Below are positions 1-64,000 of a stretch of 64,000 nt of DNA, piece by piece (the stretch's first letter is position 1; each line of letters starts with the position of its first letter). The stretch is taken from the NCBI GenBank assembly GCA_964036045.1, contig OZ038379.1:57846001-57910000 (forward strand), given 5' to 3'. Position numbers and translations under genes: made by a program. The notes beneath the pieces were generated by a model. It did not search any database and had not been told where the DNA came from. It was given only the letters and a program-made list of their open reading frames with translations. Source of the DNA: Eutreptiella sp. 'Long Island Sound 2002' (lineage: Eukaryota; Protista; Euglenida).

Positions 1-740
1 ACAGATGGCAACGCACAAGGGGTCCATTTGATGCGGAGCGTTCAAATACTGCCGGTGGATTCTGTGACCCGCTCATTTTCGTATAATTTGGCATGGGCAT
101 TGGGGATTTGTCCATCGTGTCAATGATAGCAGTGAATGAATGGGGGACATGAATATTTGGGTGCGGGAAGCACGGCACGATTTTTTGTGGCGGACAATTG
201 TTGGGGGAAAAAGGAAACGTTTTGGAAATATGTGAAAATTTGTGATTTTCGCATTTTCGCCACATTTTTCATCTTCGGCCACTGGCACAGCCCCCATTCC
301 CCCCCCCCCCCCAAAAGCTAATGCAACTGGTCGCTGCATCTTGCTGCCATAAATGATTTCGATGTTGCCACACGAGAGTGCGTATGGAACCTCCTCAGTG
401 CCAGCTGCCTCCCACAATAGTGTGCTCCAGTCCCCCTGCTGGGCTTTTTGTCATCTTTCTAAGCATCAACAGCTACACAGACCCGAACTTGTGGTTGGTC
501 ATTTTTTTACGTTGGAGAGGCCGGTCGTTCTCTCGCAAACGGACGTTGCAAGCAGATGTCTTGGTGATGTCCTTTTCGTCTGTGTGCTTATGGGTTTGAC
601 GCTCCAGAGTATAAATCATATCCTTCATGGTTTCTGTTGTCATGCAGCCAAAAGTCCCAGGAACTCTACAGCGGCCTGCATTCCCGTAAAGCAGATGACG
701 ACGCCTGCAAAGCAGCTGCATTTTGGCGACTGCCCCTCAG

Positions 741-810
741 CATGTTCCCCTAAGAGCGCCCGGGGCCCGCCAAGCCCGACGTATTATGCCTCTGCCTCCC
801 CGCCGTTCAG
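741..810 (+). CDS. Possible upstream exon of the EF-hand gene
   Basis: CCCCTCAG acceptor (731-740) matches the acceptor at 5551-5558. CAG|GTGTTT donor at 811 is phase 1, compatible with the exon starting at 2021. Peptide HVPLRAPGARQARRIMPLPPRRS has no recognisable motif. Confidence 0.2.
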
Positions 811-2020
811 GTGTTTCCCTTGAAGGAGCAGGAGGGATGGCTGCTTTGCCAGCGACGCTGGGCCCATCCGTGAATATCTCTGCATGGCCCCCAAGCAATT
901 GTAACTGAAAAGCCAAGAAGTGCGCAAAATATGCCCCACACAACCCATAAATCGAAAAAACGTTCCCGAGTCGCCGCCTCACGGCACACAGGCATCGACC
1001 CAGAAAGCCATGTGAACAGCAGAGTGTTTCTGCTGAGAAGAGAATGACGAAGAGCTCTGGGAAATACACAGAACACCAGAGTCCACACCACCTGGTGTCT
1101 TGTGGGCTCTGATTTTTGTGTGGTGGGCTGGTGTAAAGCGCCAGGAAAATTGCACTTCATCAAAGAGCACTGGGCAAAAGGTCATTAATGCACGTGCACA
1201 ACCATCAACAACAATGGCCCACATGTTTGGCATGACCCTTGGTGTGTCCCCAAAGCCCCCCCCCCCCAGCTGCCTTTTTCCCTTTGTTCCTCCCGAAGCC
1301 CCGCCCCCACTTTCTTTCTTGGTTTGCCCATTTTCCCTCAAATGTATTTCGCACCGGTGCACAAACGCCTGGTTTTTTTTCTTCTTCAATCAAGGCACAT
1401 CGGGATCAAAGCAGGCGTGTGTCTGGGTGCATTGCGGTTGCATGAGGGTTGCTTTGTGGAGGGGGCCCAGGACACACAGACGCTGGAGGTGTGAACGCAT
1501 AGGTCTCTGGTGCACCCCAGCGTTGCTCTGGGGCCCCGCTGCAAGCATGGCCACAGGGCACGTCTCATTGTCGCCAATTGTCTGGGCCTATCAGACGGGT
1601 TGCCCTGAGGAACGCACCAGGAAGCAGCAGGTGTGGTGCACACACAGAGGTCCATGTGTGTAGGGATGTGCGTGTAGGGGTGTGCGGAAGAGGGATTGTA
1701 GGGACTGCACTGTATGCAGTGTAACACTCTTACCATGACATACCCAGGGCACCACGCTGCCTGGTACGTGCATTAGGGTGTCTTGAACCCCCTCCCTCTG
1801 GAAACCCCCTTTGCATCCGAACCCCCGCGAAGGTGCTCTTTGCACTGAAAATGGCCATTTTGGTGACAGTGTTTTTGGCGGCCTCAGTGACCCTGTGGCT
1901 ACCCCCCGAAAGGGGTGGGAACTGGGATATATCCATCTTGTGCATCTCTCAGGACATCTGCCAGCTGTCACACCCAAAACCCGCCGTTCGACCCACGTCC
2001 TGCTGCACGTGACCCCCTAG

Positions 2021-2340
2021 CCCGACCATTGGGCCAAGCCCGAACCTTCCAGAGGTCAACAGTGTCCGGGGACAGACTGGTCTCTGGCACACACCCAATG
2101 ACGCCGGCATTGGCAAGAATTCCTAGGCCTCCCGCCACTGCCCTTTCCTTTGGCAGCCCTCCATTCGACTCTACCCTACGACCCAGCTCTGCACCCTTCA
2201 CAACAAAGTCACCTTTCAACCCAGTCAAACGCCCCAAATCAGCCCTCATTCAACGGCCGGTGGTTGGTCACATGTCTCCATTTTTGGAGCGCCCAGACGT
2301 GTCACGGGTGATGTTGGAGGATGATGAATTGCACCAGCAG
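2021..2340 (+). CDS. Exon of EF-hand (I/6 autoantigen-like) protein; Pro/Ser-rich region leading into the first EF-hand helix
   Basis: CCCCTAG acceptor ends at 2020; open frame ...ERPDVSRVMLEDDELHQQ; CAG|GT donor at 2341 in phase 0 joins in frame to 5559 (FRALDPKGNDWITKEDF) and completes an EF-hand. Confidence 0.65.
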
Positions 2341-5300
2341 GTGTTCAGTGCCGACTGCCCGAGAATTCATCATGTGTAAGGTGGTGATGTGTCGCTTCTT
2401 TGTTGGTCATCTTAGACGCTGTAGAGGGCATGTCACATGGTGTGTATACGTTATGCGTGTATGCGACATGGATGATGCATAGATTGTGTATGGGTCGGGC
2501 ATGCATAGGATATGGACGATGTGTAGATGGCTTTTGGGTCATCTTTCGAAGGTCATGTTTTTCCGTAGAGATCTTGTCTGTGGGATGAAATTATTAATGG
2601 AGTGGGGTTGCGGGAGGGAGAATACATTGTGTAAGACGCGTGTCCATACTAATTCTCATTCTATCCCCCCAACCCCCCTCTTTGCCACGTCATTTTGACG
2701 TTGCTTGGCCAAATTGTCGGCCATGGTTGCAATACGATGGGGACAAGATGTGGTGTCAAGCATGTTGTTTACACCGCGCACAAGCAAGGGGGCGAAGATG
2801 GAATGGATTCAGGGTATTTCCAATTTTCACAAGGGAAGGGTGGGGTGCATTCTGATCCTGCAACAACAAGCCATTTCCGGCGACCAAAATTGAGCGGATG
2901 TTGCTGCATCATATTTTGCATTTGCATTGAGGAGCTGGAATGGGAACGCCCAGTTTCTTCTCTTCCCCGGTCGCCATCCTTGTCCATGCTGTCCCACCCA
3001 AACAATCACAGTAGTGCTGGGATTTTTGTTTGCCGCAATGAGTGTGCACTGCCCACTCTGTCTCTCTTACAACCCCTGACATTGCCCCACTAGAGTTGCC
3101 ATGCGTCCCCTGAAACAACAATAGACTTCCTTTGGATGCAACACCACTTTTGGGGTGTGGGTGGTGGTTGCTGTCGTCAAAAACCATATGTTCTTGTTAT
3201 TCCAAAACGACACGAGAGTGCCATGGAATCAATTTGTCACGCAGCAAACAGCAACACCGACATCTAGCGACCTGCGTCAAAGTTTGGGACCACATCTGGT
3301 GGGCCTGTGGCTTGAGATTGCCCTCACATTAGGCGGCCATCCGGCATGCCAGAAATTAATTAGATTAAGCGCAAGTGTTAGCCACTCATATCATCTCTCT
3401 GATCGTAGTGCCTCGTACTGCCCAGCCCACCCTCTGTCTCTTGTACCCGCTCCTTGTAGTTGGCCTCAACCTGTCCATTGCAGGTGCCTACATACCAACA
3501 AGTGGGCTTGATGTTGTGCCACTTCATGTGCCCACCAGTTTCGAATGGAGGCTTGCCTCTTTGAACAGGGTGCTTGGACTGCATTAGACATGCAAGCACA
3601 GCACACACGCCCGTACGCACGCACGTAGGTGCGCACACGTGTCCATGTGTGTGTGTGTGTGTTCATGTGTGCATGTGTGTGGGACCACCGTATTTTATAG
3701 GGAACTAGCTGTTTTCGCTCAGCTGTGCCTTCGTGGTCCTTGGGCCTAACAGCGGATCCCCTTGCAATGAGCCCCTTGGTTTGCCTTGATCTGTTGTTGG
3801 ACCAGTGGACTGGAACCCTGCTACAGCCACCAGCCGCTGTCGTTGGCCGGGTTTGAACTCCTGCTGAAGAGTTTGTGGCTCCCAGCCTGCTAGCTCCATG
3901 GAAAATTTTAGCCACACCGATTGTAGGGACCCATCTCTAGGCAGGAAGTTCCCTACTGATGGGCCAGCCCAGCGTTGTATTTCTTGGGGGCGCACTCAGC
4001 GCAGTGCGCGCACAGTGCAAGGACGCCCCCCTGGGTCGGAAATCCCACAGGGTGAATTTTACAAGTGGATGAATTGCTGGTGTTTACAAGTGGATGCATC
4101 GCCGACAGTGCCGAAGTGGGGGCTTTTCCAGATGTTGGTGGAAATTGTGGGACCTGTCTGTCAGAACTGTAAAAATCTGACAGCCGCTTGACCAAAAACA
4201 GTCAACTGAATACATGTGTGGCATCATGACAAGGAGCCAAATCCAGGGATGGCATATGGGCAAAAGTTTTACTGAACAATGGTCTGTTCCAATCCTGCCA
4301 GTCTGTTGGTTTGTCAGCTGATAGTGCAGTGGCATTTTCCATTTTGGATGTCATTGGACATTTTTCTTCCCATCAGGGTTTTAGTGGGCCAGGGATCTGA
4401 TGCATTGCTGCTGTAGTTACTAGCGGTGCTGTTCCTCCTTGTCCTTGTGTCCAGACTCTGAGTGCACGAGACTCTAGAACAATCTAGGGAATCCACTCCC
4501 CTATAGTGATTGCAGGACCATTTCTTTCATAGTCTAAGGCTAAGGTTATCTTCACAGATGCATGCACCCATGCGCGCTCACACACATGTACACATGCAGG
4601 TGCACATGGATGCATGCATGCTTGTGGCGGGAACATTGCAGGGCGCACCCTTGGCACCAGCTGCAGTACCCTTGGCACAAATACAAGGCATGGTAGTGCA
4701 GGAGCTGGGTTCCCTGCCCAAGGATTAGAAGTGTGGCCCAGATTTTATGCCACAGCTGCTGCCATGATTATCTGCACCAACACCCCAACAGCAACTTGGG
4801 TTCCCAAGGGGCACCTGCAGGTCTCCTTCATGGATTTGGCTTTGGGTTTTGAGGCCTCTGCAGAGCAGCCACTGCCACAGGCCCGTAGGCAAAGTACATC
4901 AGGTGCTGGATTCTGCTCCAAGATGAAGGTAATTGCTTAGGCTTGCACTCACTCTCATGGGTCGCACGGCAAGGGGGGGTTGGGATTAGTGGGGGGGCTG
5001 CTCTCAACACCTACAGGTCTTTCTCTCTAGTCCTCCGCCTCCAGGAGCAGGACTGGTGATGAAATTGAATAGGTACCCTCTTTTCACCAAACCACACACG
5101 ATGCAGCAACATCAGGTGGGTACAACAATACGGTGAGCCATGGGCAGCTCAACAAAAGTCCAGGGCATCACACCAGCAGAATAAACGACAACTGGGACAA
5201 GGCAGTTGCAATGGGAGCTGGGCATGTTTGAGCACGGACTGAAGTCACGGAGGCCCCATGCCAAAGGAAGTTCTCACCAAGGCAGGGCGACAGGCCTGGA

Positions 5301-5558
5301 CCTGGATCTGCTAAAGCCCGAGTGCCGCGAGGACATGAACAGAGCACTCATATTGCACACGTAACCCTGGTGAACCATGTTGCCTGTCATGCTCTCCCCT
5401 ATGCAAGTATGCACACGCACTCACACCCTCAGGCATATGCACACCCATGCAAGCACACACCCCTTGCCCACATCTTCTTACTACTCCTCCGCCCTCTTCA
5501 TAAACCCCGGCCCACCTGTCGCCTACATCTGCTCTCATATGCCCTTGTCGCCCCTCAG
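2341..5558 (+). other. Predicted conventional GT-AG intron (~3.2 kb)
   Basis: GT at 2341 and CCCCTCAG ending at 5558; phase-0 splicing gives DDELHQQ/FRALDPKGND. Confidence 0.6.
2684..2780 (+). mobile_element. Possible TTF-type zinc finger remnant (hAT-transposase-like) inside the intron
   Basis: Peptide FDVAWPNCRPWLQYDGDKMWCQACC resembles the PWLxY...MxCxxC pattern of ZnF_TTF domains; downstream frames are disrupted. Confidence 0.3.
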
Positions 5559-5756
5559 TTTAGAGCCTTGGACCCCAAGGGCAACGACTGGATCACGAAG
5601 GAAGACTTTTACGCACTGTACGACGAAATGGACTTCTTCGGAGCCCATGAGCCTTCAAGCCTCAGCAAAGAACTTGCACAATACAATATGTTGGGGCACG
5701 ACAAACTGTCTTATGAGGAGTTCAGTTTAGTCATGCTGAAGCTGGCACAACGGTAA
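5559..5756 (+). CDS. Terminal exon of a two-EF-hand protein similar to the kinetoplastid cytoskeletal I/6 autoantigen family
   Basis: FRALDPKGNDWITKEDFY (EF-loop DxxGNDWI) and YNMLGHDKLSYEEFSLVMLKLAQR-stop; the C-terminus resembles I/6-type proteins as I recall them; canonical AG acceptor. Confidence 0.85.
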   Translation, partial: FRALDPKGNDWITKEDFYALYDEMDFFGAHEPSSLSKELAQYNMLGHDKLSYEEFSLVMLKLAQR

Positions 5757-6488
5757 AGGCTTGTGCAGAGACACTGGGCTCAGAACACTGTATGAGCTCA
5801 GCCGGTGTTCTTACCCCCGTGTTGCAGACCACATCGTCTGTGGTTGTTGCTGATGAACATCCAGTGCCTGCCCATGTGTCTGTTGGGCGCCACAATACTC
5901 ACCACGAACTTAACCCACGACTGGGGGGGGGGGGGTTGCCAAGGAGATTTAGGTGCGATGTAGGTGGATAAAAAGGGGGTGGGTGACTGGGGGACCAGTG
6001 GGGGAGTCATGGATGTAGCCGATGAAGGGCAGCGGCGGTGATTTCATCCAAGTTCAGAGCTAGAAACTGCCTCTTGCACAGCTGCATTGGGCATTCGGCC
6101 TCTGGAGGTCTGGTGCAGGAATCCCCCCCTCCCCTCTCCTCAACGGAGAGGCCATTCGAGTGTGGTGCCCTCTGGGCCCCCTCGTCTACACGGGCTGTAG
6201 CACCGCAGCTAGCACCGGCGGTTCCGAGGGCAGGGAAGCACTCTGTGTGGGGCCCCTTCACCTGCCCAGAGTACGCCCCAAGCCGTGGGAAACCGGATCC
6301 AGCTCATGTGGCAGCACCACCTGTGCCGGATGACAGTCAAGGAGTGTCTTGGGGTGCACTGTGTGCAGCCCTAGAGCCGTAAAATGTGGGGCACATGGGG
6401 CGATTATTGGAACCCCAATCACGGGGATTTTTTTTCATTGGAATAAGGTCAAACAGGAGATGTCACCTAGATCAGCAGACTTATAAAT

Positions 6489-6536
6489 GTTTACGGCGGC
6501 AGTGCCGTAAACGTTTATGGCACTGCCGCTGTAAAC
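6489..6536. repeat. 48-bp near-perfect palindrome made of two internal hairpins
   Basis: GTTTACGGCGGCAGTGCCGTAAAC followed by GTTTATGGCACTGCCGCTGTAAAC, its reverse complement with two CpG-to-TpG changes. Confidence 0.9.
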
Positions 6537-7457
6537 TGGCAGGGGTGTGGGAGGGCAATCAGTCAGTCGGCAGGGAGAAATGAAACCCGCCCAGGAGAAT
6601 AGAAACTACACCCCCTTTCATGTGTATGTCTTTCCTCACGGGCACACACAAGCTCAGTATGACGTGGACTGCAAACGCCTGACTCAAGCAGGCGAGGTGT
6701 TTTGCATGCAGGATCAGGTGGAGGGCAGAGATGGACTTAGGGGATGGGTGATGGGGAATCTGCATAGTCTGCGGGGGGGTTTTCAGAGAGGCCAATGTGT
6801 ATTGTAGTTTGTCTGTCAACCCCTAGCCCCTGATACAGATGATGTCAACTGTTTATTATCATGAATGATTGATGGTGCAGAAGGAGAACAGAGATAGTTT
6901 TCCCACACTCCTCACTTATCGTCGAGCAGCATTTTCCCCGACCTGTGGTCAATTGTATGTATGCTGTGAGCGACGTAAATACCTATGGTGCAAGCGCCAT
7001 AAAAAGCAATTGTTACAGGCTCTATGCTAGAAAGCCTTCCAGAAGATATTCATTGGTTCATAACATATGTTTTGCACCGAGTAAGAAATCAAATTGTTTC
7101 CTTCTTGGTTGGGCCATGCACGGGTTCCCTCAACATCCTATTTTGTAGGCGTGTCATCACGATGTGGTTTTATGGCATCAGCCTACATTGGCACCAATAC
7201 AAACACGCGCCCAAGCCCTCCTTGCATACTCTATTCGCAGTCAAATGGGGAAATTGAGTACATGGGGGGGGGGGGGGGCAGAAAATGGGCCTATGAACCG
7301 GTTGCTATTCGCCTGTGGGCTGAAACATAACGCGGGCGGCACTTGTGCCATAAAAGAACAGTTGTCAGAAGCTAGACAACAAAAAAGCTAGGACAAAAGC
7401 AGTTAGTTGATTGCCAGAGGTGTTTCACAAGCGACTAATGATGAACCAAACTTCTAC

Positions 7458-7550
7458 CTTGGGGGGCTCCAGTTTTGTGGCTGTTGCACAATTTTTCCGT
7501 TGCTCTTGTTTTGTAGGGGTGCTGTTAAATTATGTTTTTGGTTGCACCGC
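7458..7550 (-). CDS. Candidate exon of an uncharacterised minus-strand gene
   Basis: TGTGCAG acceptor and AG|GTAGAAG donor, phase 2/2; peptide RCNQKHNLTAPLQNKSNGKIVQQPQNWSPP. Confidence 0.3.
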
Positions 7551-8879
7551 CTGCACATAGAAGCAATGGGTATTGGTGGCCAAGCCCTCCATGTGCACTG
7601 CTTTGTGTGCCTCGTGCTACCACCACACTTGCAAAAAGTGGGCTACTCTCCCAAATGGCCTTTGTTTGACAAACATGATTTTTGCACTGAAAATCCTTTT
7701 TCCGGCTAGAAAACAACGTTACGCTTATAACTATTTATGGTGTTGGCACCGTAAATACATTGACCGTAGGTAGGGGAAAATGTTGGGCAACAAGAAGTGA
7801 GGGGTGAGGGAACGCTTCAGCGTTAGTTGGAGTGAAAGAAACTATTATGTCAAGCAGCTTTTCAAATTTGCCCTTTGTTCCGCTGTTCTATTTGTTGTGC
7901 CGTGCGTCATTTCCCTTGCAGTCACCTCTAACGTGACAACCCATGGGGGGTGCTGTTTACTAGTGTGTCCATTTACCATGGGCAGACAGGGGGATCACAC
8001 TTAGCATTCCTTCGTGGCACAAGTGGACTATGCAGACCCATCCCCCTTTGTCTGTCTCTACCCTCCTCCATCATGCAGAACAAACGTGCTTTGATTGTAC
8101 CCCGGTGTTCAATATAGCAGAAGAATGGCCACATTTTTGCAACGCCAACACCATGAACTTTTACGAAAGTAGCAGTCCGCACAAGGGTGATTTTGAGCTT
8201 CGAATTCATAATTTTGCCACATTGTTTGGGACATCTTTCTTCCAAATGTCCAACTCGTAATCAACCGTTCATTGAAGTGTCTACTGGATGATCATTCATC
8301 CTTAGGATGTCTCTCGTTTTCAATGCCTTCTTGGTCTCGTAACTACTGCTTCCTAGCAATTCTGAACAAGGTTTGGGTCCTGCAAAATTAGGTTTGCAAT
8401 GCCACTCAAACTGTGTTTTTCAAACAAAACTAGAAGCCGTCATCATGTGGAAATTGTGCCAAAACGCCAAGAATTGCGGCGTTGACGCCGTAAACTTTTC
8501 GTTGACTACGCATTTGTGTCCCACAGGTCGAAAGCCCTGTCATGCACATGTTTTGCAAAAAGAAAGTGTTTTTTTTACGCCCCGAGTCCCAGAAAGGGAG
8601 TCCTAGGAAGGTATGATCCTCTTGCAAGGTAACGTCGGGTCCTGCCCCCCTTGTTCTTACCCGTGCAAGAGGGCCGTGGCAAGGTGGTCGGGTCGGGGGG
8701 GGGGGGGGGGGGGCATGGTGGCTGTGGGTGGTCCGACTGTGCGGGTCCTAGGACGCCGCCTAACCCCCCCCCCCCCAAGGGGCCTCCGGCCAACAATTAG
8801 TTGTCAAAGGTACCAGCCTAAGGAGTCTAAGATGGTCTACAAGCATGAGAACCCCATGTCTCTATATACTCTCATATAA

Positions 8880-9190
8880 CGCTTTGAGCGCTAGATCGTG
8901 CAAGATGAGGCGCTACACCACTGTCATTTGTTACTCTTTGAAGATCCCGCCCTCGAAGCCGAGCCCCGGCAAGAGGTAGCAGTTGGTGTGGGGGAAAAAT
9001 TTTGCCGGGCCGCGATAATGTCAGACCCAGCGCCCGTTTTGCCAACAATTTGCCCGGCCTATAGCTAATGCTACGCACTGTAATGTGAACTACTGCACTA
9101 AGTTGTTCCATGATACCATCCATGCTTTGAGCGCCAGATCGTGCAAGACCAGGCACCATACGAATGTTGAAGAGGCAAGCAACCACCCGA
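8880..9190 (-). pseudogene. Degenerate coding fragment with an internal repeat; homologous sequence at ~47335-47395
   Basis: Direct repeat TTTGAGCGCYAGATCGTGCAAGA at ~8883 and ~9127; the minus frame reads TFVWCLVLHDLALKA...FEGGIFKE*QMTVV*RLILHDLALKA; ~47300-47400 reads FEGGIFNEQQTTFVECLILPDL. Confidence 0.35.
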
Positions 9191-9301
9191 TATGATTTTG
9201 ATAGCTCATCCAGCGTGGGTGACTTGTTTAAGTAAGGGCTTTTTCCGGTGCCCTTCTGAGCCGGTGGCCTCCCCCATCCCTCCCCTTCTTAGTTCAATCC
9301 A

Positions 9302-9403
9302 TAGAAAGTGTTCCAAGTAACGACTCTTGGTCTTAGGCCCTTCCCTGGAAATCGTTCCAAGTAGCCACTCTTGGTCGTAGGCCCTTCCCTAGAAAGTTGT
9401 CCC
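9302..9403. repeat. 44-bp tandem repeat, ~2.3 copies
   Basis: TAGAAAGTGTTCCAAGTAACGACTCTTGGTCTTAGGCCCTTCCC then TGGAAATCGTTCCAAGTAGCCACTCTTGGTCGTAGGCCCTTCCC then TAGAAAGT. Confidence 0.85.
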
Positions 9404-10381
9404 TACCTATATATTTGTGTGTGTGTATTGCACCATCATGTCACTCTAATCCCATGATTGCCTCAGGAGCCCACTCCCTTGAGATTCCCCGTGTGGCTGG
9501 GAATACCCAAGCCGATGACACCCTACCCACTAATGGGTCAAGGGGCCGTGTGAACTGTGGGATCACACCTAGGCCGCATACCCAACTATTTGGAGGTCCG
9601 TCCCCCCCTGAGCAAAACCCCTCCAGACCCCCCCGCGATCGCCCCCTCCAAGAACCCCCCCCCCTCCCAGAACCCCCCCCCCCCCCGCGCTTCCAGAAGA
9701 CCCATCCCTCCCGGGGTCCGTCGTTCTAAAGCCGGAAGAGTCCAACCCAACTCAACCCAACCCCCCCCAACCCAACCCCCCCCCTAGGGGGCCTCCCACC
9801 AACGGTTAGTGGGGGGGGGGCTAGTTGGCGTCCAACCCGAGGAGTTCCCCCCCCCCCCCCCGTGATGGTGGCACACCTACTGGCACCACAATTGGTTGTT
9901 GTCAGGGTTATGTATGCCTGGTGCCCCAAGCCCCGGCAAGGAGGCTAGGGAGCTTGACGCCGAGCTCACCAGGGGAGATGTGGGCCTAAGCTCACAATCT
10001 CCACATCACAACAACAAGCTATCCAACCGCTCCACGACTGCCTGTCAGTATGGGAATGGTGGTGGCACGGGGCATGACTGAGGTTGGACCCGCACTCTTG
10101 GGGTGCAATCTGCGCACACGTAGAGCCATAAAGCCCCAAACACACAGAGGCACGGCGGTGTCTCCTGCCTGCAAGCACCACCGTGGGTCTAGGGGCTGTC
10201 AGTAGTCTGGCATGACCTGCAACCGGACGCCTGGGTACGTCACGCCCAGTTGAGTCCCGCAGCGAAGGCGGGGCGGACCGTGGGGCAAAGGCGACCATAA
10301 GAGGAGAACCCAACCCAACCCATCTCAACCCAATCCCCCTCTCCTTCGCATGTAGGCGGATGTCGTTGGCTCCGATTCCAC

Positions 10382-10615
10382 CTGTGCACAACCGCCATCG
10401 AAGAGGCCGATGCATTCATGATTTGCACATGTTGTGTGAGCAATCTAAGGCCCTTGTATTCCTTTGAGGGAGTAAGTGCATCCCCGGTGTCAGTCATCGC
10501 ATTCAACAAAAGGAAGGAAAAATCGTTCTTTTTGCCTGAGCTGCACTGTTTCTCACAGCAGCATTGAAGGAATATTGCAGAGCCTTCGGCCGTGGTTGCC
10601 TTTGAGCTTGGCACT
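10382..10615 (-). CDS. Candidate exon of an uncharacterised minus-strand gene
   Basis: CTGACAG acceptor and CAG|GTGGAA donor, phase 2/2; open 77-codon frame VPSSKATTAEGSAIFLQCCCEKQC...LRLLTQHVQIMNASASSMAVVH. Confidence 0.45.
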
Positions 10616-12139
10616 CTGTCAGAATTGTGATCCGGCCTTGCTCAGAGGAAACAAGCGAATGAATGGGAGTGCTCCTGTGTGGGTGTGTGGCTGGGAAGAT
10701 CCACCACGCCTCGATTTATGTTATATATGTCGTTGTCTATCTACAGACACGATGGGCCCATGCAGTGCATTATTGTTGTGGTCCAACGTAAAGCCTCTCT
10801 GCAACAACATTGTACAGGCGCTGATGAGCGGCACCAGGTCTTCATCAGCTCAACAAAACCTCCGTTGTATCTGGCTTTGATATGTGTACATAGGTAAGGC
10901 AGCCGTGGTCTCCACGGCCCCATCTGCCCATGCAAACTCCGGCTCTCATCAATCCTGTGCGGGCAACCGGCCTTGCCTTTCTCGGCCGGGACTGGCACTA
11001 GTGGTTTGGCATCAATCAAAATGCAAGTGAAGTACTGTCGTCGGCTGACTGAAGGCGGTTGCTGTTGCGCAGACTTGGTGGACTGACGGGTTGATGGTCG
11101 TTCGATGGCACATGTGCGGGTTGACCGGACAGTTTCCAGAGGCTCAGCCGTCGCAGAGCCCCAACTTACACACTCCAGACTGCTGTGCAATGATCACGAG
11201 CCGTCACCCAATGCTTCTGTCCATCCGTCCTCATCCGCAGAGTCCCCGGACTAACATCCGTTGGTGGTTAATAGCTAGCCATTGGCGGACATTTGTGGAT
11301 GGTGACAAACCTCACGAGACCCAACAATTTGTTTTTGGACGGGGGCGTTCTGCAAGGCCCTGCCCTGTCCGGGGGATGATCCTGCTTCCCCCCCCCCCCA
11401 CACACAAAGACATCGCAAGCCCTACGCCTCTTCTTTTCCACGGTGCCCTCTTCTCAGCCGCAGATTGCTCTCCGTACCCTCAGCCCTGACCCGTCCCTCA
11501 CACACATCAGACTCAAGGCCTTTATACCTCCGCTTTGTGTCAGGACCGGCAGAAGGATCTCGTTTCATAGGTTGAGGTGAGGAACCCGGGCTGCTTGTGG
11601 GAACCCGATGAGGAGATGGGAAGGCAGAGCGGACGGCGCATTCTGAGTGTCTTCACAGCTTGAACAACGTTGGGGGAATAGCACGGGGATTGGGCCGGTG
11701 AACATGTTGTTCCGCCTGCCAATTGTGGAGCATTCCGCCGCTTGAACCATCATGTGACATTCCATTGAGTTCTAGAAGAGGCTGTGGCTGTAAGTCTTTC
11801 CAAATCATCTGGTCTGTAGGTTTACGCTCTACAATGTACACACGCAGGCTCATGGGTCCTGGTGCAGGGTCTCGTCGGTCATACGAAGGATACCCCTCCT
11901 TCAATAGAATGCTCTGGGTGGTGGCCCCTCGATGTGAAATGTCCATATGAAACCCAAAGGGTGCCTCCCACATTTGCCGGCTGCCCCTCTTTCCCCCCCT
12001 TCTTCCGGACAGGGGGTGTTTGGGACCCTGTGTGAGTTGCGAGAGGCGGCTGTGTGACAGTGACGGAAAAGTATTCCCTTTTTTCTCTGGTACGCCCTTG
12101 TCTGAGGTGCAGTCGGCGTTGTTGAACCCCCAACCCCCC

Positions 12140-12300
12140 TAATAGTGTGCTGTGTGGGGATGTGGCGTCCGGGGTTGTGGTGTGTGGGTCTGTGGTGTGT
12201 GGGGATGTGGTTTCTAGGGCTGTGGTGTGTGGCGCTATGATGTGTGGGGCTATCCTGTGTGGGGTCGTGTGTGGGGTTGTGCTGTGTGGGGCCTGTTTGT
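12140..12300. repeat. Degenerate GTGTG(G)-type low-complexity repeat
   Basis: Repeated GTGTGGGG/GTGTGTGG units. Confidence 0.7.
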
Positions 12301-12477
12301 GGATGGGCCTATGTACAAATTCGTAATTGAGCGGCACATCTGTATCCCGCACGGCTCCCATTTTGAGTCCTCAGAACGGCAAATTGTATTTCGGTTTTGT
12401 TGCCACTGTTGCTGAAAGCACCATTCTGTCTTCTCCACAGGGCTGGTCTTCGTGGGGAGAGTTGGTGGTTGGGGGGT

Positions 12478-12647
12478 GCACAACAGTACACCGAGATTCC
12501 TGCCCCGACTGCCGACCACAGTCCTCTGCACAGTGTGTGCGGGCTTGCCGGACTGCCCCTTTGCACAACAGTACACCGAGATTCCTGCCCCGACTGCCGA
12601 CCACAGTCCTCTGCACAGTGTGTGCGGGCTTGCCGGACTGCCCCTTT
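12478..12647. repeat. Exact 85-bp tandem duplication
   Basis: GCACAACAGTACACCGAGATT...GGACTGCCCCTTT occurs at 12478-12562 and 12563-12647. Confidence 0.95.
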
Positions 12648-12650
12648 GGC

Positions 12651-12847
12651 CTGGATTGCAAAGTAGCAACTCGCTGCCACCGCTGGATAATCCCAGATCC
12701 ACGTTTTTCTTTCGCATCGGCAAGATCTAGTCCACTTCCGATTGAGCTGACCTGCTGAGTCTCAGGACTCGAAATTCTAACCCCATAATCCCACAATGCC
12801 TCCCTCACACTGTTGCCCAACACCGCAGAGGCCCAGCCGTTGGGTAT
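12651..12847 (-). CDS. Candidate exon of the minus-strand gene (possible GC donor)
   Basis: CCTACAG acceptor, phase 0; peptide IPNGWASAVLGNSVREALWDYGVRISSPETQQ...IIQRWQRVATLQS; nearest donor-like site is CAG|GC. Confidence 0.4.
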
Positions 12848-13617
12848 CTGTAGGACCTAGTCCCCTTAGTGTTATTTTTCTACCTTCTGTTGACTTTTTG
12901 CGTTGCAGCGAGTAGCGCCGCACAAATTATGGCCAATGATATTTGCCCGATGGTGCTTGGCAATCAAGGCAATCAATCTTTAAGCCTTTTGTGCCCCGTG
13001 TTCTCTTTGCCTCTCGAATGAGACGGAGGGCGGGGTCAGTCTGTATGTCAGTTGACGAATGCATCTCCCTCACGGTTCTGTCAAATACTGCCATGATCCT
13101 GCGTGGATGGGAAGAAGGGCTGCATGGGTGTTTAGGTGGGCGCGGGTGTGTGAAGTGGACAAGCGGCGGTGCTGAAGCCCTGTTTCTTTACTGCAAGTAA
13201 ACAGTGTATTGCTTTCGTGCGCGCGTCTATGTGTGGCCCAGTGGTGTCTTAAATTCCCAGATCTCCGTTGTTATTTGAGCTGAAGACCGACCCTGTTATC
13301 AGTGGGTGCAAGGAGATATACAGGTGCAGAGGACCGCAGGAATGAGGGCCTCGCCACACCGCCGCATTGTACCCAACGTGCCACTCTCTGTGTTACGCAT
13401 TGCTTCCTGTGAGTTCCAATAGATGCAGTCAGTCTGGTGTGATGCCAAATGGCGAAGCCCCCTGCTTTGGGGATGTTGTCAAGCACGCCATGTTGCTGCC
13501 ACAAGCGCGGTGAGGGAGATGCCTGCCTGTGGGTGGGTGGGTTCGTGTGCGCGCGTATGGTGGCACAGGTGTATGCCAGTAATGGCCGCATTTGCAGTGT
13601 AGAGGTATACAATGCAC

Positions 13618-13976
13618 CAGAATGGACGAAGGTATACAGAGCATCTTGCATCGCTCCATCGAGCACTCATCAAAGATTGACCAGACCGAATCTGGCCAAA
13701 ACATTTTCTCAAGAATACTGGATTTGGCATCTTGGTATAAAAAGTGATTTCCTGGATAGCAGGGAGGGTAGCGGAGTCTTTGTTGCACTGTGGGTTGCTT
13801 CAGTTCAGGCAATTTGATTTCCCGGGTCACATTTGACCTCGAGGATTGTTTTGGAGAGTGGTTGCAGGTTCTGGACAACTCTTTCTCTTTCGCACGTAAG
13901 GCCTGGTGCCCATGTTCACTCAGGTCATATTCTCTGCAATGCAATTCCACTTCCGCAACTCTCACCAGCAGCACCA
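13618..13976 (-). CDS. Candidate exon of the minus-strand gene
   Basis: Protein-like open frame ELHCREYDLSEHGHQALRAKEKEL...LRYPPCYPGNHFLYQDAKSSILEKMFWPDSVWSIFDEC; a TACTAAC branch-site consensus lies ~30 nt upstream of the AAAG acceptor. Confidence 0.5.
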
Positions 13977-14023
13977 CTTTCAGCCAACAACACAGTAAAT
14001 GGACGTTAGTATGACACTAATCT

Positions 14024-14262
14024 ACTGTGAGAGCGCCTGGGTTGCATGGTATTCATGTACAATTTGTATGCATTCTGTAACTCAGCCTTTGAAGATGAGG
14101 TGAGATCAAGGTGTTGTGTACAGTGCAAACAAGGTTTTCCACGATGAAGTGCAGATGCCCGTGCAATGGTCTCTGCCACGTTGCTCATCCTGTCCACCTC
14201 TGTTTTTGTGCTCCAGATCCTCCGGAGTGAAAGGGGCACCACAGTGAGGTGTGGTGTGCACT
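14024..14262 (-). CDS. Candidate exon of the minus-strand gene
   Basis: Open frame RRIWSTKTEVDRMSNVAETIARASALH...KAELQNAYKLYMNTMQPRRSH; splice sites uncertain. Confidence 0.3.
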
Positions 14263-14471
14263 GTGACCTGTGGTATCTGGTAATCCAAGTTCAATGGTTT
14301 CGTTGCAGAGATTCTCAAGTGGCTGATCAAGCAATCCTGGGCATCCCCCACTGTAGGAACATACCCCTCTAGACGACAAACTGTGAACGGGGTGATGCGA
14401 AGTAGCATTAACATTGCAAAACAACTGTAAAGGGTGAGGCAATTATCCCCCCCCCTTGTCCAAGCACGACC

Positions 14472-14968
14472 TTGTCTAAGCACGGGGTGGGCGTTGAACC
14501 GCTGTTTTTAGAATTAGAAGCGCTTTTTTGTGGCCCTAAATGGAGGATTGGGTGTTTGTGACGCGCTTGTAGAGGGAAAGAAGCACTCAGTCATGTCTGT
14601 GATTGTGCATTCTGTTCATAACAACATTGTACCACACATTGCAACCCCATGCTGTTTGTTTTGATGTGAATTTCAGCCATGACTAACCTTGTTATTCCCT
14701 CAACCTGCCATGAAACCTGCTCAAAAACCAGCTCTGAAGGGCAACCATGTCCAATTGTTCAAGAGTGAGGTGGAAGGTTGGAAAGGGCTCCTATTCCGCG
14801 GCACCTGATGCCCCCAACAGTGAAGAAGGAAAGGCAGCATTTGGAAATTTGCTTGTGCGTTGTACCATGCTGTGTAAGGTTTGAGGCCCGCGCGTGCTTT
14901 GCGGTTATGTGTGTCACGCGCATGCACGGTGTTGTCTAAGCACAGGGTGGGCGTTGAACCGTTGTTTT
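14472..14968. repeat. Pair of ~37-bp direct repeats 460 bp apart
   Basis: TTGTCTAAGCACRGGGTGGGCGTTGAACCGYTGTTTT at 14472 and 14932. Confidence 0.75.
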
Positions 14969-16410
14969 GCCTGGACTTTTGGGACCACAGCCCTGCTTGC
15001 GAAAGGGGGGGGCGGCGCAAAGATACTGACCATCTCCAGCTTGAAACTAGCAGATTCGAATCTGATGTGCAGAGCAGCTGGGTGTCAACCATTTTGAGCT
15101 ATTTGGTAGGAGTCAATGGAAGAGGCAATAATCAGTCGGAAAAGCTGCCAATGATTGATTTGGTCAGCATCGATTACTTTGGGTAACACTTTGTAAGGTT
15201 AGGCACCAATTCTTTAGGTGCTGCCAATAACTCGTACCTGTTCATCTCCATTGATTGAGAACAAAAAATTCAGTTTCGCTTTGTGATAACCTATCAATTA
15301 ACGGTTTCAGGTGTTTTCATACAGCAAGGTTTTGGTAACTGACCTTAAAAACAGGTCCGGGTTTTACCGTATGCAGCATTTGTGATACTAGAAAATTGGG
15401 GCTGTAGCTACAAATAACTGATAATTGTTTACACATATAGGTTTGAACCAATAAACCATTTCTCTTAGCCTAGGAAAGCCATTTTCCAGGCAATTTTTGT
15501 AGCAAAATTAAACATTGTGGGTTTAAATAACAGGTTTTAACCTTGACCACCTGGGAGGGGGGGCACAAGTGTTCATAGGATTGCCAAGGTGCGCCCCTCC
15601 GCCCCAAGAGGGCAAACATGGCCCCAAAAGGCCCCAATATGCAAAAGGGGCGCTGAATTTGCTCAGATTTATGTCCAGGTTTCTATGTGGAAAAGGTTCC
15701 AAATATCATGCACGTTGTTCGGGTAAGATGCTGCTAATCAAAAGGTCATTTATGAATGAATGAAGAGAGCTCCCAAGGGGATGAGGTACGGTTCCGTTTG
15801 TTGGCAATTTTTGGTGCATCCTTCTCTGAGTTGGTGGTGGGGTGCCACTTGGAGTTGTGTGACGAGATGTTCACAAGTGACAACCAACACAAACCAACAA
15901 AAATAGAACAACCCATTGCTTCAGTTTTTGTTAGCCCACATGGCATGCATTGGTGCTTCGTGTGGTTTTTGAGGGGGGGGTTAATGCCCCATATACTTGG
16001 TTTTTGCGCACGTAAAAGGGGGGTTTTTGCGTTTGGACGGCAGATTGGCGCTTAAGTCAAAAGGGCATTTTTGCGCGGGCACAAACCCCCTTCTTGCTTG
16101 TGCAAAAACCCTTGAAAATGGAACCGGGCCCTAGGATCCCAAGGCAACATTGAAGGTGGGGGGCTGGGGGCAAGCACTGCATATTTTCAATGGGAAACCA
16201 ATGCCAAGGGAGTATTTTAAGTATGCCGGATCTCCATTTCATATTGGTTTGGGACCAAAATGGTGTTTTTTTTTTTACCACTGCCCAATTTTTGCTGGGG
16301 TTTTGCCTCTTTTTGTTTCTATTTACTGAGAAACATTACTTCATAGTTACATACAGAACTACAAAAAGGGGTATGCCTGCTGTGTTTGAAGTTTGAATCT
16401 GTGGGGGCTA

Positions 16411-16620
16411 TTAGGGATTTGCCTGCGTTACAATATTCTCAGAATCTTTGAAATTTTGAACAAATTTATTGCCTTGATCATTTTTTTTCAGAATTGCTCT
16501 GAGTGTCTGCAATCTCTTAGTGTGTGTATTCCAGATATCTCTCAGCTGTTTTGTAGAGGGTGCCAAAGGAGTACCATTGCCGCATGCAGTCTGCCTGGCC
16601 CATCCAAGCAAATGGTGCAC
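16411..16620 (-). CDS. Candidate exon of the minus-strand gene
   Basis: Helical-looking peptide STKQLRDIWNTHTKRLQTLRAILKKNDQGNKFVQNFKDSENIV; boundaries uncertain. Confidence 0.3.
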   Translation of the reverse strand: MHHLLGWARQTACGNGTPLAPSTKQLRDIWNTHTKRLQTLRAILKKNDQGNKFVQNFKDSENIVTQANP

Positions 16621-17023
16621 TGAACTTCAGCAGATTTTTTCTTGGTCCACAACAAGAGAAACACATCAGACCTTTGGTTTGGTTTGACCTCAAGTAGCAT
16701 GCCACTCTGCAGATACCCCAGACTAGGCATCGTGCACTTCATTTCACCACGTTCACTGTTGTTTGGTGTTTGCACAGAAGCTCGCTGCCCAAACTCAGTC
16801 CCCAATCCAAAGAAAGTTGCAAATGAAGGCATTCGTTCACTTACAACCCACTTCTTCTTTTGCAGTCCGTATTCAAGTTTAAAAACTGTCGCAATCTCCA
16901 TATGGATTGCCATTGCTGATTAAGTTACACACAATCTTACATAGTCTTTCACTTGCTCTGAAAAACCATTTCTCACTGCATACCGGGGGCCATTGGGAAA
17001 CCACCTGAGACGAACCTACGTTC

Positions 17024-17303
17024 TCAAACGGGCAAGCAGCTGTATTTCATTAGACAACATCTTTTTAGTTGTGCTCTTGTCCAACCAGCCTCAATGGAGT
17101 CACCATCATTGTCCAACTCCTCTTCTAATTCCCCATCCTCCTCAGACTCTTCAATCTCCTCATGCTCTGACTGTGGGTACGGTGTGTCTTGATCTACATC
17201 AACTGCAACTTCAACATCCAATTGGTTTGGTTCTCCATTTGTGTTTTGGCTGTGCTGTGACAATGCCTCTACACCTCCACCTTCATTGCTCCGTGACAGC
17301 TCT
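17024..17303 (-). CDS. Candidate acidic exon of the minus-strand gene
   Basis: CATTAG acceptor; Glu/Asp-rich frame LDVEVAVDVDQDTPYPQSEHEEIEESEEDGELEEELDNDG; possible GTGACT donor near 17103. Confidence 0.45.
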
Positions 17304-19129
17304 CTAATGTTTGAAGCGATTTGAGATGGAGACATCAGTACAAACAAAAAAATAGCCAATTTTTTTATTACAAGTTGTGCGATACGCACACTATGTGTCA
17401 AATTGTGTCAGCCGTGATTCTTCATGGCCGGTACCTACGGTCTCGGTGGTGCATCTTCACTCCACTTTATTTTTGAAGCTGAGTTGTTATTTGCTTCAGA
17501 TTGCAAATTCATAGGCGACCGCACAACGCGTGATTTGGGACAACAAGTAGTGCGACTTGCAAACTGCGTTTCACAGTGCCTGCCGCGGTTGTCCCTTGTG
17601 TTATGGGGATGACCTCAGGTTTCGGTGGTGCATCTTCGCGCCTCTTGTGTTCTGAAGGTGGGTAGTTACTCTCGTCAAGCGAGAAACGGAAAGGTGACGG
17701 CACAATTTGTCAGTCAGGACAACAAGCTGTGTGACCCACACTTTTGTTGTTGCACAATATGTTCCACTGTGTACATGTACCTCATGATAGGCATTGGTTT
17801 TTGGGGCTCCACCGTCCCTCCTTATTTTTTTGTGTCGTCTTGTACTTTCATTTGGCTTTCGTGGGGAACAATGCAAGTGAATGTTTTACGTTGTAGTACA
17901 TATAGATTTTGAAGATGTAGCACTCAAAGATGCATTTTGTACAAAAAGAAAAACACAGGTGCTTTTATGGAACTCGAAAAATGTATGCAACACATGCTAG
18001 CCTAGGGTGTAGTCCCAAGTTGCGCGCCGCGGTGGCAGGTCGCGTGACGCGCAAGTACGCCCTACGACACACACCACATCGTCACAAAGTTATTGCACTC
18101 TACAGCACGTGACACACCCAGTTGATTAATTCATGCATCTTAGTGAAAGCAGCAGAAACACGGGTATGAGTAATATGAACATAGCATCTGTACCGTTTAG
18201 AAAAAAAAAAGGTAATTTCTCCGTTGGCCCCAATTCGGATTGCTTAACTGGTACACCTGCGAATTTGCAGAAGTTGAGCTCTACTAGTTGCTTGGCAAAT
18301 TTAGTGAAGTATTGGTGGCAGAATTTTGACACTGATTTTTTCCATATGTGTCCATTGGACACCTTACCCAATGAACACAAAGAGCACTCTCGTGCGCATT
18401 GCCTTTACGTGACATTCATTGAAAGCATGTGTTGCCCCATCTCAGGAGGAGTGACGGGGAGATGGGAGATCTGGGGGGGGGGTCGTTTGGGTCCACCGAA
18501 AGCGGGATTTTGAAACTACCCAGGCCCATATTGCGCAAGCGGAGAATAGTTCCGCGTGGTTTTGCCATCATTACTATAATTACATCCCATCCCGGAGCAA
18601 GTATGGGATCGATCATCACACATTCAACGCGTTTTGCAAATAGTTGGGTGCCCCAATATAATTGATTGGCGCGCATCACAACGCACGTTCCATGGTGTAT
18701 CGACTCATGAGGCACCGCAGTACATATCTTCCCGGTTGCAGAGCATCAACATGTTTCTCTTCCACATGCTTTGCACGATGTAGCACGTGTCATATGCATC
18801 TATCACCAATGTACTCTTGTAAGAAATGACTTCGGCGCCACACCTTAGGACATGCAAGTGTGTGTCAAACGGTGTGCCGCCACGCATTATCGAAATCACC
18901 AAAGGACCCACACGGCACGGTGCACTACACCTTTGACTGCTCTTGACCAATATGAAGCATCCATTTGAACCGCTATGGAAGGGAGTGTACACGTGGTAAA
19001 GCTTGAAATGGACTACATTGGGGTGTTTATGGATAAAAGCCTTGCCTAAAAGCTCGCTTGCAAATGGATAGTGAGCGCGCCAGACGGCTCACTAAGCGCC
19101 CATTGAGGCTCTATTATGGCTCACTATGC

Positions 19130-19630
19130 AAACGTTAGCCACAACCACAACCACAACCACAACTGCAACCACGGAGACATCCCAAACTTTAAGTATAAGC
19201 GCAACCACAACTGTAACCGTAGATATAGCCATACCCACATCCACACCCAAAGTTACCACGACAACCACCAACCACGACCACAATCACAACCTCAACCTCA
19301 ACCACAACCCAATCCACAACCACAGCAACAACCACGACCACAACCCCGACCACATCCACACCAGCAAACACATTTGCAGTCACAACCCAAACCACAACCA
19401 CAAGCACAATCGAAGCCACAGTGAGAAGTGAAACCACAACTACAGCCTGAGCCGTAGCCTGTAACCACAACCACAACCAATGCCGCGACCACAACCACAA
19501 CCACAACCAAAATTAGAGCAAGAACCACAAGCATAACCACAACCACAATCACAACCACAACCACAACCATTGTTGTAGCTGCCACTACGGCTGGAGCTAA
19601 CAAAGATAAACGTCCGCACAACCAAACCCC
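19130..19630. repeat. Degenerate (AACCAC)n hexamer microsatellite
   Basis: Dozens of ACCACA/ACCACAACC units; accounts for the Thr-, His/Asn- and Val-rich ORFs in the track. Confidence 0.9.
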
Positions 19631-20619
19631 ACAACACACAATACCAAAGACAATGACAACGTGTAAAGCAAAAATTGTATAGGAAGCAACACACCTAGCT
19701 TCACACACACTCTCCCACCCATCCACACACAAACCTAACCACCCACACCTAGCCACCCGCCTCGCTGCCGCGAGCACCATCAGGTGTGAAATCCCCAATA
19801 CACACACAACACACGGGGCGACATGGCGATGACGGGGCTCGTTGAACTATTACTGTGGAGCTGGCCCGGCGGAAGCCACAGAGCTACCACCCCGGGGTGG
19901 CCCTGGGGCAGCGGGCTAGGTTCTGGCCCAAGTGCATATCGCACAGTTCGAGGGGCAACACCGGGACGCACCCCTCGCCTGCACTGAAGGCCTACTATAA
20001 TGGGGAGCGACCCGACCCGAGGGCGCCAGTGTGGCCATACAGGTCCAACCGGGAAGCCCCGGTAAAAAGGGTAGTACCACATGCACACGGAAACACACAC
20101 ACACACACACAGGATGTCCCGCTCCATGTCCTCAAGACGTCGAGGTCCATCGGGGATGTCCTCAAGACGTCGAGCTCTGTGCTCACCGGCATATGTCTCT
20201 AATGTTTTTCTGTTTTTCCTCTCCTTCGAGGCGCGTAGAGAATGGACCTTGATACCGGACACTCTATGTGTCAGTGGGCACACACTACAATGCGCACACC
20301 ATAGAATGCTGGTTCATCGGAGGGTTGTACAATGGTTGTCTTGTCAAACGGAGTCTTGTCGGACCGAGGATTCAACAGAGGTGCAAGGAATAGCACAAAG
20401 GCAGCAATGTGCTCACAAGTGATTGTGCCTCGGGGGTAGCCGCCTGCAGACGAGCAACGAAATGCATTAGGAGCGATAGCGAATTCCGTCGAACGCAAGC
20501 AGGGGACACGGCACAACCCCCCCCACCCCACCCCCCCCACCCCCGCTCCCAGCGGTGCCGGCTCTACCTGCATTGCCTCCCGTTTCCCCCTGTTATTCTG
20601 TGGTGTCTAGATTGGACAA

Positions 20620-20790
20620 CGCAAGCGTTGTTGATGTATTTTAGGGTAGCTGGATCACTTAGTCTGAGTCCATGCTCTTCGATCTATTCTAGAGTGGCGC
20701 AGTCACTCACTTCAAGCTCCCCGTCCTCCATAGACTAGAGGGTAGCTTCGTCTCGCACACCCTCCTAGAACGGCCGTGGTATACATGCTC
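20620..20790 (-). pseudogene. Decayed coding fragment with TAG stops only
   Basis: Frame PRPF*EGVRDEATL*SMEDGELEVSDCATLE*IEEHGLRLSDPATLKYINN; all three stops are TAG, two in CTAG context. Confidence 0.35.
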
Positions 20791-21206
20791 AGAATGGCTC
20801 ACTGTCATTTAACAAGCAGTGCAAGACCCTTGAGCGTGGAAGTTGTTAGAATCAGCAGAGGGGACAACGTTTACCACATCTGTCGGGTAGGCGCAGCGGT
20901 TATTCGCCTGATGAGCAACACAATTTGATTTGTTCATCACCGCAATTCCGCGATTGACCAACTTTGTTAGTGTTCGCAGCAGGGGGTGGATTAAAATGCC
21001 AGGCATCATGCCTGCATTGTTGCTCCTAAGGGATGAACCGCACCCGAAGCATTAGATTGGTGTGCTAGTCGCCGGCTTTCCAATTAGGCCCTCGGACGGA
21101 GGACTCATGTCTTTCGCCGATGATTGGTAAGAAGTAGGAATGTTGAAACTCGTAGTTTGAGGCCTGATTCAATTATTTGGGCGTCACACCCACCCACCTG
21201 CCCACC

Positions 21207-21222
21207 CACACACACACACACA
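21207..21222. repeat. (CA)8, left flank / probable TSD of the family-A LINE
   Basis: Ends immediately before G21223. Confidence 0.9.
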
Positions 21223-21281
21223 GGTGTTTTGTTTGGTGCCTGCCAGCTGGTGACACTGCATGCCCAACCGAAAGCCAAACA
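21223..21281 (+). ncRNA. HDV-like self-cleaving ribozyme at the LINE 5' end
   Basis: P1 GGTGTT(21223-28)/GACACT(21252-57) with G1.U wobble; P2 TGTTTGGT(21230-37)/GCCAAACA(21274-81); P3 GCC/GGT; L3 TGCCAGCT; P1.1 G21242-C21259 and C21243-G21258; J4/2 CGAAA with candidate catalytic C21269; P4 reduced. Confidence 0.75.
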
Positions 21282-21340
21282 GGCACGTACATCGGTAACC
21301 TCAACTACACGGGCGGCTCTTGGGCTGGTGAACCCCCTGC

Positions 21341-23169
21341 GTGACACGAACCCACACGTCACACAAAATATCCGCAATCACGCATGAAAATTTGGAAGCA
21401 TTGCAACGCCCGGAGCTCCTGGAAGCTCTGGCTGCTGCCCTTGCGCCACTGCTCAGTGGGCGGAGCTCACCGAAGCCGAAGCCAACGGCATCTGTCGCTA
21501 CTGCTACTCCAGCTGCAACTGCAAGGGAAGAGGGGCTCCTCGGAATTATCCGGGAACTCAGAGGCACTGTCAAAGATTTGCGCGCGGCGCTGCAAGCGGC
21601 AGGAGGTACGCTTACACCCTCGAAAGCACAGGCCAATGCGGCCAAGGATGAAACCCCCTCATACCGGGACGCGCTACAACGGCGAATGAAAACCCAAAGC
21701 AGGCATGTGGTGCAGGATGTCCCAGACCTGGGAGAACCACTGCAGCCCACGGCGACTGCGGTGCATGAGATTGAGGGCAAATACGGCTTCACTGCGGTCC
21801 AAGGGCGCCGCATCTACCAGGGAGAGCACAAGACCGCACTCAAATCGCTGCAACGGATAGGAGCAAACAAGCCTCTCCATGATTGGAAAGTCACTGAGGC
21901 CACAGTGAAGGCCTTCGAACACGTTTTGCTTGTGGGACAGCCGCTGGCGGAAGCGCACGCGATAGCAACGCAGGCTTTAATGAAATATGGCAAGATCCAG
22001 AGCGTCAGCGCACACGTGCTAGCGACGAACTGCAGGCAAGGAGTGGTCAATGTGCCAGGCATTCTGGCAGCGCTTGGCAGCTCACGGGAGTGCTTACATA
22101 TCAAGGATTTCATTCTCAGTATCAAGGTCGTTACCAAACGTATGTCTTGGGAAGTCAAGAGAGACCCGGGTGTGACTGTGATCCGGCCTGAGCATTCCAT
22201 TCTGCTTTGCTGGGAACGACCCAGGGACGGAGTCGAAGGAAAGGACACGGAGCCAGAGGTTCTACCCCAGGACAAAGCCGCAATTCGGATAGTGTGCTGC
22301 CTAGACCCTTCCGCGCTGCGTGCGGGACAGGACAGCACCAAAGTCAAGGCATCCCGCTGGGCTGAAAACACGTGTTGGGAGCTGACAGCCCCCCTACTCC
22401 AGCCGGCGCTCACCAGTCCCCCATGCATGCAAGTGGGCAAGAGGGGCAGCAAGCATGAAGTCACGGTGGTGCTACCAGCGCCCATGGCCAAGCAGGTGCT
22501 CTGCAGCAGTGGCAAAATCGTCGGCCTGGAATACAAGCTGTTTTTGAGCAAAACCATCGATGTCGATGACCTGAAGGCCAACATGTTCTGGGTCAAGCTC
22601 CCTCCATCTAACAAGCGTTCCATTTCAGAGCAGTGGCGTAGACTATGCAAGCAGCCTTGGTTTGCAGGCCTCATGGCGGGGGACGAGTATGGGGGGGGGC
22701 TGTCTCGCCCGAGACCAGGGAGGAAATCGCAGGACTGTTGGGCATACAACTCACCCCCCCCCCCTTGACACGAGTAAGGGTGAGAGGCTATGGTATTTCC
22801 ATGGGACTAGTATCAGGGTCGCAGTCTGCGGCCTAGCGGGAGGCTGACCGCGTTTTTGGCGCTAACGCTGTCAAAGTGCGGCGATGTCAACACCTGAAGC
22901 ACAGTGGGATGGTCAACCTTGTGTTTGATATGGATATTACAGGAGTTCCCCCAGATTTGGAAAGCTGCACTGCTCCGGCGAAGGACTCGCGGATGCTTGT
23001 CCGCAGGTGGCACCTCTGTCTGCGTAAATCCACTGGCCCCTCGTACACCCCAGTGGGGAAAAACACGACGCTCCCTGCGGTGCAGGGATGTGTCCTGCCC
23101 GATGATGAAGAAATGGAGGACTCACCTGCGAGAGCCCCCGCGGCAGAGGAGGATGAGAGCATTCTCTGA
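21341..23169 (+). pseudogene. LINE ORF1 (gag-like), frameshifted at a G-run near 22690 and with a TAG at 22834
   Basis: 475-codon open frame 21341-22768 continues in another frame (AVSPETREEIAGLLGIQLTPPPLTRVRVRGY...VNLVFDMD...DDEEMED) to 23169, directly upstream of the APE domain. Confidence 0.75.
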
Positions 23170-23200
23170 AATCCCCCCTCCCCCCGGAAGATGGCACTGA

Positions 23201-26200
23201 GTTACAGGTCCTCTGAAATTCATCCAAACAAACGTTACTTCTTTGCGCGTCCATCACGAGGACGTCTTCAGTTTTTAGGCAGATGTAATTGGGATGGAAG
23301 AGACACGGCTCACAGAGGCCGGACAGCGCTGCATGAAAGCCATTGCCGCAGACTGGGGCTGGGAATGCTACTGGGGGAAGCCCCTGGGCTCACCTGCGGG
23401 AGGCATTTGGGGGGCACCTCAAGGGGGGGTAGGTTTACTGTTCAAAAAAGGCTGGAATGTCCGGAAAGTGGAGCCGGATTCGGATGACCCCATCGCCTGC
23501 CAGCTCTGGCACTCTGGACGGTGGTTGCACACGCGAGCAGGGATCGGCTCGGGCCAGTGCGTACTGAATATATGCGTTGCATATGGCGTGTCGGGAAATG
23601 AGTCCCTCAATCGAGAATTCTGGGATCAGGTGATCTGTTACCTGAGCAGGCCGGGGAATGCTAGCTGCATGCTGCTGACTGATGCAAATTTCAATTTTGA
23701 CCTGTTGCACAAGATTCCATCAGCGCCACTGACTGCGCTGGCGGACGGATGGCTTGTAGATGCAGGCAGGACCCATGCAGTTTTACATGGCAAGCCATGT
23801 GTTTGTGGCTTCCCCAAGGACGGCAAGCCGGCTACCCGCATAGACGGTCTGCTAGTCACCCTAGCTCAGGCAGGGATGCTAACAGGGGTTACAGCTCTGC
23901 GCAAACACTCCCTTCCTGGGCATGTCCCGGTATGTTTTACTTTCTCGCTGGATGCGCCACTCCTAAAGGTCATCGAAATGAAGAAGCCGCCGCCCTTCTC
24001 CCCACCACCCAGGACAGAGGATGACACACAGAAAATTTGCAAACTCATGCTACACCCCCACCAGCCAGAATGGGAAGGACTGTTGCACCAGGGGGATGTG
24101 AACCCCATCTGGGCGAAGTGGACCTGGCTGGCTGAGGAAGTCGGCATGGGGCTCTCATGCACACACCTCACTGTTGACACCCCCAACCCAACGCTTCCGT
24201 TTGCACACAAAACGGCGCCTAGGGGCCGTGGTACAGAACACATGTTGAAAGAAACGTCGCTGGCTCCACGGGGCATAGGCCTCACAGGTGGGCCGCGCAC
24301 ACGACTCCTCTCTAAAATCACGGGGGCTCTGGGAGCACTTCGCACTGTCATCCAATGGCAACGAGCCCAGTTGGGCATCAAAGGCACGAGAGTGCCAGCG
24401 TCACCCAAGCGCAAGGCCAAACATGTGTTGAGACCAGGTGCCATGCCAAAACAGGTGGAACTCTCGTGGCAGGCCGCCTGCCGCCGCATGCGTAAAACAG
24501 GCCTGGCTTTCCGGGAGGACCTGCTGCTCCACGAGTTTGTCGCTATTGCCCCCGACCCCACCCTTGCTGTGGACCGCCCTGTGCCAGCGCTGGTCGACAC
24601 GATATCTGCATATGACGGGCTGTGCCTCCTGGGGAAGAAGTATGCGCGTCACGAGGAACGCACGTGAATTGAAAAGTGGAAGTCCAAAATGGATCAAGTG
24701 TGGCTAGACAAACCAAAGGAGGTGTACAAGTGGATTCAAAACGAATACCAACCCCCCCTGGTCATGCTCCTGGACCCGGAAACAGACCAGCCTACGTCCA
24801 ATATCCCGCGGATGGACGAAATATTAGATGAGTCGTGGGACCAAGTCATGCGAAAATACGCCGACATTCCAGAGCCAGATGTGTGTGCTTTTGCACAAAA
24901 GTATGATCAGTTCCGGATCAAGAATGCGTGCATGCAAGCGAACCCCATCACAGGAAAACGCCTTGCGAAGCGTCTCAGAAAGATGGGGGTCCACACAGCC
25001 ACTGGGCTGGATGGGTGGTGTGTGTCTGACCTGCTGTTGCTGCCTGTCTGCCTGCTGGATATGCTCGCGGAAATCCTGCACCTTGTCGAACAGACGGGCT
25101 GCTGGCCCAGTGTTTTGGCCAGAGGATATGTCTCATTAATACCAAAAGGGGAGGGTATGTTGCCCATGCAGCAACGACCTCTGTCTGTTTTGTCCCAAAT
25201 CTACAGGGTTTGGGCAGGAATTCGACTGGAAGAGTGTATGCTGTGGCAGGAACAATGGATCCACCCACATGCATATGGTTTTAGAAAGAAACGGGGGGCC
25301 ACAGACGCGGCCGCCTTTATTTCAATGCTTATTGAGCTTCACAAGCTCATGAAAATTGTTTTACATGGCTTCGGGTTGGACTATATAAAATGCTTTGATC
25401 TCATACCTCAGTCTATCGTACTACACATTGCCCTCACACAAGGAATGGACTTGGGGACACACAGAGCGCTCACTGGCATGTACCACACACTCACGAGGTG
25501 TTTCAAGATTATGGGCTGCTGCGCCAGCTTTTTCGGCGCCACGAACGGTATCTTTCAGGGCTGCCCGCTAAGTGTCATACGTATCAACCTGATGACCAGC
25601 GTATGGAAGCGTGTGCTGGATGCCCAGCAGCAAGGCATTAAAGTCACAGTGCAGCGGCTTTCCCCCGGGGACCAGCCAGCGCAGGCCCTGCATTACATTT
25701 TGACTGCCCTAGGGTATGCGGACGACACCTATGGGTTCGCTGCAGGGAACTCCACACTCACCCCACTGCTGGACTGCACTTCCACCTAGCTGGACGACAC
25801 AGGATAGGGTGTGAATGCCAAGAAGTCGGTCGGTTTTTCATCGGATGAACGACATCCAGTGCGAGCTGCACTGCAGGGGGTGCCTTTTCCCGTTTCGCCC
25901 GAGTTCCAATCGTTGGGCGTAGGTGTTCGCACCACTGATGCCAGCTGCTCAGGGCCGCTCATACTGAAACGCATCCCCAAGGCCTGTAGTATGCTCGACA
26001 GGGTACATGGTGCGCAGGGGAATTTCGAACGCCGGTGTGATGTCATCTCCAGGATGATAACGGCCACAGGACTGCATGCAGCGGAAATAGTGCCCCTGCG
26101 GCCTAAGGACCTGCTGCCCTTTGAAGCAAAGGTCATGAAGACCATATGGGGCCCATCCCGACCGCGCAGGGCTAAAGAAATTTTCTTTGCACTGCTTTGC

Positions 26201-28274
26201 AAGGGACACAGGATTGCGCCGACCCTGATGCTTAAATATCACCGTATCCTCTGGCTGGAGCAACTGTGCCGCACCAGGGGGGCGGGCCAAATCACCGCAC
26301 AGGCCATCTGGGAAACGGGCCATGCATACAGCGCACAAATGTGGGTGGGTGGCCACGCAAGGATGGTGGGGATGGACAGTACCCGGACGAAGCGACCCCC
26401 TCCTCTTTTATGGAGACAAAAACACAGTGAAGCACGAGGTGCATGAGCAACTCCGGTCACAAATGTTGGACAGCCTAATACAGCGGCGTCCCCAGATTTT
26501 TACGGGAGCTCACTACACCACGTGCCGGCGCCTGGTCCAGCCCAGCATAGCGACCTTTGCCACAGAGCTACAGCGTTCCATACTGCGGGGCATCCTTTCC
26601 GGAGCCACCTGGACAGCGCTCCGGGCTTATCAGTGTGGCATGAGAGCCACATACACGTGCCCCTATTCTGGCAACGCTCCGGAAAACGAGGAGCACATTT
26701 TGTGGCAATGCTCTGCGTGGAGCGCGGTGCGGGACACCCACCTACTAGGAATCAAGTCGGCGGCAGCGCAAGTCCCAGGCCTTCGCTTAATGGACCAGTG
26801 GTCCCCATGTTTACGACTTTGTGGACTTGCCCCAGAGCTGGACCCAGACAGCGTCAAGTCAGGGACAGCGCTAGCTTTCCTGACAGCTCTGCACAATATG
26901 TTAGTGACCGTTTTGCAGGCCCGCAAGTTACGAGACGCACAATCCCCCATGCTTATTAGGGGCCCGAGCCTCTCACAGCAGCTTCGGCAGTACCCGTACC
27001 ACCAGCTGGTGGGACCCCTCCCCAAACCGGACGACAAGGGGTTACTTCTTTTACGCACCCCCAAGAAAGTGGAACGGCAATGGGAAATGCCCTTTTTAGC
27101 AGACCTGCTGCGATGGCTGAGGGAACTACACTGGGCCCCGGAGCCTGGCACAGTAACGTTCCTGGAACTCGCGGTGGACTTTGAAGAGTTTGCGCAGCGC
27201 ACTCTCCCACACGCACCACAGGCGAAGTTCAAAGGCACAACTCTCTCACTACAGGAGAGAGGCCGGGTCTTGCGACTGGCGATGGCAAATGCGCAGCGCC
27301 TGGTCACCAAAGGCCACCTGCATCCGGCGCGTGTGGTCACGCGCTGCAGCTCTTTAGTCCCTCTAGGGGGGCCAGCACTTTGCGGCCTAAACAGCCGCCC
27401 CTATTTTACTTGCCGTAGTGCCATGAGCACACACATTCAGCAGTTAGCAGCATACTGTGAGCGCACGTGGGCCACCAAGGTTGGTCTCAACATAATATAC
27501 AAACTGCGTCCATACACACATAGACCACGGAGAAATGCGCAGGAAGTGGAGGAGCATCGACTGCAGCGTGCACTCCAGGGGAATCTGCAGTTAGAAATGG
27601 CTCCGTCCTCGGAACAGACTACTTTTGCCAAAGGGGGGGGGGGGCTGCCTTCCTTTGCAGCTGATTTTTTCCCTGTGATAGGGGATGGGAAGTTTGCACA
27701 GCGCCCCTATACCGGAACACGCAGGCGCACGAACACACACAGGGCGCCACAACCAGCGCCGCCGGCTGATTCGTCTCAGTGCGCCCAGCACTCGGCTACC
27801 GCGTGCACGACTTGCAAAAGACTTCGGCGCACAGCTGAAGCATGCTGTGCGCTATGACACCACGCAGAGGACCACATAGCCCGCAGGCCACAACTGCAGC
27901 TATGCCCACTGCATGGCCTGCCAGCATGCCCGAGGTGCACACTCAAGCAAAGGGGAGTGCGCCACTGCTGTCAGCGGGGAGACCATAAATTGTGCACCCC
28001 AATGCCTGTGCGCCGGAAGCGCCCACTTACACGGCCGCAACTGCCCAACAAACGACCATGTCCGCAAGGGCCTGCACGTATCTCCACGGGTGTGCTGAGG
28101 TCCCCACACCAACCCCCCACCCCTCCATCCCCCAAACGCAGGAGGCCGAAATCACCCCCCCCTCCGTCCCCGCCAGCCCTAGTTCCACGGGGGCTGGAGG
28201 AGACCGTGGCCGAGGATGTCGCACGCCCGCTTTTTGTGACGACGCACGGGAGAGCAACCACTCTGGATACCTAG
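23201..28274 (+). pseudogene. LINE ORF2: AP endonuclease, reverse transcriptase, zinc-finger region, tandem Cys/His motif
   Basis: APE motifs QTNVTSLR, MEETRLT, GGVGLL, LTDANF, TRIDG, PGHVPV. RT motifs TGLDGW, QRPLSVLS, AYGFRK, LDYIKCFD, GIFQGCPLS, GYADD. CPYSGNAPENEEHILWQC zinc-finger-like. In-frame stops at 23276, 24665, 25787, 25805 and 27855; frameshift near 26335. Confidence 0.95.
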
Positions 28275-28405
28275 CCGGCAAAATACAGAGGTTCTGATTC
28301 CGCAGAAGGGAGCGAAACAACGTCACAAAGAGGCCTCAGCAGACCTGAGCCAAATGAGACGTCCAGCCCTACGCTGCACAAGGATCCACCTCTAAAAGTA
28401 CAGAT

Positions 28406-28423
28406 CACACACACACACACACA
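28406..28423. repeat. (CA)9, right flank / probable TSD of the family-A LINE
   Basis: Follows ...AAAAGTACAGAT directly. Confidence 0.9.
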
Positions 28424-28501
28424 TACACCTGCATCACATACCTGTGAAATTTATCACTTGGCACTCGAGGAGAGTACCCAACCTCTCACTAAGGGAATGC
28501 C

Positions 28502-28951
28502 ATGCACGCAGTGCACACACAGTGCAAAGTTTTGGATGTCGACAAATACTCGAACCTTAGTTTCGGACCCTTTTCACAAGTTTTAGGTTCGTACCAGGGG
28601 TTGTTTGGGCTTCCTAACCATTTAGGATGTGGCATATTTGAATCGTCAAGTGCACCACGCAAGGCAAGAGATGGAACGCATTGAGGGAAATCATGTTTGA
28701 GAGCTTTGAGGATGCTCGCCAAGATCAGCTCCCAAAACACAAATTGCAAGGTTCGATTACACATTGATGCACCTATGCATGTGTAGATGCATAATTCTGC
28801 ATGTGTATGTTTGGTGCCCTTGAAGGCCTTTGAAGGCATTTTCATTGTTCTCATGTGGCCTTTGCTGCTTCCCCGTGCTATTAGACAGGTGACAGGTATT
28901 CTTGGGTAAATATCCCAGCCTCTGCGTCCCTAGTATGCACGCAGTGCACAC
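28502..28951. mobile_element. ~416-bp segment bounded by exact 17-bp direct repeats (possible TSD-flanked retro-insertion)
   Basis: ATGCACGCAGTGCACAC at 28502-28518 and 28935-28951. Confidence 0.4.
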
Positions 28952-29659
28952 GCTATGCAAGAACTTGGCCTAAGAGCTAAATGAGAGCTAAGTGACAGCT
29001 GAATGCGCCGGCTCGCTAACAACTGGGCGACGACTCACTTAGTTGCTCATTTAACCGAACGGCTAGAAAAACAAACGAACGCCCCGTCATCCTTCACCAA
29101 ATGAAGATATAAATTACCTAACACAACAAACGGGCACAATGGTGCCACAAAGCATGAGTGAGCCCCTGATCAGCCCCAACTTCACGTGTCCATTCACGCA
29201 CGAGTGAGCGGCAGGCACACATTATGAGATGAAAGAGTCATTTGGCATCTCCCACACGGACCATGCCGGTTTCGGGCAAGGCTAGAAACTGCATACATTA
29301 TCTTTAGGTATTTTGGTCGGCATAAGCCGTCACAACCTCCCCACTTGCACCCGCCCGAGAAGGCAACAGCGGGTCACTAAGGTCTCCAAGCACACCGACA
29401 TAGCAAGCACAATTGAATGCCACATAAGTTGCATAAGTTAGTTTGCCACTATGCTCCACACAAACCCCGTGGAGCCGACATCCAAAACACATTTTTAGCT
29501 CAAAATCGAAAGAAACCAAAAGACCAAGATGTTGATTCCAAAAAAGGGGTGTTTTTATTCCGATTTTTCGGCTAGAGCCTTGCATTCCCAAAGCGCACTC
29601 ATCACTTTTTGCACGGGCCCCGCTGCTGCCTCGTTCCTCTACACCAGCTCGGGCCAAGT

Positions 29660-30331
29660 TTTATTGGTCGCCTACATGGATTGCTGCCACGCGCCCGTAT
29701 CAGACGTACCGGGGTCTGCATTGGGCAACCTGGCTCCCTCTGCGGGCGCTGTGCCGACACGTGTGGGTTCAGTGGATGTGGGGTAACATGCGGTGGGCGG
29801 GTTGTTCCCCCGCCTTGGGAAAAAACTAAAGCCCTCTGCCCCCTATGTTCCCAGCGGTATCGAGGTACTCCGCTCGCACGACTTGTGCATTGCAGTGCAT
29901 GGTCCCCGGTTTTCCTTCAGGAATGGGTCAGCACGTGGGGTCTTTGGGAGGACATGGCACAGCGGTGGCTTGACCAGGCCTTGCCGGAAGATCTCGACCA
30001 CATTTCCGAATTGCGTATTCCCCAATCTTTCAACGACACTGTACCGCGGGAACGGCTACGCGAGCTCCGGTACCGCGTGGCGTGGCATTGGTACGATATG
30101 GTGCATGCCACAACCCTCCTACGCCAGTCCCTACCCATGCCCCCACGCACTGACGGGACTCGCTCGAATTTTGACAGCCGCAACACGCCGATGTGGTACA
30201 CCAAACTCCGTCGCCGGGTTTTCTTTCTGAACCCCGACGATGCCGTGTTGCGGGCACAGGTACACTACAAACCGCGGGAAGGGGGGCGCAACCAACGCGG
30301 CCTCAATAAGTGGACAACTGCTTTATATTGA
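29660..30331 (+). mobile_element. 5'-truncated non-LTR retrotransposon 3' fragment
   Basis: HVWVQWMWGNMRWAG and LCPLCSQRYRGTPLARLVHC, typical of a post-RT zinc-finger region of LINEs. Confidence 0.55.
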
Positions 30332-30469
30332 TCCAGGTTGTTCGCTAGAGCCGGCAGCCAAGGACAAGCACACAAGTGACCCACGGAGCTAACCGCAACG
30401 CCTCGCTGTATTTTACATAGTGGAGCACCCCAACCAAGAAGGGGACACGTGCATTGATTGGATTTCGCA

Positions 30470-31330
30470 GTACTGCTGGACTAATGGCTGGAATTGTCTA
30501 TGGCGGGGACATTCAGTCTATCAGGACCGACCATTGATCCCCCCAACGCGGCCCCAAGCGACCGCGGTCGTTGCCTGACGCTCGTGCAACACACTTTTTG
30601 CAGCAGCCTCACTCTTACAACACGGTCTGTACGCCCCTCCGTCTCCTCTCTTCTCAGAGTCCGCCTCTTCAGGCCACGGTCCACGACTATGTGTCTCGCC
30701 CGCTCACCTCCTCCAGTCCAGGACCCCACCGACCCCTCGTGACTCATCCGGGTCTCGTGGAGGAGCTTTTCCTCATGAGGTCAGTGGCTCAGTTACACTC
30801 CCTGTGGAGAGACATGCGCCGTGACCTACATGCACACCACAGATCCCATACACTTTTTCTTCATATGGCCTGCAAGACCACCGTCTGGATGCGCGCGATG
30901 GTCTCGGCATGGAGGGCCCCGCTACTGTCAGCCCGGTATCTGTTCCGCACATCTTGCTTTCAAGGCGCCATGCATGCCAAGGTGAATATGGCTCGTGCCT
31001 CGCTCGCATACCACACTTACACCCTCTCCTACCTTCCTACGCCCACGCTGATTACCACCCTCCTGGGGGTGTACCAGCTCTAGACACGCACCATCGGAGG
31101 TGCCACTCTGCACCATGCATCCATGTGCCATCAGAAATATATGACATGGGCCTCCATGATGATCTACCGCATTCGGGCCCACGAGCAGTGGCTCCACACT
31201 TGCATGACAGAGGCTGAGCGCTTGTACAAGGCAACCTTCTCCGGCACGTCCCGGTCTATCTGAGCTTCGTATGTAGAACTGATTCACTACCGCCATAGGG
31301 CGGCGTACGAATCAGCAAGTGCCCTGAAGC
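30470..31330 (+). mobile_element. Decayed retroelement-like coding fragment
   Basis: Long GC-rich frames with TAG/TGA interruptions; ARATHFLQQPHSYNTV weakly resembles the post-RT segment of family C. Confidence 0.3.
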
Positions 31331-32049
31331 GACAGATACACTCCCAGTACGTGGGCCTCAGTACTGGGCGTCTCTTGGCGCGTCAGTGGGCCCACTAGGT
31401 CACAGTCACTGAACAATGGCAGGAGGTAGCTTGGCGCGAGAAGGGTCAGTATCTGAAGAGCGAGTTAGCGGTACTGCGCGTTCTACTGTTGAAGCGCCGG
31501 CGCCCGCTGTCCCCCGATACCCGTGTCTACAAGCGGCGTTGCCTAGAACCCCCCAGCCCGACTGCTCTCCAATTTAGAGGGTCGCCCAACAGAGAAGGCG
31601 CCAACCTCCCTTTCACCCAACTCACTGGGTCCCCCATTCGGGAGATAAGCTTCTGAGGCTGCCCCAGTACCCGACTCTGCAGTATGGACCCGCCTGAGTG
31701 ATTCAGCCTGCTTCACTTTCCACCCTGGTGTATGAGTCTTTCGATTCTGCACTAGGGCCCCCCTGTATGTCCTGATTGTTAGTTTCTGATGGTTAGTTGC
31801 TCTTTGGTTTTGATGTAGTTGTAACTTCGCAGTTTTTCTAGGTGTTGACCCTCTGTGGTCGTGGCAAGCCCCACCACCGGCATGGAGTGTACAATACATA
31901 CAGGTCCTGGGCCCCCATTGGGCTCTCCCTCTGTGGAGAACTGCCTCACCCACATCCAACCCAGTGGCTAAGCTTACTTTGCTGTACATACCTCTAGGCC
32001 ATTGCTGCCTAAGCACACTGTCTGCCATGATGGCTGCACTCACCGGTGT

Positions 32050-35000
32050 CGGAACAAAAACAAAGTTTTATTGGTCGCCTACAGCGAGGAAAGTAAATGA
32101 AATGCGGTGAACAACACAAAAGTGCCCCTTGAACCCTTTGTCGTATCACTTTTTGTGCTGGAACCTTTTGGTCGAAAACCTGCTGTATCCGCCCTGCTGC
32201 ACTGGAAACACGTGCTAAATCTCCGTCTATCGAACCCTTCTAGTGCCGGAACTCTCTTTTGCACCCCTTCTAGTGGACCCTCTAGCACTAGAACCCCTGC
32301 TACCACCCCTTCTAGTGAACCCTCCCAACGCACTAGGCCAAGCACACAAGGAGCCAGTGCATGATATGTGCAGAACCATATCCACCGAGCTACAGTTTGT
32401 ACATGTTCTAGCGGGGGGGGGGGGGGGGGGGCTACACCCCGCCCCTGCGTTGGCGAGGTCCTGCGGGGCCTGGGTTTTCAAATGCTTTCCCCGCCCCAAC
32501 TGTTTTGGCCGCTTTCGTTGCGGCCGGGGGTCGTCTAGCGTCTCCTGAGGCGGCCGCAGCTGAGTGGTCCCCTTTGGTTCCCACTCCCGCCGACGCCAAT
32601 GTTTTCCCCTCTCCGCTACTCCGCCGTCTCGGCGGCCAAAGGCATCATCACCGCCCTAGGGGCCCTACTCGTGCCCGGAGTTGTCGGCATTGTGCCTCAT
32701 TATTGGGGGATCGCTGTGCCGCCATGCGGTACGGCAGCAACGGTGGTCACTAGGGTCGTTCCCCCACTCCGGGTTTGTCGATCCCGGCCACCAATTTTTT
32801 GGGACCGGGGTCCTCGCCGCTTGCTCCGCGGACGTGCTGTTGGCGCTACATTTGTAGGGGTGGGGTAGCGCTTGTCCTGCAGCTCCGCCATTAGACGGGG
32901 CCCTGACCGGGGTGCTGTGGATTCACGGCCCTCCTCTGCCATGACACGGTCGGCCGCGGGGATACAAGAGGCTTTTGTGGCAGCTTGGGGCATCAACGTG
33001 TGGTCCACCACGGGGGGGCGGTCCATTGCGGCCGGTTGGGATTTGGGGGTCAAGGGAGATCCCGTACCTCGCCTCCGCGAGGTAGTGCGCAAGGTGTGCT
33101 GGTTGCCAAGAGGGCTCCATTAGGGGCTGGTGGGGGGCGTACAAGGCGTGGATGTATCGTGGAATTGTTGCCGTATAGCCCGGGGCTTCCAACGGGTGCG
33201 GTATCAGTGGGTGTGCCGGCATGGCAAGGCGCGACGTGTATGGAGTTGTATGTTTAGCGGGGAAATTGATGTGTCACTAGATTGAGCACACAGGGGCCCC
33301 AGGTGCAAGCTAGAAGACCAAATTTCGTTCTAGCCTAGATGGCGCTAGAAGGCTAGAACGAAAAAAGGGGGGGTACCCTCACCCATGGAAAAACACGGCG
33401 CTAGATGCACTTCCCACTGGAACACACGTTCAACACCACACCAGGGCTCATCCTTGGGGCAGCCAGCAAGTCACACTGGGCAACGCGCCGCTCGGCTGCA
33501 CCGAACAAAGAACCGACGTTTGAACAATACGTCCACCGGTGGCTCCAAGAGGTGCAGGGAAAGCAAGGAAAAGGGGAGACCTAGAGGTCATACACCACGT
33601 GACGGTTGTAAGCCTAGAAGCTCCCGCTTCGTTCCCTCTCTTTCCGCCCCATGTGCCGGCGCAGCTCGTGCAACACCCACGCCATCGTGGCCCAAGCGGG
33701 CCTTCAGCAAAGTGGCATGCGCCTTGGGGTGGGCGTACCACACTCTAATGGATTCATCGATGGCATGCTGTACGAACTCCGTCCCCAGTGTGTGGGGAGT
33801 AACGCACTCAATCGCCGCATGGAGGTGGTGCGAAAACCAGCCGCCCACTTTTCCAGAACCGCCGGCCCCCATATCTGGTTGCGCACCGATACAAGCCGAC
33901 TCTCCACTTTATGGGACCAACCACTCCCGTCGCCAAGTCGCCGTCGAGCCGGCCTCCAGTCGTTGGACCGCGCCGAGGAGGCTCAGAGGTGGGGCGCCGT
34001 TTTCAGCTGTGCCCCGCAGAGGAGGCACGTCGTGTCGAACCCGTGCGCCAAGACGGTCATCGTGGGGACATTGTCCATGCGGTGCTTTGATATACCCCGC
34101 TGCTGGTCATTGTTGAACTACTCGAGGAGGATCCATTCTGCGGCGTGTAGTTGGCCCCCAACGAGCCTCACATGCGACCGTCACGGGAATAGAGGCTTGC
34201 TCCGGCAGCCAATCAACTAGTCAAAAGGCGCCCTAGGGGAAAGTGGCATTCGTCGTGGTAGGTTACTTGGGGGAAGAAGGAGAAATGGCGGCGGTTGAGC
34301 CATGTGAGGTCTACTTGCAGTGGCTCCGCCGTAGCTGCATTTGCGAGGACATTAAGGTCCTTGATCTTAGTTTGACGGTGTGGTGACCACATTTATGGCC
34401 GAGGCAGCAGCTAGGCGGCAGCCCCCCAGGTTTGAGGAATACACTAGGTGTATGCCATCTCCGCAGTTGCCCCTCGCCTGGGAAATGCAAAGGGCCCCCA
34501 CCGCCGCTTGGGACTCTGGCACCAGTCAGTATACTCTCGGCTGCTGGGGCATCCGCCGGACCTAAGTGAGGAGTTGCTCTCTCCTTCTTAGGAGGTGCCC
34601 ACCCCGGAGTCGACATGGGCTCGGTAAGCCCCATGCCCACACTAGGCAACCCCTACCCTAGCCATCCTTGGTGGCGCCGTCCCAACATCCACCGCGACGA
34701 CATCTCCACCGAGGGTTGCCAGTGCCGGCACGTCATGGAGCCAGGTCCCTTGCTCAGTTTTAGGGCCACGGCCTAGGGGGGGGTTCAGTACTCAGGCCGT
34801 GCGGTACCAAAAGAGCCAGGTCTCCATGATGCTCGCGGAGGCCAGGGTGGAGCTCGGCAAGCAACGTACCCACCGTGCTGAGCGAATAGTAAAGGGGCCC
34901 CTTGTACTTGTACTGTGGGCACGTCTGCAACACTGCAGAGTATTTGAACTGTGCCACCGCGGCCGGAGCAACCGCAATGCACGGTCCTGGTGCCAATGCT

Positions 35001-38000
35001 GTAATTAACATGACCAGGGGGGCGGATGTCGATGGCACCCATTGCCAGTATGCCACCGTCGGCTTCTCGGACAGCCAAATTATGGTGGGTGCCTCTACCA
35101 TTGTGCCCTACAGATGGTCCACAAGCACATGCGGCTGGTTGTCCCATAGCCACGCCTGCAGAGGCGCATTCACCACCACGTGCACACCCAGAAAGCCCCA
35201 CCAAGAGCCGGTGCAGCCTGGTCTTGCCGCGGTGGGCGCTCTTACGAGGGGCAGCAGGATGGAATTGTGGCGGGCAAGCCACGCGACGAGGAAGGGGATA
35301 GCTTTGCGGGTCGGCGCCTTTTTTTCAAGGGCCCGCTCCTCGGCGCCCGGGTGATGTGCATTGCACAGATCCCCCAAATAGTGGTATCCAAGGGCCTACA
35401 CTATTTCTTCACATGTCTTAACCCTCTTAAATTTTGCGCATCATAGGCTTGCCATATGGCGTGGCGGTTTTGCCTGCCGCATCGGAGAGCCCTCTGGTAT
35501 ACACATGTGAACTCTGGGTCTTTGCCATGTGCCCCGCTTTGCGGGGATCCACTGTATCATATCCTGGAGACGCCCATTTTTCCAAGCACAATCTTGAATA
35601 ACCTTTTGAACTTCTGGAGTCAGTCAAAAAAAAAAGAAAAGTATCCCAGGGCCTACACCGTTTCGTAGATGGTGAAGGGGACGACCACCCGCGTGATTTT
35701 CCCGTATTTGGTGTTCTACGCCTTCACGTAGGGGGCGGGGGATGCCATCGCCTGTGCTCTCGGCCCGCCAGGGCCTCGCTCAATAACGGAGCGGGTCCCC
35801 GAGCACTGGCCCGGTTTCCACATCGACAGCGATACCTCATCCACCACCCGCTACAACGTGCGGATGAGGTGGGGGACACACGGATGGTTGGTGTAATGCT
35901 TCGGGGTAAGTACGGGCAACCTCCCCTAAGCCCTTGGTGAGTTTGGAGGTTGTAGGCTTGGGATGCAACAAACTCCTCCTTCGCTCAACGATCCTGCAGC
36001 CATACTCCCTAGGCCCCGAGACGGCATCCGTGTTCATGACGGCAGGTACCCGTCACGTCTTGTACCCCCTCAGCATCAAGGCTTCGTTGGCCGCGTGCAC
36101 GTGGGCCGCAGGGCGGTAGACATCGGCCATGGGCGGTAGATTGCTCGGGAGCTTCGGCATGAGCACCATCGTAGCCGCCTCGTGGGAGAGCCGCTGGGGG
36201 CGCAGCAGCTGCCAAATGGCTGTTCGCACCGGCGGCAAATGACGGGGGGCCGTGGGTGTGCCCTCGTGGTAGATGTCGGCCCCATTCTAGCTAAGGACCG
36301 CAGAGGGCGGGCTCCCGGGAGTATCCGCCGGACCCTCCTCTTGTTCATCTGGGCTATGCGTCACGCACGGGGCCCTCATGCCCGGTCGTGGCCTCCGGTA
36401 CGGGCAAGCGCATCAGCTGGGGTTGTGAGGCAGACCCGTGGTGGATCTTGCGGTTAGGGACATTAGCACGCACGATACCCTAGTAGTACGTCCGCCGGTC
36501 TAGCGGGACACCCTGGACACGGCAGGTATCACCAAGTGGCGGGCCGAGCATTGTGTCATACCCCCACCGTGAACCTATGCAATGAAAGTGCTGCACTGCA
36601 AATATATAGTATGCGATATCCATGAATTGCAGGAATAGGAGAGCTGCCGAGGACCATGCAAGGACTCCCTAGATTATACCCGGGCAGGGGGTACCCAAGT
36701 GCTTAGCTAGAGGATCTGGCTCTTAGGGGGCCACAGGCAGGGCATACCATATATCCTCCGTGTGGGTGGCCAAGTGGCTTGCGTTTCCCAGGCGCACACG
36801 GGCTCCCACAATGGTGTGGACGTCTTGGGCGATGACGCCAAAGAATTTGGCGAGGTCGGTGACCGGGATGTCCACCACCCGGCGCTAAGGCCTGGCTAGG
36901 TCTAGCCCCATGTGCACTGTGTGCACCACCTCCTGGGGGGACAGCCCCTGCGTACCTCCAACGAGGCACATGCCCCGAAGGGCCCGCTGGTAGACTGCTG
37001 TTGCCGGGGCATAGAAGGCCGTCGGCTCCAGCTTGGAGATGTGGGTGGAGATTGTCATACTCGGGAGGTTTGCCTCTTGGACCGGCTTGTTAGGGTGCTT
37101 GAGGAGCAGCGTGACCCAAATGCGCTCGCGCACTGTGCAACACGCCGGGGGGCTGCGCATGACCACACACAGTTTGTATTTGTCCGCCTCCATGAGGTGC
37201 CGGTACCAAGTTATGCCTATGCGGACGTCCGCCTCAAGGAAGTGGAGGTCTCGACCCTAGGCCTTGCGTGATTGCACCTTGCATAGGTCGCGAGGGTGGA
37301 TGTAGTCCTTTCTGGACGGGGTGCCCTGTTCACGTAGGAGGTGGAGATAATTTTTGAAATCAGCCCAGCGCACGGGGTCATCCCCAATACAGTACCTGTG
37401 GCCGTGGAACCAGATATGGGTGACGTACACGTATATCGGGGTTTCTTTGGGGTCAAGCAACGCCTTGTTGTCCAAGAGAATCTCCGCAATGTCTCTCGGA
37501 GGCCCCCGGCTGCGCTGATCGACCTCTGGCCATTGTCCCAAGGTGCGCCGAAGGTGCTGGTTCTCCGGGGATCGCTTAAGGATTCGGCGTTTGAGTTCCG
37601 GAATGATCTGCTGGCATTGAGCCTCTCCGAGCGCCAGTAAAAACTCCCCTTGAGGGCGTGCTCCAACGCCACGGAGCTTTCCACCATGCTGGGGGCCGCT
37701 GTAGTGAACCGTCCCACCGAGGGGAGCATACTGCGCGCAGGGAACGGTAATTGTCGGGACCGCAAGGGAGAGGGCCTCTCCATCGGGCACGACCGGATAG
37801 GGTATTGCCGGAAACGGAGGGTGCGGACCCGGCATGTAGCCTTAATTCTAGATAAAGCCTTGCCCCCACACAATGTCGCACACACCACCATACCACCTTG
37901 GCCCGGTGGTCCTTTCCCCGATAGAAATATCCGACTTGGAGGCCTTGTTGCTCCGAACGGGGGCATCCACCCCCAACTCGCCCCGGCCCGGTGGTTGAAG

Positions 38001-38020
38001 TGCTTGCACCGCGCCATCAT
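32050..38020 (-). mobile_element. Decayed non-LTR retrotransposon, family B copy 1
   Basis: RT domain-3-like VTDLAKFF(G)VI at ~36840-36860; 36700-37600 aligns by eye with 41800-42400 and 46050-46300; AATAAAA-containing end at ~32064. Confidence 0.75.
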
Positions 38021-38029
38021 CCTAGCCGG

Positions 38030-39070
38030 CGCCTAGCCCAGGGCAGGTCCGGAGGACCCCCTGTTGTTGGACTACACAGGGCGCACAGTGCTACTCGGCC
38101 GATGGGAAGACAGGGGCTCGCCTCGATGTGTATGTCCGCTCCGGGACCACCACCCGGGCAACCCTACTCCGGGGTAACCTACAAGCCAGCTGTAAATGGC
38201 CGCCCGGTCTGCCTGCCGAAGGAAAATAAACGCGTTTATGCGTTTATTTTTGCGATATTCACCGTTTTGGCCCCGTTTTGGGCCGTTTATTGATGTTTAT
38301 TCTTGTTTTTTTCTTTTTTTTTTTGTGTTGTTCGAAGTTATTTGAAAGGTTTATGTGGTTTTCATTGGCTATTGCCTTTTTTTTTTTTGTTTTTTTGTAT
38401 AATCTAATTTGTCAAAATATTCACTTGTCAGCTGATACGATATGAGGATTCCACATGTGCAGTGCACGTCGCCTTCCGTTTTTGAGGTAGTATGCAAAGG
38501 ATGCACACCCCGGCCACCAGAGCACCCACCACCCGCCAAGCAGGAGAGGCGTCGGTTCCAACTCGCATGGCAAGCCGGCCGCCCATGGTTGCAACATGGC
38601 AATGGGGTGATGAGGATAAGAAGGATGCCATTGCCCTCTTAATGGAGGTGCTCACCCCGTGGGGCAAACGTCACGTGCTGGCGACCCATGCCCCCCAGAT
38701 CAACTTTGGCTTGGAGCCCTACGTCAGGTGATGCGCCAAGATCTAGCGTGAGGTTGCATGCAAGGTTGACCCCTTGTAGGTGTTGGTGGTGGCAAACACC
38801 AACTCGGCGGCTCGGGCAGTTCACAAGGGGACCCCGCTCCCTGACGACGCGCGATGGGAGGTTCCTGAGGGTCTTCAACCTTAGGGACCTAGTGAACATG
38901 CACCCAGTCTCCACTGGGACATATTTGTGTTTCCACGGGACTGCACACTCGCGCATTGACACGGTTGCCTGCCATAGCGATGCGACCATCGCAATCGCGT
39001 CCTACCACAAGTGGTCCTATCCAACCAGCACGCCCCCCTTCTCTTCACCATCCCGCACCTCGTGGGCCGG
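38030..39070 (+). mobile_element. Family-B AP endonuclease fragment, opposite orientation, interrupted by a T-rich insert (~38170-38490)
   Basis: DVYVRSGTTTRATLL, VLVVANTNSA, HSRIDTVACH and NQHAPLLF match the APE fragments at 46750-46900 and 47480-48100 on the minus strand. Confidence 0.7.
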
Positions 39071-39079
39071 GTGAGGATT

Positions 39080-42000
39080 GTCGGGCGGCGCGCTGCCGTA
39101 CGCACGGCTTGCGCTAGTAATCATTGCCGTTGGTACCTTCCGCGGGCATTCCGCCACACGTACACCACGGCATATCCGGCAAGAGGTGGCCGTCCCCCGG
39201 TGTGAGGGCCTGCTCACAGCCCTTGTAAGGAAGATCATCCTGGGAGTTAGTGTCCGGCTTTTGGACCCGGGCAGACTCCTGGGCAACGCGCAAGTCACGC
39301 CCAACGAGGCCAAAGTCCGAGGTTACGGAGGGGGTTTCCGCTGGCCGCTCACCGGTGAGCTTGGGGACTATCTGGTGCGCAATGCTCTGGTGTGGTATAA
39401 TGTGCTGAAGGCGGTGTTACTAAAGGGCAAACGCCCGCACGTCCACCCTTGGGCATAGGTATACACCAGGGTTGTGTGTATCATTGCCGCGCTGTGTGCC
39501 AAGGTGTTTTATGTGGGAGAAAGCGTGAAAAGGCAGACCCAGAGGTTCCCTACCAAGAAGCGACTTTGGATTGGTACACTCCAAGCCCACACTGGGTGAC
39601 CCGTGCCATAGCTATACCCATGGGCGTCGCCCCAGCATCTACTGCAACGACAATGCAAGGGATCGCTGCCAACACCAACAAGTCATGGAACCAGTTGGTT
39701 CGCTTGCAGCGGCCACGACTCGGGGCCATCACGAGCGAGGCCAAGCGGCGTAAGTAGCGCATGATTCCCGTCTTATTCCCGGAATTGCCTCTTAACGGCC
39801 GGGTTGAGGGCAGCCTCCACTGTGTGCTGTGAGCAGTGTAGGGACTCTTTGCACGGGTGCCATGGGCACTAGTGTGCCACACACATAGCGCGATACTTAA
39901 ACTTGGCCATTGCAGCTGGCACTATGGCCATCTATGGCCACGGCGGCACCGAACTAGTCACTGCAACTAGGGAGGCGGGCGATGTTTGAACCCACTGTTA
40001 GTAAGGTGCTGCCGGTGGCCCAGATAGCCAAACAATTGTTTGTGCAAGTGTCCCCCTGCCATAGATGGCATAGGGATGACATATGACATAGGGACACGTG
40101 TCGGCGTCCTTCCCACAGCTGGGTGTGTAGCAGCGCAATTACCTGCGCCAATACTCCCAGCACGGCAACCACAAGGTGATGCAATTGGGTGTCGCTAGGC
40201 ATCATGTCGGGGGGCCGGCACGATAGTTGGAGTTCCGGCGCCCAGTGCTCACCCTCCATGGTTGCCTTCATGGCGGTAGAGCCCTTCACGGCATAACATG
40301 TGTGGTATGCGGTCTCCTCCCTAGTGGTTCATGCTGCCGCCCGGCGACAACCGCCTGTGTTCACTACGTAGGCACAGCGCTCGGAATCTAGTACTTGGGA
40401 GTGGCTTGCCACAATCACCCTTCCCTGACCCACCTGAAAGAGGCACATGAAGGATGGTTTGGACCTGCAACCTAACAAGCCTCGTGGTATTATACGGGTC
40501 TTAGACTTTAAAATAATTGACTATTTCCAAACCGTCCTATCAAGCAAGCAAGCGCTAAGGACTCCGACCGTTCTCTTAAAGAACGTAAGGCGGAGCGCTA
40601 GGTAACCTAAACGAGCTAGTCTTGAATGCCCGGGATTCCTTTGCTGATTGCTGCCCTTTCCTTGTGGCCTCTCTCGGCGATGATTTGGTGATCCAGGGTG
40701 TATAGATCGAACAGATGGTGGTACCCCGAAGCAATTATCGTCTCATAGATCTTGGGGGGCATGACCACCTGCATTGCGGCGCCATACCGGCAGGGGTACG
40801 CTTCTACCTGGGGGGCGGGGGCCGCTGGCGACCCCTTGCAAGCCGCTCAGGCCCCGCACCAACATCGGGGTGATACGTGAGCAGTGGCCTGGCATCTATA
40901 TTGGTAGGGAACCCTCGTCCGACATGCGTTGCGAGGTATCGATGAGGTCGGGGCATCGCATATGGTGGGTTTAGTGCCCCGTGCTAAGCGCAGCCGGCCA
41001 GCCTCCCCGAAGTCCCTGGTGAGTTTGCAGAGTGTCGGTCTGGGACTTGGGGAACGCTTCTCTTGCGTAGGCACCCTGGCGGACCCAAGTTGCCACCAGT
41101 GGGAGGGCTTGGCCAGGCCCTGGTAGCCGTGCCCCCAAGGTCCCCATACGGCGTCAATGTCCGCATGGCGGGTGTCGGCCGTCATGTGCTTGTATCCCCG
41201 AACCATGAGGGCATCATTGGGCCCGGGCACTGACACCGCAGGGCAACACACATGGGCTAGGGGGAGCAGCTTGCTGCGAAGCTTCCCCATGAGCACCATC
41301 ATGGCCGCATCGCGGGATAGCCTTGGGGTCGTAGTTGCCGCCAAACGGTCCCCCGTACGTCGGGTAGGTTACGTGGGGGCGTGGGAGTGCCTTAAAGGTC
41401 GGTGTGGGTCCCCATGTACCTGAGGACCTCGAAGTCCGGGAGCTTCGGGGCTACGGCCGGCGCGTGCTGCTGTTCGTCCGAGTTGTCCGTCACCCGCGTG
41501 CGGCCCACATGCTTGGCCACAACCTCCGGCGTGGCTGAGCGTAGCGGTTGAGGGAACGTCATACACCCATGGAGGAACAGGGACATCCACAGCCAGGATA
41601 CGCTAGTAGTGGTCTAGCAAAACTCCTTGGATGGGGCGGGTATCACTGCGCTCTAGGATGACTATAGTGTCATCCACCCACATGAGCCGCGGGAAGAGAA
41701 AGGGCATTACCGCGAAAGATCGGCAGGCGATGTCCATCAATCTCATGAAGGGGAGTGCTGCTGTGGCGCTTCCATGGACCCCATGGATCGTCTCCTTGGG
41801 GTACCCAGGAGTTGCGCCTGGGAATCCAATTGCCAATGGCCCACAATTAGGGTATATGAGAAGCCTTCTCTATGGGTGGCCAAGAGGTCTTCGTCAGCCA
41901 AGCCCTCACGTGGTCCCACAATCTGGTGGACATGTTGGGCGATGACGGGAAAAATTTTTGCTCGGGCGGTTACCAAGATATTCACTACTCCACACCAGAG

Positions 42001-42410
42001 GGTAGCCACGTCTAGCTTCATGTACACAATTTGCACAGCCTCCTTCAAGGACACACCCCTCATGCCCCCAACGAGGCACAGGCCCCGAAGGGCCCGCTCG
42101 TATATCGCTCTTGCCAAGGCATAGAAGGTCGTAGGCGCTGGCTTGGAGATGTGGGCGGGGATCATGATACCCTGGAGGTTTGCAGCCTAGATAGGCCGGT
42201 CCGGATGCTTGAGGAGCCGCATGACCTGGCCGCACCTGCCCACTACAAGACATACTAGGGGGCAGTGCGTGACACCACACGAGGTGTTTTGGTGGGCCTC
42301 CGTTAGGTGTGCGGTACCAAGTGAGGGCAATGCAGACTTCCGCTTGAGGTAGGCGCAGTTCAGTTCCCTTGGCCTTGTGTGACTGCACCTCGCACACGTG
42401 TGGACGCACT
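39080..42410 (-). mobile_element. Family B copy 2: RT and RNase H part
   Basis: RT catalytic motif LMWVDDTIVIL (WVDD at 41669-41680); NILVTARAKIF domain-3 remnant; RNase H-like IVVAVDAGATPMGIAMA (~39640) and TLVYT(Y)AQ (~39460). Confidence 0.8.
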
Positions 42411-45400
42411 CATTATTGCTGTTTGGTACGGAGTACCTTGTGTCATTGGAGTAACTCTTTTCTCGGCAGCTGTGACTAATCTAACGTCTTTGGCTCGGTC
42501 ATTCGTCTGCAGCTGCTGCGGATTAGCTCTATTCAAACTTGTATGCAAGCGTTCATTCAACAGCATCTTTGGAAGCCGCCCAGACAGTGTCTTGTGGTGC
42601 CAGCACTCCCAAGGTGCTACCTGGAGCGCGTTCAACTTGCCCATGTTTTTCTCTCTTTCATGAAGGGCTACTGATTTTGGTCCGAGCACACGGAAATGGT
42701 GATCTCAGTGATACACGGTTGCTTTCACTGCCGTTCTTGGTTTTTCACATTGTGCTGGAACTTGTCCGTGTTTGATCGGATAGCACAAGGCGGCCCTGCC
42801 TCTCGTTCCCGACAATGGGTATCCAAACAGCTACTAAAAAGGCCCCCTAGTGTGGGTTCCTAGTGGGGACAAAGCCTAGGACGAGTAATTGGGCCGGGAT
42901 CCGGTGCGAGTAACATGTCCGAATTGCATAATTGTTAGTCCCATCGCCTTCGTGGTGCCCTGAGGCCGAATGAGTGCCACATCACAATACAGCCAGCAAT
43001 ACCCGCCATCCGGAGAACCGATGCTACACCCTAAACTTGAAAAACTAATTTGCGACTTGGAGGCTTCCCCGCGGCTGACTTTCACGAGCAAAGCCAGCAA
43101 TTCCTTTCCAAGCCATTAGCATGCGGAGCCTAAATGACATCTATGACGGCCCCTGAAACGCAGAGCTCCATGGGCCTCGCCAAGCTCATCTTGCCATTTG
43201 AAAAATTTGTGGTAGCCGGTGGCCCAGGCTTTGAAAACGAAGTGGGGCGCACCGTGTGGTTTGTTACCACGGCGATGCTGGAGTTTGAAAAAATCTATTT
43301 AGTTCATTTCCGAGTATCAAATGCCGCGCCTCTGTTAGACTCGTGTCTCGCCTACCTTGCCCTGTTGCCTGTTAATTGCCACACCCTCCAATGTGGGGAT
43401 CACACGATCAGCCGAGGAAATGGTGACAAGCGTGAAGTGTTTGTGTCTGAGATTACGAAGAGTTCTATGCAAAGCAAGTCCACCCCCATGTATCAGGTGC
43501 TCACCCTGGGAGCCCCGGATTAGGACCCGGGGAAGTTTATGTTGTGTTCTCCAGCATTAGACATGACCATATTTGTCAGTCAAGCACATGTGTCTTGGGT
43601 TGATGAGTTGATGAGATTCCTATCCGTCCCAGGTGATTCGGATCCGGGTCTCATCCCGCGCATTACCCGCCAAAAATCCGTCTCATTGAGCCGGCAACAC
43701 TTTTTGAAAGTATTGGAGACGTTCGGATTGCAGGCATACTTCTGAATAGCCGAGGCTGCGTGAGAATGCTTTCATTGCCCGGATTCTAGACAGTACAAGT
43801 TCGACTTGTACGTTCCGAAAGCGCGCCCAGTCGAAAGGGAGCCGCTTTTTTTGGGTGCCACGTTTTCAGTTGTGATGTCAGTCTCCCGATTTTCGTAGGA
43901 GCCACGTGGCGACCCCCTCCGTTTCGTGTTTTTTTTTTACCTGGGAGCCACAAAGGTACGGTCCGGTTTGTCTGAGCAGGTGTTGCTGGGAAAAGATCCG
44001 CCGGTGAACGACTTGAGGCAAAATTTGGTCTCAGAAAGGTTGATGACAAATTTGGAGCATGAGCGTCCACTGGGTCCGTCAACGAATTGACAGGAGAACC
44101 TGGAGATAAGTCGTGTGTACTCACGGATGTTTGGTTTTGGCGGTCGCTACAACATGTCTAGTCCATTCTTACTTGTGCGTTGTTGCAAGAGGAGTCAATG
44201 AATGTGTCCCTTCATCCTTTGACATGTTTTGTTGCTGCGCTGCGACTCGAAGCTGGAGACTCAACTCTCCAGAAGCACGAACTTGCTAGGAAGCATCATG
44301 GATGGACCTCGCAGTGAGCAGATAGGAGCATTGAGTCTGTCCGAGTATTGCTCCATTAAGGAGAACATTTTGAGGCAAACGGGTAACAGACCATCACCTA
44401 GCAGGTGGTATGTTGAGGCCGCTTTCTCAAGCAAGCCTCCTAGGCTAACCCCCCATCAGTCCAAATGCTCGTCTGTGGAAATCTCTCGCACTCAAAAGCG
44501 GGAAGGCCTGATTCCCTTGGGCACGGCTATTCCACTGCCCCCCCCCCCTTCCATTCTCATTCCTGTGCCCGTCTATCCCTATTTTGTTGGTTGAATGGAA
44601 CAAACGGCTTCCAAAGAGGAAGAGGCAGAATATAGGGCAGAGACCAAATGATTGATGGCTGCCACACATGACTCATCGGGCCCTATTTCCCCTCCTCGAT
44701 AAGGGATGGGCATAGGGCCGTTCCGCTCCATGACCTAGAATTGAGATGGTCTTCTGTGTAAACCCTCGGCTGCCGAGCGTTCTAGGTGTGCTCATGCTCT
44801 CCTAGGAAAATACATGTCACAACACAATGTGTCTTTAGCCACGACCCAAGAACCTGATTTCAACGATATGCCCCCGAAGTGCGGGGTTCCGCTGGTTGAT
44901 TGTGCAGTGTCATCATACCTCTTCAAACGGCTGTGCGCCCGTCAAGAGATCTAGATGGTAGGCCGTCGTCACTTCTTGCAACTGGTTGCCTGGAATGCTC
45001 ATGTTTGACCGCCGAATGTGCCATGTCTCGACAGTGCTTCAGTATTTTTTAATTCCGGTGGAAATGGTTGTTTCTTGCATCTTCAGTTTCTTCATACGAG
45101 CCATAGGACATCTAAGGTTGACAATGGCCCATTGAACAAGTCCGCTCTCTGCACTTGGGGATGTTTGGTCACTGCATCGCTTTTGAGTTCTCAATGCCGA
45201 TGGTGTTGGGTGTTTCTTGCTCCCGCCATCCCTTGCTGCCTGCCATGGGGTACCGATGGTGCGCAGCCGCCTACTTACAAGATTCACAATCTTCATTTGG
45301 AGAATTTCGGATTCACATTTGACTCTGAAAATTTTGGCTCATGGGGGATGAGTAGTCTTTTGTCACGTCATTCAATTCTTGCGAGTCACGGGATAAAGTT

Positions 45401-46040
45401 GGTGCGCAGCGGCCTTTATTACTCATTAGTGAGTCCTCTTTTTGTATTTGTCGCTTGGACAAATTTTTTTTCTGGGATTGAGTCGATGTCATTGGTTCCT
45501 CTCCCTGCGGTTGGAGTATTCTGGTCTCTGCATTGCGCTTGAAATTTTTGGCTCCTGGGGGCTTATGTCACGACCTTCAATCCGTGTGAGTCACAGGATA
45601 ACTATGGTGCACAACCGCCTCTATAATTGAGTTGTGATGCTTGTCTCGAGATTCGGAGCTTAGGCTGAGTTTTCTTGTGGTGACTTATTGTTGTTCTTTG
45701 ACTGCCTGTGGCTCTTTTCATTCCGACTGTAAGTCGTGGCGTGATGCTGGTTCTTCTTTGTGGACTCAGTCTATTGAACATTCTTGTCCCCTTAGCCAAA
45801 GATGTATGTTGTGCCTGCTTGCTTCGGTTGGGGATGTAACTGAAAGAGTCACGTGAGGAGTTTGGCCCTCGGGGATGCAGGTTGCTCTTCGGCAAGGAGG
45901 TTCATTATTAGGAGTGGCAAGTACAATTGGCAGTGAGTATTCCTAAATTGGCTTGTTTGCAGTGTACATACACTTTGGATTGTCTATATGTCCGAAGAAC
46001 ACCAGATGCAACTTTCGGGGTTGTTTTGGGTGGCTGCCAT
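42410..46040. mobile_element. ~3.6 kb unidentified insertion splitting family B copy 2
   Basis: Sequence left of 42410 and right of ~46040 is contiguous in copy 1 (~37290-37320). The insert has disrupted long frames and degenerate internal repeats at 45326-45414 and 45540-45619. Confidence 0.5.
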
Positions 46041-46950
46041 CGCCAACTCTCTCTTTCCCGGCGGGGCGTGTTGGGTCAGGTTGTGGAGGTAGCACTAGAA
46101 ATGACCCCAGCACAGTGGGTCATCCCTAATGCGGTTTGTGTGGCCTTGGAGCCGCACTCGGCTCGCCTACATGGCATACAGGGTCCCCTTGGGGTCGAGG
46201 AGCGCCTTGTTTGCCAAGGGGATTTTCACGACGTCGCGTGGCGGCCCACCGAACCTCGCGCCATTGCTCCGGATGCACCGAAGGTCCCTCGTCTCCTAGG
46301 AGCGCCGGAGGCATTTGCGCGTTACTTCCCGAAGGCTCTAGTAGCGTTGAGCGTCCCCGAGCGCTACTAGGTTGCGCTTGAGGGCGCACCCTGGTGCGCT
46401 TGAGGGTGTGCCCCACGGTAATGGAGCTCCCGGGCAGGCTTTGGGCAGCAGTGGTGAACCGACCCACCAAAGGGAGCATGCTGAGCGCGCGGAAAGGCTC
46501 GTGCGGTGGCTGCGATGGGCGGGCCTACTTCGCTGGGCGCAACCGCACTCGGTAGTAGCGGAAGCCGAGGGTGTTGCCACGACCCGCACCAGCCGCTGAA
46601 CCGCATTCCAGCCAGCAGACCGGTGCACTTTGGGGTTGGATGTCGCGCCCCCGGAGGACCGAGGCTCGAAACTCAGTTGCAACCGCCGGGGAAAGGGCCA
46701 CCGGGCCCTGGTGGTGTTCAAGCGTGGGGGACACCTCGTGGGGCGGGTCTTTTTCAACTAGAAAGTGGGTGGGTGAGAGTGAAGAGGAGGGGGACATGGT
46801 GGTCGAACAGGAGGGTGTTGCCCCAATAGTGGTAGGACGCGACGGCTACCGTCGCCTCCCTATGGCAGGCAACCGTGTTAATGGGGGAGCTTATTTGCGG
46901 CGCGCCGTGCGGCGCGCAATAGGGGTCATTATCTTGGAACAGAGGCAATA
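46040..46950 (-). mobile_element. Family B copy 2: APE C-terminus and linker
   Basis: PINTVACHREATVAVASYHYWGNTLLFDHHVPLLF; homology to 37300-37800. Confidence 0.7.
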
Positions 46951-47479
46951 AAGTGGTACATACACACATGCGTTGTTTCTGTAACATGTACCCTATGCAC
47001 CTTTTTTCACTATTTTCGTTACTATTTGTACCTTTTTGGGCCTCTTCCCCTCACAAATGGTGCACTTGTTGCCCCTCCCCAATATGGAACGGGCCGTTGT
47101 ATGAGCTTTGCGTCGTCCCTGCTTTGGGCACTCCTAAGACGGCAAGGGTTAGGTAGCACGGGTGTGGTTGCCAGCTAGGACCTTGCCCCAAGGGGGGGGG
47201 TGGGGTGACCCCGCCTCTATGCATCCCAAAATGGTTCTAAGGAACATGGGGTTTCATGGGCTTTGGAGGTAATCCGCTGAACTAAGCTAAACGACACCTA
47301 TGGTGGCGTGTAAGGTGCTTTGAGTACAAATCAGGCAAGATGAGGCACTCTACAAATGTCGTTTGTTGCTCATTGAAGATCCCGCCCTCAAATTCAGCCG
47401 TGGCTTCATGTGATATTGCCGTAGTCTCTCCTCTGTAGAGGGCGATGGTGTCAACAGATAAATGTGACAGAACTTTTTT

Positions 47480-49950
47480 GTTGTTGTGTGTATGTGTCCT
47501 AGACAATGTACACTCAAGCTAATTACTCTTCCCGTGTAGCGCCTGCGGCGGAAACAGGAGTACGTCTCGGCGGGGAGGGTGCAGGTCCACCAGGGCTCTG
47601 AGGCCGAAGGCCCTCACAAACGCTCTGTAGCCCATGTCATCCGGCGGTGGGGTCCCTTTGTCCACCGGCTGGGCCGTCGAGTTGGTGTCCGCCACCACCA
47701 ACAATGACGCCGGGTCAACCATGCGGGTGACCTCGCACCATATCGCCGCCCACCAGCGGACATTGGGCTCACGGCCAATGCGGATTTGGGGGCCCGGTTT
47801 GCTAGCACGTAATACTTTCCCCGCGGGGTGACCACGTCCATCACGTGGGCATTGGTGTCCTCATGGCTCCACAGCAAGGTTGCTCTGGTGGTGGTCCCCG
47901 AGCGGACATACACATCAAACGCCACCCCCATTTTGCCCTTGGCGGGCAACACGATGTGTCTTGTATAGTCCAAGAATGGGTGGTCCTCCTCGCCTGCTCT
48001 GGACTTGGCCTCGGCCATGATGAGGACCTTGTGGCGGCACGCTGCCGTATGCGGGGCCTGCGCCACTAACCACTACCGTAGGTACCTGCCGCGTACATTG
48101 AGCCATAGGTAGCCTACCCGCCGGCCGCTGGCCGGTGAGCCTGGGGATGATCCACTCCCGCAGGGCTGGGGCTTGCTCCCCTAGGACCTTAAAACCCGAT
48201 CAGCGGACCGGCTACAAGGCTTTCGTGTAACCCTTCCGGCCAACGCTCTCGTCCTTCCACTCCGTGTCCCAGAGCACTTGGGCCCGAGACGCCAAGGGGA
48301 CCAAGACGAGCGCAACCCGGGTCCTGTCATAGTTGGCGCTGGCCACCATCACGGTGGTGAGCACCAAGGGGGGCCCCCCGGTTGGGGTAAGGGTCACCGT
48401 GCGGTCTTCAAGGCCAAGCCGGGCCGCATCCACCGGCTGATATCGGTCTCCCCGTTTGATGCAGACTTGCACCCGGGGGGGGGGGGTGCCGCGCGGGACG
48501 TTTGCGGGGCATTGGCACTTCAGAACCAAAGCCCAAATGGCGGGGGGCACCGCCTGGGGCGCGGGGGGGGGGGGGGCAGACTAGGCATAAGCATAAGCCA
48601 TAGCCTAGAGCCAGCACCCCGGGCGGGTGCCCCCATCTGGTGTTGGCAGTCGGAGCTCACCCTCACCTCTATCATGCAATACACTGTGATCCCTAGCCCC
48701 GGCGGGTGGGGAGCCGGGATCACATCCCCCTCTCAAATTGAGAGTGAGACAATGGGGACTCCTAGGGTGAAGCCGATGAGCTAGAGTAGCTCGTGCGTTT
48801 GTTTGGCGTATTGGGCCAAAAGGGGGAGGAGGATGTCGCTATCTAGTGAGTGGGGGCCTGGGATGGGAGTGGTATCTTCGCCCGCCGCCCGCATACGGTG
48901 CCCCACCACCGATAAATGCTCACGGTCTAGGAAAAAAGCGACATCCATGGTCCCGCAAAGGTTTCCTTGCTCCAAGGCAGCATCAGCTGTGAGGGCCACA
49001 AGGCGAGATGCATGTTGGTCGCCGGTGTGTAAGGGGCCTGCGGGCCGGGGCTCATGGGCCTTGGTCTAGGCACTAGGCTCGAACCCGTTGTCCAAGGCGT
49101 CCGTAGTTGGCAAGACGCCAGGGATGCCCAGGTCTTCAGCGTCATCCTCTGCCTGACTTGCTAGCTAAGTGGCCGTGCCTTGGGAGGCGGCCACGGCAAT
49201 ATGGGGAGGCCCGCAAGTCAAGTCACCCCCCGGGGCCAAATCGACCGGGGCACCTTGGACGGCAAGAGGTCGATGTGCCTGGGGGGACACTGGTTTGTCA
49301 TCGGCGTCTGGGGCGGGACCCTGGTGATGCACCGTATGGCCAAGTCACCGAGCACATCGGTCATAGGGCCGGTGGTTTCAGCTTCAGCATGTGGTGCACC
49401 ATGCCAAGAGCGGCTCATGCCCAGGGCTCTCTGGCGAGGGAGGGGGCTCCGGCCAGTCTTCCCACGGGCTAAGCGGAGCTGGGGGGGCGGGGGGCGGGCT
49501 ATCTGTAGGCAGGGCGTCGGCCGACAGGGTTGGCATGGCCTCCTCATGCTTAGGCTACTGTACATCCTCCGAGGGGTCGACCGCCATAAGCTTCTAGGAC
49601 TGCCCCAATTAGGTTTCCTTGGGAGCACGTAGGCCCCACGTAGGGCGAAGGCATGGGACTAGTTGGGCCCCCAGTTGTCGGGCCTCGTTGGTGAGGGGTC
49701 CGTCCTTGGGCGGGTCGCGGCCCTGCCGTGCCTTGGGGGACTAGCGGCAGTGTAGCTGACCGCCCTAGTTTCCCTCTGGCGCAGCCTGAGCCACCCCGGG
49801 CCTCGGTGCGTCGGTGTGGTCGGCCGGCCGCCCTTCCGGCGGCTTCGACACAACAGTTGTGGAGGGGGTAACCCACCGACACCCGGGGCTGTAAGGCAGG
49901 GGCTTCGCCTGAACATTTGGGCGCACCGGGGGGGGGGCTAGTTTGCAGTA
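47480..49950 (-). mobile_element. Family B copy 2: APE N-terminus and upstream ORF1-like region
   Basis: YLWLNVRG, VLIMAEAK, FDVYVRSGTTTRATLLW, VVADTNST; upstream GC-rich disrupted frames. Confidence 0.6.
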
Positions 49951-50678
49951 GGGGGCATGTGAGCATTGTCCGCCACGGCCCCCTGGGAGGGCCGATACTC
50001 AAACCAGCCCTCCTTCTGGGCCCCAGCGGGTGAGAAAGCCGTTTGCGGGCTGGCACTGGTTGGCTTGAGATAGGCGAATGCAGTTGCTTTGAGGGTTAGG
50101 TTTTTGGGGCACGGCAGAATTCTTTGAGTAGCGGCATTTGTTAAAATTCTCCACCCAGACAATAATATAGCTGTAGATTAAGCTAGACATTAGCGCTAGC
50201 CGGCAGGTGGCAACAAGATCCTTACGGTGGGGCTTCTTGGCGGACATCATGCCGTCAGCGCCGGGCACCGACAGACTGATTTGGACAAGAAATCGAATAT
50301 CGGGTCGTCCTTTGAGGGTACGACGTTGAGCGACTCCTGAGGATGTGCAGCAGGGCCTAGGACAGGTTGCAGTGAGCGCATGGTTACACTTTGAACACAC
50401 TAAAGCCCATTAGGGGGCCGCATAGCACCACTCAGGCCCTCCCAAATTTCGGATGCAATAGAGATGTGCAAAGCCTAAAGTGCACTAGATCCAATATGTG
50501 TCATTGGTAGATCTCGTGAAATGGGGTTTTGATTCGTGTGGATGTGTACCCCTGCTGTACGGACGTTGTATCAATTTTGTTGTTGAGATGTTGCCGTGCC
50601 CACCAGATCTATGAAAGTTTGATTGCTCGAATTGGGCGGTCCCCGGATGGAGAGGGGTTGTAGAGGGTCAGCTCACCT

Positions 50679-50722
50679 ATATGGGGAGGGTTGCCTGACC
50701 ATATGGGGAGGGTTGCCTGACC
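50679..50722. repeat. Exact 22-bp tandem duplication
   Basis: ATATGGGGAGGGTTGCCTGACC twice. Confidence 0.95.
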
Positions 50723-51299
50723 TGTGCCCCTACTTCCATAGCATTCTTCCCCAAAACATTTTCTCATGAGGTTGCAGGCCATGGTGGAGTGGCAGCTCCT
50801 GCCGCCCGGAAAAAAGCGGGGAGTCTAAGGCCAACACAGAAATTTGCGTTCGGGTCTAGGATAAAATTTGGAGCACCTTCATTGGCTCCATATGCCCGAA
50901 ATGAGTAAGAGTGCTTTCAATCCATTGCAGTTCAGGAACTCTTGGCAGACAGACATATTGATCTGAATTTAGTTCTCCAGAAAAGATCAATGAAGAGGGC
51001 CTTTTGCATTCCATTGCTTTGCTCTCCTGCTCTGTGGGTGCTTGAGCAGAGACAATTCACCAAAAAATTATGAGGAGGCCAAGGCATTGCTAAGCAATGA
51101 CGGGTGTGGGGAGGGGCAAATGGGGTTAAGGACAAGCGGCCCACCCAGCCACAAGGGGGAGTACTTACCAACCTCCACCGGGGATGGGGTGAGAAGGCAC
51201 GTGTACCAAGTTGTGCTTTTCAGTGACATTGGCACGGCATTGCATAGCACAAGTTGAATGACCGGGTTTCAGAGTGACAATACATCGGGAGGGTGGGGG

Positions 51300-52420
51300 G
51301 GGGGGATGGTATGGTTTGGTAATTGCCCTACGGTTTTGGAGGCTCCGGGCTACCGCCCGTCACCCCCTCACGCTCCCTGTGTATAGGGCCAGGGTTGTTC
51401 CTCCACCCCTTCGGCACCCGGGCGGTGGAGTTCCGTAATGGGGGGGGGGGCTGTGGTGTGCGCGGTGCTCCCCCCCTCCCCCTCATAGGTGGCACCCTGT
51501 GCTGTCCTGTGTTCCTCCCCCTGGCCTGGGCCCTTCTTTGTGCCCTACATGGAGTCAAGTTGGCAGTCTCTGATTTGGGAGCTGCAAGTCCAGAGTTCGG
51601 GTGCCGCCGCGGAGCCCAAGGGGGCTACGGGTCTCGCTTCACCGTGCGGTAGAAAGAGAGTGCAGGCGTGACACTTATGTGCCTGGAGTCATCCATACGC
51701 CAAGAGACCCCAGCTGGGTAGCCCACTTGAGGCCAAGGCATAAGCTGAGGTTTCAGCCTAATATATGTGGGCCTGAAGTGATCACCACAAGGCCCTCCGA
51801 GGACGGTGAGGTGTGCAGCGCCCATCGCATGGCTGTAGGACCAGGATTGAGGTCTGCACAGCAGACCACATCTGCTTGTCCGTCCACACTTGCCACTGGC
51901 TGAGGCGGGAGTGGGAGAACGGGCCCGTCCGCCGCGCGCACACGGCGCCAGCGGGCTGCCTGCATCACGCAAGTCAACACCAAGGAACCTTCTACAGTTA
52001 AGGCTATCCCGGGGCGGTTGTTTATCCCACCGCTCGGCACTTCAGCGAAGGGGTCCCACAAGAGAGGGCGGCCAGCCAGCGAAGTAAGGATGGAGGCAAT
52101 CAGGTCGTCAAGTGGCTTCGGAGCTGCGGGGGTGGCGGACACGGTAGCCCAGACTAGTGCCCGCAGGGAGTTCGGCCGCTGAGGTGGGGGGCTGGACTGG
52201 GCGACCAGCCCCTAGTGCATATCATTGTCCACTGGCTACCAAGGGTGGTGGGGGGTTGAGGAGCTGTGGGTTGGGCCGTTACCCCCAGCACCAGGGAGGG
52301 AGCGCCATCGTGGGCGAGGACGCTACCACGCGAATGGCCCCTTGAGCGCCGGGTGGAATGAGGTCCCCTGCCCATGCGCGCCAGACGGCAATAGCAGGGT
52401 AGAGGAGGGCTGTTAGTAGG
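51300..52420. mobile_element. GC-rich decayed retroelement-like segment
   Basis: Composition and overlapping disrupted ORFs similar to neighbouring retroelements; no diagnostic motif found. Confidence 0.25.
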
Positions 52421-52535
52421 GCTGGGCTTCCCAGGCTTCGTGGCAAGGCAGGTCGTGGAAGGTGTGGGAGTAGTATGGCACACCGCAGTGCCAAGCTTGG
52501 GAGGACAGGCTACCCACGTGTACAGCCTGTTGCAG

Positions 52536-52745
52536 ATGGAGCGTAGGAGGGCCTTGGACCAGCGCAGGCTCTTTCATAGAACGGACATAGCGCACAACTG
52601 TGTGTTGAGGGAACATTTTCAGATGTGTGAGGAGTGCAATGGGTCAGGGAAAGGAGGTGTACATGAGTTCTGTGAACAATGTCTCAGAGTTCTGGTCCTG
52701 CAACATATGAACATACAGGCCCAGAGGTGTTGGGGCGGACCCTAA
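52536..52745 (+). CDS. Candidate exon or ORF with CxxCxGxG and CxxC motifs
   Basis: TGTTGCAG precedes ATG; peptide LREHFQMCEECNGSGKGGVHEFCEQCLRVLVLQH. Confidence 0.3.
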   Translation: MERRRALDQRRLFHRTDIAHNCVLREHFQMCEECNGSGKGGVHEFCEQCLRVLVLQHMNIQAQRCWGGP

Positions 52746-53726
52746 TCGCATCAACAAGCACAAGAGGGTGCAGAACACCACCATGAGGAACTGATGTTGG
52801 AAGGGCAAACGGCCGCCTAATGGATTGCATTTGTGCCGTTGTCCACAGTTTTCTTTGGTTTGGCAGTGGCACTTTTTTGAGGTGTCGGTGTGCATCCGAA
52901 GAGCCCATCCCGAAACACGGCACAGCGATGAATGCACACGACAACTCTGATGCAGGTCCATGACATTGTGGTGTGTCATGTGTGAGCCAGTGAGTCAAAG
53001 AGGGTAGCCCCAATTCTAAGATTGGTCCTGAGCAATGGGGCAATCTCAGGTCGTGCTTGATGTGTTTGCTGCATTTCACGTGTGGTTTACAGTGCCTCAG
53101 ACAGGGGTTTTGCATTTCTGCGGCCCGCCCACCGACTCATCGGTGTTTGGCTCGTTCACTCGCTTTGAAGGTTCATCTCGAATCCCTTTCACCATTTCTG
53201 AATGCCACTGCACAGCAAACCGGAAAGCCATCCAGGCACTGCACAGCACAAGTAGCAAGAATAAAGTACACCGACTGGGCACCCAGTGGCCACCAGTGTT
53301 CAACAAGCCTCCCCCCCCATCCCCAAATGCTTTTGCTACATTTCACCAGAAAATGTACTCCTGGCTGGCAGTTAACCAATCGCAGTCCACTGATCTCCAC
53401 AGCACTTTGTAGCGAATAGTTGGCGAGTGACAGTCCAGGGGGCTGTCCTCAAAGGCATCCCCCATCGCCCTTGCACAAACCATACTCTGTCCAAGCCGTG
53501 TGGGGTGCAGTTCCTGCTACTTTTTGGAACCAGTAAATCAGCAGCTCTGTTCGTCAGTTCAGGTATTGTTCCATGTGCTCATGCAGTGGGGGGGGGGGGG
53601 AGGGGCTTAAGCTTTGTGTGTGACCCCCTTCAGCCCCCTGTTTGGGTTGAGACAGATCATGATCTAGGGGTCCAACTGCGCCAAAATTTTTTTAATGCTG
53701 AGGGCAAGGGATGAATCACCTGGAAG

Positions 53727-54620
53727 AGAGGTTGTTAGACCACATGCAGGCGTGGGCGCCATTTCCCCTCGCTTTTTGGGATCATTTGCGTAGCATACCG
53801 CAAGATATGGTACTGGATGTCTAACCCCTTGTAAAATCATCATCTTGGGACAGGAAATGATCCCCCCAGGGGATCTTTCGATTTTGACACCTCTATCCCC
53901 CTGTAGCTGGGTACCACTTTTCTGGGCGAGGGGGGGGGGGTTCAAAACTTTGTGTATTGTGGCCACTGTGTGTTGAATTAGAACTACACACTGGCATGCG
54001 TCGGCTTAAAAATCAGGCAGAGATTTTTGGATCAAAACCACGCAGGACCGCATACAGGAACCTTACCTCAAAGGGTTGAATTGTTGGTTTAACCCCTTGT
54101 AAAAGCATTTTTTTGTCCAATAAACACACCCGCACTTGAAACTCAGTTTTTTGAGGGCGGGCTGAGGTTCGGGGGGGGGGTCAAAAGCTGTAGATAGCAT
54201 ATGGCTTCGAACATTGGAACTGATGCAGTGTGAATGCTGATTGCACCATCAAAAACAAAAAAATGTTGAAAAAATGCCCCCCGTGTTTTGGTTGAAAATA
54301 ATGAATGCTTTGGTTTTTTTCGATTTTGAAGTGAACAAGTGTTTTCAGGTCCCGGATCCATAGGGTTTGTGTGGGCAGAATGGGACGAGTGCTGAAGCAG
54401 TATATACAGTTTCCAGGCATTGTTGCTATGGCGGTGTTTTTGGCGACCTCAGTGACTCCGTGGTATCCACTTTGAGGGGTGCAAGTGGGGATGTTGTGAC
54501 AGTATATGCATACTAGGATGCCAAAGGATATTTTTTTGTAGCCTCTTGCCATGCCTACGGCCGATCATGACCAGTGTGAAAGAGGCGAAATGACCGTTTC
54601 CACTAAAATCTACATGTCTA
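53727..54620. repeat. Dispersed non-coding repeat, copy 1
   Basis: GAGGTTGTTAGA...GCGTAGCATACC...CCCCTTGTAAAATCATCAT recurs at 56688 and 57300; 54090-54620 matches 57420-57920, with a short match at ~1860-1920. Confidence 0.75.
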
Positions 54621-56254
54621 CATGTGTTGGGTGAAAAGTGCACTTTCTTTGGCAAACCCTTCACCAAATAGGCCCTCTTGGTTTGTTGGCCTTATTTGCA
54701 TTTCAGGGGCAAAAGCTGGTTGGCCTATAGCCACTGCTGTGTATTGATTCACACGCGGGTCCCGTGCCACTTTTTTCTTCTTTGTGCATCCCCTGACCAA
54801 CCCAGCTGGTGCTACATGGCTCCCCGTGGCTTTACACATACTCCCATTGTCACCAATGATCACCGAACAACAGCCCAAGGGTCCTTGGGGGTAGTCGTGG
54901 GTCGCCTGGTTCGCCACTTTTGAGCCAACCCATGCCGGCCGAAAAACAGCTAAGTCCTCACCACTGGGGCCTAAAAGGGGGGTTGCTCCAGGAAGCTTGG
55001 GGATAGCACTTGGGAGGCTGTCATGCCCTCTTCGAGGGGTTTACTAGCCCTTAAAAGCACCGTTTTGGGCTGGCTTGCACTATAGTGGGTGAAAGTTGGT
55101 TGGATTGTAGCTGTCACTGCGTGTTGATTCTGACCTTGGGCCCATTCCACTTTTTTCTTCCATATGGGCCCCCTAACCAATGACAGGGCCTAGCCCACCT
55201 ATAGGTGCCCCACAGTGAAGACTTAGCCGTTTTCTGGGCCGTCCACCAACCACCTCCAGGGATTCTTGCGCTGTTGTTCGGGGATCATTTGGTGACAATT
55301 GGAGTATGTATATATCTTCTAGGCTCTACTAACACACATTTTTGTAGCATTTCTGTCAAGGGTAGTTCCAAAAAATTATGTACATGTGACACCTCTCCCA
55401 AGGCCATTTTGGGGGCCACATATTGGTGTTAATTGGCTACCGCAATTACTTGGTTTCACCCAGCCAACAAAAAGCATTTGTAGACGCCGTGTTGCTTTTT
55501 TTTTTGGGTGCTGTTTGGTTCTAGACCATTCCCATGAGAACTCGTGTCATAGGACGTAATTTTGAAGAGTGCGCCTGGTACCGGACTCATCCAGAGTGAA
55601 TTGGTTGTACGCCATGAGATCTCCTACATGTTTGGTTCCAAACCCTTTGATTACCCAATGTTGTACACCTACCGTCAAGATACTTTGATACTTCTTGCAC
55701 CACCACTTCCTTTTCTCTTACGGTCAACGGATTTTTTTTGCCATTCCACGTGATTGTGCCGCGATGTTTCTGGCTCTAGACACCTTCAGACAGCCACCCA
55801 AATCAACGAAAACAAGTTTCCATGCAGTCATTTTTGTGCGGGTGTCCTATTCCAGACACATCTACTGCGGTCAACGGAAACAAGTTTCCTACCACGATTT
55901 TTCACTGCTTTTGGTGCTGGACAATGCCGAAGAAAAGCTGTACCACGGCACCTGCTTTTGCAGTGATGTGTGTGGTTCTAGACACCATTGGATTCAAGGC
56001 CCCTAAGTAGCCGCGATTTCGGGGATCTTCGGTGACCGGTGGTTTGGTAGTGTTTTGCACTCTGTGATTTTAGGGACCATCAATTTATAGTAGCAGAAGT
56101 GGAGTAGTGCTTACGCAAGAGCAAACCACTAGAGGAGGGGCTGTAGGTCTCGGTTTCGATGCCCACCAATGTTTTCTTCGCTTCCAATGTCCTGCCGATG
56201 TGCTCGAGTTTGGTTTAGAACGGAGACAACACTTTTATTAGCGGGCTGATGTCC

Positions 56255-56346
56255 AAAAAAAGCGCCTCGACAGCTCCCAATGGCAGAATTCGAACCAGCC
56301 ACTTTTCTTGTGCAGGCCATTGCATCTACCATTGGGACACTACACC
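56255..56346 (-). ncRNA. tRNA-like Pol III unit (SINE head or tRNA pseudogene) lacking an anticodon arm
   Basis: Minus strand TCCCAATGG TAGATGCAATGG (A-box-like) ... GGTTCGAATTC (B-box) ... CCATTGGGA, followed by T7 about 12 nt downstream. Confidence 0.35.
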
Positions 56347-56687
56347 AATCTACTACACACTTTCTCACAGGTGGCGCATTGTTCTAGCAGCAATTTTTTT
56401 CCCTATTGATGTGACATAATTTTGGTTTCCACACGACTACAAGTGCGGAACATCCAAAACAAAAATGTTTTTGGGCAGGTGCATAACAAAACCCAACCAC
56501 GTGCTTTGATTTAAGCCAATTTACTTTAGCTCTTTTTTGTGGATGGTGGTTTATTACTGAACCGGTTTATCAATAATCAAAAAACCGAATAGGTATGGAT
56601 AAAACCGGAGACAAATGTCACGACAATGGTAAGTACATGATAAGGTGGAGCAAAAAGCCCTTTGCACATTTTAGTATCACCTTGAAG

Positions 56688-57920
56688 AGAGGTTGTTAGA
56701 TCAAGCGCAGGCGCGAGCGTCGTACACCCCCCTTTTTTGGGGTCGTTCGCGTAGCATACCCCAACATATGGTTTCTGACGTCTATCCCCTTGTAAAATCA
56801 TCATTTTAGGATAAAAAATGATCCCCCAATGATTTTTTGGATTTTGACTCCCGTACCCCCCCCCCCCACCGCACCTGGGTACCTCTTTTTTAGGGGGCGG
56901 GGGTGGGGTAGGGGAGGTCAAAACTTCTTTGCATATTGTGGTCGCTGCGTGTGTATTTGGGCCTGGGTCCTGGAGAACTTTTTTCTTGTATATGGACCCC
57001 TTAACCCATGGCGGGGGTCCCGGATCCCAACTCTAGGTAGCCCCAGTCCCCCCCCCCCCCCATATGGCCCCTTGGCAGTGAGGACTGAGCCGTTTTCGCT
57101 GTATAGGCTGTTTAGAGGCACGTGAAAGTTTTTTGAATTTCGAGTTTGCATGAATACCTTCCGTCCCTCCTAGGACGGGTTTGGGTGATCATGTGGTGAC
57201 AATACAGGTACTTGAGCACCCATGGGAACCCACATAGTGGCCACTAGGCCCATCTAGCCCGTGCCATGGGCCCCCCAAAAGCTTCAAAGTCAGCTCGCAG
57301 AGGTTGTTAGATCAAAGCCAGGCAGGCGTATGTAGGGAAAAATGCCACATACCCCCCCATTTTGGGACTTTTTGGGCCTATTCGCGTAGCCTACCCCGAG
57401 GGGTTGGATTCTTAGTTTGGCCCCTAGTAAAATCATTATTTTGTCCAATAAACGCATCCCCCAACGAGTTTTCAGTCCGGACCCCCCCCCCCGACCCCCC
57501 CCCCCACTTGAAACCCACTTTTTTTTGAAGTTTTGAGAGAGGTGGGGGGGTGGAGGGGGTGCGGGGGTCAGAAATCGAACCCCCCCTTTTTTGGGTCGAA
57601 AATCATGAATCTTTTGGTTTTTTTTTTCGATTTTGAGCCGAAAAATTGTTTCCGGGTCCCGACTCCATGGGGTTTGTATGGGGCGGAGTGGGACGAGCAC
57701 TGCTGCAGCTTATGCACTTTTTAGCCATTTTTGGTATGTTGGCGGTTTTGGCGACCTAGGTGACCCCCTGGTACGCACTGTGAGGGGTGTGAGTGGGGAT
57801 GTTGTGACAGTTTTTGCCTACTAGCATACGAAAGGACGTTCTTTGCAGTCCGTAGCCTTGCCGAGGGCCAGTCAATGCCGGTGCCAAAGACGCGAAATGA
57901 TTGTTTCCACCAATAATGGC
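56688..57920. repeat. Dispersed non-coding repeat, copies 2 and 3
   Basis: Diverged copies of 53727-54620. Confidence 0.75.
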
Positions 57921-57970
57921 CTAGTGAATGGGCCAGCTCACAACCTGATCATGCAGCTTTTCGCCTCGGA

Positions 57971-58650
57971 CAGCTCAAAAATCGAAGTTTTCGAAACCTG
58001 TTTTTGTGACTTTCTGACCACATGATATGAGCATCCAAGCTATGTAAAGCATTTTTTAGGCCGTATTTACGTGTTTTTCACCCTATTTGGGTATTAGGTC
58101 CGGGGGGGGGGGGTCTCCCAAGGGTTTGGTACACAACCTGCTTATGCAATTTTTCACCGTGGGCAGCTCAAAAATCGAAGTTTCCGGAAGTTGTTTTTTT
58201 GATATTGCGATCCCTTAAAATGACCATCCAAGCTATGTAAAGCATGTTTTAGGCCGTATTTACATGTTTTTAACCCTATTTAGGGATTAGGTCTGGGCGG
58301 TGGGGGTCTCCCAAGGGATTGGTACAAAACCGGATTATGCAATTTTTCACCCGGGGCAGCTCAAAAATGAATTTTTCGAAAGTGTTTTTTTTATATCGTG
58401 ATCACCTAAAATGACCATCCAAGGTATGTAAAGCATGTTGTAGGCTGCATTTACCTGTTTTTCACCCATTTCGGGTTTTAGGTCCGGGGGGGGGGGGGAG
58501 GGGGGGCTCCCAAGGGATTGGTACAAAACTTGCAAATGCATTTTTTCACCTTGGACGGCTCAAAAGCCGAAGTTTTCGAAACTTATTTTTTCGATACCGT
58601 GATCACTTAAAATGACCATCCAGGCTATGTAAAGCATAAATTAACCCGTA
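57971..58650. repeat. ~195-bp tandem repeat, ~3.5 copies
   Basis: CAGCTCAAAAATCGAAG-like anchor at 57971, 58164, 58357 and 58556 (periods 193, 193, 199); shared CATCCAAGCTATGTAAAGCAT. Confidence 0.9.
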
Positions 58651-59264
58651 TTTATGTAGTTTTTAGTTGGACTTGTGGGGCCAAGTGAGGGACAACAACC
58701 CTACCCGCCAAGCCCCCCCTCCCCAACCCCGGCCCCCTTCGACATGGATGGAGGTGGTGGTGCACGCCCTCCTCCCCACGGTCACCGACGTCTGGTGGGC
58801 CACCCTGACGGAGCCGGGGGAGATCCATGCCACGGCCCGGTGGCCCGACGTCCTCCGCCGCGTCGACCCGGCGCTTCACCAAGACCTCCTGCACGAGGTC
58901 ACCCAGGAAGCTCGCCGCGTCGCCGGGGGATGGGAGCAAGGTCACCCCCTGCGCATGTGCCCCCCCCCCCCCATGCCGCCTGCCGCCGGCGGCCGCCGCC
59001 TCACCCTACGCCGCCCCCTCCACCGCCCGGCGCGCCCGCCCTGGGCTGGTGACCGTCCCCGACCGCTTGACCACGGTGCAGCAGGCCCGGGAGCAGAGAT
59101 GAACTTGCAGGCATGCTTTGCTGCCCCTCTGGCCCCTTACTTCGCACCCACTGACCACTCGTGGTTGAGTACGTGTGTGGGTGGGTACTCCCCCCCTCCC
59201 CCCCCCCCGCTGGGGCCACCGGGGCTCCGCTCTCCCCCCCGTCCCGGTGGGGTGCCGCCGTGTA

Positions 59265-60144
59265 CCCTTCGTGAGCGGGGGTTAAGTGGCCGTTTGAATG
59301 GAGCGTGAATTTCATGTGAATTTGACCTTTTTTCGTGTTTTTTCGGGAAAACACTACATTTTGGCTTCAACATGACGTATTAGATGTGGCAAACCGCAAG
59401 CCCCATTTTCAGTCACCATGATTCAGTGAAAGTCCCACCCCAATCGGACCCATGAGGCCCAAATGGCGCCCAAAAGAAATTCCGACAACATGTTACGCTA
59501 CCTTTGGGCCTGAATTTGCGAAGTTCGTACGAATTTCGTGCGAAATTCGTACGAAATTCGTGCGAATTCGGCAGATACGTATGAAATTTGTGCAAATGTG
59601 GCGCGCACTGCCTGCGGATTTCACCAGAATCTCCGGATTCGTACGAAATTCGTGCGAATTTTGTACGAATTTGGTACGAATTTCCTAAAATTCCAAATTT
59701 TAGCAAAAACTCACCCGAATTCACGTGAAATTCACGCATGCCTGAATTTGGTAAATTCGTGTTGCGTTCACGGTTATTGAGCCGAACATTCGCAAGCTAC
59801 CAACAAGGTAAAACATCAAATTTCAAGACATTTTTAGCGACAATGTTTTGGCGAAGAGGGCACAAGAAACGCAAACAATTGCGCCAAGTTACGAGCAAAA
59901 CAAAGCAACAATTTGTTAAATTCACGCTACCGTGAATCTCCCATTCACGGTTATTGAGCCGAACATTCGCAAGCTACCAACAAGGTAAAACATCAAATTT
60001 CAAGACATTTTTAGCGACAATGTTTTGGCGAAGAGGGCACAAGAAACGCAAACGATTGCGCCAAGTTACGAGCAAAACAAAGCAACAATTTGTTAAATTC
60101 ACGCTACCGTGAATCTCCCATTCAAACGGCCGCTTCACGAAGGG
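59265..60144. mobile_element. 880-bp non-autonomous TIR DNA transposon (MITE-like) with TA target duplication
   Basis: TA|CCCTTCGTGA...GCCGTTTGAATGG at left and CCATTCAAACGGC...TCACGAAGGG|TA at right; removal restores the host reading frame. Confidence 0.85.
59767..60120. repeat. 177-bp tandem duplication inside the TIR element
   Basis: TTCACGGTTATTGAGCC...GAATCTCCCA at 59767 and 59944; one mismatch noticed. Confidence 0.95.
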
Positions 60145-60711
60145 TACATGGGTCTCCCCCCCCCTTCTTCTGTTGCGCCGCGGGGACGTGGAACCCCACC
60201 CAGGGCCGATGCGCGTGGCGCAGGCCAATGTCACATCCCTGCGCCTACACTGTTGCGCCTGCATTGGCACATGGTCGCTGAGTGGCGCGCGGATGTGGTG
60301 GTGATCTCACAGACCCACCTCACCGTGGTAGCGCAACAAGTAATGTGTGCCCACGCCGGGGCCTCAGGGGGGCAACCTTTCTAGGGGGCCCCCTTGGAGT
60401 CCCGGGGGGGGGGGGGGGGGCGGCATTTGGGATGCGCCAGCCGGGGAGTGGGTATCCTTGTTCGCCAGGGCATCCCCGCCAGGATTCCTCCCCCCCAAAG
60501 GGGCGCCCTGGAACCGGGCAGACACCCTTGCCCAAACCCTGTGGCACTCCACCCGCTGATGTCATGTCTTGGTGGGCCTGAGGCGGGGGGCGGCTTCCCT
60601 TAATGCCCAAGTAGCGTACATCGTCTCCGCCCAGCCGGCCCTCAAACGGGTCTTCTGGAACCACGCCACGCGATACGTGGCGCGCCACGGGACGGCCCCC
60701 CAGCTGGTGGT

Positions 60712-63700
60712 TTTTAGGTTTTAGGTTTAGCGTGGCCGTGCGGTATTGGTTCGCCCGGGGGCTGGCCTCACGCCTACACAGTAGGAGTGCGGCCGCCGTC
60801 AAGCACTAGGAGGCACCCCACCCAACGGCCCCCCACGCGCTGTTTGGTGCGGGAGCCGGCCGTTCGTCCCGCCGCGCACTACGCGCTCCGTCGTCGCTTC
60901 GTGGGTGCTTCAGGCACGCCGGGATCCATCGCCCGAGCGCGGCGCCTTGTCCCTGGCTACCCGTTGTGTGCCGCCCTCTCGGCGGTCTCTGGTGGCTGTC
61001 GGCGCTCGTCCTCCCCGTAGGCTTCCTCACCTGCCCTGGCATGGGACATGCACTAGTCGGTGGTGTCAGGTGTCACAGACTAGGGTCCGGTAGTAGAGTT
61101 GCATCCCAGGGGACGCCATGCGTTATGACGACCTGCGTGCCAGGGCTGCGATGCACCACGCGCACGGGCCCGTACTTGTGTAACACCTGGTGTAGGACCT
61201 CATGGGACGGGAGGAGGAACAGGTGGGGGTAGTCCCGCGCAGGCAACACAGCCCAAGTGTGCTCTGCGACAGGGACAGGCCCCAGGGCACATATAACATA
61301 TAACGGGCTCACATCCCCCGCCGGCGCAGGTAGAGGTAGTACCGAGGATGCCGCACAGTAAACACGGTTCCAAGGGACAGCTCTGAGCACCACATTGAGG
61401 AGGGCACTGTGAGGCATACTCATATATGCAGCAGGGTGCCAGACGACACTGTGGGGTGTGTTGCGCCCGCGCGGTGCAATCCAGCGCAAAGGCCGCCCTG
61501 CTATGGTATCACGGCAACACACCAAGAAATCAATTAAATTCTGGTGCGGCCAGAGTGCTTGGTCTGCATGGAGGACTCGGCGCATGATCCGGGCCCGGTC
61601 CGCTTCAGTTAGATGACCCCGATGCTCTGGTTGCCCCACTGCGCGCCACATGCCCGTGAGGGAGAGGACATGGACACTGTCAGCCGTCACGACGTGGTCT
61701 GGAGTGGAGACCCCGAGCTGTACCCCGTATGCCAGGGAATGTTTGGTGTCGCACAGCGTGAGACCCTCGACAACATCCAGCGGGGCGCGCACTGTGTGGG
61801 ACAGGCGGCTTACGATGGGGGGACTGAGCCACAGGGCGCGTGCAGCTCGCAGGAGGGCCACATAGGCCGGCGGGCAGCAGTGCAGTAAGTGGTACCAGTT
61901 GTCATGGACTGCCACGCGACAAAAGGGGCACATGTGGCAGCCCACTCCGCGGGGTGCAGGGCATAGTGCATGCAACCTGAGCTGCATTTGTGCGGCGGAC
62001 GTCGGCCTCGCAGAGCTCGGCGTTGGTGTACATGGTCACCCAGGATTGCGGGTCCCATCCGTGCGCCAAGGGGGCTGCGGGAGTAGTAGCCCGGCGGTAT
62101 AGGGTCTCCAGGTGCCCTGCTGGGTCCAAGACGATGCAGCCATCAATCGTTGCGACGGTGCATCCCAGCAGCGCGTCTCGCATGGGGAGAGTGAGGGGCC
62201 CGGCCTGGTCCAGGAACTCTTTGGCAAGGCAATGTGCCCGCTGGTTGAGGGTCGCCAGGGGGTCGACGGCTCATGTGGAGTGCTGGGAACGCACCCAGAC
62301 GTCCCTGCAGGCAAGGTGGGAGCATGCTGAGTGGGCGTACTTGAAGTACCGACTGAGGATGGAGCGCTCCTTGGGGCCCCGGGTGAAGCGGTGCGTACAC
62401 GTGTCTTGGCTGTCAGTGACGAAGATGACCGTGCCGCGCCAGTGTCACAGTTGCCCGAGGGACACTAGACGAGCCAACCATTCCCCATCCTTGCTGGTGG
62501 GCTGGAACACGTGACAGGCGAAGCACAGGACCATCAGTTCACCAGCACATGGGTGCCAATAGGTGGCAGCCCCAGCCACCCGGTTGCCTCGTACCGCCGC
62601 GTCGTAGGCAACATAGATGACATGCATGCCCGCCAGAGCTGCCAAGGAACCTGAGATGCGAAGCGGGCAGGGAGTGAGGGAGAGGTCTGGGACGTTGTGC
62701 ACTTGTAGCCCGTGGGGCTGGAGGGCGGCAATGAGGGTCGGCGTGTTGGAGAGGGGACGGCCATCATGCAGAAGGTAATGGGCAGCAGCCCGGGCCAGCG
62801 GGTGCCTGCAATATGCCGCGTGGAGCATGGTGGACATGAGCTGGACGGCATTGTGCAGCGGTAGGAGCGGGCAGCCTGGACCACCGGCTTGCACGGGCGA
62901 GTGGAGGAACCAGAGGGGGGTCCATTTGGGGAGTAGGTATGTGCGTCGCCAATGACGGCGGGCGACCACCTGTACGCTGGTGAGGTTCGCGGAGGGGAAA
63001 TATGCACCATGAGACACGTAGTTGAAGGATGATAGGGCGTACATGGTGAAAGCCCGGATGCGTAGGAGGGGGTTCATGCGGTGTTCTGCGCCCGCTCGTG
63101 CCGCTACTCGCTTGAACTTGCGTAGGAGCCGCCCCACCGTCTGGCTTACTGGCAGTTGGCTGAGAAGGGGGATACCGACGAGTGTGGGTGTTGTGCGCTC
63201 GGTGTGTGTGTCGAAGCCGGGGACTTCCAGGCGCTGCAAGGCAGGGGAAAGGGCTTGAAGTCTGATGGCGGTGCACTCCAACTTGTGGGGGTTGGGTGTA
63301 CGCCCGACGGCTCGGGAGTACTGGACACAATCGTGCACTGCCTGGGTCAAGCGTTGCAGCGTGGGGGCCAAGAAGATGCGGTCGTCGCTGAAGCTGGCAC
63401 GTGAGCAGGGGAGCAGACCACGTGTGCTTGGGACCATCATGTCAGTGAATTGCCGCATGGTGGTGTTGAGGCATGTTTGCGTGCCCTGAAAGCACTGGTC
63501 GGCAGCATCCCTGATTGGCGCCCTCTCCGGTCACAATAGGCTCCGTGAAGCCCACATCTGTCAATATCCGGATCTGAAGGCCTGCGTAGTACGCGCCGAA
63601 CCAGTGGCCAAAGTTCCAGGTGCCAGGAGTGAGCTGCAGTGTTTCTGTCGCTGCCTGTCTAGGTATGCGGAAGTAGGCATGTGACTCGTCCCATTTGGCC

Positions 63701-64000
63701 AGAGTGACTTGGGATCACTGCAGTAGGCTGCAAAGCATAGCCGCGCGGACGGCGTACACCATGAAGGGGGGCTAAATCTCTTTGCGATAAGCGAACAACT
63801 CCGGGGTGGCGTTGCCTGATAGCTCGAGAGTGGCCCGTATGAGCTGCCACGCCGAGGCGGCTTCAAACGAGGCTAAAGGAGATGACACCGAAAGAGGCCT
63901 GTGGGACTCGAAGAGGTGGGCAACTTTTGGGGCGCCTTTGTATGACCCATACTGTACCGCTGTGCTGACAAAGGTGGCGACGCCATGCCGTCGTGCCTGC
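60712..64000 (-). mobile_element. Non-LTR retrotransposon family C: RT, RNase H, zinc finger and long C-terminal region (5' part beyond window)
   Basis: RT motifs HRPLSV, FAYR, KWDESHAYF, GANQG, SFSDD. RNase H motifs YVAYDAAVRGNRVAGAA, TSKDGEWLA, FVTDSQ, WVRSQH. Zinc finger CHMCPFCRVAVHDNWYHLLHCC. Confidence 0.9.

Follow-up and report, generated by a model that had tools for sequence, protein, structure and literature searches.

In the 64-kb window analysed here (the whole stretch of Eutreptiella DNA, 64,000 nucleotides), positions 21223-21281/82 very probably encode a minimal, P4-less HDV-like self-cleaving ribozyme of 60 nt, with which the RNA of an APE-type LINE inserting into (CA)n repeats would begin. 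We give this reading a probability of about 0.78. The role of the ribozyme is very probably to trim the LINE RNA to its exact 5' end. All the pairings of the HDV fold are present in the letters of this stretch, the fold starts at the first base of the element, it is selectively conserved among copies of the LINE, and helix covariation is found when distant relatives are compared. The parts of the fold and of the LINE described below lie on the forward (+) strand of the window.

We parsed the candidate by direct reading, with a script, and with a generic descriptor that specified a P1 of 6-7 bp starting with G, a P2 of 5-9 bp, a P3 of 3 bp, an L3 of 7-8 nt whose first base is U, a P1.1 of 2 Watson-Crick bp, a linker of 3-60 nt and a J4/2 of the form C-N-R-A. 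Direct reading and the script parse recovered all the pairings that a first-pass annotation of the window had listed: a 6-bp P1 opening with G.U, an 8-bp P2 and a P3 of GCC/GGU. The 5' strand of P1 is GGUGUU (21223-21228; generic descriptor parse and P1 covariation) and its 3' strand GACACU (21252-21257; script parse and covariation), giving the pairs G.U, G-C, U-A, G-C, U-A and U.G, with G.U wobbles at both ends. In HDV-like ribozymes the cut falls immediately before the opening base of P1, which is a G usually engaged in a G.U pair, and no particular sequence is required upstream. The first P1 pair here is G21223.U21257, which agrees with such a cut site at the level of sequence, and cleavage is predicted to yield an RNA that begins with G21223. 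J1/2 is the single base U21229, followed by the 5' strand of P2 at 21230-21237 (21229-21237 together; descriptor parse). This strand forms 8 bp with 21274-21281, and a U21229-G21282 pair would extend the helix to 9 bp; the 3' strand of P2, likewise from the descriptor parse, is GCCAAACA, to which G21282 is added for the optional ninth pair (21274-21282).

The remaining parts are equally compact. P3 is formed by GCC (21238-21240) and GGU (21249-21251), both placed by the script parse and paired as G.U, C-G and C-G, and the 8-nt L3 between them reads UGCCAGCU (21241-21248). Bases 2-3 of L3 take part in P1.1, a helix of 2 bp (G21242-C21259 and C21243-G21258) whose 3' strand is the J1/4 dinucleotide GC (21258-21259; script parse). 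A 9-nt linker replaces P4 (21260-21268); copy comparison shows that it reads AUGCCCAAC in the window copy, which has a private G at 21262, and AUACCCAAC in the other copies and in a diverged relative (L130). Neither version pairs internally, which makes the fold P4-less. J4/2 is CGAAA (21269-21273; descriptor parse), and C21269 followed by GAAA fits the C-N-R-A pattern for a catalytic cytosine, the function predicted for C21269. The helix order P1-P2-P3-L3-P3'-P1'-J1/4-linker-J4/2-P2', with P1.1 joining L3 to J1/4, is that of a nested double pseudoknot. The 8-nt L3, the P1.1 with a G-C in place of a C-G, and J4/2 CGAAA all read as the first-pass annotation had described them. In all four lineages (4/4), L3 opens with U and has G as its sixth base, a pair of bases that could form the metal-binding reverse wobble. 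We take these two bases to correspond to U20.G25 of genomic HDV, and the C-N-A-A of J4/2 to C75/A77/A78.

The element headed by this fold is a non-LTR retrotransposon that spans 21223 to ~28405, roughly 7.2 kb. Its ORF1 (21341-22768) belongs to no Pfam family, and the start codon of the family reads ATA in the window copy (21368-21370); contigs of other copies show A>G at 21370, and hence an ATG start. ORF2 is found in pieces: an APE-like endonuclease region recognized through language-model look-alikes (23294-24667), a reverse transcriptase identified by Pfam as RVT_1 (24689-25789), and C-terminal pieces at 25811-26446 and 26322-27857 (25811-27857 overall). The solved chains nearest to the reverse transcriptase are those of LINE-1 ORF2p and R2. 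The N-terminus of ORF2 resembles Exo_endo_phos endonucleases, with a look-alike score of 0.94; Pfam did not recognize the endonuclease region in the window copy, and its single-sequence AlphaFold model has a pLDDT of 36. Relatives of the reverse transcriptase commonly carry PF03372 together with RVT_1. The element, previously annotated as a probable LINE, is upheld as such by RVT_1, by LINE-1 ORF2p and R2 as closest structures, by the Exo_endo_phos-like N-terminus and by PF03372 in its relatives, and its assignment to the APE-type LINEs is supported by the same sequence comparisons. The nearest named relatives of the reverse transcriptase all come from Diplonema papillatum, a euglenozoan (P0112, P0117 and P0122; 37-41% identity), and there was no trypanosomatid protein among the 75 reverse transcriptase relatives. 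The three Diplonema proteins are automatically labelled 'R2', a label that looks wrong because relatives in this group carry APE-type (PF03372) endonucleases.

The last bases of the element are AAAAGUACAGAU, with (CA)9 directly after them; the 3' end AAAAGTACAGAU and this (CA)9 occupy 28394-28423. The repeat after the 3' end places the element inside a CA microsatellite, the upstream part of which is a (CA)8 target stretch (21207-21222) that lies directly upstream of the predicted cut between A21222 and G21223. The window copy is dead as a gene, since it has lost the start of ORF1 (ATA) and its ORF2 is split over several frames. Non-functional as this copy is, its ribozyme fold is intact. An approximate Euglena spliced-leader sequence, used as a query, found nothing in the window.

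To examine other copies of the LINE we used ORF1 homologues, which led to six loci in the same assembly (L001-L006). L001 is truncated at its 5' end, and no copy of the 62-nt block that holds the fold was found in L006. The other four (L002-L005) are full-length, and each starts with GGUGUUUUGUUUGG directly after (CA)n. In every full-length copy ...CACACA precedes the first G, and the equivalent G occupies this same place in three diverged relatives described below (L131, L130 and L127), so that with the window copy 8/8 sequences agree with the claim that the predicted cut 5' of the first G, G21223 in the window, falls at the exact end of the CA repeat. The 62-nt block is 97-98% identical to that of the window in L002-L005; for the next 150 nt the values are 88, 71, 70 and 57%, and among homologues the identity of ORF1 drops to 56% at the amino acid level. 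Some of the subfamilies that keep the block, for example that of L005, have intact long ORFs, and 97-98% identity across such subfamilies points to selection on the block. The expectation that full-length copies would keep the pairings thus held for L002-L005, but only in part for the diverged L130 and L131, in which P2 is poor.

The sequencing runs in which the LINE family occurs, estuary metatranscriptomes and the runs of two organisms among them, were used as assembled contigs. In DNA-like runs the contig word depth over 21255-21285 exceeds that of the 5' UTR behind it ~10-fold, and contigs of two such runs join 21284 directly to 21413. This junction indicates a variant subfamily that lacks, or has replaced, the 128 nt after the ribozyme, and together with the elevated depth it suggests that the block is a conserved module which can be separated from the sequence after it. 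The locus L004 shows how copies of the LINE can adjoin: at 2794-2850, one copy terminates with AAAAGTACAGAT, and only 38 nt of (CA)n separate this 3' end from the first base of the next copy, a head-to-tail LINE tandem within one microsatellite. Such an arrangement makes read-through multimer RNAs that need cutting plausible.

Since the block is nearly invariant, there is no covariation inside the close family (the window copy and its near-identical copies). An ORF1 profile search over 1.8 billion representatives provided more distant sequences, from which five diverged relatives were fetched (L127-L131). The most informative of these is L127, an ORF1 relative from a different assembly (E = 5e-44), whose HDV fold is complete and begins immediately behind its (CA)n. 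Its P1 is GAUCUU/GAGAUU, so that pair 2, G-C in the window, is A-U here, and pair 4, also G-C in the window, is C-G. Its P2 has 7 bp with letters unrelated to those of the window, its P3 is ACC/GGU, its L3 UUCUCGU and its J4/2 CAAA. At the position of P4 it carries a 110-nt segment that folds as one long hairpin (z = -4.0). The chance of an L127-type match at one given position is 4e-5 under the relaxed descriptor, and ~1e-6 when P2 has at least 7 bp. Within the P4 domain of L127 (320-415) there is also an internal direct duplication of ~35 nt, in which UUUUUUUGUAUUCGUUGGU...GAUAAC occurs twice.

Two further relatives retain parts of the fold. L131, from the same assembly as the window, starts likewise after (CA)n and keeps P1, P3, P1.1 and CGAAA; pair 6 of its P1 has become U-A, its P2 is down to ~4 bp, and the precise place of P4 is taken by a hairpin of 4 bp, CUCC-CCCC-GGAG. 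In the P1 of L130, pair 5 is C-G in place of U-A, pair 1 is G-C in place of G.U, and pair 6 is lost; one of its P3 pairs is broken, 5/8 P2 pairs are left, and J4/2 reads CGAUA. L130 and L131 may both be decayed copies. The linker AUACCCAAC is letter-identical in L130 (913-921) despite the changed stems. In the window, the linker (21260-21268) can pair with the 5' strand of P2, and does so in the minimum free energy (MFE) fold; it may be a switch or a tertiary element. For the last two relatives, L128 and L129, neither (CA)n nor an HDV fold was found, and the 5' end of L128 is probably missing, because its sequence starts only 101 nt before the ATG. These two, which represent another branch of ORF1 relatives, have a hairpin in the 5' UTR (20-45 in L128, 538-560 in L129) that reads GUUCA-CGUCGU-UGAAC in L129 and has UGGAC as its closing strand in L128, an A-to-G change that preserves the pairing.

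Covariation across family copies, which had been proposed as a check of the fold, is found in P1 once the relatives are included (3/6 pairs) and not within the close family. On an alignment of the 5' half, 94% of the P1 cells are paired and 3/6 pairs have changed on both sides, the changes being drawn from two single sequences, L127 and L130; none of 500 shuffles (0/500) reached the observed level, and controls in which the helix was slid gave 0-1 such pairs. P2, for which there are few independent sequences, has been rebuilt with unrelated letters in L127 and is poor in L130 and L131. J4/2 conforms to C-N-A-A in 3/4 lineages, with CGAAA, CAAA and CCGA/CGAAA in the relatives that keep it and CGAUA in L130.

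The strict conservation of the linker and J4/2, GCAUACCCAACCGA, which are kept letter for letter in L130, would also suit a protein or DNA signal, and raises the alternative that the 62-nt block is mainly an internal promoter acting at the DNA level, or a protein-binding 5' element, in which the HDV-like pairing has no catalytic role. The opening bases of LINEs often contain an internal promoter. L1Tc combines promoter and ribozyme in one stretch of 77 nt (PMC3383444, PMC3185411). Also in line with this alternative, no cleaved RNA end was seen among the assembled contigs of RNA libraries, which start at 21246 and 21294 instead of 21223, have a depth of ~2.7 and may be DNA carry-over. However, a DNA motif leaves the compensated changes in P1 unexplained, as it does the rebuilding of P1, P2 and P3 in L127 with different letters at the same place and the insertion of a hairpin exactly at the P4 site in relatives. 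Promoter and ribozyme roles are compatible with each other. We consider it unlikely that the block is a promoter or binding element instead of a ribozyme.

It is likewise improbable, in our judgement, that the fold has true ribozyme ancestry and is inactive, either for want of P4 or in the window copy, with the RNA adopting a nested hairpin and its 5' end being set in some other way. Plain MFE folding of the block, which cannot model pseudoknots, is unremarkable (z = 0.17). It predicts a competing nested hairpin of -18.9 kcal/mol, in which the 5' strand pairs with the linker and J4/2, and this beats either nested half of the HDV fold (-6.7 and -10.1 kcal/mol). Activity would need co-transcriptional folding and tertiary contacts, as it does elsewhere in the class. 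A P1 of only 6 bp with two G.U pairs, a G.U in P3, the private G at 21262 in the linker and the state of the window copy as a gene, with its ATA start and fragmented ORF2, would fit inactivity as well. On the other side, the 97-98% identity of the block across subfamilies with intact long ORFs, such as that of L005, implies selection, P4-less HDV-like ribozymes are a described class (PMC10879173), and, with nt 1-35 emerging before the rest, co-transcriptional folding would favour P1 and P3.

There remains chance. The generic descriptor matched only once on either strand of the 64-kb window, at 21223, which is exactly the first base of the mobile element. The number of sites expected by chance is on average 0.03 per window (160 first-order Markov simulations), or 0.006 when P2 is required to have at least 7 bp, figures that are somewhat generous because the descriptor was drawn up with the candidate already known. 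Although G+U and C+A, which pair easily, abound in the flank and in P1/P2, and although relaxed descriptors match GT repeats by chance, a fortuitous pairing in a GU/CA-rich 5' end is scarcely credible against 0.03 sites expected and one observed at the very first base of the element, the conservation of the block, the covariation of P1 and the fold of L127. Three matches to relaxed descriptors elsewhere in the window (at 2428, at 43825 and, on the minus strand, at 19170) were rejected, their number being close to that expected by chance and their P3 weak.

Database searches with the ribozyme gave no named family. Neither the window copy nor L127 or L131 matched the HDV-type families of Rfam that were queried (HDV ribozyme, CPEB3 and the drz families), whether at the gathering score or at E up to 10; since these models are narrow and leave pseudoknots unscored, the result concerns the named families and not the fold class. 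Rfam models and plain MFE folding are both poorly suited to a pseudoknotted class of variable sequence. A metagenome scan in which P3, L3 and J4/2 were fixed and P1 and P2 free (at least 120 stretches) led to fetched loci without the fold, with one chance match in P1, and a scan of viral contigs with the conserved linker block gave two matches, both due to chance. Nothing was found in viral contigs with the ORF1 profile.

Taken as an HDV-like ribozyme, the block suggests the following sequence of events. The LINE would be transcribed inside a longer RNA, started either at an upstream promoter or in the upstream copy of a head-to-tail array. As nt 1-35 emerge, P1 and P3 would form, and P2, P1.1 and J4/2 would then complete the nested double pseudoknot. 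With C21269 acting as general acid/base, the RNA would cut itself between A21222 and G21223. HDV-like ribozymes self-cleave in a reaction that depends on divalent ions and leaves a 5'-OH and a 2',3'-cyclic phosphate. The product would thus be a unit-length LINE RNA with a 5'-OH at its exact first base, freed of sequence from the flank or from the upstream copy, and this RNA could serve as the template for target-primed reverse transcription into another CA repeat. We infer both the cleavage at 21223 and the co-transcription of that site from the sequence. A further role in translation initiation or as an internal promoter is possible, by analogy with what has been proposed for R2 and L1Tc.

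The candidate shares with genomic HDV a G.U at the base of P1, a GC-rich P3 of 3 bp, a P1.1 of 2 bp and a J4/2 of CGAA. The L3 of genomic HDV likewise has 8 nt, starts with U and ends with GCU. The two differ in the length of P1 (7 bp in genomic HDV versus 6 bp in the window), in one P1.1 pair that is flipped (G-C for C-G), in the absence of P4 from the window fold, and in biological context, that of genomic HDV being different from the window LINE. As to the insertion site, Kojima and Fujiwara reportedly described microsatellite-specific LINEs in 2004: Mino in (AC)n, Waldo in (ACAY)n and Kibi in (TC)n. All three occur in animals and belong to the R1 and Tx1 clades. Like the window LINE, they insert into repeats and have the repeat on both flanks; we know of no 5' HDV-like ribozyme in any of the three.

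HDV-like ribozymes have been described at the 5' ends of several non-LTR elements, namely R2, RTE, baggins and the L1Tc/ingi clade (PMC3185411, PMC4035085, PMC3774820, PMC6765202). The literature thus agrees with the statement in the first-pass annotation that they occur at the 5' ends of R2 and L1Tc/ingi (PMC3185411, PMC3774820), and full-text literature searches found no HDV-like ribozyme in euglenids, as had also been claimed. The closest parallel is L1TcRz/Pr77 of the Trypanosoma cruzi L1Tc and of ingi, which, as in the window, is an HDV-like fold in the first bases of a euglenozoan APE-type LINE (PMC3185411, PMC3383444, PMC4035085). L1TcRz cuts at position +1 of the element and is thought to release it from read-through transcripts, whereas in the window the cut site is predicted. 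Its 77 nt, a conserved hallmark sequence, include a P4 and a P1.1 of 1-2 bp and also act as an internal promoter; the window candidate has ~60 nt, no P4 and a P1.1 of 2 bp. Moreover, L1Tc shows only a relative site preference, in contrast to the window LINE, which targets (CA)n.

The ribozyme of R2 is also HDV-like, heads a site-specific non-LTR element and frees the element RNA from its co-transcript at or near the 5' junction (PMC3774820, PMC6765202). In R2, however, the endonuclease is restriction-like, there is one ORF, the target is 28S rDNA and the P4 or extended domain is large (PMC3774820, PMC6765202), as opposed to the APE-like endonuclease, two ORFs, microsatellite target and missing P4 of the window LINE. 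Minimal HDV-like ribozymes without P4 are known from metagenomes and phages (PMC10879173). Like the window candidate, the metagenomic P4-less ribozymes and the theta ribozymes of gut phages have the double-pseudoknot core, a short linker for P4 and a similar size, but they lie next to tRNAs or have no assigned function, while that of the window heads a eukaryotic LINE (PMC10879173). Some relatives of the window LINE, unlike this metagenome and phage set, carry a P4 of 4 bp or of 110 nt. The earlier description of P4 as unusually minimal can therefore be made more precise: there is no P4 helix at all, its place being taken by the 9-nt linker, and such an arrangement has precedents in metagenomes and phages (PMC10879173).

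As both 5' HDV-like ribozymes of non-LTR elements and P4-less forms had already been described, our results would extend a known mechanism to a new host group, and open no new kind of mechanism. What sets this case apart is the host group, a LINE specific for CA repeats, the lack of P4, and the existence of relatives whose P4 is short or long. Processing of LINE RNA at its 5' end by HDV-like ribozymes would thereby reach free-living euglenozoans and a microsatellite-specific element. With ~60 nt and no P4, the candidate is a compact object in which to study the minimal needs of what would be the smallest natural eukaryotic delta ribozyme, and its relatives with short and long P4 offer a natural comparison set for the contribution of that helix. 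In practical terms, the motif allows full-length copies of this abundant LINE family to be annotated to their exact 5' end. More speculatively, and with a modest chance of being right, a single LINE lineage might hold a natural series of HDV-like ribozymes, from no P4 in the window through 4 bp in L131 to 110 nt in L127, with P4-less forms at work in eukaryotic retrotransposons; the 5' HDV-like ribozyme could also be a trait that euglenozoan APE-type LINEs have shared from early on, common to those of euglenids and to L1Tc/ingi, and not a repeated invention.

Other repeats were observed in the window. A long, imperfect array of ACCACA-type hexamers, seen as 14 overlapping copies of a 60-nt repeat, extends over 19138-19589, ~1.6 kb upstream of the LINE. 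Far downstream of the element, four tandem copies of a ~193-nt repeat, 61-83% identical to one another, occupy 57909-58663, and a 177-nt repeat is present at 59767-60120 as two tandem copies that are 99% identical.
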